A stretch of DNA of 64,000 bases. Source: Somniosus microcephalus. Taxonomy: Eukaryota. The position numbers were made by a program, and so were the translations under genes. How positions within the stretch are numbered: the first letter of the stretch is position 1; each line of letters opens with the position of its first letter. Below, piece by piece: positions 1 to 64,000 of the stretch. A model generated the notes under the pieces. The model ran no database searches. It saw only the letters and a list, made by a program, of their open reading frames with translations, and had not been told where the DNA came from. The DNA lies in the NCBI GenBank assembly GCA_052327205.1, contig CM126214.1, positions 46,252,001 through 46,316,000 of the forward strand, written 5' to 3'.

Positions 1-877
1 ATTCTAGGCTATCAAGTTTTAACCTGAAGTCTGGGAGCAGACTGTCTAAAATTGTCTTATGTATACCAAGTGGGATCCATTAGTGGAATATACTCTCCTG
101 ATAACATTCATGGATATATTTAATCATATTTGTGCTGGAACGTGGAAAAGTGGTTGTTCCAGTTTGCTGTGTTCCAGAAAATGGTTTCATTCCATTTGAA
201 ATTCCTCCAGTGGATCAGCTTTATTTTCACAGCTCGGCAAATGGAGCAGGGTCAATCTCAGTGTGGAGTTGTATCAGACAAGGACTGCCAGATTAGCCCA
301 CTTCGAGTTGTAGGGATCATATTTTCCTCTGCTGAATGAATTCCACAAAAACGTAAACGTGAGTAAACAACTGTGCAATCTGGAGTACCAGCAGAATATT
401 TGTCTGCATTTAGCGCCGTTCTGAGGATTGTTTCTATCCTGAAGTGGGTTCAGGAAAGCTAGCAAGAAGTTTGCAAAAACAGCTTTTTGCTTGTTAAGAC
501 CTTGTTAAAGGCCAATCATGAAAAGCTGGTGCAGAATTAAATGCAGGGAAAGATAAATGAAAAGTGAATATTGAATTCCAGGTCAGATCTGCTGTAAGTG
601 AGTTTAGCTGAGAAAAGACTTCAAAATATTACCACAGCTGCAAAGATACTAGAAAGATAAGCGAGAGATTACCTGGTAAGTAAGAGACAACAAAGTGGCT
701 CGGCAGTTTATCTCAAATCTCATACATAAATTGGCTTTGCAATTTCTTAAATTATAGTGCTGCCCGTGTGTGTGCTGCTTGTTATGTTACTGCACGAGTA
801 ATAGTCCTTCCTTTCTTAGATTGTAATGAAAGCAATATCTCCTATTTTATCAACAGTCAAATAGCTTGTATCATAAG

Positions 878-1335
878 GTGTCAGCCTTGGCTCAGTGGTG
901 GAAGTCTTGTCTCTGAGTCATATAGTTTTGGGTTCAAGCCCCACTCTAGAGACTTCACCACATAATCTAGGCTGACACTTCAGTGCAGTACTAAGGGAGT
1001 GTGGCACTGTTACAGGTGCCATCTTTTGGATGAGATATTAAACTAAGGCCCCTCGGGTGGACATAAACCATGATACTTTTTGACGAAGTTGAGGAGCGAT
1101 GTCCCAGTGTCCTGGCCAACTTTAACTTTAACTTTCAATCAACAAAACTAAAGCAGATTATCTGGGCATTTCTCTCACTGTTGTTTGTGGGAGTTTGCTG
1201 TGCACAAATTGGCTGCAACATGTCCTTACATTACAACAGTAACTACACTTCACAGTACTTAATTGGCTGTAAAGTGCTTTGAGACCTCGTGAGGTTGTGA
1301 AAAGTGCTATATAAATGCAAATTCTTTCTTTCTTC
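878..1335 (+). mobile_element. tRNA-derived SINE, Deu-SINE/SacSINE1-like
   Basis: A-box TGGCTCAGTGG and B-box GGTTCAAGCCC; Deu-like core GGTGCCATCTTTTGGATGAGATATTAAAC; 3' tail GTGCTATATAAATGCAAATTCTTTCTTTC matches the L2 tail near 22840. Family name is from recall. Confidence 0.75.
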
Positions 1336-1502
1336 TATCTTCCATGTGTTTTATGGCATCATCTGAAGAATACATCAGTAAGTGGAAATTTAACAGTCAC
1401 TTTGAGATGATTAAATTCAAGGGTTTCAGGAAGGGTCATAAAACACAAGAGCAAAGTTTAAGTAGTTTAGAACTGTAATCTGACCCCTGTTGACAGCACT
1501 CT

Positions 1503-2202
1503 CTTCGTCTTCTTAGGCAGTCCCTCGGAACCGAGGATGACTTGCTTCCACATTAAAAATGAGTTCTCAGGTGACTGATGATTCCAGTGCGGGACCTACA
1601 GTCTCTGTCACAGGTGGGGCAGATGGTGATTGAAGGGGCGGGTGGGTTGGGTGCTTGGGTTCACGTGCGCTGTTTGCGCTTGGCTTCCGCTTGCTCCCGG
1701 CGAAGTGACTCGAGGTGTTCGGCACCTTCCTGGATGCTTCTCCTCCACTTTGTGCGGTCTTGGGCCAGGGATTCCCAGGTGTCGGTGGGGATGTTATATT
1801 TTTCAAGGAGGCTTTGAGGGTGTCCTTGAAGTGTTTCCTCTGCCCACCTGGGGTTCTCTTGCCATATCGGAGCTCCGAGTAGAGCGCTTGTTTTGGGAGT
1901 CTCGTATCGGGCATGCGGACAATGTGACCCGTCCATCGGAGCTGATTGAGCGTGGTCAAAGCTTTGATGTTGGCCTGAGCGAGAACACTGACGTTGGTGC
2001 GCCTACCCTGCCAATGGATTTGCAGGATCTTGTGGAGACAGCGTTGGTGGTACCTCTCCAGTGCTTTGAGGTGCCTGCTGTACATGGTCCATGTCTCTGA
2101 GGTGTACAGGAGGGCAGGTATTACTACTGCTCTGTAGACCATGAACTTGGTGCCAGATTTGAGATCCTGGTCTTCATACACTCTTTTCCTCAGGTGACCG
2201 AA
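1503..2202 (-). mobile_element. RTE-clade LINE, 5'-truncated 3' fragment
   Basis: ORF 1567-2181 has RTE C-terminal motifs (YRAVVIPALLYTSETW, LRWTGHIVRMPDTRLPK). GAA-like tail at the left end; same family as 50230. Confidence 0.85.
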
Positions 2203-2905
2203 CTCTTAGGGAGTATTGGGTGACATAATAGATAAGATGCTGACCTTTTACCTCTGGGTTTGGGTTCACATCTAACCCAGAGTGATGGAATGAAAGTGAT
2301 CTCTATCTGTAAGGCTGTAGGTGCTTGGCTAGTCCCAATCCAGTTCTTAATTGGTGTGATCCCAGAGAAAAAGCTGCCTATAATTCTGCAGTAATCGGCA
2401 TTATCACACAAAAACCACAGGATAGCTATTATTGAAAATGTCATTCAAGTCCACTTTTAAGTTTGGTGCTGAAATACGTTGAGCAGACTAGAGGCCCTCC
2501 CAAAACTTTCCCCCTGCATCTAACCTGACCTGAAAGTACTTGATGCTGACACTGGATGACAAAAGCTGAAAAAGTGCTCCATTTTCGAGCAGAAACAACC
2601 TTCACATTAATGAGGACAAAATCCATGCATTTCTTTTATCTGTTCTTCAATAATATACGCTGTTCAATTTCTGAGGTGCCTTTGATTGGTTTCACATCTG
2701 TTGTGTCAAGAACAGCAGTCAGTCCAGATACTGACAGCCTCATGCTCCTGGCATTGACAGTATTATTCATGCTTGCCTCGCTGTTCCCTGGAGAGATGTA
2801 GAGGAATCATACATTGTACTTCAAACTATTTGCAATTGCAGTTGTACGAAAGGCTGATATTTAGAGATATTTAGTAGATGAGAATCATATATGTATAAAT
2901 TCAAG

Positions 2906-3741
2906 TGTAGCCATTGACCAAATAATATTACCCATAATTACTCCTGAGTAACTAAGAAAGCTAAGACTTGTTCAAAATGTAGCTTCGAAGGACGGTCAAA
3001 AGCAGTTTTGACTAAGTTTTGATAACAAACAACCACAGTCTATGAGTGAAGGTTAAATTGCTAAAAAAAACTTATGATGCTAAGTAGAAATTAGAATTCA
3101 CTTAACAAAACTAATTGCAACAATATTTAAAGGATAATTAGAATAAAGACATAAAATGAGAGAGATCATGGAAGTTAAGGTGTATATCTGCTCGATTAAA
3201 GTGAGATAGTTTGGATACCTCAAGACTAGTGAATGGGCCCTTGGTATAGAAAGGCCTTGTACTGCTTGAAGCTAGAAATGAAAGAGATAAAGTAAATTCC
3301 AATGGGGTGAAAAACTATAAACAAGATAACACTGAACATGGCAAAGTTGGTGGAAATATACTGGAAAGGCAGGATGCTACCTTAGTCTGAGTGACAATGG
3401 TATTTTGACCATTAGAACCAATTAAAAAAGGTGATTTTGTTAAAGACCATATATGGACACTGGCCAAACCAACTTTTGATAAGAAAAGGGTTAAAACCTC
3501 GATACCCTAAGAATAACTTCACACAGACGTACTGCGAGGACAAAGGAACAGACTTTAGACGACTTCATCTGTGTCCGAGCGGTTCCAGAGACCTAGGGCT
3601 GCGAGCTACTCATTAAAACTATCGCCTAATATTAAGTATATTACGCTGTATGCTTAATAAATCTTGATCTATTGCTCAAACATACTGGCTGCTGCCTATT
3701 GGTGTCTTGTCCAAGAACTCAGAGATCATTAAGATCTTACA
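2906..3741. mobile_element. probable solo LTR
   Basis: Ends are TGTAG...TTACA, flanked by CAAG/CAAT (imperfect 4-bp TSD); AATAAA near 3656; non-coding. Confidence 0.4.
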
Positions 3742-3989
3742 CAATGTTGCGATTTCACTGACTGTTACCCAGCTCCCCCCTAACAATGGCTGGCCCTTTA
3801 TGTATCTAGACATGTCTAAACAATTGCTCAATCTAGCAGTTTACCTTGCTACAATTTGCACTGTATTACCGTAAGTGTATGGAGAATAATTTGTGGTTAA
3901 TTACAGTTGGTATGGATTATCATTTTTTGAAATCCAATTTTCTCCCCATATCTCCTGAATCCTACAGGGAATGTAAAGGCTGCCCTTCA

Positions 3990-4710
3990 TCATAGAACCA
4001 GCGAGGTTTATATCACAGAAGGAGGCCATCTGGCCCATCGTATCTGTGCCAGCTCTCTGCTAGAGCAATCCAAATCTAATCCCAATGCCCTACCTTCTCC
4101 TCAAAAACCTGTATCACCTGCTGTCTCAAATGTTCATTCACTTTTCCCTTAAAAAATGTAATAGTTTAACTATCCATTGTAGCAAAACATACCGTGCTCT
4201 AGCAACTCTCTGCAGAAAGACAATTCCGGTAACCTCACTCCTCAAAACTGACTTCCTAACCAGAGGAAATAGTCTTTCCCTATTCAATCTACCAAAGCCG
4301 TTTATAATTTTACAAAGCTTGATGAAATCTTCCTTTAGCAATTCCAGTGGAAATTGTCTCTGAATCTCAAGGCTCTCCTTACAGCTATATTTTCTCATTC
4401 CTGATATCATCCTGGTAAACCTACACAGTACACTCTATGGATTTAATGCCCTTTCTATAATAGGGTGCCCAAAACTGCATATGGGATTCTAACTGTAGCC
4501 TAATCATTGCATGTACAAATTAATCATAACCTCTTTAATCTTCTATGCTATGCCATGATTTATAAAACTCAAAATGCCACTGGCCTTTTTAATGTCTTTA
4601 ATTAGCTGCAATCGTACTTTCAGGGAATTATGTATTTGAATATCTAGGTCTCTCTGTTTCTCCCCACCCTTCAGCAGCTTTCCATTGAGTGTATACTCCC
4701 CCAAAATGTG
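3990..4710 (-). mobile_element. old, degenerate CR1 LINE 3' fragment
   Basis: ORFs 4543-4743 and 4138-4410 carry CR1 ORF2 C-terminal remnants (YTLNG...QRDLDI...KKASGILSFI, RERLFPLV). Confidence 0.75.
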
Positions 4711-4714
4711 TAAG

Positions 4715-4945
4715 CTTAGACAGTGAGTGTTGGCAAACAGCAAGGCTTATCCAGGCATGGGGGTCATCACAGCCAAGCCAAATACTGATGATTCTTACCT
4801 GACATGCAAACTACACTTCCCAGTGTAGATCTATGGATAGCAAGCAGGAATAGGAGCCCTAGCTGATTTCCCCCTCCCTTACTGAACGCAGTTGTAGTTC
4901 CCCAACTGCTGCCTTGCTGAGATCAACTGGCTCCACAGAGGCTTC
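4715..4945 (-). mobile_element. ancient tRNA-type SINE (MamSINE1-like from recall), interrupted by Harbinger 1; continues at about 15182-15250
   Basis: The motif CTGAGATCAGCTAAC..CAGCACAGACC recurs at about 16680, 37830 and (plus strand) 63420. Confidence 0.5.
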
Positions 4946-5214
4946 GGCCGTGAATTTGCCACAAGAGGTGGGCTGGAGTCGGGTTGGCTGGTGGGCGGGT
5001 TCCGGTCCCACTGTCAGTTTCAGCCGCTCCCAAATAACAATTTTGATTTAACTGGGCTCATTAAGCCCGCCATGTGCGCTACCCGGCCCAATCAGTGGGT
5101 GCGGGTCTGCTGCTCGCCTCTGCTGATGTCAACGATTCAGGTGGTTTTAAGGAGTCCATGCAGCCTTGGCTTTTAATTTCCTTTGTGCTGCTCCTGAAAA
5201 CAGCCCACTGCAAC

Positions 5215-7131
5215 ATGACTGCTCTATGATGTAAGGCTGCTCCTCGTTTTGATGATGACTCTCTCCATGTTCTTGTGGAGGGAGTAAGAGGGTGCAGGGA
5301 GGTTCTGTTCCCTCCTGATGGCCGGAGGAAGCCTCCTCTGTAGACAAAAGCAATCTGGCTGCAAATTGCTGAGGAGGTAAGCGCAAGGTCCTTGTGCTCA
5401 CGCACCTGGGTGCAGTACCGAAAAAGGTTCAATGATCTGCTACACTCAACAAAAGTGAGTATAACATCACGCTTACCTTCAATCTGCTCCCCATCTCCTC
5501 TCATCACCAGCACTCTGCATTGTCAACCTACTCCTGCACATCCCATCTTACCCTTACTTCTCTTGCACCCTTACCTATCCCTCTCTCTCTATGTACAGAA
5601 TAACTTCACCACCCTACTATGCACTCCTCACACTCGCTCTCACTGTTATGCAATGACAACAACTAACAACACACAGGGAGGGCACTTAGTATTGGGAACT
5701 CACTCCATCTTTGTGTCCTTCTAAGCATCTATGCTATGGATTATCTACACTCACTCCATCATTCTCACTCAAACTCTACTTGTGTCCCTCATTGCAGGAA
5801 AAGAGAGCCCACAATAAGAGGGAAAGGGCAAAGACTGGAGAAGGGCCATCCTCAATAGCCCATCTTACCAGCGCAGAGGAGGCAGCCCTAGAGATCGTTG
5901 GCGCCGAGGAGGATGTGTAAGTGGGGGACGGACAGACGGGCACATCAGAGCAAGCTGGTGACAGAATAGTTTTGCATCTCTCTCATTGACATTGCATGAG
6001 TGACTGATATGGCTTCTGATGCTCAAACAAATAAACTTATGATCATCTGCACACTTTGATGTGCATGCTACGTTTATATCACATGTCTAACTCATGCCTT
6101 TACTCCTCCACAGGACCATCGACAGCCTCCCTCCCCACTGTCCAGGAGGAAGAGGCTGAGCTGGAAGACTCCTCAGAGGAACCTGCAACCTCTGAGGGTG
6201 CAGCGTCAGCAGAATTAAGTGCACCCAGCACCAGCGCAGAAATGCACACCTCGGTGGGACCTTCGTGACATAGAGTAGTGTTGTCACCTGTTGTATCACA
6301 GCTCACAGGTGAGCATCAGCAGATGGTGGAGACAGGGACAGTGGAGACTCCTCGTCGGAGGGCGCTGGACGCTCCTAGCTCTGCTCTGCTGCATGTAGAT
6401 GCTATGCCTCTGGGGTCATCCAGAAAGAGAGTGGTGCTGGAACTTCAGGAGCAAGTGCAGGAGTCTCTGACTGGGTTTGCATCCACGGTAACAGCGAGTG
6501 GGCAGAGAATGGAGGAGTCCATCTCAAACTTGAGTACTGCTGTGGTGGACGCAATGGTGAATGAAAATGCCACCATGGAAAGGATGGAAACCTCCATGGA
6601 GGAGATAACTCGTCAGACTCAAGAGAGCATGGTGACTCTTCTAAATAAATGGTTATCTATGGAGGATAGATAGGCATCTATTGAGGAGAAGCACCAGAGG
6701 TCCATGGACGTCCTTGTTATGAGGACTGTCAGTACAGAGACGGGTCCTCATGGCCCCAGTGATGTGCAGCAAAGTGCTCTCCAGCCACTTGCTAGCAGTG
6801 AAGTACGGGCGACCCATGAGAGAGATGTTGGGGGTCGACAACAAGGAAGTGTGGGCTCCTCTCCAAGCGCTCACACGACCATGCCACTGTGGAGCCCTCG
6901 CTCAGAACCCCTGATTCCTCACCCAACTGAGATAGCCGTCTCAGCCCCTGCATAGCCACAGGAGGAACAGACTGTTGCAGAGCCCTCCCAGACTCCCAAA
7001 CACAGAGGACGCCCGCCAAAGGCATCTAAGCAGGCGCAGCATCAAAGTGAGCAAGGTGCCTCCACATCTGCTGAAGCCACAGGGGAAGCACCACGTAGAA
7101 GCACACATACGATAAGTCAACACACAAATAG
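5215..7131 (+). pseudogene. Harbinger Myb/SANT-like DNA-binding protein (NAIF1/MSANTD-like); exons 5215-5454, 5798-5957, 6114-~7131
   Basis: APRFDDDSLHVLVE..W..IAEEV..RTWVQYRKRFNDL spliced to EKRAHNKRERAKTG; GT/AG junctions are in frame; several premature stops. Confidence 0.85.
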
Positions 7132-7409
7132 TCACAAAGGTAGTCACTTGGGTGTTTTCTGATCTTACAAAGTAATGTTTGTCATCCTGTTTGTAACTTT
7201 ATTAAACAAAAGTGGTAGCAAAGAATTGAAGATTTGTCCTATGTGTGGTCAGAAATGGAAGTTGCACAGTGAGACGCCTTTCATGTGTTATGATGGTGGT
7301 GAGAGTGATAGGAAACCACAGTTTATTGTACAGATGATGTATGGTGTGTTAAGAAGGTCATGCAGACATTCATTTCCATGTGCCAGCCACATGTGGTTGA
7401 TGTGTAAGC

Positions 7410-8651
7410 TTACGCGAATCTGGCATGGATGAGTGCATCCCTTGCCTCATGGCCAGCAATGTGGTCGCGTGCTGGTGGAATTGTCACCTCCACCCCCGCA
7501 TGATGTCCCTCATCTGCCACCTCCTCATCCTCATCCTCCTCCTCCTCCTCCTCCTCCTCTTCTGAGGAGGCTGTGCGTTGAGCCACTTGTTCCTCAGGCA
7601 GCGCTAAGCCATGCTGCTGTGCGATTTTGTGCAGGGCACAGCAGACGACGATGATTCTGGAGATCCTGGCTGGGGCATACTGCAGGGCTCCACCAGATCT
7701 GTCGAGGCATCTGAATCGCATTTTGAGCAAGCCTCAGGTTTGCTCTATGATGCTTCTGCTGGAAATGTGGCTCTCATTGTAGCGCTCCTCAGCTTCATTT
7801 GATTGCCTCCTCATCGGTGTCATTAGCCACTTTTTCAGGGGATAGCCCTTGTCTCCAAGTAGCCATCTGGAAAGTTGGCTTGGCAGATTGAAGAGCTGAG
7901 ACACAGTAGATTGCCAAAGGATAAATGAATCATGACAACTGCCAGGGTACTTCGCGCAAACATGCAAAATGTTCTTCCTGTGGTTACACAGCAGCTGGAC
8001 ATTAAGGGAGTGGAAGACAAATACAGCTGGGTTGTGATGGGGTGCCCTAATGGCCACATGTGTGCAGTCTATGATGCCCTGCACCCTTGGCAAGCCTGCC
8101 ATATTTACAAAGCCAACCCCGCGTGCAGTTACACTTGCTTGATCCATGGAGAAGTGGATGTAGTTGTGCGCCTTTGCAAAGAGGGCATCGGTAACCTGCG
8201 TGATGCAAGTGTGTGTGGCCGACTGGGAGATGCCGCTGATGTCTGCTGATGATCCCTGGAAGGAGCCTGAAGCAAAGAAGTTAAGTGTGGTGGTGACTTT
8301 GACAACCACTGGTAAGGAGTGTCCACACGATCCTCTGGGCTCCAGGTGTTGGTGCAGCATTGCGCAGATGTCAGCGACTACCTTTCGTGAAAGTCTCAGC
8401 CTCCTTTGGCACTGCTGTTCACTCATGTTGAGGAAGCTCATCCTCGGCCTGTAAACCCGGTGTTGGGGGTATCCCCTGCGACGAGGTGCAGCCTTGCGCT
8501 GACAGCCTCTGCCCTGTGCAGCATCAAATGGCTGAGGAGAAGCTTGGCACTCCTGCTGTTGCTGCAGCTGTGGTGGACAGTTCTGCTGCTGCCACGGTTG
8601 CTCTTCCTCCAATTCTAAGGACCAAGATGAGAGGGTATAAATGGTTCCCAT
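7410..8651 (-). pseudogene. Harbinger (HARBI1-like) DDE transposase, disrupted
   Basis: Motifs [34 protein letters not shown] then LKMRFRCLD in another frame (frameshift near 7735); NRKG segment deleted. Confidence 0.9.
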
Positions 8652-8970
8652 TCTGACGGTATATATCTCAGTTGAGGAACAGATGTTGGACTGCATTTTG
8701 CCATTGGTGGCGGGTTGGGGGCGGGTCAGGTGGTTGGTGGGTCCCGCTCTCACCTCCGCTGTCAGGGGGGCTTTTTTAGCTATTTTGCCCTAATTGGCCA
8801 ATTGATTTCCAGCGTGTGCGCACCCCTGGCCCAATTAGTTTTTTAGGCCTGAAACTGGCCTCTGATGACATCATTTCTCCAGTTGCATTTAAGGGCTCCA
8901 AGCAGCCTTGGTTCATTTTCAGCCTCTACGCTTGTGTTTGCTCCTCTTCATAGTGTTTGGAGCGAGTGGG

Positions 8971-11900
8971 ATGTTGACTTCAAGGCCCAAGGCCTCACCA
9001 GGCTTTAATGATGACTCTCCCCATGCACTGGTGGAAGGAGCCAGAGCACAAAAGGAGGTGCTGTTTCCATCCTCTGGGAGAAAAAAACCTCCCCAGCAGA
9101 CCAAAGCTGTGTGGCTAGAAGTTGCCCAGGAGGCCAGTTCCAGATCGATGTGCAGCAGAACCTGGCTGCAGTGCCATAAGAGGTTCAACGACCTTGTCCA
9201 AACAGGCAAAGTGAATATAGCATCACCTTTACCCTCATTCTGCTCCCCATCTCCTCTCAGCACCATCACTCTGCATTGTTAATCTACTCCTACACATCCC
9301 ACTTTACCCTTACATCTCTTGCACCCTTAACCATTCCCTCTCTCTCTATGTACACAATCACTTAACTATTCGACTATGCTGCCCTCACACTCCCTATTTA
9401 CGCTATGACAATAACTAACAACACACAGGGAGGGCCCTTAATATTGGGAATTCACTCCATCTTTGTGTCCTTCTAAGCATCTATGCTATGGATTATCTAC
9501 ACTCACTCCATCATTCTCACTCAAACTCCACTTGTGTCCCTCATTGCAGGAAAAGAGAGCCCACAATAAGAGGGAAAGGGCAAAGACCGGAGGAGGGCCA
9601 CCCTCAATAGCCCATCTTACCAGCGCAGAGGAGGTGGCCCTAGAGATCATTGGCACTGAGGAGGATGTGGAAGTGGGGGACGGACAGACGGGCACATCAG
9701 AGCAAGCTGGTGACAGAATAGTTTTGCATCTCTCTCATTGACATTGCATGAGTGACTGATATGGCTTCTGATGCTCAAACAGATTGACTTATGATCATCT
9801 GCACAATTCGATGTGCATGCTATGTTTATATCACATAGACATAGAAGATAGGAGCAGGAGTAGGCCATTCGGCCCCTCGAGCCTGCTCCGCCATTCAATG
9901 AGATCATGGCTGATCATCCAAATTCAGTACCCTGTTCCTGCCTTCTCTCCATATCCCTTGATCCCTTTAGCCTTAAGAAATATATCTAACTCCTTCTTGA
10001 ATATATTTAATGAATTGGCCTCTACTGCCTTCTGTGGTAGAGAATTGCACAGGTTCACCACTCTCTGGGTGAAGAAATTCCTCCTCATCTCTGTCCTAAA
10101 TGGCTTACCCCTTATCCTTAGACTGTGACCCCTGGTTCTAGACTCCCCGACCATCGGAAACATCCTTCCTGCATTTAGTCTGTCTAGTCCTGTTAGAATT
10201 TTATAAGTTTCAATGAGATCCCCTCTCATTCTTCTAAACTCCAGCGAGCATAAGCCCAATCGACCCAATCTCTCTTCATACGTCATTCCTGCCATCCCAG
10301 GTATCAGCCTGGTGAATCTTCGCTGCACTCCTTCCATGGCAAGAACATCCTTCCTCAGATAAGGCGACCAAAACTGCACGCAATAATCAAGATGTGGTCT
10401 CACCAAGGCCCTGTACAACTGCAGCAAGACATCCTTGGTCCTGTACTCAAACCCTCTCGCTACGAAGGCCAACATATCATTTGCCTTCTTAACCGCCTGC
10501 TGCACCTGCATGCTTACCTTCAGCGACTGGTGCACAAGGATGCCCAGGTCTCATTGCACTTCCCCTTCTCCCAATCTATTGCCATTCAGATAATAATCTG
10601 CCTTCCTGTTTTTGACACCAAAGTGGATAACCCCGCATTTCTCCACGTTATATGGCATCTGCCATGCTTCTGCCCAATCACCCAACCTGTCCAAATCATA
10701 CTGGAGTTTCTCGGCATCCTCCTCACAGCACACACGCCCACCCAGCTTTGTGTCATCTGCAAACTTGGAGATATTACATCTAGTTCCCTCGTCTAGATCA
10801 TTAATATATATTGTGAATAGCTGGGGTCCAAGGACCGATCCCTGCGGTACCCCACTAGTCACTGCCTGCCACTCGGAAAAAGAGCCGTTTATTCCAACTC
10901 TTTGCTTTCTGTCTGCCAACCAGTTCTCTATCCAAGTCAATACCTTGCCCCCAATCCCATGTGCCTTAACTTTACACGCTAATCTCTTATGCGGGACCTT
11001 ATCGAAAGCCTTTTGAAAGTCCAAATACATCACATCCACTGGTTCTCCCTTATCTATTTTACCAGTTACATCCTCAAAAATTCCAGTAGATTAATCAAGC
11101 ACGATTTACCTTTTGTAAATCCATGTTGGCTTTGTCCAATCCAGTCACTGTTTTCCAAGTGCTCTGCTATTACATCTTTTACAATGGACTCTAGCATTTT
11201 ACCCACTACCGATGTCAGGCTTACCGGTCTGTCATTCCCCGTTTTCTCTCTACCACCTTTTTTGAATAGTGGGGTAACATTAGCTACCCGCCAATCCATG
11301 GGTTCTGTTCCAGAGTCTATCGAATTTTGGAAGATGTCTAACGCATGCCTTTACTCCCCCACAAGACCATCGACAGCCCCCCTCCCAACTGTCCAGGAGG
11401 TAGAGGCTGAGCTGGAATACTCCTCAGAGGAACCTGCAACCTCTGAGGGCACAGCGTCAGCAGAATTAAGTGCACCCAGCACCAGCGTAGAAATGCACAC
11501 CTCGGTGGGACCTTCGGGACATAGAGTAGTGTTGTCACCTGGTGTATCACAGCTCACAAGTGAGCATCAGCAGATGGTGGAGACAGGGACAGCAGTGGAG
11601 AGTCCCCGTCGGAGGCTGCAGGGCACTCCCAGCTTTGCTCAGCTGCATGTGGACCCTGTGCCTCCAGGTCCATCCAGAAGGAGAGCGGTGTTGGAACTCC
11701 AGGAACAGGTGCAGGAGTCTCTGGCAGGTATTGTCTCCAGGGTCACTGCAAGTGTGGAGCGGATGGAGGAGTCCAACGGTAACATGAGCAGAGCCTTTGT
11801 GGAGGCTTTGGTGCATGAACACATCATCGCAGAAAGAATGGCAACCTCCGTGGAAAGGCTGGTTACCTCCATGGAAAGGATGGCTACGGTAGAGAAGAGG

Positions 11901-12452
11901 ATGGCTAAGGCCATGGAGGAGCTAAGTCGCCAGAGTGTGGAAAACATGGTGAATGTTCAGAATAGACTGTCATCTCTGGACGAGCGATGGACAGCTATTG
12001 ATCAGTGAAACCAGACCTTCATGGAAGTCCTCTGGAGTAGGACTGCCAGTGCAGAAACGGGTCCTCATAGCCCCCCCTGATGTGCAGCAAGGTGCTGTCC
12101 AGCCACTTGATAGCACTGAAGTGGGGCCGATCCATGAGAGGGATGTTGATGGCAGACTACAAGGAAGTGGGGGCTCCTCTCCAAGTGCTCACACTCACAT
12201 GCCACTGCGGAGCCCTCAGTCAGAGACCCACCAGAGTCCTCACCCAACTGAGATGGACGTCTCAGCCCCTGCACAGCCATAGGAGGAGCAGACTGTTGGT
12301 GAGCCCTCACAGACTCGCAACCCCAGAGGACGCCCGCCAAAGGTGTTGAGGCAGGAGCAGCATGAGAGTGAGCAAGGGGCCTCCACATCTGCTGAAGCCA
12401 CGGGGAAGCACCACGTAGGAGCACGCATAAGAGGAAGATAAAGCACAAGTAG
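8971..12452 (+). pseudogene. Harbinger Myb/SANT-like protein copy 2; exons 8971-9210, 9550-9709, 11365-12452
   Basis: Exon sizes (240 and 160 nt) equal those of copy 1. Intron 2 contains a CR1; the exon-3 acceptor is mutated to AA; stops at 12006 and 12280. Confidence 0.85.
9837..11333 (-). mobile_element. CR1 LINE, 5'-truncated, in intron 2 of Myb gene 2
   Basis: RT motifs YLDFQKAFDKVPH, GVPQGSVLGP, KFADDTK; CR1 3' tail; the empty site ATCAC|ATGTCT is visible in copy 1 near 6080. Confidence 0.95.
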
Positions 12453-12710
12453 TCACAAGGGTAGTCACTTGGGTGTTCTGTTGTGTTTAATTGTTAAATG
12501 CCATCCTTTAGTCAATGTATTAAAATGAAGTGATGGAAAACTGTTGAAGTTCTGGACTCTGTCGTTTCAGAAATGGAAGTTCCACATTGAGGGCTCAGGG
12601 TGAATTGGATTTATCATGATGGTGGTCAGAGTGATAGGAAGCCACAGGTTCTTGTCCATTGTCTACGGTGTGGTAAGAAGGTGCCAGGCACATGTGTTTG
12701 AATGGGCAAC

Positions 12711-13928
12711 TTAAGCAAATCTGGCCAAGAGGAGTGCATCCCTTGCATTCCGGGCAGCAATGTGCTCACGTGCTGCTGCAGCTGGTTGATGCGCATCCAC
12801 AAGGTTTTCGTTCTCGTCCTCCTCCTCCTCCTCATCCTCCTCCTCATCTGAGGAGGCTATGCACTGATCCTCAGGCAGTTGCGAGCCATGATGCTGTACG
12901 ATGTTGTGCAGCGCACAGAAGACCACGACGATTCTGGATACCCTGGCTGCTGAGTACTGCAGGGCTCCACCTGATCTATCAAGGTATCTGAATTGCATCT
13001 TCAGCAAGCCGATGGTTTCCTTGATGAGGGACCTGGTCAAAATGTGGCTGGAGTTGTAGCATTCCTCAGCTTCGTTCGATGGCCTCCTGAACATCTTCAG
13101 GGAACAGTCCTTGTCTCCAAGTTGCCATCCCGAAAGTTGGTTTGGTGGATTGAAGAGTGGAGGCACACTAGGCTGCCGCAGGATGAACGAGTCATGGCAA
13201 CTGCCAGGGTACTTCGCGCAAACATGCAAAATGTCCTTCCTGTGATTACACACCAGCTGCACGTTGAGGGATTGGAAGCCCTTGCGGTTGACAAAAAGAG
13301 CTGGGTTGTGATGGAGTGCCTTAAGGGCCACATGTGTGCAGTCTATGATGCCCTGCACCCTTGGCAAGCCTACCATATTTGCAAAGCCAACCGCATGTGC
13401 GGTTATACTTGCTTGATCTGTGGAGAAGTTGATGTAATTGTGCTCCTTTGCGAAGAGGGCATCGGTAACCTGCATGATGCAAGTGTGTGCGGCCGACTGG
13501 GAAATGCCGCTCATGTCTGCTGCTGATCCCTGGAAGGATCCTGAAGTTAAAAAGTTGAGTGTGGTGGTGACTTTGACATCCACTGGTAAGGGGTGTCCAC
13601 CCGATCCTTTGGGCTCCAGGTGTTGGTGCAGCATTGCGCAGTTGTCAGCGACTACCTCTTGTGAAACTCTCAGCCTCCTTTGGCACTGCTGCTCACTCAT
13701 GTTGAGGAAGCTCATCCTCAGCCTGTAAACCCTGTTTAGGGGGTATCTCCTGCGGCGACGTGCTTTCCTGCACTGGCATCTTCTGCCCTGTGCACCATCA
13801 GGTGGGTGAGCAGCAGGTTGGCGCTCCTGTTGTTGATGTTGCTGTTGTTGTTCCTGGTTCTGCTGCTGCCACGGCTGCTCTTCATCTGAATCTGAGGTCC
13901 AGGATGAAAGGAAATAAATGGTTCCCAT
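12711..13928 (-). CDS. Harbinger (HARBI1-like) transposase, open 405-aa ORF, probably inactive
   Basis: IIDCTH, NRKGF, HDS present. GDKGY has become GDKDC, WLMTP is deleted, and the IEQT Glu position reads IKET. Confidence 0.85.
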
Positions 13929-14255
13929 GATGCTGGTAGATACCTCAGTTGAGGAAGCGTTCAGTCAATGTGGGGAGAGGGTTTTCCCAGGAGGTCACAG
14001 TGGAGATGGAGCTCAGCTTCACCACATCCAAAATCAGTGGACCTGCAAAATGCTCTACAAGACCAGAAAAAAAACAAAGTTCAGCCACCTGCAACTGATC
14101 CTTGTTGAAAGCTCCGTTTTTATGGTGGAGCTGCAGCTGTTTCGAAGCCAGTAACTTGTCAACCCGACAGGGTTAGCTGGCGTGTTTCAGGGGAGACGTG
14201 CAGCACACGGGAAATGTGGGGAAATGTGAAAGGCCTCTCAAAATGGGATATAGAG

Positions 14256-14482
14256 TGATGTAAGAAAACTACTAGGCACTTGGTCTAAGCGTTAAACAAA
14301 GCTTTAATCAACTGTTTTACAACATGGAGGTCTAGTTGTGTCCTTCACTAGTTCCTGTTAAGAATGTCCTGCGCAAGCTGGGCCCGTGCCTGAGTATTTA
14401 TACTCTCCCTGGACAGCGCCACCCTTAGGCCACTCAGTATTATTTCATAAGTTTTTCTTTCATGAATGACTGATTCATGTCA
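14256..14482 (-). mobile_element. solo LTR (227 bp) inside Harbinger 2
   Basis: TGATG...TGTCA ends; exact 5-bp TSD TAGAG at 14251-14255 and 14483-14487; minus-strand TATAAATA followed by ATTAAA. Confidence 0.85.
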
Positions 14483-16239
14483 TAGAGGTAGGTAAGTGCC
14501 TTAAGAGCCTATCCCGCCACCTGGAGGCACGAACGAAACGGACTCTGCAAGCCCACCTCTGGCAAAGTTGCGCGGAGGTGGGTTGATGGCGGGATCGGAA
14601 CCCGCCGTCATTTTTTCAAATTTTCCCAACAGTCCCACCTCCAAACATGACTCCTCAGGGCTGGTAAGATCCAGCCCATTATAAGCTCAGTCAATGTGGC
14701 CAGAGGGTTCTCCAAGGAGGTCAATGTGCATATGGATCTCAGCTTAAACACTCACAAGCTCAATAGACCTGCAAAAAGTGTTCCAAAACTTCAAAGCACA
14801 AGGTTCTGTCATCTGAAAGTCAGCCATGTTGCACCTCCGCTTTTATGCTGCAGGAGCAGCTGTCAACAATTCAGATCCTTGCTGAACCCGGCACAATCAG
14901 CTGGCATGTTTGTCGCACGATGGGCAACACACTGAAAATGTCTTAAAATGGGTAGAGCCTGTTAAAAAGGCATTATGTAGGCAGTTAACAAGCTGTTAAT
15001 TGCCTTAAGTGCCTCTCCCGCCATTTGGTGTTAGGTCTGATCGGGACTTGCAGACCCGACACTTTGCAAAGTTGCGTGGAGGCGGGATGGCGGCCGGTTA
15101 GCAGCCCGCCATCAATCATTTTGATTTTTACTCCCGACCCGCCTCCAAACCCGCTCTCTGAGCGCTGGCAAATTTGAGGCCTTGAGATCAAATTTTCCTA
15201 ATCTGTGTGGCAGTAACACATCACATTTACCCATTGAGCTGCTGGGCAAATGGATTATTGAGTTCTAAAGCACTGTGCACACCCCCTTCTGGTGCTTAAA
15301 GTGCCATAGATATTTAAACCACTTATTAATCATCTTTCTTAATGTATTGATCAAAAGAATCATGCTACAAGTCTAGGCTTTCATGTTTATTAGTAACAGG
15401 AAATGAATTTTTTTTTCTGGAAGCTGGAAAATAAATTAAACATTTGCGTGTAGATGTTAATGTCTATGCAAATCCTTCAAGTTTTTTTAAATTTTAATTA
15501 ATTGAGAATTTTTGAAAACTAATCTTCAAACGATGGGATTTGCATATTCCCCTGACAAAGGATAATTATATTTGTTTTACTTGACTTGTTTTTGAAAGTT
15601 TGATTTTTTTTAAAACACAGAAAATATGGCTTCGATTTCGAGACAGCGGAGGCAGCAGGTGTGTTTTTTCCCCTCAGCTTTGTTCCCCTTTCCCCCTGAA
15701 CACACTGACTCATGCTGTGGCTTGGTTCTGTGGTGCTCAGTGCTCCGTGGTATATACTTAAGTGACCGGGTATAATGTGCAGCATTACGAGTAGCCCCTT
15801 TGACTAGGAGGCAGCCGCATCTCCTGTGGATGGACTCCCATCTCTGGTCTCCAATGCAGCAAACATCTCATCTATGGCTCCTAGTAGATATTTGTACATG
15901 GTGACACCCACACCCACATCCTGGGTAACTGTGCTGGCTCACAGGCTAAACTAGGTAGAGGGTAGCTCTTGGGCAGATCTCCCTGAATGATAGGTAGACA
16001 CTCATCTCCCTTCCTAGCGCACATAGTCTACCGAATGAGAAGGCACACTAACAAAGCTATGTGGCTAGCTGAGGTAAACGGTACCATGCAACCATTCACT
16101 ACAACTGATTTCATCTCCAGCCATCTATTGTCACTGGGTCTAGATGCGGGAAACCAATAGACTCTGCGTAAATCTTCCTCACTATAATCTAATTCACGCA
16201 CTGGTGCCATTTACATCTCACTTAAGTGGCCATTCCTCA

Positions 16240-16485
16240 AAGTAGATCTTCTTCTTTAGCACTTAGATGTTAAACATTGCCTGGGTCGAGCACATGGAGG
16301 AAAATTGGCAGGGAGGATCACTTATCCATAATAGACGCTGTCTGATTTCCTGTCCATTAATTTAACTGGACGGAAAATGGGGCCGGTTCTGTTATGTATG
16401 TGTGATCACCCTCGCTCCATTTTCCTCTATGTGCTCCACCAGGCATTGCTTTATCCCCAAGCACTAAAGAGGAAAATTTGTCCCT
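16240..16485. mobile_element. fully palindromic MITE (hairpin)
   Basis: Arms pair along the whole length (CTTTAGCACTT..TGCCTGG..GAGCACAT.GAGGAAAAT with its reverse complement) around a centre GTCCATTAATTTTAACTGGAC. Confidence 0.75.
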
Positions 16486-16489
16486 TCAT

Positions 16490-16780
16490 GTGTATGCCTA
16501 AACAGTGAGTTATTTGTAGGCTGGTCATTCGTAAGGGGCATCACAGCCTGTCTACCCTTACCCAATGCCCACTAAAGGGTCACTGAATATTGATCAAAAG
16601 TGGGAAGCTTTCAATTATATTTACATTTTATCCCAATGGCACTGAGTGTGATTGTAGTGCCCATGCTGCTACCCCAGCTGAGATCAGCTAAGCCAGCATT
16701 GACCAGGGATCAAACCAAATCCTTGATCTATAATATGGCCCAGTTCCACACTGGGAAGTGCACCTAACAGCTGAGCATAA
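16490..16780 (-). mobile_element. ancient tRNA-type SINE (same family as 4715)
   Basis: Shares CAGTGAGT..GGCATCACAGCC and GCTGAGATCAGCTAAG motifs with the 4715 copy. Confidence 0.5.
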
Positions 16781-16817
16781 GGAACAGTTAAAATAATAAT
16801 TCAGTCATAGATTCATA

Positions 16818-17408
16818 GAAACATAGAAGATAGGAGCAGGAGTAGGCCATTCGGCCCCTCGAGCCTGCTCCGCCATTCAATGTGATCATGGCTGATCATC
16901 CAAATTCAGTACCCGGTCCATGCTTTCTCCCCATACCCCTTGATCCCTTTAGCCTTAAGAAATATATCCAACTCCTTATTGAATATATTTAATGAATTGG
17001 CCTCTACTGCCTTCTGTGGTAGAGAATTCCACAGGTTCACCACTCTCTGGGTGAAGAAATTCCTCCTCATTTCTGTCCTAAATGGCATACCCTTTATCCT
17101 TAGACTGTGACCCCTGGTTCTGGGCTCCCCGACCATCGGGAACATCCTTCCTGCATCTAGTCTGTCCAGTCCTGTCAGAATTTTATAAGTTTCAATGAGA
17201 TCCCCTCTCATTTTTCTAAACTCCAGCGAGTATAAGCCCAATCGACCCAATCGCTCCTCATACGTCATACCTGCCATCCCAGGTATCAGCCTGGTGAATT
17301 TTCGCTGAACTCCTTCCATGGCAAGAACATCCTTCCTCAGATAAGGCGACCAGAACTGCACACAATACTCAAGATGTGGTCTCACCAAGGCCCTGTACAA
17401 CTGTAGCA
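16818..17408 (-). mobile_element. CR1 3' fragment (same young family as 9837), inserted into the tail of another CR1
   Basis: ORF 16906-17400 is nearly identical to the C-terminal part of 9924-10535. Confidence 0.9.
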
Positions 17409-20400
17409 GTCATAGCGGCACAGAAAGAGGCCATTTGGCCCATCATGTCCATGCCGGCTCTCTGTACAGCAATCCAGTCAGTCCCATTCCCCCGCTCTAT
17501 CCCCGTAGCCCTGCAAGTTTATTTCCCTCAAGTACCTATCCAGTCTCCCCTTGAAAACATTGAGTGTCTCCGCTTCCACCACTTCCATCGGCAGCGAGTT
17601 CCAGGTCCTCACCACTCACTGCGTAAAAAAGCTTTTCCTCACGTCCCCCCTGTATCTCTTGCCCAAAACCTTAAATCTATGTCCCCTAATCCTTGTACCA
17701 ATAACTAGTGGGAACAGCCTTTCCCCGTCTAGCCTATCCAAACCCGTCATAATCTTGTACACCTCTATCAAATCACCCCTCAACCTCCTTTGCTCCAATG
17801 AAAACAAATCCAGCTTCTCCAACCAGTCCTTGTAGCTATGATCCCCCATCCCCAGAACCATTCTGCTAAATCTCCTCTGCACCCTCTCAAGTGCCTTCAC
17901 ATCCTTCCTAAAGTGTGGTGACCAGAACTGGATGCAATGCTCCAGTTGTGGACTAACCAGCACTTTATAAAGGTTCAGCATAACTTCTCTACTTTTGTAT
18001 TCAATACCTCTATTTATGAAGCCCAAGATCCCATATGCTTTGCTAACCACTCTCTCAATATGTCCTGCCACCTTCAGAGACCTATGCACATTAACTCCCA
18101 GGTCCCTCTGTCCCTGCACACTCTTTAAAACCGTGCCATTAAGTGTATAGTGCCTCTCCCTGTTCCTTCTGCCAAAATGCATCACCTCACACTTCTCTAT
18201 TAAATTCCATCTGCCACTTGTCTACCCATTCTGCTAGCCTTTCTATGTCCTGTTGCAGTCGATTGGTATAATCCTCACTGTTTACCACACCCCCAAGTTT
18301 GGTGTCATTGGCAAATTTAGAAATTCTACTCTGTATTCCAATATCCAGGTCATTTATATATATCAAAAAAAGCAGTGGCCCCAGCACTGACTCTTGGGGA
18401 ACACCACTGTCTACCATCCTCCAGTCTGAAAAACAGCCATTTACCACAACTTGCTGTTTTCTGTCCTTACGCCAATTCCTTATCCAAGCTGCCACTGACC
18501 CACCTATTCCACGAGCCTCAATTTTGTTAAGCAGCCTTCTGTGTGGTACTTTGTCACATGCCTTCCGAAAATCCATGTAGACAACATCCATTGCATTCCC
18601 TTCATCAATCCTCACTGTTACTTCATCAAAAAATTCAATTAGATTAGTCAAACACGATCTGCATTTACAAATCCGTGTTGGCTCTCCTTAATTAGCTTAA
18701 ACCTCTCCAAGTGCCCATTAATTTTTTCCTTGATTATTGTTTCTAAAACTTTACCCACCACTGATGTTAAACTGACTGGCCTGTAATTACTAAGATTGCC
18801 CTTACACCCTTTCTTGAATAACGGTGTCACAATTGCCACTTTCTAATCCTCAGGCACCTCCCCCGCATCTAGGGAAGATCGGAAAATTATGGCAAGCCCT
18901 CTGCTATCTCCTCCCCCAATTCCCTTAGCAACCTGGGATGCAAGCCATCTGGACCAGGCGACTTATCCACTCTAAGCATACCCAGCCTTTCTAGTACATC
19001 CTGTCTATCAATTTTCACCCCTTCCATTGCTTCTACCTTTTCCACTTCTACCGATATTTTGTCAGCATCCACCTCCTTAGTAAACACCGATACAAAGTAC
19101 TCATTGTGTATTCTAGCCTTGCCCTGCGCCTCTAAACATATATCACCTTCTTTGTCCCTAATAGGCCCCACCCCACCTCTTACTACCCGCTTATTCTTTA
19201 GAAGATTTTTGAGTTCCCTTTTATGTTAACCGCCATTCTACTCTCATATTCTCTCTTTGCCAATCTTATTTTCATCTTCACTTCCCCTCTCAACTTATTG
19301 TATTTGGTCTGGTTCTCCCTTGAAGAATTCACCTGACATTCATCATACAGCCCTTTTTTTGTTTCATCATCTTCTCTATCTCCCTTGTCATCCAAGGAGC
19401 TCTTGCTTTGGTTCCCTTACCCTTCCCTTTTGTTGGAATGTACCTAGCCTGTACTTGGAACATCTCCTCCTTAAAGATCACCCATTGTTCCATTACAGTT
19501 TTTCCTGTCAGACTTTGGTTCCATTTTACCTTAGCTAGATCCTTTCACATCCCATTGAAGTTAGCCCTATTCCAGTTTAGAAGTTCCACTCTAGATTTTT
19601 CCTTGCTCCTCTCCATTGCTAATCTAAATCTTATGATACGATGATCACTCGTACCCAAGTGTTCTCTCACAGACACTTGGTCGACCTGGCCCACCTCATT
19701 CCCAGCACCAGATCCAGCAATGCCTCCTTCCTAGTTGGGCCAAGAACACACTGGTCAAGGAAATTTTCCTGAACACATTTCAGAAATTCCTCCCCCTCCT
19801 TTCCCTTTACCCTGGCATTATCCCAATCGATATTTGGGTAATTAAAGTCCCCCAATATCACCACTCTATAGCTCTTGCATATCTCTGCAATTTCCCTCCA
19901 GATTTGCTCCTCTACCTACCTCTCGCTATTTGGAGGACTGTAGAATACCCCAATAGCATATTCATACCCTTTTTGCTCCTCAACTCTAACCAAATGAATT
20001 CTGTCCTTGTCCCCTCAAGAACATCCTCCCTTTCCAACACTACAATGTCATCCTTAATCAGCACTGCCACCCCACCTCCCTTTTTTCCTTCCCTATCTTT
20101 TCTGAACACCTTGTACCCTTGAATATTAAGTGCCCAGTCCTCACCGTTTTTAAGCCACATTTCCGTTATTGCCGCAACATCATATTGCCACACGGCTAAT
20201 TGTGCTTGTAGCTCACTAACCTTATTCTCCACACTTTGCGCGTTTATGTACTTGGATTCTAAACTCATTTTTGAATTTTTCATAGTCTTTCTTAGTCTGC
20301 TCCTATCTAATATGATACTACTTCTGCCTCTAATGCTACTTTCTTCTCTAGTACTATCCAACACATTCATTCTATTATGCACCTTATTCCTCCTTTCTAC

Positions 20401-20485
20401 TCCTAACTGCTGGTGCCCATGCTCCTGCCAAACTAATTTAAACCCTCCCCAACAGCACTAACAAACCTCCCCATGAGAATATTAA
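17409..20485 (-). mobile_element. CR1 LINE (second family): end of ORF1 plus fragmented ORF2 (APE endonuclease and RT)
   Basis: YINAQS..ITEMWL, ILGDFNYP, KSPGPDGLHP, NYRPVSLTS, FANDTK; many frameshifts. Confidence 0.92.
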
Positions 20486-20771
20486 CATATTCAGTATGTT
20501 AAGTAGAGTTTAAGTCCCAGTTTTACACCTTCTGTATAAATTACATACATGATTGCATTATACAGCAATATTTCACTTATCACTGTTGTGAGATTAGCAG
20601 TGCAAGTCACAATGCAGTTATAGGGCTAGTACTATGATTAGATAAGTTATAGAGGCTCATTTTCAACTTTGCCGTCTGGGTGGTAACTTGGCAGAGTGGA
20701 CCTCCTGGCCATTGTAGAACCCGCTCGATTTTCTGGCCATTGAAATCAATTGAACCTCTTAAAAATCTTAA

Positions 20772-20962
20772 ACACAAATAGAAAATCATGGAAACTCTCA
20801 GCAAATCAGACAGCATCTATGGAGAGAATAGATCCGTCAGTGTTTCAGGTGCACACTTTGACTTATCCGTCTTCTCCACAGATGCTGCCTGTCCTGCTGA
20901 GTGTTTCCAGCATTTTCTGATTTTGTTTCAGATTCCTAGCATCTGCAGTATTTTGCTTTTTG
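20772..20962. mobile_element. Penelope-like pseudo-LTR remnant in inverted arrangement
   Basis: TCTCCACAGATGCTGCCTGTCCTGCTGAGTGTTTCCAGCATTTTC matches 52840-52890 and is preceded by its own inverted copy. Confidence 0.65.
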
Positions 20963-22311
20963 TTCTAAAAAAATCTTAACCTCGTTTATGTAGTAAACCG
21001 TACGAACTCCTTTTTAAGGTGCTTCAGCTCCGTTCTGGCCTTTAACAATAGAGCCCGGGTCTAACCAGGCTCCAACAGCTCTTTATCCTGAGGTGTTCTT
21101 TACTGCCGGTGGCCACTGAGGGAAATGTGGTCCCACATAAAACCCCACTTACCCACCAAGATTTACACGCAGCAGGACAAAGGTGCAGCCGCTGAAGACG
21201 GCCAACCTGCTAGAGGGATATGAGTCCGGCATATATCTAGGGCGATGATCTGGTTTTGGGCCTTACCACCTAATTTTCATCCGTTGACCGACCTAAGTAC
21301 GGGTGAAAATGAGAAGCTTAACAGAGGGAAATCCAAGCCTATTAGTCTACATCTGAAAGAATTGTGCAAAACAAACGAAGCAATGTGAATCCTTCAGTAT
21401 GCTCTAGCCAGGTAATTAACGGTGACTGTAATGTTATAAATGATATACACTGCTTCATGCAGGCCTATCGGTGTACCCCTTGAAAACTGCAATCTCCCAA
21501 ACTAATGCACTGTATTGGTTAGTCAAAGTATTCACTCTCACTAGCTGGAGAGAAATGGAGGTGGGGCTATCACAGCATGTGTACTGATCGCGAACACTTG
21601 CTAGTAAAAGGATGGAGGATTTGTGCCATTGCTGTGGTCACTGGGAGCTTCCATAACTTACACGTGCTTTCTCTTAACCTCTGGTGGTAGAATGCAAGAG
21701 AAACTCTTGAAACGGGGTGGATGCGAAGAGAAAAGAGAAATACACCAAAATGAAGAGAGAAAATGTAGAGTAAAATAAGGAAAAGAAAGATAAGAAAGAG
21801 GGTCAAAATATATTAAGAAAAATACTTTATCAACCAAAAACTTGATGAAATCTTCTATACATGACAATTATACTTTGTTGCACCATATTCAGTCAGTTGA
21901 TTATACCAAATGAAAGTTAGACTGTTAAAATTTGTTACAATGTTCCTGATGTAATAGATAGATTGCATGCCTCATGGAACGTGCATTGTGAGTTTATTTT
22001 TGGTGCATTGACTATAAATTGGAGCACTCCAGATACTGCTATTTTGATGATTGCACTAAGACATCCAGCAGCTGAAGAGTCTTCGAAGAATATAGCTTCT
22101 GTAGAGCAGACGCAGTTGTGATTCTTTATTGGTCTGTTTGCTTCACAAAAATAATTTGAAATTTCACCAAGATATCTAAAAAGCTTGCATCAAATCTGAT
22201 ATTTACAATTTTCAATTTCTCTCCTCCTAATACACAGGTGGCATCCTTTTTCAGTGTAAGTCTAGATAGTGAATGTCGGCAAGTAATTCAACCTTAAAGA
22301 ACATCACAGTT

Positions 22312-22875
22312 AATTTTACAATTCTCATCCTTGTTTTCAAATTCCTCCATGGCCTCGCCCCTCCCTAACTCTGTAGCCTCCTCCAGCCCTACAACCGTGG
22401 CCGAGCAGCACTCTTGATATCCGGCACAGTCGGTGAACCGGCTTTTAAACTGAAAAAACTGCGCTTGCACGGAATTTTGAATGGGCCCCGCAATCCGTTA
22501 AAGGGACCGCGTGGCTCAAAGAGAAATTACAGGGAACATTGATTACAACCCTCTGAGACCTCTGTGCGCCTCCAATTCTGGCCTCTTGCGCATCTCTGAT
22601 TTTAATCGCTCCACCATTGGCGGCAGTGCCTTCAGCTGCGTAGGCCCTAAACTCTGGAATTCCCTGCCTAAACCTCTCCGCCTCTCTACCTCTCTTTCCT
22701 CCTTTAAGATGCTCCTTAAAACCCACCTCTTTGTCCAAGCTTTTGGTCACCTGCCCTAATATCTCCTTATGTGGCTCGCTGTCAAATTTTGTTTGATTAC
22801 ACTCCTGTGAAGTGCCTTGGGACTTTTTACTATGTTAAAGGCGCTATATAAATGCAAGTTATTGTTGTTGTTGTT
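22312..22875 (+). mobile_element. L2-clade LINE 3' end
   Basis: GGSAFSCVGPKLWNSLP..SFKMLLKTHLF; tail GCGCTATATAAATGCAAGTT(GTT)n. Confidence 0.85.
22397..22541. mobile_element. small insertion in the L2, possibly a hAT-type MITE end
   Basis: Interrupts L2 with TACAACC repeated on both sides; right end AGGGAACATTG resembles a hAT TIR; left TIR is missing. Confidence 0.4.
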
Positions 22876-23384
22876 AAGTCTGATTCTGACCTCACCTTCT
22901 TCCTCTTCTTTCGTATGGTACAGTAGTAGCAAAGCAAATCAAATGTCAATATCTAAGTTGGATATCCAGACCAAAGCTTCTGGTGTAACAGGGTGGATAC
23001 CTTGTAGGCTGCCTGCAAATTTCCTCTGAGTTCCTCACCTGATGTCCACACACATATGGGCTCACTGGAGGGCAATCAGGACTCCAAACCCCAGCTGATT
23101 CTTTTCACCTCTTCAGCTCAATGGCGCGGAAGCCAATTATAGACCTTGAACTTCCTCTGTATTTGCATCCAGAGACACACATAACCGAGGTGCGAATCAA
23201 TGCCCCAGCCTAAAAGAGCCCGGATCTTTGGGCATGACTGAGTTATGCACCTAAGTTTAATATGCCCATATCTCTTCGATCTTTTATGGCCGTCTATCAA
23301 TCCCTCCGCTCAAACACATATCTGCCCATAAAACTGGCACCACCCCAAGTTACAGAGCCCATATACAAGCTTCCTGCAGTTTGT

Positions 23385-24690
23385 TTTTATTCATTCATGG
23401 GATGTGGGCATCGCTGGCAAGGCCAGCATTTATTGCCCATCCCTAATTGCCCTTGAGAAGGTGGTGGTGAGCCGCCTTCTTGAGCAGCTGCAGTCCGTGT
23501 GGTGAAGGTACTCCCACAGTGCTGTTCGGGAGTGAGTTCCAGGATTTTGACCCAGCAACGATGAAGGATCGGCGATATACTTCTAAGTCAGGATGGTGTG
23601 TGACTTGGAGGGGAACTTGGAGGTAGTGGTGTTCCCATGCGCCTGCTGCCTTTGTCCTTCTCGGTGGAAGAGGTCACGGTTTTGAGAGGTGCTCCGAAGA
23701 AGCCTTGGCGAGCTGCTGCAGTGCATCTTGTAGATGGTACACACTGTAGCCACGGTATGCTGCTGGTGGAGGGAGTGGATGTTTAAGGTGGTGGATGGGG
23801 TGCCAATCAAGCGGACTGCTTTGTCCTGGATGGTGTTGAGCTTCTTGAGTGTTTTTGGAGCTGCTTTCATCCAGACAAGTGGAGAGTATTCCACCACACT
23901 CTTACGTGTGCCTTGTAGATGGTGGAAAGGCTTTGGGGAGTCAGGAGGTGAGACATTCACTGCAGAATACATAGCCTCTGACCTGCTCTTGTTGCCACAG
24001 TATTTATGTGGCTGGTCCAATTAAGTTTCTGGTTAATGGTAACCCCCAGGATGTTGATGGTGGGGAATTCGGCGATGGTAATGCCGTTGAATGTCAAGGG
24101 GTGGTGGTTAAACACTCGCTTTTTTGAGATAGTCTTTGCCTGAAATTTGGGTGGCGTGAATGTTACCTTCCACTTATCAGTCCAAGCCTGAATGTTGTCA
24201 AGGTTTTGCTGCATTACCTGAGGAGTTGCGAATGGCACGGAACACTGTGCAGTCATCAGCGAACATCTCCACTCCTGACCTTATGAGGGAGGGAAGGTCA
24301 ATTGATGAAGCAGCTGAAGATGGTTGGGCCTAGGACACTGCCCTGAGGAACTCCTGCAGTGTTGTCCTGGGGCTCTGATGATTGACCTCCAACCACCACA
24401 ACCATCTTCCTTTGTGCTAGGTGTGACTCCAGTCAGTCGAGAGTTTTCCCCCCGATTCCCATTGACTTCAGTTTTACTAGGGCTCCTTGATTTCAAGGGC
24501 AGTCACTCTCACCTCACCTCTGGAATTCAGCTCTTTTATCCATGTTTGGACCAAGGCTGTAACGAGGTCTGGAGCCGAGCGCACCTGGCAGAACCCAAAC
24601 TGGGCATCAGTGAGCAGGTTATTGGTGAGTAAGTGCTGCTTGATAGCACTGTTGACGACACCTTCCATCATTTTGCTAATGATTGAGAGT
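23385..24690 (-). mobile_element. CR1/L2-group LINE 3' fragment, degenerate RT
   Basis: SIISKMMEGVVN..QFGF, VRSVVEYSPLVW..IQDKAVRLI remnants; same 3' end as 57010. Confidence 0.8.
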
Positions 24691-24729
24691 GCTGGGTGGT
24701 CCATCCGGTTTTATCCTTATTGTTTTTCG

Positions 24730-25025
24730 TAGTGGCCATTTAAGAGTCAACCACATTGCTGTGGGTCTGGAGCCACATATAGGCCAGACCAGGTAAGGAT
24801 GGCAGATTTCCCTTCCTAAAGGACATTGGTGAACCAGATGGGTTTTTCTGACAATCCGATAGTTTCATGGTTACCATTAATGATACTAGCTTTTTTATTC
24901 CAGATTTATTTAATTAACTGCATTTAAATTCCCCAGCTGCCATGGTAGGATTTGAACTCACATCTCCGGCTCATTAGTCCAGGCCTCTGGATTTTTAGTC
25001 CAGTAACATAATCACAACGCTACCG
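24730..25025 (-). mobile_element. tRNA-derived SINE
   Basis: Minus-strand head GGTAGCGTTGTGATTATGTTACTGGACT..GAGTTCAAATCC. Confidence 0.6.
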
Positions 25026-25819
25026 TTCCCATTGTACTTTCTCAGAGGTCCTTGTCAAATTATGACCAGGTTTTCAGGCGCAGTAGGAAACAAATTCATT
25101 TTTGTGGTGTTTTATTGCAATTTTTTAAGGATTAAAAAAAATTCCTCACTGAGAGCTGCCCTATATTTCTTTTAATGCATTTTTATTGCACATTAAAAAC
25201 TGAAAAAGTTCCCCAATTGCCGGCTCTTAAACATGCTGTGCTTTGATGTGCATGAATGATGGTTAAATGAGTTGAAACTTGAATTTTCATACTTAAAGAA
25301 GAGAAATACATGTTGTGAGTCCGGCACTTTCCTTGAGCCCCGATTGTTTATGCTGATTTACACCCATTTTACGCTTGGGCATATTCTAATGAGATTCGCA
25401 GGAAATTTGAGTGTAACTTGACATAATTACATAGAATAAACAGCACAGAAACAGGCCGTTCGGTCCAACCAGTCCATGGCGGCATTTATGCTCCACTCGC
25501 GTCTCCTCCCATCCTTCCTCATCTAACTCTGTAAAGTCCGCGCCTCAATAATACACGGACTTCGGGAGAACAATTAAACAAGTATTTTACTGAACAGAGG
25601 GTAACGTCAGACTGAAGTACAGAAGCCTGCTAGGGCCTTTTATACAGGGGTGGTCACTGCAAGTACTGCAGCATAAAATCAGTTCTTCTCTTAAAGGTAC
25701 ATACACAACAATTCCTCCCCTTTTAGATAAACAGTACATAACATTCATTTAACAACTAAATAATAACTAATTACAATTACAATTTTCTCGGTACTATATA
25801 CATCAACTGCAATAATCAT

Positions 25820-28800
25820 TTATAAGTTCAGTCTTTGAGGAGGCTTCCTAATCCTGACTGGATAGCGCCTTTCTCGAGTATCCTGTTCTTGCGGTGGAGT
25901 CGATTCTGGCTCATTGTCATTGGTTGGTTCGTCAGCTTCCAATACCACTACTTCTGAGGTAGATGCAATCTGTACTTCGGGCTCATTACCAGGTGCACAT
26001 GCTCGTGGTATAGGTTTGGCTTGTTCCTGTGACTCTAGAATTTGGTCAGCATGGCGTCTCACGATGCTCACTCCAACGTCCACTGTGTATATTAGTGGTC
26101 CCTGCTGTGTGCATATCGTTCCTGGTTGCCATTTTTCTGTTGGGTAGTCGCGGGCCAAGACTGGTTGTCCTATCTTGAAGCTCCTGGCTGGCTTCTCATT
26201 GATGTGCTGGAATTGCTTATCCTCAACATCTCATCTTATGTTTGGTTTGAGCAAATCCAGGCGACATCTTAGCGTTCGGTTGAAGAACATTGTGGCTGGA
26301 GCTTGGTTGGTGACTGCATGTGTCGCATTCCGGTAAGCAAACAAGAAATTATCTAACTTGTGTTGTAGTGGTATGTTGTCATTATACATCGCCTTTATTG
26401 CCTTTTTAAAGGTCTGAACAAACCTTTCAGCCAATCCATTTGTGGCTGGATGATATGGGGCAGATGTGTAATGTTTCACCCCATTATTCCTCAGAAACCT
26501 CCGGAAATCCTCGGACACAAACTGTGGCCCATTGTCGGAGCAAATTTGTTCTGGCAAGCCATTCCTGGTGAAGATGGTCCGTAGGACTGCAATAGTTTTC
26601 TCTGTGGTGGTGGAGGACATTTTGATGACCTCTGGCCATTTCGAATGGGCGCCCACGGCGATTAGAAACATTGAGTCCATAAATGGACCAGCAAAATCAA
26701 TGTGTACCCGTTGCCATGGAGATGAGGGCCACTCCCATGGGTGTAGAGGGGCCTGTGGTGGTGCATTTTGGACTTTCTGGCATCCTGAGCAGCTCTTGGT
26801 CAGGTCCTCAATTTGTTTATCGATTCCCAGCCACCACACATAAGCCCTGGCTAGGCTTTTCATTTTTACCCCTCCCAGGCGACCTTCATGAAGCTCATTG
26901 AGCACTCTGTCTCTCAACTTGGGTGGAATTACCACTCGGGATCCACACATCAAGGTCCCCCGGCACACTGACAGCTGTTCTCTCCTTGGCGAGAATGCTG
27001 GCAACAGTGAGTTGCCATGTGCTGGCCATCCCTTCACCGTCAAATCATAGACCCGAGAGAGTGTCGGGTCATTTCGGGTTTCCTTCTCTATACTTGAGTT
27101 TGTAACAGGTAGACATTCGACTATGGTCGCATGGAATATCTCAACAGGGTCCACTGCAGGTGCTTCCTCTACCGTAGGCAATGGTAGGTGCGACAGCCCA
27201 TCAGCGTTTCCATGCTGTTTCGTACCCTTGTACTCTATGTCGTACTGATGTGCCCCTAGGAAAAGTGACCATCTTTGCAGCCTTTGCGCCGTCATCACCG
27301 GAACGCCCTTCTTTGGGTTAAAAATGGAGACCAGGGGCTGATGATCAGTCAGTAGGGTGAATTTCTGCCCGTGCAGATAGTGATTGAACTTCTTCACCCC
27401 CACACCAGGCTGAGGGCCTCCCTGTCAATCTGGGCGTAATTACGCTCGGCTGAGGTTAACGAGCACGACGCAAAGGCTATTGGCCTCTCTGAACCGTCAA
27501 GGAATTTGTGTGACAGCACCGCTCCTATGCCGTAGGGAGACGCATCACATGCCAACCGAATCGGTAGTGTTGGGTTGTAGTGGGCCAATACTTCTTTTGA
27601 AGTGATTTGGCATTTACATTTCTGAAAGGCACGCTTACACTCATCACTCCATTTCCATGTTACTCCAGTTTGCAGCAGGGCGTTCAGTGGGTGCAGAATT
27701 GTAGATAAATTCGGCAAGAACTTACGGTAGTAGTTCACCAGCCCGAGAAACGACCTCAATTGCGACACATTTTCTGGTGCTGGAGCCTTGACTACAGCCT
27801 CAATCTTGTCTGGCAACTTATGCAACCCTTCCTCATCAATCATGTGGCCACAATATGAGATTTGTCTCCTGAAGAACTCGCATTTGGGGCAGTTGGCTCG
27901 TAGCCCATATTCCTGCAATCTAGTGAGCACCTGCTCCAGGTTGGCAAGGTGTTCACTGTCATTGTCGCCCATCACCAGGATGTCATCCAAATAACACTGG
28001 GTCCCTGGGATCCCTTGCAGGACTTGTTCCATTGCCCTCTGCCAAATAGCCGGGGCTGATGCTACCCCGAATACCCGTCGATTGTACTGGTAAACGCCTT
28101 TGTGAGTGTTTATCGTGAGGTATTTCCGAGATGCTTCTTCCACCTCCATTTGTAGATACGATTGGGCCAGATCAATCTTCGTAAAGCGTTTCCCTTCAGA
28201 TAGTGAGGCAAAAATATCTTCTATCCGTGGAAGTGGATATTGTACTGTGTGCAGGACTGGGTTCACAGTTACCTTGAAGTTCCCACAGATGCGAACCTTC
28301 TTCGGCTCCCCAGGCGTGCTGCTCAATGATTTCTTCATTACAGGAATGATGGGTGTGGCCCACTCGCTCCAATCCACCTTGGACAGCACACCCGAACGCT
28401 CCAGACTCTCCAGTTCTGCTTCGACGGCTGGGTGGATCGTGTACGGCACCGGTCTGGCCTTAAAAAATTTTGGTTTGCTTTATCTTCGATTTTTATCGTT
28501 GCCTTTACTCATTTTAGAGTCCCAAGTCCTTGTTGGAACACCTCTTTCGCGTCAGTTAGAATTTGTGACAGACGTCCAGATGCGACGTCATCATCCTTTT
28601 TGTCAGTCACAGTTAGCGCCTGAATGGAATGCCAATCCAATTGTATTTTTCGGATCCATTCACATTCCAATAATGGTGGTCCTCCATCTTGTAGTATATA
28701 TAGATACAGTTTCTATGTTTCCTTGCCGTTATATTTAACTGGCACCCTTATTTTTCCTCTGGGGTAGACTTTTTGCCCCGTGTATGCCTTCAATACAATG

Positions 28801-29772
28801 GACGTGTCCTTTAAGGGTATGTGTGAGAATAGCCACTCATAGTCTCGTCGATTCATGACAGTTAGGGCTGATCCTGTATCCAATTCCATCTTTACTTGGG
28901 ACCCTGCTATCATGAGGGTGACCCAAATGGTTCGGTGATCCTCCTTTGCGATCACGTCGTGTAACTTTAGACAACTTAATCTCCTGCTCCCGGAGTCGTT
29001 ATCACTCTCCTGATCTTCCGAACTACTGTCTGTCATTTTTTTTACTTTCTTGTACTTTTCCTTAGTAGTTCTTGTAGTGTTGGTTTTCTTTCCCGACCTG
29101 CAGACTCTTGCTATATGTCCCATTTTCCCGCATTGCCTGCATACTTTGCCCTTAAACCAGCAGTCCTTCTGATCATGGGTTGTTCTGCCACAGCAATAGC
29201 ACTTTTCTGCTCCATACGCCATTTCGTTAGCGTTGTATTCTTGTGGTTTCTGTTGTATTTCCGCAGCTCCCCGTGCTGCTGCTTCGTAGGATACTGCCAC
29301 GCTGAAAGCCTGTTCTAGCATCAGGTCCTTTTCCGAAAGTAGTCATTTCTGGGTTCCTTCACTCTGGAGCCCGCAGACAAACTTATCCCGTAAGGTGTCT
29401 GCCAGTCCTGCTCCAAACTGGCAGTGCTTTGATAACTTGCGTAGTTCCGTAAGATAGTCAGCATTGCTCTCATCTTTGTGCTGGTTTCTTTTATGGAACT
29501 TGAATCTTTCTGCTATCAGCAGCGGTGTAGGGTTTAGATGTTCCTGTACGATATTAACAATCTCCTCGAAACTTTTCTCCATTGGTTTAGCTGGGGTAAT
29601 TAAATTCCGCAATAGGCCGTACGTTCTCGTGCCCATCAAATTTAATAATACCGACACCTTCTTTCCATCGGCCACCTCATTTGCCTTGCAGTACACTTCA
29701 ATTCTTTCCACATACGTTGTCCAGTCTTCTACCTCGTTGTCGAAAGCAGTGATACTGCCACTTTTCGGCATC
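25820..29772 (-). pseudogene. gag-pol of the Gypsy element (Gag, two CCHC knuckles, protease DTG, RT YLDD, RNase H, HHCC/DDE integrase), frameshifted
   Basis: ORFs 29343-29963, 28713-29321, 27394-28449, 26231-27403, 25820-26158 (ends RKPPQRLNL). Confidence 0.95.
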
Positions 29773-30511
29773 TTGGGTGATTTCAAATGGCACCTCCCAC
29801 GCTTTTTCTTCTTCCCCAATGGAATAAAATGGCGCCTCCCGTGCTTTTCCTTTCTCCCCAATGGAATAAAATGGTGCCTCCTGCGCTTTTCCTTCTTCCC
29901 TTGCTGCCACGCTGCTCCTAGCGTTCTACAGGGTAATGGCGGCGACCCGCGGCTTCGGCGCATCTCACTTTTCCTTCCCCTCGTTTATTTTCTCTCCGCT
30001 GCCCGGTTCTTGAGCACCGACCGCGTCCTGTGCACGCCACCCTCTCTCTCTCTCTTTCCTCCCGGCGACGCTGCGCGGCCCCTTTTGCAGAGCCGCTCGA
30101 TCGAGCTCGAGCCCGCCGCAGTCCGGAAGGGTCAGCGCACTACCTGCTACCAGCACGATTTGCTGGAGCACCTTGACTGGGGAGCCAAGCTCAGCTCTCC
30201 ACAGCCTCTCCCGCAACTCTCCGAACACCGATGGATCCTTGGGCGGTTGCACGCGGTCGACTCCCGTTGCTCCGACTTCGACCTCCAAGAAACTTCTTCT
30301 CAGGGAAAGGTCCCCGTGAGGTATGCAGTACTGCAGGTGAATTCGAACTTGCTCGTCGCCACTGTAAAGTTCGCGCCTCAATAATACATGGACTTCGGGA
30401 AAACAATTAAACAGGTATTTTACTGAAAAGAGGGTACTCTTTTAGTTTGGACCCAAAAAAAAAAACAAATTGGACTGTAAATGAACAAAAGTTCAACTAA
30501 AACTTAACAAA

Positions 30512-33500
30512 TCAAATTAAAATTTGGTTTTCCAGGTTGATGATGCACTCCAGTCCCCGCGGCACCCACCGGTCGCGGAAATACTCAAGCGCACCGGCGG
30601 ACACTGCGTGCTCCATCTCCAGGGCCACCCGGGCGCGAACATGGCCGCGGAAGAGAGGCAGGCAATCTGGCTGGACGACCCCCTCGACCGCCCGCTGCCT
30701 GGACCAATTGATGGCTCTCTTGGCCAGGCCCAGGAGCAGTCCCACGAGGAGGTCCTCCAACCTGCCCGTTCCCCTCCGCACTGGGTGACCGTAGATCAAG
30801 AGCGTGGGACTGAAGTGCAACCAAAAATCGAGGAGCAGCCCCTTCAAGTAGTGAAAGAGGGGTTGCAACCTCTCACACTTGACATTAACGTGAAACACGG
30901 ACTCCTCCAGGCCGCAAAAAATGCAGGCGGCCTGGGAGTCCGTGAACCTACTTAAAACCATATTGCACGGGACCGCTCCGTGCAACACCCTCCAGGCCAA
31001 GTCCCCGATGGAACAAGGGAGGACTCCCGCATAGAGAGGCCACCATTGGGGACCTTCGCCTCCGCCGGTCGGCAAGACGCCACGTCAAGGCGTGTCCGGA
31101 CGGCAGACGAAGATGGCAAAGTGGAGAGTATGCAGGAGCAGCCCGTACAGGAAACCCCTCCGCGCGGAATGAAAAGGCACGGAGGGTATTTCCTCGAGAC
31201 GGCTCAAGTTGTGAGGCGCCGGTTCCCGAGGGGAGTTTCGGGGCCGGGCGCCGATGAGGAATTCCGTCCGAACGGGGGTAAGCATTGACGGGATCGCCCC
31301 ACGTGCTTGAGCCGCCTCGATACATCTAGTGGAGTCGGGGCCCAGTGCCACTTTCACCGACTCGATGGCTTCGACCGCGAGCCGGACGTTAGCCCAGGAC
31401 AGGCACCGCGCCAGCTCCTCCGGCGCCATCCAGCCCGCTCCTCCACCATCGGGCAGGTCCCCGACTCTGGTCACCTTGCCAGGCACAGCCCTACTCTCCG
31501 CCAGCCGCCCAAACCCGCGGTCGTGGAGGTGCGGATTCCTGAGCAGCGGCTCCCGAAGGAGAGCCGCCGCTCCTGACGGGGGAGAGCTCTGCCTGGAAGC
31601 GACGTAGTTCCAAACCCATAGCAGTTCCTGGTAGAAGACAGGCAGCTCCCGCAGGCCGGCACGCCTGCCGCCCGCTTTCACAAACAGGAGCTGCGTGTCG
31701 TAATTGAGGCCGTGCAGCTGGCGGAAGAAATACGTCGCCAGCGCACACCATCTCGGAGGATTCTCGACGTACAGGTATCTCTGCTGTGTCTGAAGACAGA
31801 AAGTCACAGCCTGGGGGCGAAGGCACACCAGCGCCTGACCGCCCTCCCTAAGCGGGAGACACAGAACCGCGGCAGAGACCCAGTGCTTCCTTTCATCCCA
31901 GAAGAAGTCGATGAGCTTCTTCTGCATCTTGGCGACAAACGCAGGGGGAGGGATCAAAGTGACCAACCGGTACCACAACATGGCGGCCACCAGCTGGTTT
32001 ATGACCAGCGCTCGACCCCTGTAGGACAACACTCGGAGCAGTCCTGTCCAGCGTCCTAGGCGAGCGGTGACTGGCCTCCAGCTCTTGCCAGTTGGCCGGC
32101 CAGGCGTCCTCGGCAGGGCTAAGGTAGACTCCCAAATAGAGGAGGTGCGTGGTGCTCCAGGCAAAAGGCCTGAACTCCCTCGGCAGGGAGTCCACCCACC
32201 ACTGACCCACCAGGAGTCCGGAACATTTCTCCCAGTTGATCTTGGCGGAGGATGCGTCCGAGTAAATTTGCTGGCATTCCCGCATCCTCCGCAAGTCAGC
32301 GGGATCCGTGACCGTGAGGAGCACGTCATCGGCGTAAGCCGAGAGGACCACCTCTACACCAAGCCCTTGCAGAGCCAGTCCCGTCAACCTCTTCCGCAAG
32401 AGGCGCAGGAAAGGCTCCACGCAAACGGCGTATAACTGACCGGACATGGGGCATCCCTGATGCACCCCCCTCCCGAAGCAAAGGGGCGCCGTCAAGGACC
32501 CGTTAACTTTAATCAGACACTCCGCGGCGGCGTACAGAAGTCGGATCCGGGCGGCGAAATGCGTCCCGAACCTGAATGCGCGCAGAGTCCCGAAGAGATA
32601 CTCGTGATCCACCCTGTCGAACGCCTTCTCCTGATCCAGGGAAATGAAGGGACCGACAGACCAGCCCTCTGGGAGTGGTGGACCAGGTCCCGGACCAGAT
32701 GGATGTTATCGTGGATGGTCCGGCCCGGGACCGTGTAGGACTGGTCGGGGTGGATCATGTGGGCCAGCACGGTGCCAAGGCGAGCAGACATGGCCCTGGC
32801 AAAGATTTTATAGTCCGTGCTGAGGAGGGAGACCGGGTGCCAGTTCTTAAGGAGGCGGAGATCACCCTTCTTAGGCAGCAGGACAATGACTGCCCTGCGC
32901 CAAGAGATGGGCATCTCCCCGGTCGCCAAACTTTCCCTCAGGACCCGCGTGTAGTCGCCCCCCAAGACGTCCGAGAACGCCCTTTGGAACTCCACGGTCA
33001 GCCCGTCCAGCCCCGGGGACTTTCCCCTGGAGAGCTGGTGGAGGGCGCCGGTCAGCTCCGCCAAGCTTAGCGGAGCGTCCAATTTTTCGGCGCCCTCCGG
33101 GCTGACCTTCAGCAGGTCCTCCCATGAAACTCTGCGCGCATCCTCCGTGGATGGATCCGGAGAGAACAGAGCCCCGTAATAGGCGCGGGTCTCCGCGCTG
33201 ATTCCCTCCGGATCCGAGACCAGAGATCCGTCGTCGGCCAGCAGCCCCAAGAGCTGCTTACGGACCCCCCGTCTTTTTTCCAGCGAGTAGAAGAAGGGGG
33301 AGCCGCGGTCCAGGTCCCGCAGGAGCTGGATCCGCGACCTCACGTACGCGCCTCGGGACCCGACGAGCTGCAGGTCCTTCAGCACGCCCTTCTTCTCTTC
33401 GTACACCTTCCGCAGGGCCGGGTCCTCGGCGACCTGACCGAGACGGGACTCCAGGTCGAGCACCTCCTTCTCCAACCGCCCGACCCAGGCCTCCCGCCTC

Positions 33501-34410
33501 TTGGTCGACCCCTTCGCGTACTCCTGACAGAAGAGATGGACGTGAGCCTTGCCCACGTCCCACCATAGTCTCAAGGAGGGGAAGCCCCCCCGCTTCCTTC
33601 TCCAGTCGGCCCAGAACCGACGAAACGAATCCCGGAACCGCGCATCCTCCAGCAGCAGGTTGTTAAAATGCCAGTACGCGGACCCCCCCCACGCGCGCGC
33701 AGCGGAGCGAGCTCCGCCCACACCAGGTGGTGGTCCGTGCACGGCACCGGCCGCATGGAAGCCGCCGGAACGCAGGAGACGTACGCCCGGGAAATGTAGA
33801 GGCGGTTGATTCTGGACCTTCCTCCCCCAGACCTCACGCTAGTGAAGGCGCTGGAGTCAGGGTGGAGATTTCGCCAGACGTCCACCAAGTCGAAGGACCC
33901 GACCAGGTCCCTCAACTTCTCCATCGCCGCCGGGCTTCGCGGGGGACCCGAACGGTCCTTCGCCTCGAGGGTGCAGTTAAAATCCCCCCCAAGGATGACG
34001 CACTCACCCACGTCGACGGAGCACAAAAGAGCGGACACTTCTTCGAAGAAGCGCACTTGCTGCGCACCGGTCTGAGGGGCGTACACGTTCACTAGATGGA
34101 GCGGCACGCCCTTTAGGCGAACAGTGACCTGGAGCAAGCGGCCCGGCATGTGCTGCTTGACCCCCAAGATCTCCGGCTGAAAATGCGGGGCCAGCAAGAT
34201 AGCCACCCCACTGGAATTGTTGGAGAGGTGATTCATGCTGACCCCTCCTTGCCACTCCAGGAGCCACGTGGCTTCGTCTCCCAGAACGGTGTGGGTTTCT
34301 TGCAGGAAGCACACCGCATACTTCCCGTCCCGAAGGACCGAGAAGTTATTGAATCTGCGGCGCGCCTCCCTGCTGCCGGTGATGTTGAGGCTGGCTATGG
34401 TTATCTTCAT
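30512..34410 (-). pseudogene. Tx1 ORF2: APE endonuclease, RT and C-terminal zinc finger; several frameshifts
   Basis: IASLNITG..LQETH, GGDFNC, TDHH, KSPGLDGL, QGCPMS, AYADD, CIFCGLEESVFH..C. Confidence 0.93.
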
Positions 34411-34441
34411 GTCAGAAGCATAGTGCAACTGCTACCTACAC

Positions 34442-36532
34442 CTAACGGGGGGAGGGAGCGCAGCCGCTGGTCAGCCGCCACTTCCTCAACAGCCCAGTGA
34501 GGAACGTTCTGAGCCGACGCAGCAACAGCGGGTTCACGCCCTCGTCCGCGCCCATGATCTTAACGGCGGCATGGACGGACACGATGGGCAGCGCCAGCTC
34601 CGACCACCTGTCGAGGGCCAGCCGGATCTTATTCTGCCGACCCAGGCACATGGCCATAAAGTCCCGGAGTTCCCTTACGGGAATGAGGGGCGACTCGGCG
34701 AGGGGTACGAGGTCATCCATCGCCTCGTCGGCGCTGGAGTCCAAATCGTCCTCCGTGCCCATCACCGAGTCCCCATCCTCCTCCAGGGGGTCGTCACCAG
34801 CGGCCGACCCGTCCGTCGCGCAGTGCACAGCGAATGGCTCGGCCGCAACAGCCATCCCCGCCTCCGCCCGGATCCCACCCCCAGGATCGGTGGCAGAGGA
34901 TTCCTCCCTGGGCTCCTGTAGGGGCGCCGGGCCAGAAGATGGCGGCGGTTCAGAGCGCCCCTCCACCCCAGACACTGGAACGACCGGAGAAACCAGGGAG
35001 AGAACAATTCCCAGCTCCTCCAGTACGTCCGGCACCAGAGATGCAGCCAGGGGGCCATCCTCCTCCCCGCCACCAACCTCCGACCCAGCGGGTGGGGTGT
35101 CTTGAATTAAAACCTTGACCAGGTCGAGCAGCCCCTGGGAGATGTCCGGGTCACATTGGGCGAGCTCATTTTCTTCAAACTCGCCCGACCCGGACCCCAG
35201 GCCGCCCGACCCGGCGAGGGGTAACGGCACAGATAAAATGACAATTTCCGCGGGTTGATCCGTGACACCCCCCACGGGCAGGGTCTCATCCCCATCCCTG
35301 GGAGGCATGTGCCGGACAGACACATCTGCCTCAGCCTCCCGAGGGACAGGCGACCCCTGCCGATCGCTGGTGATGATGACAGCGGGCGGGGGGGCTGCCC
35401 GCGGCGGGCGATGACTCCCCCTGCTCGGAGGGACCATCCTCCTCCCGGTCCTCCTCCTCTTCCAGGGGGTCGCGCCTTCTTTTTAGCGTGGAGGGAGTGA
35501 GGGAGACCTCCATGTCTGCAGAGGCTCCCTCCTCTGCTCCCTCCGGCGGAGCAGGTTTGTCGGGTTCCTCGGGTCCGAGCCCGGCCGCAGGTAATGGCGG
35601 CCCCTCCCGCCCTCGTCTGCCCCGACCAACTCCGCGAGGAGCGCGGGTGTCAGGGGCTCTAATTTAAGGGCCAGCCCTCTACGGGGGACCCGCCCTGAGG
35701 TGTTTCGTTTTTCGCCGCGCCTTCCTTCCGCCCGGATGCGCTCCCTCCCCCCGCCGGAGGCCTTGGTGGCATCGGCCTCCGACGTCTACCGCGCATTGGT
35801 TGTATCGGACGCGCGGCCAGACCCGGAGGGAGGAGCAGCGGCGGTGCCAACCTCGGCCGCACTAGATGACCTGGCGGCCTTGGAGGCGGGGCAGTTTTTC
35901 CTGATGTGCCCCGCCTCCTTGCAGGCGTGGCACCGCACACCGTCCGACATCCAGAAGACGCGATAGGCTGTCCCCTCGTGGAGGACGACGAAAGCCTCAT
36001 CGGTGTCCTCCTCCCGCGCCAGCTGAATAAAGAGCTGGCGCCGGAAGGAGAAGACGTGGCGAAGGCTGGCTTCCCGGAAGCCGAGCGGGATGGGTGTGAT
36101 CCCCGACCTCACCTCCCCAAGTTGGCGTAAGTGGGGGAGGAGGAGCTCACCAGGAACAAAGGGCGGGATGTTAGAAATAACCACCCTCTGCGCGGTGGCC
36201 TCAAGGGGGTCCACCGGCAGGAAGGTCCCGCCCACGGTGAGCCCCTTGGCGATGGCCAGGGACACTGCCCGCTCCGACCCCAGGAAGAACACAGCCTTCC
36301 CGTACATTTTTGAGGCGGCGAGAATGGCAGAAGGGCCGACAACCCCAGCCATAGCCTTTACACACGCCTCAATTGTCATTGTGGGGTGGGTGTAGCTCTT
36401 CACCCCAAGCTTTTTGGTTATTAGTGAGAAAGGTGACGGGGCAGCAGAAGCAGCGGGAGCAGCCGTGGCTGTGGCTGCCACCACCGCATATGACCTAGCT
36501 GGCCCCGCCACCGGCGATGAAGCAGACGCCAT
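34442..36532 (-). pseudogene. Tx1 ORF1 (RRM-like region, CCHC knuckle CHACKEAGHIRKNC, low-complexity C-terminus), broken
   Basis: ORFs 35786-36532 and 34442-35437; SYAVVAA, AASKMYGKAVFFL, VVISNIPPF motifs. Confidence 0.85.
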
Positions 36533-37949
36533 TATGGGGTGGTTTTTGAAAAAGAGCTACACCCACCCCAAGTCAGAGGCCTGAAGGTGTTAATGGCCTC
36601 GGGTTATTTTAAAGTCCTCCCTTGAGCAGAGGGAGCTGTTAAATTGAAGGCACACCTCTCCCCTTATTGATTGGAATTGGGAGAGGGGCCTTCTCCCTTC
36701 TGCTCAAGTGGCAATTAATAAAACAATGAATAGAGGTGCCTCTTGAGAGAGAGAGCAGAGAGAGACAAAGAAAGAGAGAGAGAGAGGGGGGTGGGAAGGA
36801 GGGAGGCCACAAGGGCAGGGTTGCCACTCAGGACGGTGGGTGGGTGGGTGTCGGCAGGGGTGCACTCTCTGATGGAAAAATTAAAGTCTTTGAAGGTGGT
36901 CTTCTGGCAGGGGGAGAAAGATGTCTTCACCTGGGAAAGCTGGAGATGCCCCAGGCTCAGTCCCACACCAGGGCTTAACGATGTATTATGAAATTGGACT
37001 TCACCGAGGCAGCTCCAGCTGTCCCAGGTCAGGCATTAGAAGGGGTGCTTATTAGTGGTGTGTGTGGCCTAGTTTTTAGCAAGAGCCACACACACACACA
37101 CACACACACCCCTTGATGATCTGGCCCTTTTTTCTTCTTTTCTCCCCCCACCTAAAATACAAAGTCTTTGGGAGAGTGCACCAAATAACACCCACCTGTA
37201 GATGTTCAAGGATGATGTTGTTCTTCCCTCCTTCCAAACAGTTGGTGTTGGTTGATGTTTCTCTCCCCTCTCTCCCTCTCCTGGAATGGAGGCCAATTTG
37301 GGGAGGCAGTGATAGGAAAGGCCTTTCCCCTGGTTGGTGTTGCTGGCCTCCTTTCTCCTTCTCCTCCTCTGTCCTCTCTCTCCAGGCACCCCAGTTGTTG
37401 TGATGATGGTGGAGGTGGAGGTGGTGGTGGTCTTTCGTTCTCCTCCTCTTCCTGGTCAGGAGACCACCACTTTCCACTCTCCACTCTCCTGGTCTGGCTG
37501 CTCCTTCTCCTTGTGTGCTGCTGCACAGCCAGCAATGCTGAGAATGAGGTCTAACAGAGGGTAACATCAGACTGAAGTACAGAAGCCTGCTAGGGCCTTT
37601 TATACAGGGGTGGTCACTGCCGGTACTGCAGCATAAAATCAGTTCTTCTCTTAAAGGTACATACACAACAAACTCCATCTGCACATCATCTAATCCCTTC
37701 TCCCTCATATGCCTAGCATCTGATATCGGCAGAATGGGTGCGGAAATTTGCTCATTTCCGGGTCTAACACCCGGGTTACGCCCATGGAGGAAATTCCAGG
37801 CCATAGAGCCCAATGCTTGCCCAGTTAAGATCAACTAACTCAACACAGACTAGAGATTAAACCTGGGACATTACTGGTTGAGTCGCTCATTTAGCCAATA
37901 AGCTACGAGTTCACGGACAGGATTTTCTTCTTCTGTACCTCCATCCTAT

Positions 37950-38125
37950 GGAAAATAAAATATATGAGTAAACAAGCAAGAGACATAAAAACAGACTGTA
38001 AAAGCTTCAATAGGTATGTAAAAAGGAAAAGATTAGTGAAAGTAAACATGGGTCCCTTACAGGCTGAGACAGGAGAAATTATAATGGGCAATAAGAAAAT
38101 GGCAGAGAAATGAAACAAATACTCT
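37950..38125 (+). mobile_element. CR1 ORF2 internal fragment
   Basis: Parallels 60150-60330 (DIKTDCKSFNRYVKRKR..GPL..ETGEII). Confidence 0.7.
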
Positions 38126-39290
38126 GGCTGCAGTTTCGCCAGCCAAGGCGGGTTCAGGGCGAGAGAGGTTGTTCTCGGGATATGGTCCCGCTGCCTACTG
38201 AAGCCCGCCAAAAAAAAGGATTTTACGCTAATGGACCTTGTTAAGCCCACCCGTCGCATTCCCCGACCTTATTAGAAAGGGCGGGTCAAGTGACGTCAGC
38301 GCTGACTCTCTCTTGACGGTTTATTTAAAGGGCGTGTGGCCTCACTTCAGTCCACTTCCTGAATTTGAAATGACCATTGCTGAGATAGCTTGTCCAACTC
38401 CAAAAATGGGCTCACAAAGGCAGAGGGCTGCGCCTCAATTCAGTGATGACTCCCTCCATGTTCTTGTGGAGGAAGTCAGAGCACGCAGGGAGGTTCTCTT
38501 CCCTGCCAGTGGTCGGAAGAGACCTCCCCAGGAGACCAAGGCAACCTGGCTGCAAATAGCTGAGGAGGACACAAGCAGGGATGTCGTAAGGAGGACCAGG
38601 CTGCAGTGGCACAAACATTTCAATTATCTCAGTAGATCACGAAACGTTACTGCAAAGCCACGCTCAACCTCATCCTGCTGTGCCTCTCATCACATCCCCA
38701 TCACTCTGCTTTCCCTACCCTACTCCTGCACATCCTTACTCACACCAACTTATCTTGCACCTCCACCCATCCCTCTCCATCCACATTATCTCTTCCCCAT
38801 CTCACTATCCACCCCTCACACTCACCCTCATCCTAGTGCAATCATACCAACTAACAACACACAAGGGTAGGCACTTGTGTGCTTTAGCCAATGTTCATGT
38901 GAAGTTTCTGTTAATGTGCTGTTAAACATTTAAATCTTTATTTTCAACACTTTGCATTCTTGGACAGATTTGTGTGCACGTTTGGAAGTGGCTCAGTGAG
39001 TTGCAGTGAATGGTGAGACATAATGGTAGCCCTCACAATGGTCATGAGTGTGAAAGGAATGGCTTGGTCATTGTAGGGATGCTTTATGGTGTTGGTGTGG
39101 GGTGGTGCCAAACTGGTGCATCATGTGGCAGCCAGGGTGTACAGCATCAAGTGAAGTAAATCTGGCAATGGTGAGGCCATCCCTGTCATCCCAGGCAGCA
39201 ATGTGACCGGGTGCTGATGCCCTGTTTCCTGTGCAACATCAGTTGATTTCGGAGAAGGTTGGTGTTGTTGTTGGTGCTGCTGGTGAGCCT
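38126..39290 (+). mobile_element. Harbinger deletion derivative: left end, Myb exon 1 (about 38407-38645), intron and transposase 3' remnant
   Basis: MGSQRQRAAPQFSDDSLHVLVEEVRARREVLFP..WLQIAEE; 39160-39230 resembles 7410-7470. Confidence 0.75.
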
Positions 39291-39742
39291 GATTCCTGGG
39301 AACGGGGGGTTGTCCTATGAGGAGAGATTGAGTAGACCAGGTCTATATTCTCTAGAGTTTAGAAGAATGAGAGGTGATTCTTACAGGGCTTGACAGGGTA
39401 GATGCAGGGAGGATGTTTCTCCTGGCTGAGGAGGCTAGAACCAGGGGTCACAGTCTCAGAATAAGGGGTCGGCCATTTAGGACTCAGATGACGAGAAATT
39501 TCTTCACTCAGAGGGTGGTGAACCTGTGGTATTCTCTACCCCAGAAGGCTGTGGAGGCCAAGTCACTGAATATATTCAAGACAAAGATTGATAGATTTTT
39601 GGATATTAAGGGAATCAAGGGATATGGGGATAGTGCAGGAAAGTGGAGTTGAGATCAAAGATCAGCCACGATCTTATTGAATGGCGGAGCGGGCTCAAGG
39701 GGCCGAATGGCCTACTGCTGCTCCTCTTTCTTATGTTCTTAT
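39290..39742 (+). mobile_element. CR1 3' end
   Basis: GLDRVDAGRMF..RTRGHSLRIRG..NFFTQRVVNLW; tail TTCTTATGTTCTTATG. Confidence 0.9.
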
Positions 39743-42479
39743 GCTCCAGTTTGCAATGGTAATGGAGAAGGCAGGGGGTGGAATTTTGGGCACGGAATTG
39801 TGCCACCTGATCACCGCCTATTTCTTCACCCGTAGCATCACTTCCACCAGATGCCAGGAGCACCTGTCCATATATGGGTGGGCGTACTCTAATCAGTCAG
39901 GAATGATGGGTTGACATCATTCATCACATGTTCTACCATTTCCACCCTAGCACTGCTGGACGCTGGGAATGCCAGCACCTAACAGGTGTGCAGTGGTGAT
40001 AGATAAAGTGCAATGCAGCAAATACGTCAAATGGACAAAGCTAGGAGAACAGTTAAGGCACTATTGATGAAGATGTTCAGTTGATAGATTATAGCCTGTT
40101 TCCATGGCAACAACAATTTTTATAGTCTCTTTGAACTGTTGCAGGCATCGCACGCCAACAGTGATTTCCTGCCTCCCAGATGTACGTAAAGCTGACTCCA
40201 GATACGTAGGTAAGGCTAGCCTCAGAAATGCAGAGGTTCTTCCCTGCCACACTTTCGGCAGCATTCCCACCAGAGAGCAAAATCACAGGCCACAACTATT
40301 TTGTTTTCTACTCTGTATCTCTAAAATAAAATGCACTGGCCCATTGAGAACAACGGCGAGGCTATCAGCACTCACCGTTATTATGAAGTAAATCAGACAG
40401 CAACTTCCAGAGTCCACACATATGCAGTAAAGCACGGAAATCAGGAAGTTGCCACCTGAGCTACCCTGCTCCTTCGCAGGCTGCACTATAATGGTACCTC
40501 GCCAATAGACTCGGCATTGAAATCAATGTAAGGGCATGAAGTTGCGATACTTACCCACTAATTACCCGGTAAACAAAGTAGAAAAAGTTAGTGCTGGTGC
40601 ATTCAGGTGTATGTGAATTTTTAACGACATGATAAGTCATAATTACTGCCAAGCAACCTCTCTGGCCCATAAAATTTAATTTTATGTGTGGAATCTCATT
40701 CCTTCAGAATGTAATTAGTGTTGGAGATTTAAAAAAAAATTGAAATTAAAGTATTTTTGTTTTTACTTTTTCTTTCTGTTTCTTTTATCTCTCTCTTTTA
40801 ATCCCACTTTTCTTTCCTTCTCTTTATTGCACTTTCTGTACATGATTTAAATTTAATTCATGCTTCCTGGTTTAGACTCTGCATGTCGCAGTGAGGATTC
40901 TTCAATCTGATTGGTTGAAGAGCCATGCTGTTGCTTGACCTGCTCACAGAGGCCACAGATCCCCTGTAGAGGGCGCCGCGTTGGATCAGACACCCGATGA
41001 CAGCAGGTTGCCACTCAAAAGCCTGTGAAAAGTCTGCGGGCAGCTGTCAACGTAGTGAACGGCAAGCCTTTGCCGCTGACTGCAAGAGCCGGTCCATTGT
41101 GATCACTGCTATGTAAGAGCAGAAATTGCACAAATAATGGAGTGGCGCAATTATGGAAAATTTCCAGCAGCGGGTGAATAATGTGTGATGAAACCCAGGT
41201 CTGGCAGGTCTCCGCTCTATCGATCAAAAAAAAAAGAAATTTTGCGCTGGGAGAGCAGGCACTTCTGCCCACCCCCATTACGACAGCCAGCAGTTTGGGA
41301 CATGTCCCTGTTAGGCCCAGTGGGAGCCACTGTCTGCTGAAAAGTGGTGTAGGTCCCATTATGGGCTTAAAATGCAGCCTGAAGCTGCAAAGGTGAAGGG
41401 CAATCAATGCCAAAGGGGGTCTTACAGTACTCCTTGACATTTTAAAACCAGTTCTGGCCTGCTCGTCCCTGCTCCTTTCTTTGGAAGTCGGCAGAAACAA
41501 AACTAAATTAACTTGTGTCATTTTGTAATCAAAAGGCACTCAGGAGCTGGTGTGCAGAGTTTTACGACCATACTGCTGTGAGTTCAATAAAATCCCAGCG
41601 GCTGATTATTTAGATGATGCACCAGTATTTCTTTTTTATTGCGAGAGCTTGGTGAAGGGCCAAGGCCCATAGTGCAGGACACCGCCAAGAGTAGAACAGA
41701 AGACAAGATAAATAAAGAAGTAGTGGCTGTACGATGCCAAGCTCGTGTTTTAAAAGCCTGAACATTATAGGAAGGGAAAACTAAGGGAGGTGAGGAGTTC
41801 GACAGTTTTGATATCCTGGGGAAAAATAAGTGAGAGTAGGAGACGGTTTAAAGTAAGTTCTTTTCACAGATGGGGGGAGGAAGAATGTCTAGAACTGTGT
41901 ATTTGGAACTTAGGGGGAACAGGAGGAGAAAGTTCAGAGTATACACAGATTTAAAAAGATTCCTGGAACTGCTGTGTTCAATCTGACAATTGTATTCAAT
42001 AGCCCTCTAGAAATGATTATGCAGGTTTATGAATTTCTGTGGATGTTCAGCAGTTTTTCTGAGGTTGTAGACTAACTGCTGTGCATTTAAAAGCTCTGAG
42101 GAGATAGAAAATGTGGCCTTATAGTATTAATACCACACTATGTTATCTAATAGTATGCCAGGAGTCTGTAATGGGTTCCACACAGATACATTTATGTGTG
42201 CTTAATAAAATCCCGAGATCAGGAACATTTGCGGTAAGGAATTATTACCTGAAAGAGTATAATAATTACACCTTTTTCTTTGTTTTTATTTTACTGACTT
42301 TAAGCCTGTAAGAGATGCATATACCCTTCAGCATAATGTTGTACAGACCATTTGTGTTATGTATTATTACAGAAATAACAGAATTTTGTAACATGCATTG
42401 CAAAAAATAGAGTATAGCTATTATTTGAATTAATCTTTTTCAAATAAGTATTTCCATTCCCCTAAAGGAATTGAAGTTT

Positions 42480-42715
42480 TCAAGACTATGTAAGGGATTG
42501 ACAAATTATTCACTGCAGTGAACAGTTCCAAAACAAACAGAATAGTTTAAAACTAAGAAATTAGGAGTAAGCTGGACAGTCAGACAGATCTTTTTCATCC
42601 AAAGGGTAATAGAATTGTGGAATACCATTAAAATGAAGAGTAGAAAAGATTCAAAAAAAGTAATTGGATGTGTTTCTGGAGAGAGAAAGGATTGAGGGAT
42701 CGAGGGATACGGCGA
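42480..42715 (+). mobile_element. very degenerate CR1 3' fragment
   Basis: CAAAGGGTAATAGAATTGTGGAAT and following sequence parallel the CR1 ORF2 end. Confidence 0.45.
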
Positions 42716-42893
42716 TGCAACACGTTTCAGGTAGATAGTGTCTCGGGTACAGTGGTGATGGTCACTTCCATAGGTGGTCTGACTGTCTTCTATTCAGTTG
42801 TGTGCCCATACTACCCGGTATCTAACTTGTATATGATAGTGTAACCCAGGGGTATTGCAATAGGGCCTTCTTGTGAACTGAACTGGATATTGT

Positions 42894-43565
42894 GGGGGAA
42901 AAATTTGGTTGCTTTGTGCCTCCTGTTAGCGCCCTAAGAGGGTTGAGGGGAGCGTTTTGCAGTCAGAAAGGGACTGGGGAACGCTATTTAAAGGCGACCG
43001 CTTCCTGTCTTTTTTGTTGGTGACATTTTTGAACTATGCATTCTGAGAGAGAGAGAGAGACTTCTGGACAGATTCAACGCTGTGTGAAGGAGTTTTGGGA
43101 ACTGAGCAGCACTTTACAGGTTCATTTTGATTTGACCTTTCTTGCATCGATTTTGAAGAGACAATGGGGGCTGCACTCTGAGCTCTTTCCCTGGGCCTCT
43201 CCATTGTTCTTTCCAGCAGATTTGATGTACAGATCTCTCCAGGCCGAGATTCAAGCCTGCAATGAGCAGGGTGTGGATGGAGAGCAAAATCGATCCTCCC
43301 CTTTAAGAACTGGCCGGCATCAGTGTGTCTGTGTTCCATTGCTGACTGACATCACATGAGCTTCGCCAGTGCTCTGAGGTAACGCCACGCTCCTCGGCAT
43401 TAGCGCCATAAGAGAGGTGTGCAGCACCTGATTTAGTGCTCTAATCACCTCCAGGGGCAATAGAAGCCAAGTTTGCAGTCGGAGGCGATAATTAGCACCA
43501 GGCGCAAAACTTTACGCCCGGCCGATAATTGCGCCCCAAATGGGGCGATACCCAATTATTCCCCC
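42894..43565. mobile_element. Harbinger-type non-autonomous element/MITE
   Basis: Ends GGGGGAAAAATTTGG and CCCAATTATTCCCCC; internal TAGCGCC repeats as in the other Harbinger ends. Confidence 0.55.
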
Positions 43566-43984
43566 TGGGACTTTTGGCGGTGCCCTCCTTCAATCTTTTC
43601 ATTGGTGAGCCAATAAATACTTTAGTGAGACAAGGCCAGATTCATCCCACTTCTCTTCTCTCCTTGTAAAATGAGAATTAATAACAAACCTGTGGGCTAG
43701 CTCTTGCTTACTTGCTCTTGGCATTACCTTTCCTTCTAGACTGCTAAATGCAAAAGCTTAACTCCAGCAATCTAGCTTTCAACCTGAGGCCAATGGCTGT
43801 CTCTTGCCATCTTTTGTTCTAAATGCGAGTGCCTCTTGAACATGGTTTTTTTTTCCTGCTTTTTGTACATTCTAATCCCAGGAAACAGAGGGGGAAGTGT
43901 TCCTTCCACTTTCCCTGTGCAGGGATTGGCCATCAGGCCTATAAAGCAAACCCACTCTCCCCTACCCCAAGAACATCTTATAAA

Positions 43985-46466
43985 GTCGTCATAGAGTTAT
44001 ACAGCACAGAAAGAGGCCCTTCGGCCCATCTTGCCCGTGCCGGCCATCAAGCCCTGTCTATTCTAATCACATTTCCCAGCACTTGGTCCATAGCCTTGTA
44101 TGCTATGTCATTTCAAGTGCTCATCTAAATGCTTCTTGTCAGGGCCCCAGCTACATGTTCCTCTGCTGGCCGCCAGAGGGCAGTTTTGGATGCCTCTGTA
44201 CACTTCTGCCATGCCTCTGGACCTCTCTCCTCACCTGTGTCTTATTAAAGTATTTGGCTCTCCTGTGTCTCATTTGAATAATTGTGTCACGTGACCAATC
44301 AGGCCTGTTATTTAAGCTTCCTGTTTCCTATCCTCTGGGCTCAGTCTTGAGTTCTCATGCCTGCAAGTCACAGCTCTCTGCTCAGCCTGTGTTTGAGGAA
44401 CCTCCTGGAGAAGCTTCTTTTGGGTTTTGCTCGGTCTCACCCTGTGTTTTGGTAAACCTTCTAGGAAGCTCCTTTTGGGTTTTGCTCGGTCTCGGGTCTC
44501 GTCCTGTGTTTTGGGAAACCTTCTGGAAAAGCTTCTTTTGGGTTTTGCTCAGTCTCGGGTCTCACCCTGTGTTTGTGGAGCCTTCTGAAGAAGCATCTTT
44601 TGAGTTTTATGCCATCTTAAGCCTCCGGTTGTCTGCCTGCACTTGGGTCCATCCCCGTACCATAACACTTCTTGAATGTTGTGAGGGTTCCTGCCTCTAC
44701 CATCCTTTCAGGCAGTGAGTTCCAGATTCCAACCACCCTTTGGGTGAAAAAAGTTTTTCCTCAAATCCCCTCTAAACCTCCTGCCCCTTACCTTGAAACT
44801 ATGCCCACTGGTTATTGACCCCTCTACTAAGGGGAAAAGTTCCTTTCTATCTACCCTATCTATACCACTCTTAATTTTGTACACCTCAATCAGATCCCCC
44901 CTCAGCCTTCTCTGCTCTAAGGAAAACAACCCCAGCCTGTCCAGTCTCTCTTCATAGTTGAAGCACTCCAGCCCAGGTAACATCCTGGTGAATCTCCTCT
45001 GCACCCTCTCCAATGCAATCACATCCTTCCTATAGTGTGGCAACCAGAACTGCACACGGTATTCCAGCTGTGGCCTAACTAACATTTTGTACAGCTCCAT
45101 CATAACCTCCCTGCTCTTATATTCTATGCCTCGGCTAATGAAGGTAAGTATCCCATATGACTTTCTAAACACCTTATCTACCTGTCCTGCTGCCTTCAGG
45201 GATCTATGTACATGCACACCAAGGTCCCTCTGATCCTCTGTCCTTCCTAGGGTCCTACCATTCATTGTGTATTCCCTTGCCTTGTTAGTCCTCCCAAAAT
45301 GCATCACCTCACATTTTTCAGGGTTAAATTCCATTTGCCACTGTTCTGTCAGCTAACCAACCCATCTATATCGTCCTGTAGCCTGAGGCTTCCCTCCTCG
45401 CTATTTACCACTCCACCAATTTTCGTGTCATCTTCGAACTTACTGATCATACTTCCTACATTCATATCTAAATCATTAATGTACACTACAAACAGCAAAG
45501 GACTCAGCGGTACACCACTGGACACAGGCTTCCAGTCACAAAAATAACCTTCGACCATCACCCTCTGCCTCTTGCCACTAAGCCAATTTTGGATCCAATG
45601 TGCCAAATTGCCCTGGATCCCATGGGCTCTTACCTTCTTGACCAGTCTCCCATGTGGGACATTGTCAAAAGCCTTACTGAAGTCCATGCAGACTACATCA
45701 ACTGCACTACCCTCATCCACACACCTAGTCAGCCCCTCGAAAAATTCAATCAAATTGGTTGGACGTGATCTCCCCCTGACAAAGCCATGCGGACTATCCT
45801 TGATTAATCCTTGCCTCTCCAAGTGGAGACTAATTCTGTCCCTCAGAATTTTTTCCAATAATTTCCCTACCACTGATGTTAACTCACTGGCCTGTAATTC
45901 CCTGGTTTATCCCTACTACCCTTCTTGAATAATGGTACTACGTTAGCTGTTCTCCAGTCCTCTGGCACCTCTCATGTGGCCAGAGAGGTTCTGAAACTTT
46001 GTGTCAGTGCCCCTGCAATCTCCTCCCTTGCCTCACACAGCAGCCTGGGATACGTCTCATCTGGGCCTGGGGATTTATCCACTTTAAAGCCCGCTAAAAC
46101 CGCTAGTACCTCCTCCCTCTCAATACTAATTTGTTCAAGTATATCACAATGCCCCTGCCTGATTTCTATGCCTACATCGTCCTTCTCCATAGTGAACACA
46201 GATGCAAAATATTCATTTAAAACCTCACCTACATCTTCCGGCTCTATGCACAGATTGCCACTTTGGTCCCTAATGGGCCCTACTCTTTCTCTGGTTATCC
46301 TCTTCCCCTTAATATACTTATAAAACACCTTGGGATTTTCCTTTATTTTGCCTGCCAGTGTTTTTTCATGCCCCCTCCTCGCTCTCCTAATTTCTTTTTT
46401 AAGTACCCCCCTGCACTTTCTATACTCCTCTAGGGCTTCCACTGTTCTTCTCCCCAGACATTTCAT
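43985..46466 (-). mobile_element. CR1 LINE (third family), 5'-truncated, interrupted by a solo LTR
   Basis: ORFs 45972-46466, 45349-45873, 44708-45334 with RT motifs. Confidence 0.92.
44137..44667 (+). mobile_element. solo LTR (531 bp) with an internal tandem repeat
   Basis: TGTCAGGG...CCATAACA; exact 5-bp TSD CTTCT; about four copies of a 55-65-bp unit at 44385-44620; TATTTAAG at about 44309. Confidence 0.9.
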
Positions 46467-47078
46467 GCCACACCCACGTGATTAGAATTGTCCTTGCCAA
46501 ACTGGATGTGGACATTTGTTGGCCATCTGAGATGAGATGACAAATTGCTTAACATTCCCAGCCACTGCCGAGATTACTCGAATGCATTGCTGATTAGCAT
46601 TTCAAGATCCCCTCTGTTCACAGTGCTGCGGCCTGTGGCTTTTAAACCTACACAAACTCACTTTATTAAAAACACATTTAAAAATAACTCTGTCAAATTA
46701 TTTGCATGAAGACAAAAATGATCAAAAATTTCAAATCATTCTAGGTGGGAAGACAATAGGTGGAATTGAGATCTATTTATAAAGGGATTATGTTGTTGGG
46801 GTCTAATGATATTTTCCTGCTTCTAACAATTCTCATATTCTTAATGCAACAGTTGGCCTTCTCTGGTTGCCTCAATGTTGATGAAACTACCATGAGCGTG
46901 TTACATTGAGCAGCTGGATGGTTAGATTTAAAGGGTTATTTTGGCCAAAGGACGAGAACAGGTGCTAAATGGATGCAGTGCTAATAAGACGAAGCTGTTT
47001 GAAATTCTGGATTTAGCACACAATGTTGGGCCTGATTGCCATAAATTGAGCTTGCCTGGCGGTGCTAACCAGAAACCA

Positions 47079-48114
47079 GGGGTGGAAATTCATCTTAGGA
47101 GGTAGTGTAAAGAGGGCGGTGTTGCACCAGCCACCCAGTATACATCACACCCGATACTCAGTTTTTTTGGAGTCAACAGAACTGAATATCGGGTGGGGCG
47201 TATTACGGGGAGGCCAATGTGATGCCATCTGTTTTGTGTGACCGCCCAAGACGAATTTCTACCCCCTGCAGGTTTAGCACTCAAGTATTGATTAGAAGCA
47301 ATTTTCGTGGAGCATTAAATGTGGGCTCCTCTCATCCACTGTGGAGTGCGCTGGCTGGCACACAGCAGCACATTGCAGGATGGCTCAGGGACCAAGGGAG
47401 AGGGCGCACAGTTTCTCGGATGCGGCACTGGAGATCCTGGTGGATGAGGTCCAGAGGAGGAGGGATGTCCTGTACCTGCAGGTGGGGAAGGACGCCACCT
47501 CGCCCCCCTGTCCCTCTCTCATGCAGCAGCAGGTGCTGCTCTGCTTGGCCTCATGTACCCTTTTATTCCTCGTCCAGATCAAGGGGGACCCCTAGCAAGA
47601 TGCCGATGACCAAGCACTCCTTTTCTCCTGGTGACTCCTATAAGGTAGAGCAGCACAGCACTTACTATTTTTAGGTGAAGTCCTCAGAGAATTTCTGGAA
47701 TAAATGTTGCTCGAGTGTTGATGAAGTTTTGACAAAATGTCCCAGAAAGTCTCCCGATGTGTTTCAGAGGTCCTTTTCACATCTCCAGCAGCAATGACCA
47801 TGAACTGGTAAGTATCCCTTTAAGTAGCGCTTGAAGTCGGCATCAATGCCGTGTTTATTCCCAAACAACTGTTCGCTGTTAGTAGAAACCATTAGTTGAA
47901 GTGCTAGCCTCCAAAATGCTGTGCAGCCTCTTTAATGAGCACTAGCAGGCATTTTAAGTGGCAATCAGCTGTTTAACGAGCGCTGACTTCAAATCCTTTA
48001 CCAAGATGCCGTCTTGCGCTAAACACAGGCTAAACCGGCGTTTCAGCTTAAGACCCCATCTTGGCCAACTCATTAACTCTTTAGCGCCGAAAGTATTCGG
48101 CGAAGATCACCCCC
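47079..48114. mobile_element. Harbinger deletion derivative
   Basis: Ends GGGGTGGAAATT and AAGATCACCCCC; Myb exon-1 remnant MAQGPRERAHSFSDAALEILVDEVQRRRDVLY. Confidence 0.7.
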
Positions 48115-48430
48115 ACAATGATTAAGCTTGATTTGGGAAACTGACTTCATTTCAATTCATGAGATTGAAATTTAAACATTAGCGCCTGCTTTATTTTATC
48201 AGCTCTAAAACTGTCAGAAATTGCTTTTAAAAAGCACTTTTAATATAAAGGAAACAATTGGATTCCCAACAAAAGTACTGATTTTTTTTCACCTTTAACA
48301 TTTTATTTTCTATTTAGCTTCCCTTTCCTCCCAAAGGTTTATGTCTGCTGGGGTACGGTTCTACAGATGTCAATCACTCTCCAGTTCTTTAGTCAGGTGG
48401 CCATTCTTCATCTGTGAACATAGACATTGA

Positions 48431-49040
48431 GGCCTCGATTTTAATTCCCCTTGGCCCCATTGATGGCCGGGAGAGGGTCAGGGTAAAACATCAAGATCGG
48501 GCAACCTAACCCCAAAACTGACCCTATGCCTGCCCCATCAAAGTTTAAAGTTCAGAAATCAGGTCATGAACGAGGCTCCCACAAAAGGCAGGCCGGGGCC
48601 TAATTAGCATCCCAAACTCACGGCCTGATGACATTATCGGCGCCACAACTTAATTTTGACAGTAAGTGAGGGGGAAGCCCGAGCTGTGGGACTCCCAGCA
48701 GCTGATCTGAGGTGGGAGCTGCTGGCTCCCCAAGAAAAATGGTTGTTTTAGTACATCTTGTGGGCCAGGAGGAGAAGGAGTGCTCCCCTAGCCCCCTCAA
48801 GAAAGCCTACAGCCTCCCCCAGTCCCGATCTCCAGCCTCCACCGCCCCAGCCCTCCCGATCGGCGACCTCCCCTGATCGCCGGGGACCAACCCCAAGGAT
48901 CCCCGTCCCTGTTGGCGGCCTCCTGCCACCAGTGATCCCTCCCGCCAGCCAGGCTGTCCATTTTCGGTCTGTCAGCCGATTTTGGCCTATTCCACACCCT
49001 CCCCGCCGCTCCCCCTCCCCCGTTAATATCAGAGTCTGAG
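48431..49040. mobile_element. possible Harbinger-type MITE
   Basis: Degenerate TIRs GGCCTCGATTTTAA / TTAATATCAGAGTC; GC-rich interior. Confidence 0.35.
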
Positions 49041-50229
49041 TGTCAGTGTCAGAGCGGAGGGGGACGAACCTAACTGGTCTATGAATACATTTGCTCCATT
49101 ACAGAACGATCATTAAAAATGTGACCAAAAAAATCCATCAATACATCCTTATACTCGTTTTATGTTGTAGGTCCAGTTACACCGGGAGCAAGTTAACAAT
49201 GTAAGCCGGTTCCTGTGTGTCAAACTTGACCTGTCTTTACTGCATGGCAGGTTAATACATTGGCTGGGCACGCAAACAATTTTCACATGTGCTGCTGTTA
49301 CAACTTTAACATTCTGGCCACAGCCCTTCCCCGGGACTGGGCAAGGCTACTGACTGGTGATGTTAAAAACCCACTGCAGGCCTGTAAATATGAGCTGAGA
49401 GCTCAGCCCACTCCCAGCCACAATGAAATGGAAGCCTCAACGCCAAGCAAGGACAACAGTTTGTCTTTTCTGTCACCAGCACACTACTACTGAAGGCACG
49501 GGACTAAAGCACTTCCTGAGGTGATGTTCCAGTGTCAGTTAAGTCACCCCATTTGTGCTACAGAGCTGCCTCCAAAAGCTAGATTGTAATATAAATGAGA
49601 TATTAGTATGGGTTTCACAGTCATAGGGTGAAGCAAAACATTTCAGTAATTCTTGCAGATTTCCAGAACGCTACGAATATGACAGTCACACACTGTTAGA
49701 TCTCACCAGCCTTCCATTCAAAGCCAATATGCAAACTATGATGTTTGTTAGTTTATATAACGCAGAATGCTGTTATGCATGGTATACTATTTGAACATTT
49801 CCAGGTGTGTTTAATGTGGTATGCTTAGCAAGCAGCTGATCTACATTGGTTTGTTTACCTGCTGGATGTTATTTCCATAGCTAAAGATAGATTGGCACCC
49901 GTTGGAGAGAGTGAGCGACAGTGGGACTATGGTAATAGTTTATTTGATTCAATTTTTGTCAACATTAAGATGAGAGATCTTCCATTTTCACGCACTCAGT
50001 GTTAGCATCAAGCACTTCCAGTTCAGGTACCGCATGGTTCGATGAAAGTGTAAGCCTTCGGCTACATTACTCCAACATTGTGCCTCAACCCCAATCGCAG
50101 ATCTGAGTGAAATTGCCTATTTATTCCTTGTTGGTGTCAAATTAGGGGCATTGTTGTGATGTTGGCCCCAATCCTCTAGGAACTGGTTTGAGATGCTCTC
50201 TTTCCCGATTCATTTCACATAGTGCACTT

Positions 50230-50774
50230 CTTCTTCTTCTTCTTCTTAGGCAGTCCCTCGGAACCGAAGATGACTTGCTTCCACACTAAAATTGAGTTCT
50301 CAGGTGACTGATGAGTCCAATGCGGGACCTACAGTCTCTGTCACAGGTGGGGCAGACGGTGGTTGACGTGCGCTGCTTGCGCTTGCTCCCGGCGAAGAGA
50401 CTCGAGGTGTTTGGCGCCTTCCCAGATGCTTCTCCTCCACTTTGTGCGGTCTTGGGCCAGGGATTCCCAGGTGTCGGTGGGGATGTTGCACTTTCTCAAG
50501 GAGGCTTTCGAATTACAGTATGCAGACGACGCTTGCGTCTGCGCACACTCTGAGGTCGAACTCCAAACCATCATCAACACCTTCACCAAAGCGTATGAGA
50601 GCATGGGCCTTACACAAACATCCGTAAGACAAAATTCCTCTACCAACCTGCCCCCACCACACAGTACTGCTCACCGATTATCAAAATCCATGACGAGGCC
50701 TTGGACAGCGTGGACCACTTTCCATACCTCGGGACCCCACTGTCAACAAGGGCAGATGTCGATGACAAAGTCCA
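50230..50774. mobile_element. RTE LINE insertion with 5' inversion
   Basis: 3' part on minus (50230-~50507, GAA tail); RT YADD part on plus (~50508-50774); 13-bp TSD ACATAGTGCACTT. Confidence 0.9.
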
Positions 50775-52380
50775 ACATAGTGCACTTATAGAGTATACAG
50801 ATGGAGGAGATTTTTTTATCCCATCAGTCTTGGGAAAGCACTAGCTAGAGTAAGAGATTGTGTGATAGATTCTGACCAACACAACCAAGATGTAAGGAGG
50901 AAGTAGTGCTGTAGGATAGAGTATTTGGAGCTTTGGAGGAACAAGAGTGGAAAGTTTGAAGAAGCAATGACTATAATCACATCAATAAATTGTGAGAGAC
51001 AAAAAAAGTTGTTATAGAAAATGACTTAAAGATGCCGAAGCAGTTTCCACGGTGACCGACTCGGCTTGGCACTAGTCGAGCTACCACCACCTACAGAAAA
51101 ATGCTGTTTGTGAAGAATTATAGTCATGACAACCTCTTATAGAAGTTTCAGTGGAAAGCATGCTCCTTTGAACTATTTTAAGGGCAGAGAAATTTTGGCA
51201 ATTTTCTGCTGTTAGGAACATAGGAACAGGAGGAGGCCGTTCAGCTTCTCGAGCCTGTTCCGCTATTCAATTAGATTATGGCTGATCTTATCTTAACCCC
51301 ATCTACCATAACCCATAATCCTTAATACCCTTGCACAAAAATACAAAAATCTATCAATCTCAATTTTGAAATCTGTAATTAACCTAGCCTCAATAGCTTT
51401 CATGGGGGAGAGTGTTCCATATTTCTACTACCCTTTGTGTGAAGACATGCTTTCTGACATCACCCCTGAATTTTAAGGTTACTCCCCTTGTTCTGGACTC
51501 CCCCACCAGAGGAAATAGTTTCTCTCTATCTACCCCTTCAACTTAAACACCTCAATTAGATCACCCCTTAATCTTCTATATTCAAGGGAATACAAGACAA
51601 ATCTACGCAACCTGTCCTCATAATTTAACCCTTTTAGCCCAGGTATCATTCTGGTGAATCTGCACTGCACGCCCTTCAAGACCAATATATCCTTCCTGAG
51701 AAGCAGTGCCCAGAACTGAATGCAGTTCTTCAGCTGGGGTCTAACCAGAGCTCTGTACTGCTGTAACATAACTTCCACCCCTTTGTATTCCAGCCCTCTC
51801 GAGATAAAGGCCAGCATTCCATTAGCCTTTAAATTATTTTTTGAATCTGTCCACTGGCTTTTAGTGATTCTGCACTTGGACCCTAAATCTCTCGGCTCCG
51901 CCACAGCTCCTCGCTTCTCACCATTGAGAGGATACTCCGATCTGTCTTTCTTGGGTCCAAAGTGGATGACCTCACACTTTCCTACATTGAACTCCATGTG
52001 CCTCAGATTTGCCCACTCACTTAATCTATCGATGTCCTATCTACTCTATTTACTGCGCCACCTAACTTGGTGTCATCAGCAAACTTAGATGTACAGCGCT
52101 CTATTCCTTCATCTAATGTCATTTATAAATATAGCGAAAAGCTGAGGCCCCAGTACAGATCCCCGGGGAACACCACGAGTCACATCCTGCCAATTGGAGT
52201 ACACTCCCATTATCCCTACTCTGTCTCCTACCTCCTAACCAATTCCCTATCCAAGTCAATAGGTTGCCTTCAATTCCATGCACTCTCATTTTTGTTACCA
52301 TTCTCTTATGTGGAACCTTGTCGAATTCCTTCTGGAAGTCCATATAAATAACATCCAAAGACACTCCCTTATCTACCATG

Positions 52381-52893
52381 ATAGCAAAATACTGCAGATG
52401 TTGGAAACCCGCTCCATTCCCACTCGGACCTCACCGCCCTTGGCCTCTTGTATTGTTCCACGGAAGCTCAACGTAAACTCGAGGAACAGCACCTCATCTT
52501 CCGATTAGGCACTCTGCAGCCTTCCGGACTCAATATCGAGTTCAACAATTTCAGATCATAAGCTCGGCCCCCATTTCATTTTTTCTTGTAATTTTTTCCA
52601 CTCCTTTCCCCCGCCCCCCTTTCCTTTTGTTTCTCTCTCACACCTGGCAGCTATCTTTTGCCCTGCCAGTACACTTTACACCTAATCTCAGCCTATTACC
52701 ATCTCGTCTAGCTTCTAATCTCTTTTACTTCTTTTGTTTCTTTTATTCTTTTGTCCGGTCGCAGCCCTGCCTTCGATCTTGTTTCTTTTCTTTCCAGTTT
52801 TGAAGAAGGGTTCGACCCGAAACGTCAACTCAAATTTCTCTCCACGGATGTTGCCGGACCTGCTGAGTTTTTCCAGCATTTTCTGTTGTTATT
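52381..52893 (+). mobile_element. Penelope-like element 3' fragment (GIY-YIG C-terminus plus pLTR, short inverted 5' tail)
   Basis: HSHSDLTALGLLYC..QRKLEEQHLIFRLGTLQPSGLNIEFNNFRS*; 16-bp TSD TCCCTTATCTACCATG (52365-52380, 52894-52909). Confidence 0.85.
52796..52830 (+). ncRNA. degenerate minimal type-I hammerhead ribozyme in the Penelope pLTR
   Basis: AGTT-TTGAAGA-A-GGGT-TCG-ACCC-GAAA-CGTC-AACT; the first core base is T rather than the C of CTGANGA. Confidence 0.55.
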
Positions 52894-52979
52894 TCCCTTA
52901 TCTACCATGTTCGTTAACTCCTCAATAAATTCAACTAGGTTCGTTAGACATGACGTACCCTTTGCAAATCCAAGCTGGC

Positions 52980-55900
52980 TGTTAAGTCTGTGAATTATTT
53001 AGTTAATTAAAACACAGACTAATGAGGAACAATAAAAACAGGTCTTTACTGGTTGGAGGTAGGGACTATACTGAATACAAGATTACTGCACAGTGCTTAT
53101 ATACCGGTGTGTTCACCCCCGGTATTACGTCTACAGCAGCCTGAGAAAGTAGTACATCTCTTAAGGTGGAACAGGCTTAAGCTCTCTTAAGGTGGAACAG
53201 GTTACATACACAACACTCCTCCCTTCTTAGCTTTATAGTCATCCCCCTCATTTAACATAACGTAATAACATATATACATATATAACTTCATGTTTAACGT
53301 AACATATCACAGATTCAGTCTCTGCGGAAAACAGTTCACAGATTCAATCTCTGTGGTGTAGTCGGTTCACGTTACTCATTCAATAGTCCTTTCATGGATT
53401 TAACAGCTTGAACTTCCGAACTGATTTGGCTCCATTCGGAGGGACCACGTGTGTGATCTGGTAGAGGTGACAATGGTTCAGATGGGTCATCTTCTGTTTT
53501 TACTTTTCCTTTTCTGCTTCTTGGAGACTCTCTGGGCTCCATTGTCAGCTGCCACAGCTGCCAGCTGCATGCGCAGTTCCTCCTTCTCTTCCTCCTGTTT
53601 CCGTCGTCGAGCCAGCTTCTCCTGATGTTCCGTAGACTTTTGGTGCTCCTCCATGATTTCTGCACTTTGGGAGTCGAAGTTACAAGCTGGGCAGGACAGG
53701 ACATCGTAATATTCAGTGTCGTCCACCAGGTCATGGTAATATTCGGTGTCGTCCTGAGCTAGACCAGTGAGAGGGTCGTCTATTTCCTCCATACCCAGCT
53801 GGACGTTAGCCAGCTCTTGTTCCAAATCCAGACATCTTTCCTGAAGAGACTTCTTCATGTGTACCTCTGCATCCAGCTTTTTCTGGGCTTTCAGCAAGTC
53901 GTTTACTAGTGACCTCATTTGTGATTTTAATACTTCAACTTCCTTTGGAGATTGATTGATCGGACTATGCAATCCCTCTACCGGAGCAGCTGTTTCAGCG
54001 GTCTGTTGTTCTACATTGACGTGAGTCAGCGTACTTTTGGCATCCAATGGCTGCTCTGTTGCAGTCGTTTCAGTCTGTGTCGTCACATCAGCCATCTCAA
54101 TGACTTTTGAGAGCTCCGAACCCTTTTCCTTTGAAGATCGCAGCTCGTGTTCAAGTTTTTCCCATTTCAGAGTCTTGTCCCTCAGCATATGAAGGAGTTG
54201 GCTGACCGTTAACTCTTCTGACACCAGATTATGGCACGCACCTTCAGAACCTGAATCAGCTTTGATTCGTTCGGCCTCCTCGCGCAGATGGTTGGTGTGC
54301 TCCTGCTCCATTTTCTCCATCAGTTGCTTCTGTTGACTTTCCAGATTCTCCCACTCTGTAACAAAGAACTTTTTTATTTCATTCATCTCTTGCTCAAAAC
54401 GGCGAATCATTTGTTCTAATTGCTGTTGTAGTTTGAAATGGAGTTGAGTTCGAGCCCAGTGTCCCTCAAAAATGTGCATATCAGTAGACTTGACAGACTC
54501 AGAATTCTCTGTTAAACTATGTTGTTGTTGCTCAGTGGAATTCTGTGCTGAAACTTTGTCTTTTGCACATGGGTTGGTCTTACCATCATCAGTTCTAGAG
54601 TCTGGGCTGATTATCTGCACCGAGTTCTCACTCTTTATGGCTTTTAGCGAATGCCAGTCCATATTTATGTTTCTAAACCACTCCCGGCCTAGTAGTGGTG
54701 GACCTCCCTCCGGTAGCACATATAAGTCCATTATTTGACTTCCTTCGCCCTTGTTGGCCACTGCAACCTTTATTGTCCCGATGGGGTACACTCTCTGCCC
54801 CGTGTAGGTTGTCAATATAATCTCCGTATCCTGTAGGGGAATATGTTGGAATAACCGACTGTAATCTTTCTTATTCATGACCGACAATGCCGATCCAGTG
54901 TCCAATTCCATTTTTACTTGGACTCCTTCTATCTGAAGAGTAACCCAAATTGTCTGGAGGTCTGCACCCTTACCAACGTTGAGTACCCTTAAGCTAGCCA
55001 GTTCAATACTGCTTGCGTCTGAATCGGACTCCTGTTCGGCCACCTTGTGTACCTTTGCGTATTTCCCTTGCGGTGACTTCTTGTTGCTGGTCTTCTTCGC
55101 TGACCTGCATACTCTAGCTATATGTCCAAGCCTACCACAAGTTCTACATTCTTGGTTTTTAAACCAACACTGGTTCTGATCATGCGTTGTCTTTCCACAA
55201 CGATAACATTTGCCAGAACTCACACCCAATTTGTGTGCACTGAGCTCCGGTGACCGTAGCTGCATTACTGCCGTGCCTCTCGCTGCGGCTTCGTGTGCTG
55301 CTGCCATAGTGACCGCCTTCTCAAGCGTCAGCTCATTCTCCTCGAGCAGTCGCTTTTGTGTATCCTGTTTAAATAAACCACACACAAATTTGTCTCGAAG
55401 TGCCTCTGTCAGTCCCGTTCCAAACTGGCAATATTTCGCTAATTTACGCAATTCCAGCAAATATTCAGCATTGCTTTCATGCTGTAGCTGCCCTCTGTCG
55501 TAAAATTTAAATCGTTCCGCTAGCATCAGCGGCGTGGGGTTTAGATGATCTTTCAGGACAGTAACAATCTCATCGAACGTCTTATCCGCCGGTTCATCTG
55601 GTGATAACAGGTGTTTCAATTGCCCGTATGTCTTCGCACCCATTAAATTTAATAATGTTAGAGCTTTATCTTGGTCACGAATTTTATTGGCCTTACAATA
55701 ATTTTTTACTCTTTCAACATATATGGCCCAATCTTCGAGGTCACTATCAAAGGTGCTAATATTCCCATGTTTAGGCATTGTAGATTTGCAATTTCTCAGA
55801 TTTTATTTTCTTTACTTGTTATCAAAGATGGCGGCTTCCCGCTCTTGCCGTCGTCCTCCGCCCACAAAATGGCGGTTTTCCCGTGCTTGGCGGTCTTCAC

Positions 55901-56464
55901 CCGTCCCCCGACGCCGTCTCCCTTCAGCCCCCGAGTGCGGCCCTTATCTTCGCCGTGATCGCCCGAGTGCGGCCCTTATCAGCGGATGCGATCGATGGCC
56001 CGGCTGCGCCTCGCACTTGAAAGCGGCCCGGCCCTTATCTGCCGATCGCTATCGCCCTGTACCTCTCTCTTCCCCAGTCCTGTCTTCTACTCCGGTTCAC
56101 AAGCTGATGGAGGCTTCAGGGTCCTAATGCCTGTCGCTTCCAGTGGGGTGGTGAGTGGTGAGGTTTGAAACCTCTCTTCAACCGCCGTGGAATAACTGCC
56201 GCAGGGTAAGATCCTGACTCGTCGCCAGTGTTAAGTCTGTGAATTATTTAGTTAATTAAAACACAGACTAATGAGGAACAATAAAAACAGGTCTTTACTG
56301 GTTGGAGGTAGGGACTATACTGAATACAAGATTACTGCACAGTGCTTATATACCGGTGTGTTCACCCCCGGTATTACGTCTACAGCAGCCTGAGAAAGTA
56401 GTACATCTCTTAAGGTGGAACAGGCTTAAGCTCTCTTAAGGTGGAACAGGTTACATACACAACA
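52980..56464 (-). mobile_element. young non-autonomous Gypsy-type LTR element carrying captured host coding fragments
   Basis: LTRs 52980-53215 and 56229-56464 (236 bp, TG..CA, identical by eye); TSD CTGGC; PBS TGGCGACGAG at 56218-56227; PPT at 53216-53230; no RT/RNase H/IN. Confidence 0.95.
53487..55778 (-). CDS. 763-aa chimeric polyprotein: Gag (two CCHC) + aspartic protease + STK10/SLK-like coiled coil + optineurin-like coiled coil + DNAJC21-like C2H2 zinc finger
   Basis: Uninterrupted [39 protein letters not shown]; [36 protein letters not shown]; [22 protein letters not shown]; [16 protein letters not shown]. Host assignments are from recall. Confidence 0.85.
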
Positions 56465-57009
56465 CTGGCTCTCTCTGATCAGCTCATATTTGTCCAAATA
56501 CTCAGTCACTCTGCCCCAATAACAGATTCTAGTAACTTCCCCACAACTAATATGCCTATAATTTTCTAATTTATCTCTCCTACCTTTCTTAAATAATGGA
56601 GAGATATTGGCAATTTTCCAATCCAAGGGGAGATTCCTGAATCGAGAGTGTTTTGCAGGATCATGACTAACTCATCAACAATTTCCTCACCTACTTCTTT
56701 TAATGCCCTGGGGTGGAAACCATCGGGTCTATTTTTAATCTCATTAGTTTCTCCATTACCACTATTTTTACTTATATTGAATTTAGTTAGATACGCTAGA
56801 TGCAGGAGTACAGTACACAGTTATTTACAAACAACAATGTTTGAAAGCCAAAAAAAGTCTAATATCTGAGGTGAGCCAGCAATCGAAGCCAGTGACAAAA
56901 GTGGAATGTGTCAGTCGGCGTGCTTAGACCTTTTTGAATGGTAGAGAATCCTGAGGCTTATCAACTTTTTCTTTATTAAAATACCTTGTGCAGTAATGCA
57001 ACTGAGGTT

Positions 57010-57402
57010 TTTTTTATTCCTTCCGGGATCTGGACATCGCTGGCAAGGCCAGCATTTATTGCCCATCCCTAATTGCCTTTGAGATGGTGGTGGTGAGCCG
57101 CCTTCTTGAGCCGCTGCTGTCCGTGTGGTGAAGGTACACCCACAGTGCTGTTAGAGAGGGAGTTCCAGGATTTTGACCCAGCTACGACAAAGGAATGACA
57201 ATATATTTCCAAGTCAGGATGTTGTGTGACTTGGAGGGGAACTTGGAGGTGGTGGTGTTCCGATGCACCTGATGCTCTTGTCCTTCTAGGTGGTAGAGGT
57301 CACGGGTTTGGGAGGTGCTGCCGAAGAAGCCTTGGCAAGTTGCTGCAGTGCATCTTGTAGATGGTACACACTGCAGCCACGGTACGCCGGTGATGGAGGG
57401 AG
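57010..57402 (-). mobile_element. LINE 3' end (same family as 23385)
   Basis: Near-identical to 23390-23775. Confidence 0.85.
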
Positions 57403-57404
57403 TA

Positions 57405-58700
57405 AGCGGTAAAAATTCAGTTGGTTAGCGCCTCCCGTTAGCGCCTGCAGGGGGAGGTAAAATGGGGCACTGATGCAGTAGCGCCAGGGCAAGGCGAATC
57501 TAGCGGCACACTGCAAATTTGGACCCCCCGTTGCGCCGCTGGTACAAGGTACCGCTGGGGAATCAAAGCCAGGCAGATTGTGACATCAGCTGGGTGCCCG
57601 ATCTGCAAAATTGATTTTCGCCACTTACCTTTGTGCCTCGACCAGACAGCAACAGGGAGAGGAAGCGCACAGCTGCAGGACATTGGCTCCAGGCACGTTA
57701 TTTAAAGACATCCGCCTTAATCACTCGCAGGTTATTTTCAGTGATTTCTTGTCAGTTTCACCCAGTGGATCACTTTGTATGAGTAATTTCAAGGTTCTAT
57801 TTTATCAGCAGTCTTCTGGCAAGTGCAAAGTGGCTACATTTATTGTTCAAAGATTCAAACTGCTACACTTGGCAACATTAATGGGGGCTGTACTGGCGCC
57901 ACCTCGCCCTCCAGGATCTACGGCGGAGGGAGTGTAGGCAGCCAGAAATACGGGAGCATATACGCAGAGAGATGAGGAGGGAAATCAGGGCTCTCACCAG
58001 GAAGCCTTACCCTCCAAAGGTATTCCGACAGCCCCTCTCCTACCTTCAATTAAGTGAGGAGTAGTGTTTAGATGGCTCCGCATCACCAAGGTGGTGGTCA
58101 CAGAACTCTATCACCTCCTCCATACTGAACTCCAGCCTCACACCAAAATGACTTAAACCCCAGATCCCTTTTGCTTACTGCATGCCCATCATATAATTCC
58201 CTGTGTCATGACATATCACAGCATCCTCCTGGGTGCAAAGGTGAAATGAGAGAGACCACAAATGATTGCAAACTCCATGAATAAATTTATGCATAAACAT
58301 ATCACACATATCACATTCATTTTAAGAACTAATGACCCTTGTGCCAGCCATAGTTGAATAGCTGTCATTGTGTGCAAGGCGTGAGATATGGGTGTGAGTG
58401 TTGGTAGGTAGAGATTGTTGGTGGGTGAGTGTTAGGGGTCTGATGCTTTGGGCAGTGTGTGAAGCTTATGGTGCAGATGGTGGTATGTAGCATTTGGTAA
58501 AGCATTCAATCACCCTGACCACCCAACTGAGGTGGAACTGCCATCAGCACACCTGCTTCAGTCCTCTGGCTCCTACTCCTTGTTGTGCTTCTCCTTGCTG
58601 AGGCAGTTGCAGAGCCAGCAATGCTGAGAATGAGGTGCTGCAGTATCAATGAACCTCCCCTTTAAGAACTGGGAAAAGCCTGTGGCAAAGAGTTGAGATT
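57405..58700. mobile_element. Harbinger deletion derivative: transposase 5' remnant (+, about 57880-58145) and Myb-gene 5' remnant (-)
   Basis: RKPYPPKVFRQPLSYLQLSEE*C..LRITKVVVTELYHLL; TAGCGCC subterminal repeats. Confidence 0.6.
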
Positions 58701-59160
58701 AGACTGCACCCGATATTGGTCCCCCCTTTGAGTGTAATGCCACTGAGCTAGGCCTTTAAGACTTGAATTAGTCTTGTTCAAGAGCTGATACACCATCCCA
58801 GGACATTCTGGCCCACTTTAATCACCATCTCTATGTGTATATATATGTATAATCATAACTGTTAACTAAAATGTTTATTTTAAAATTTTATCTTTGTTGA
58901 ATTCCTTTGCTTATCAAACTGAGAAATGGTGGGGAATGGGACACTTCATTTTTCCATCCAATGTCACTGTTACATTCAGGTCTTTGTCTGTATAGCCTGT
59001 ACTTAATTTATTCATTTATAATAGTTCTGCAATATTAATTGCAGCATTTGACTCAATATTAAGCCAGCAGAGATAAAAGCAAACTGGTTGCCATGGTAAT
59101 TTGAATCTCAGGATTTTATATGACCCGGAATTGAGCTTCTGAACACATGCCCGCTTCAAC

Positions 59161-62100
59161 ACTGAATGCACGTAGCATTCGTAACAAAATAGATGAGTTA
59201 ATGGCACAAATAACTACATATGGGTATGATCTTGTGGCCATTACAGAAACATGGCTGCAGGGTGACAATGCCTGGGAATTAAACATACCAGGTTATTTAA
59301 CGATCAGGAAGGACAGGCAGGAAGGCAGGGGAGGTGGGGTGGCTATGTTAATAAAGGAAGGAATCACTGTAATACAGAGAAATGATATTCGGTCAAAAGA
59401 TCAGGAGAATGAAACAGTTTGGGTGGAGGTAAGGAATAATAAGGGGAAAAAAACACTAGTGGGCGTAGTCTATAGGCCTCCGAACTGTGGCAACTCTGTT
59501 GGATGGAGTATCAATCAGGAAATAGTTGAGGCTTGTAATAAGGGAACATCTATAATTATGGGGGATTTTAACTATCATATTAATTGGACAAATCAAATTG
59601 GGCAGGGCTGCCTTGAGGATGAGTTCATTGAGTGTATTAGGGATGGGTTTCTTGAGCAGTATGTAACTGAACCGACCAGGGGGCAGGCAACCTTAGATCT
59701 GGTCCTGTGTAACGAGACAGGATTAATTAAAAATGTCCTAGTAAAGGATCCCCTTGGAATGAGTGACCATAACATGGTTGAATTCCATATTCAATTAGAG
59801 GATGAGAAGGTTGGATCTCAAACAAGCGTGCTAAGCTTGAATAAAGGAGACTATGAAGGTATGAGAGCGGAATTGAGTAGAGTGGATTGGGAAAATAGAT
59901 TAAAGGGTAAGATGATACATGATCAGTGGTGTACATTTAAGGAGTTATTTTAAAACTTCCAAAAAATATATATTCCACTGAGAAGAAAAGGGTGTAAAAG
60001 AAAAGACAGCCATCCGTGGCTAAGTAAAGAAATTAAGGATAGTATTCGACTAAAAACAAGGGCATATAAGGTAGCCAAATCTAGTGGGAGGATAGAGGAT
60101 TGGGAAAACTTTAAAAGACAGCAAAAAATAACAAAAAGATTGATTAAGAAAGGGAAGATAGATTATGAAAGTAAATTAGCAAAAAATATAAAAACAGATA
60201 GTAAGAGTTTTTATAGTTATATAAAAAGAAAAAGGGTGGCTAAAGTAAATGTTGGTCCCTTAGAGGATGAGACCGGGAAATTAATGGTGGGAAATATGGA
60301 GATGGCAAAAACACTGAATGAATATTTTACATCAGTCTTTACAGTAGAAGACACTAAGAATATCCCAACACTGGACAAACAGGGGGCTAAAGGGGGGGAG
60401 GAGCTAAACATGATCAAAATCACTAAGGAAGTGGTACTCGGTAAAATAATGGGACTCAAGGCGGATAAATCACCTGGACCTGATGGCTTACATCCTAGGG
60501 TCTTGAGGGAAGTGGCGGTAGGGATTGTGGATGCATTGGTAATAATTTTCCAAAACTCCCTGTACTCGGCAATGGTCCCGGCAGACTGGAAAACTGCTAA
60601 TGTAACACCCTTATTTAAAAAGGGCAGTAGACAGGAGGCTGGAAACTATAGACCAGTTAGCCTAACATCTGTGGTAGGTAAAATTTTGGAGTCCATTATT
60701 AAGGAGACAGTAACAGGGCATTTGGATAATCATAATTTAATAGGACAAAGTCAGCATGGTTTTATGAAGGGGAAGTCATGTTTGACAAATTTGCTGGAGT
60801 TCTTTGAGGAAGTAACATATAGGGTGGATAAAGGGGAACCAGTGGACGTAGTGTATTTAGACTTCCAAAAGGCATTTGACAAGGTGCCACACAAAAGATT
60901 ATTGCTTAAGATAAAAAATCACGGGATTGGGGGTAATATTCTGGCATGGATAGGGGATTGGCTATCTAACAGAAGGCAGAGAGTTGGGATAAATGGTTCA
61001 TTCCCAGACTGGCAATCAGTAACTAGTGGTGTTCCGCAGGGGTCAGTGCTGAGTCCCCAACTCTTTACAATCTATATTAATGATTTGGAGGAGGGGACCG
61101 AGTGTAACATATCAAAGTTTGCAGATGATACTAAGATGGGGGGGAAAGTAGTGAGTGAGGAGGACATAAAAAACCTTCAAGGGGACATAGACAGGCTAAG
61201 TAAGTGGGCAGAGATTTGGCAGATGGAATACAATACTGGAAAGTGTGAGGTTATGCACTTTGGCAGGAAAAATCGTAGAGCAAGTTATTATCTTAATAGC
61301 AAGAAACTGGAAAGTACTGAAGTACAAAGGGATCTGGGGGTCCTGGTGCACGAAACTCAAAAGGTTAGTATGCAGGTGCAGCAAGTGATTAAGAAGGCCA
61401 ATGGAATGTTGGCTTTCATTGCCAGGGGGATAGAATATAAAAATAGGGAGGTATTGCTTCAGTTGTACAAGGTATTGGTGAGACCGCACCTGGAATACTG
61501 CGTACAGTTTTGGTGTCCATACTTAAGAAAGGACATACTTGCTCTCGAGTCAGTACAAAGAAGGTTCACTCGGTTAATCCCGGGGATGAGGGGATGGACA
61601 TATGAGGAGAGGTTGAGTAGATTGGGACTCTACTCATTGGAGTTCAGAAGAATGAGAGGCGATCTTATTGAAACATATAAGATTGTGAAGGGGTTGGATT
61701 GGGTGGATGCAGGGAAGATGTTCCCGATGATGGGTGAAACTAGAACTAGGGGGCATAATCTTAGAATAAGGGGCTGCTCTTTCAAAACTGAGATGAGGAG
61801 GAACTACTTCACTCAGAGGGTGGTAGGTCCATGGAATATGCTGCCCCAAAAAACTGTAGAAGCTACATCATTACATAAATTTAAAACAGAAATAGACAGT
61901 TTCCTAGAAGTAAAGGGAATTAAGGGTTACGGGGAGTGGGCAGGAATTTGGACATGAGTCTAGGTTCGGATCGGTCATGGCCCTGTGGGTAGCGGAGCGG
62001 GCCCAGGCGCCGTGTAGCCTGATCCTGCTCCTATTTCGTGTGTCTAATTCTGTTAGATGCAGGAGATGGCTCTGTGATAGTGGATTGGCGGTTAGGATCA

Positions 62101-62188
62101 GATCAGCCATGATCTTATTGAATGGCGGAGCAGGCTCGAGGGGCCGATTGGCCTACTCCTGCTCCTATTTCTTATGTTCTTATGTTCT
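59161..62188 (+). mobile_element. young CR1 LINE, ORF2 nearly complete (APE and RT) with one premature stop at 59951-59953
   Basis: ORFs 59147-59953 and 60140-61957 are in the same frame with an open gap between them; NARSI, TETW, GDFN, SDH, FADDTK; (TTCTTATG)n tail. Confidence 0.95.
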
Positions 62189-62189
62189 A

Positions 62190-62430
62190 ACATGAACACT
62201 GCCTATTTCTACATCCATAACATCCTTCAACTGCCTTTACCTCAGCACAATCTTCTGCTGAATCCCCTTATCCATGCTTTTGTCCCTTCCAGGCTCGACT
62301 ATTCCAATGCTCTTCTGGCTGACCGCACATCCTCCATAAACTTCAATTCATCCAGAACTCTGCTCTCCAAATCCTATCCCACCCACCCATTATCCCTGTC
62401 CTTGCTGCCCTATATTCGCTTCTGCCAATC
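62190..62430 (+). mobile_element. L2 ORF2 fragment
   Basis: LIHAFVPSRLDYSNALL motif. Confidence 0.6.
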
Positions 62431-63324
62431 CTCCATGTTCCTGTAAGTAATATTTGCACAATACTCTTTCAATTCTGGTATACAAGTTCTGAATGAATCG
62501 CCTCACATTGTTGTTTGGAGGCTTATATCCTTTACAAGATCATGAAAAATCTCAAATAATCTGTTCCAGCTCCAGGTAGGGGAATGAGCAGTGCAGTTGG
62601 AGGTTTGACTGAAAGACTGGTGGTCAGGACCAGTGCAGGTGACTGGGGCTCATCTGAATAGATCAGAGACTTGAAAATATAGGCTGGAACACTAATGGGA
62701 AAGAGCAGAAGGAGCTTTAATCCCAAACTTGTTTGTATCTGATCTGTAAGTGTTTGATAATGATTCACAATTTTGGGATTTTGCCTTAGATAGTGTTCCG
62801 GGTTCAGTTTCACCTGTCACTCCCATAAAGAGATCTCGTATCCTCTACAAACTTCCTAGAAATAACTAGTTAAACAATAGCATGACTCAGGGAAGTAACA
62901 TAGAACCCTTGCTGTGTATACTGGCTCTAATAATACCATAGGTACTGCCATATATGTTCTCTTCTCTTTACAGCAGGTGGACTGAAAGGTTCTATTGAGA
63001 TGAAGCATGAATACAAAGGAACAAAATGGTTAATTTGAAATAAAATAAATGAATGAACAGAATACATACTTCACAGTGAGATCTGTCAATTTCTCAAGCT
63101 CCTCATTTTATGAAAAGCAACAAAAGTGCAAGCTTAGTGATGCCTTAAGCCTTATGCCTTAAAAGGTCCACTTTTAAGCTAAGCTATTCGAAATCTCACT
63201 GGTCCTGCCTTTCTGTTACTAGCTGCTAAGGGTTATTCCCATCCTTCTCCCTGACTTAAGTTCAAGTGCTGACTAATCCAACTCTGGAAATGGTTGCAAA
63301 TGATTTGTTATTTCTATTGCACTG

Positions 63325-63590
63325 AAAAAGATGCACTAAGCTCCATTGGTGACCGAGTGTGTAGATGAACCTCGCAGTGTAGCAGTAAACAAATACACAT
63401 CACAAGGTTGATTCCTGGACTGTGCTGAGTTGCCTGATCTTACCTGGGTTATCAGTTGGGGGACTACAACTGGCTTCACCGCCCTTCATCAAGGCAGTTA
63501 ATTAATTATTACCCAGTGATTGCTTCTGGAAAATTCACATGTTTGGGGCCATCAGATGAGAACAGGTCCGAGCTCAGCTACAATGCCAAT
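63325..63590 (+). mobile_element. ancient tRNA-type SINE (same family as 4715)
   Basis: GGTTGATTCCTGGACTGTGCTGAGTTGCCTGATCT..GGGGGACTACAACTGGC. Confidence 0.45.
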
Positions 63591-63657
63591 AATTGAATAA
63601 TCTAATGATACTTACTGTCCAGGTAAAAGGAGGGTTGCTGTCAACCATGGAGTCAAT

Positions 63658-64000
63658 GGCCGAGGTTTTCTGGGGGGTCAGTGGGCGTGATCGGGGGCGG
63701 AATGGGTGGGAAAGTGTATTTTTTCCACAGCGGGTCGGACTCCGCTGTGAACCTTTACCAAATGTCGGGTCTGTCAGTACTAAGCAGACCCAACACGCAG
63801 CAGCGGGGGAGCCAATTTAAATGATTAGTGGTTTGTTTACAGCCACTTAACAATGGTTTTAAACTGATCTTTTGAATTTGACAGCTCGCCCACCGGTTTC
63901 ACGCTGTTGCTAGACCACATCTGTGAAGCTGAGGCCATTGCATCAGCTGATGGGTTGACAGCTTCAGCTGTCAAGTAAAAGCTCTCACCTTACAGAAATA
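63658..64000. mobile_element. probable Harbinger-type terminus running off the window
   Basis: GGCCGAGGTTTT start, GGCGG-rich subterminal region; TTGACAGCT parallels the reverse complement of about 14858-14866. Confidence 0.4.

Follow-up and report, generated by a model that had tools for sequence, protein, structure and literature searches.

A young non-autonomous Gypsy element of Somniosus microcephalus with spliced pieces of host STK10, OPTN, and a zinc-finger gene in place of pol

The window analyzed here is a stretch of 64,000 nucleotides of the Somniosus microcephalus genome (GenBank assembly GCA_052327205.1, contig CM126214.1, positions 46,252,001 to 46,316,000 of the forward strand) and contains a young non-autonomous Gypsy LTR retrotransposon of 3.5 kb on the minus strand. 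The explanation that we prefer, with a probability of roughly two in three, is that of a recent non-autonomous element whose pol was replaced in frame by spliced sequence of host STK10, host OPTN, and a host finger gene, and whose cargo is kept mainly for an open, translated frame. The cargo was likely acquired by template switching of reverse transcriptase (RT), and the OPTN piece is likely mostly readable filler and not an anti-host weapon.

Architecture of the element

The element is bounded by identical LTRs and a 5-bp target-site duplication (TSD). Its ORF (55778–53487, minus strand) runs uninterrupted over 763 codons and encloses the OPTN-like peptide that a sequence-only reading had pointed out. 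As judged by Pfam profiles, the ORF features Gag with two CCHC knuckles, an aspartyl protease, a PKK coiled coil (42.9 bits, above the cut-off), and a weak jaz-type finger; RT, RNase H, and integrase were not found in it by the same profiles. The parts are, in window coordinates:

52975–52979, no strand: left copy of the 5-bp TSD CTGGC (sequence)
52980–53215, minus: 3' LTR, 236 bp, TG...CA, identical to the 5' LTR (sequence comparison)
53216–53228, minus: polypurine tract (sequence)
53375–53491, minus: STK10 exon 8–9 remnant, the putative circle part 3' of the back-splice joint; out of frame beyond the stop, running to the integrase-tail joint
53487–55778, minus: ORF of 763 codons, Gag–protease–STK10–OPTN–zinc finger–basic tail
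53496–53777, minus: third cargo, spliced piece of a host C2H2-finger gene on C1, with acidic stretch, finger, and basic tail
53625–53693, minus: jaz-type C2H2 finger (Pfam; copy alignment)
53782–54228, minus: OPTN coding exons 5 (part), 6, 7, and 8 (part), spliced (host exon comparison)
54069–54089, minus: TQT motif (DVTTQTE), OPTN-derived
54222–54264, minus: OPTN coding exon 3 stub, the LIR stretch being deleted directly after it
54256–54467, minus: STK10 exons 11–12 (PKK coiled coil), spliced
54457–54634, minus: STK10 exon 9, linker part
54660–54944, minus: aspartyl protease, DTG motif intact
55104–55217, minus: two Gag CCHC zinc knuckles
56218–56227, minus: primer-binding site TGGCGACGAG (sequence)
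56229–56464, minus: 5' LTR
56465–56469, no strand: right copy of the 5-bp TSD CTGGC (sequence)

The paired TG...CA LTRs, the primer-binding site, the polypurine tract, the TSD, and a parent with the domain order PR-RT-RH-IN are hallmarks of Ty3/Gypsy. The element is a putative member of the Mag clade of Gypsy, with which its 5-bp TSD, two CCHC knuckles, and single gag-pol frame would agree. Copy counts and ORF content show that it multiplies despite having no RT or integrase of its own. The sequence-only reading had described the OPTN segment as fused to a retroelement Gag; the two do share one ORF, but the protease and STK10-derived pieces, absent from that reading, lie between them. No tRNA was found within or around the element, and neither a PDB sequence search with the cargo nor a homologue search with the basic tail gave a match.

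Read together, the flanks (52894–52979 and 56465 onward) look like a single LINE remnant with an interruption, and the element hence probably landed in an older repeat. Elsewhere in the window, a LINE endonuclease–RT frame at 59135–61957 (plus strand), presumably CR1-like as recognized from its translation, is split by one stop, and positions 30000–36000 form a GC-rich island (60–65% versus about 45%).

Origin of the OPTN piece

The OPTN-derived stretch occupies 53782–54264 (minus strand), in frame behind Gag–protease. Its peptide is 60% identical to shark OPTN over 156 aa (E 2e-50), 56–74% identical to 12 shark and ray OPTNs, and 38% identical to that of gar, and the ORF has its nearest protein matches in shark OPTN (up to 70%) and shark STK10 (70–80%). 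The whale-shark query is itself OPTN according to its matches to human OPTN structures. The best match is hence shark OPTN and not an unrelated coiled coil, the outcome that the sequence-only reading had set against its own proposal.

On the DNA level, the OPTN piece corresponds to five exons of the only OPTN gene in the genome, at 77–94% identity and with the introns gone. The host gene was mapped by tblastn to 14 coding exons in 200 kb of C17; a genome search with the OPTN N-terminus matches this one gene and one weaker locus. The window copy starts with the exon 3 stub, jumps to exon 5, and ends inside exon 8. Older element copies carry exons 3 (part) to 8 without introns at 96–99% identity, LIR included; exon 6 reaches only 86–87% in these copies because of a small deletion. 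Since host exons are joined without introns, OPTN was captured by the retroelement from spliced RNA, with microhomology at the joints, and since older lineages retain the LIR, its loss is secondary in the window lineage. The shark OPTN alignment and intron mapping proposed in the earlier reading thus confirm its identification of the peptide at 53782–54228 (minus strand) as captured OPTN. Exon mapping and orthologue alignment likewise bear out its statement that the TBK1-binding N-terminus and the UBAN are missing and the LIR is left out; the C-terminal finger is also absent from the window copy. Stretches in other copies that were considered as the TBK1-binding N-terminus were rejected: They belong to the STK10 coil, and the only matches of the N-terminus are the host gene and the one weaker locus.

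Permuted STK10 cargo and its likely circular template

With the part of STK10 missing from the window as query, 89 of 91 scored sequences matched, nearly all of them element copies. Six loci with STK10 as the only cargo were read, and all six feature the same permuted order: Gag–protease is followed by STK10 from mid exon 9, then exons 10–12, then exon 8, and finally the start of exon 9. The exon 12 donor is joined exactly to the exon 8 acceptor in four of the six under a strict match, and a 16-letter pattern of this back-splice joint occurs 968 times in the genome versus 8 times in the control. STK10 exons 8–12 total 1245 nt, a multiple of three; the cargo length equals 1245 nt plus a 14-nt overlap, and the cargo starts and ends at one exon 9 site. 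At the entry joint with pol (the RT start), 11 nt overlap with the STK10 site, and at the exit joint, GATGAG is common to the STK10 site and the integrase tail. The other cargo joints share 4–9 nt. An automated microhomology measure confirmed two of seven joints (11 and 4 nt), the other five being read by eye where the measure failed or later substitutions broke them. The window copy keeps only the permuted order, its back-splice joint having been overwritten by OPTN.

The STK10 cargo thus likely derives from a circular RNA of exons 8–12 that was copied for one full turn, as read from these genomic joints. RT would have switched from pol onto the 1245-nt STK10 circle, copied one round, and jumped back, at the same site, into the integrase tail; one switch onto the circle, one turn, and one switch back account for the joint, the length, and the shared entry and exit site together. 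A linear origin of the permuted order—by two captures, trans-splicing, or genomic tandem duplication of exons 8–12—draws on the family's repeated switching onto host RNA, on other causes that non-colinear joints can have (Dong et al., PMC4897178), and on the putative circle being read here from genomic joints and not from host RNA. We consider it quite improbable, because the joint lies exactly on canonical donor and acceptor sites, because the cargo begins and stops at a single exon 9 site, and because 170 kb of the host STK10 gene hold one copy of each exon. A five-exon STK10 circle would comprise 415 codons, with its frame unshifted across the back-splice joint; host STK10 exon 10 has a GC splice donor (G000:C8:167193683).

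Zinc finger and further inserts

The third cargo is a jaz-type finger inserted into STK10 exon 8. Its donor exons lie on C1 (4.79 Mb) with 98–99% identity to the least changed copies. A second C2H2 exon follows downstream; neither the cysteine-bearing exon nor the upstream exons were found in 120 kb of C1. We presume the donor to be DNAJC21-like, and Atlas zuotin-domain clusters score 0.84–0.88 for it, which serves as a lead only. A PF21884 locus on C17 was rejected as donor. The finger has the same four zinc ligands in every one of 72 copies, whereas its core has gone from basic to acidic, with variation at 17 of 25 positions; the associated P of about 0.006 is post hoc and comes with 30 loci picked by finger score.

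Other lineages bear further inserts. A 217-aa myosin-tail coiled coil (PF01576), presumably CGNL1-like, sits in frame within the STK10 coil of L119–L128, L131, and L190 (e.g., L190:1671–2321, minus strand), a lineage that retains the back-splice joint and the finger. Several I-set Ig domains of titin/obscurin-like type, presumably OBSL1-like, are in frame in L233 (2125–2658), L236, and L244, the last with an open frame of 1098 codons. L282 (2284–3159) has two extra coiled-coil inserts upstream of the OPTN core, presumably EVI5-like and RAI14/UACA-like, and a third, divergent Gag; a Pfam search with this extra cargo matched no family. The cargo is interchangeable across lineages, the myosin-tail coil and the Ig repeats being in frame as well.

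Relatives, copy number, and age

A pattern search for the autonomous parent gave 22 matches, and five of the first ten read continue into RT. This parent is 97% identical to the STK10-only copies and has the domain order PR-RT-RH-IN (L240). Autonomous elements with a window-like protease gave 10 matches; six were read, at 86–88% identity, five of them with YLDD in frame. Autonomous copies hence amount to tens versus thousands of cargo joints, all pattern counts being floors. The commonest exact joint is STK10–finger with 7818 matches, followed by STK10–OPTN with 3712 and the window-type LIR-deletion joint with 1686, each with none in the control; the OPTN exon 5 pattern has 5774 matches.

The back-splice region gave way to OPTN, with 9 and 7 nucleotides shared at the ends of the latter, and shorter forms were created at 8- and 4-nt overlaps. 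The window capsid forms a long separate branch (0.29, support 100/100), whereas the OPTN core of the window lies only about 0.1 from LIR-bearing lineages, in midpoint-rooted trees of 32 and 20 chosen rows. From this disagreement of the Gag and OPTN trees, we infer that the window lineage recombined onto another Gag/LTR chassis. The later switches would then comprise deletion of part of STK10, with OPTN exons 3–8 and the finger patched in, and, in the window lineage, loss of the LIR and the move to the different chassis.

All 40 scored copies stand at no less than 99%. In the window family, 18 of 20 LTR pairs were measurable, with identities of 98.7–100%, ten pairs at 100%, and a median of 100%, and the full ORF of 762–771 codons is present in 16 of 20 copies; these 20 are biased toward young copies because they are the best matches to the window. 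The STK10-only pairs (18 of 20 measurable) have a median of 98.5%, which agrees with the inferred order in which STK10-only elements are older. In two RNA runs labeled with the species that holds the element, reads fall in all 30 bins. One run has its first mates mainly on the plus strand over the ORF (e.g., 1034 versus 45), which fits sense RNA, and the other is without strand bias. These reads describe the family, possibly that of a related species, and not transcription or translation of the window copy.

Selection on Gag and cargo

Uncorrected NG86 ratios of 0.3–0.5 for the cargo overstate constraint; hence, controls matched to the mutation spectrum were used, with nulls that preserve the observed spectrum. 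Gag–protease is under purifying selection, with P = 0.0003 in three of four pairwise comparisons and 0.058 in the remaining one. For the OPTN piece, change is close to neutral: Host and window differ by 32 amino-acid changes versus 36.2 expected neutrally (P = 0.10). For STK10, the corresponding numbers are 27 versus 34.1 (P = 0.011), the host branch being included.

Variants were also pooled over 54–124 copies per piece. Cargo variants common to at least three copies have an omega-like value of 0.76 (P = 0.004) and include 2 stops versus 10.3 expected (P = 0.002), in copies that are related and partly found by protein and profile searches and are thus biased toward open frames. Single-copy cargo variants stand at 1.04, the Gag capsid is at 0.43, and the OPTN core alone gives P = 0.057. 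Beyond its ligands, the finger evolves as fast as neutral sequence or faster. Selection is thus visible for the open frame, for Gag, and for the four finger ligands. The OPTN coil and the TQT motif probably ride along under weak constraint, and the finger, which alone shows selection at the level of the fold, may have a small role.

The TQT motif

The sequence-only reading had taken DVTTQTE (54069–54089) for an LC8-type motif. The heptad fits the LC8 consensus KXTQTX loosely, as this is given in the accessible part of PMC5643739; TQT is present in 10 of 13 OPTN orthologues, gar included, and is therefore inherited from OPTN, and it shows no measurable conservation. The central Gln is kept in 88 of 91 copies and replaced by Pro in three. 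This constancy is unremarkable because 68% of OPTN-core positions are invariant and 32% vary, three consecutive invariant positions having a probability of about 0.3; in the second OPTN helix, 17 of 38 positions vary. Host OPTN exon 6 (G000:C17:85885363–85885533) reads TPT where most element copies read TQT, and the three Pro-bearing copies may reflect later exchange with host RNA. A single-sequence structure model (pTM 0.26) predicts long helices and a disordered gap after TQT, the motif being placed at a helix end next to a low-confidence stretch. No title or abstract linking OPTN to LC8 was found in the literature covered, which takes in few subscription journals. For fish OPTN itself, a candidate LC8 site emerges in the TQT of its variable linker.

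Alternative readings of the cargo

For the preferred reading, the mechanism would be that the element makes its own Gag–protease fusion, which, by analogy with mouse IAP 1-delta-1, would favor its own RNA in cis, while RT and integrase would be borrowed from rare autonomous relatives; any filler that preserves an open frame would be tolerated behind Gag–protease. Against this reading, the cargo is not fully neutral (0.76), the finger ligands are invariant, and the OPTN core with TQT persists in all of the 20 extra copies that were sampled by way of the finger joint, two of which retain the LIR. Moreover, the ORF of the window lineage stops after the finger and the STK10 tail is no longer in frame; an open frame up to the very last cargo piece is hence dispensable. 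The main rival is a selected accessory protein—a protease-released product of coil, acidic stretch, finger, and basic tail that would aid packaging, assembly, or nuclear entry and let its lineages outnumber the autonomous parents. The fixed ligands amid a turning-over finger core, the finger joint as the commonest of all, the weak purifying signal across the whole cargo, the long helices predicted at pTM 0.26, and family RNA that is abundant and, in the one stranded run, sense-biased are consistent with it. The finger outside its ligands, however, changes at least as fast as expected under neutrality, lineages without finger or without OPTN amplified too, 30 of the analyzed loci were selected by finger score, and the protein product is a predicted one. 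We hold an accessory role to be possible but doubtful. Tentative, too, is its fuller version: The element would have built its own accessory protein from host RNAs, by one circle turn, swapped-in coils, trimming of OPTN to a putative LC8-binding core, and a finger turned from basic to acidic, and this module would let Pol-less lineages outnumber autonomous parents about a hundredfold. If true, the module would represent an early stage of something like the accessory genes of complex retroviruses.

The earlier reading had gone further for OPTN, proposing a dominant negative that pairs with host OPTN in autophagy and interferon control, with TQT recruiting LC8 and dynein. Its premise, the OPTN capture, stands. 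In its favor are the kept core without LIR, N-terminus, and UBAN, the near-constant central Gln and loose consensus fit, the trimming of OPTN to this same core in the youngest large lineages, the TPT of the host gene in the assembly, and the persistence of core and TQT in all 20 extra copies sampled through the finger joint. Yet the piece changes near neutrally, TQT is ancestral and its invariance expected by chance at about 0.3, the second helix is heavily changed, and the LIR loss is one among many microhomology deletions; sister lineages without OPTN amplified, 968 of their joints being the one that OPTN replaces. The adaptive reading of the OPTN piece is therefore weak, and we regard such interference as unlikely. 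To a domesticated host gene we give next to no credence: The ORF is intact, but identical LTRs with a TSD, the 99% or more reached by all 40 scored copies, and 1686 window-type joints describe a mobile family.

Comparison with known systems

LTR-mediated capture, several parent genes, and circRNA pseudogenes are already known, and the interest of the shark element lies less in OPTN than in the probable capture of a circle and the serial assembly in frame. Among the titles and abstracts covered, which take in few subscription journals, none describes the shark family or a circle captured in a replicating LTR element. LTR-mediated retrocopies of metazoans, as described in the accessible part of Tan et al. 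2016 (PMC5131818), replace internal ORF parts by spliced host RNA, with microsimilarity at the joints and several parental genes. The shark element shares these features as well as secondary retroposition and, often, the frame of the parent gene. It differs by thousands versus few copies, by a cargo in frame with a purifying-selected Gag–protease, and by the survival of serial intermediates; the term circRNA does not occur in the accessible main text of that paper.

Among circRNA-derived pseudogenes, e.g., that of mouse circRFWD2, 33 have been described and their mechanism called mysterious (Dong et al. 2016, PMC4897178). They have in common with the shark family a non-colinear back-splice joint, multicopy genomic sequence, and LTR association. 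In the shark family, unlike these pseudogenes, both switch points with pol are visible, the putative circle is copied for exactly one turn, and the result is a coding, replicating element. The family would thus be a genomic record of a circular RNA written back to DNA—RT onto the circle, one round, and back at the same site—a step that the paper on circRNA-derived pseudogenes leaves open.

Maize Bs1 is an LTR element with pieces from three host genes as a chimeric ORF, 1–5 copies, and a proposed service to the host, according to the accessible parts of PMC5131818 and PMC13317346. The shark family likewise has pieces from three host genes in a chimeric ORF; unlike Bs1, for which these parts mention no circular RNA, it is still amplifying. 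Mouse IAP 1-delta-1 is non-autonomous, and its in-frame Gag fusion acts in cis and outpaces the autonomous form, as described in the accessible part of PMC6466679. The shark element is non-autonomous with an in-frame Gag fusion as well, and its cis action is assumed by analogy; the IAP fusion is the product of a gag-pol deletion, whereas the shark filler is host-derived. Compared with these systems, the shark family presents serial in-frame gene capture in a vertebrate, in thousands of copies and with preserved intermediates, which offers a way to test whether captured cargo persists because of its open frame or because of what it does.
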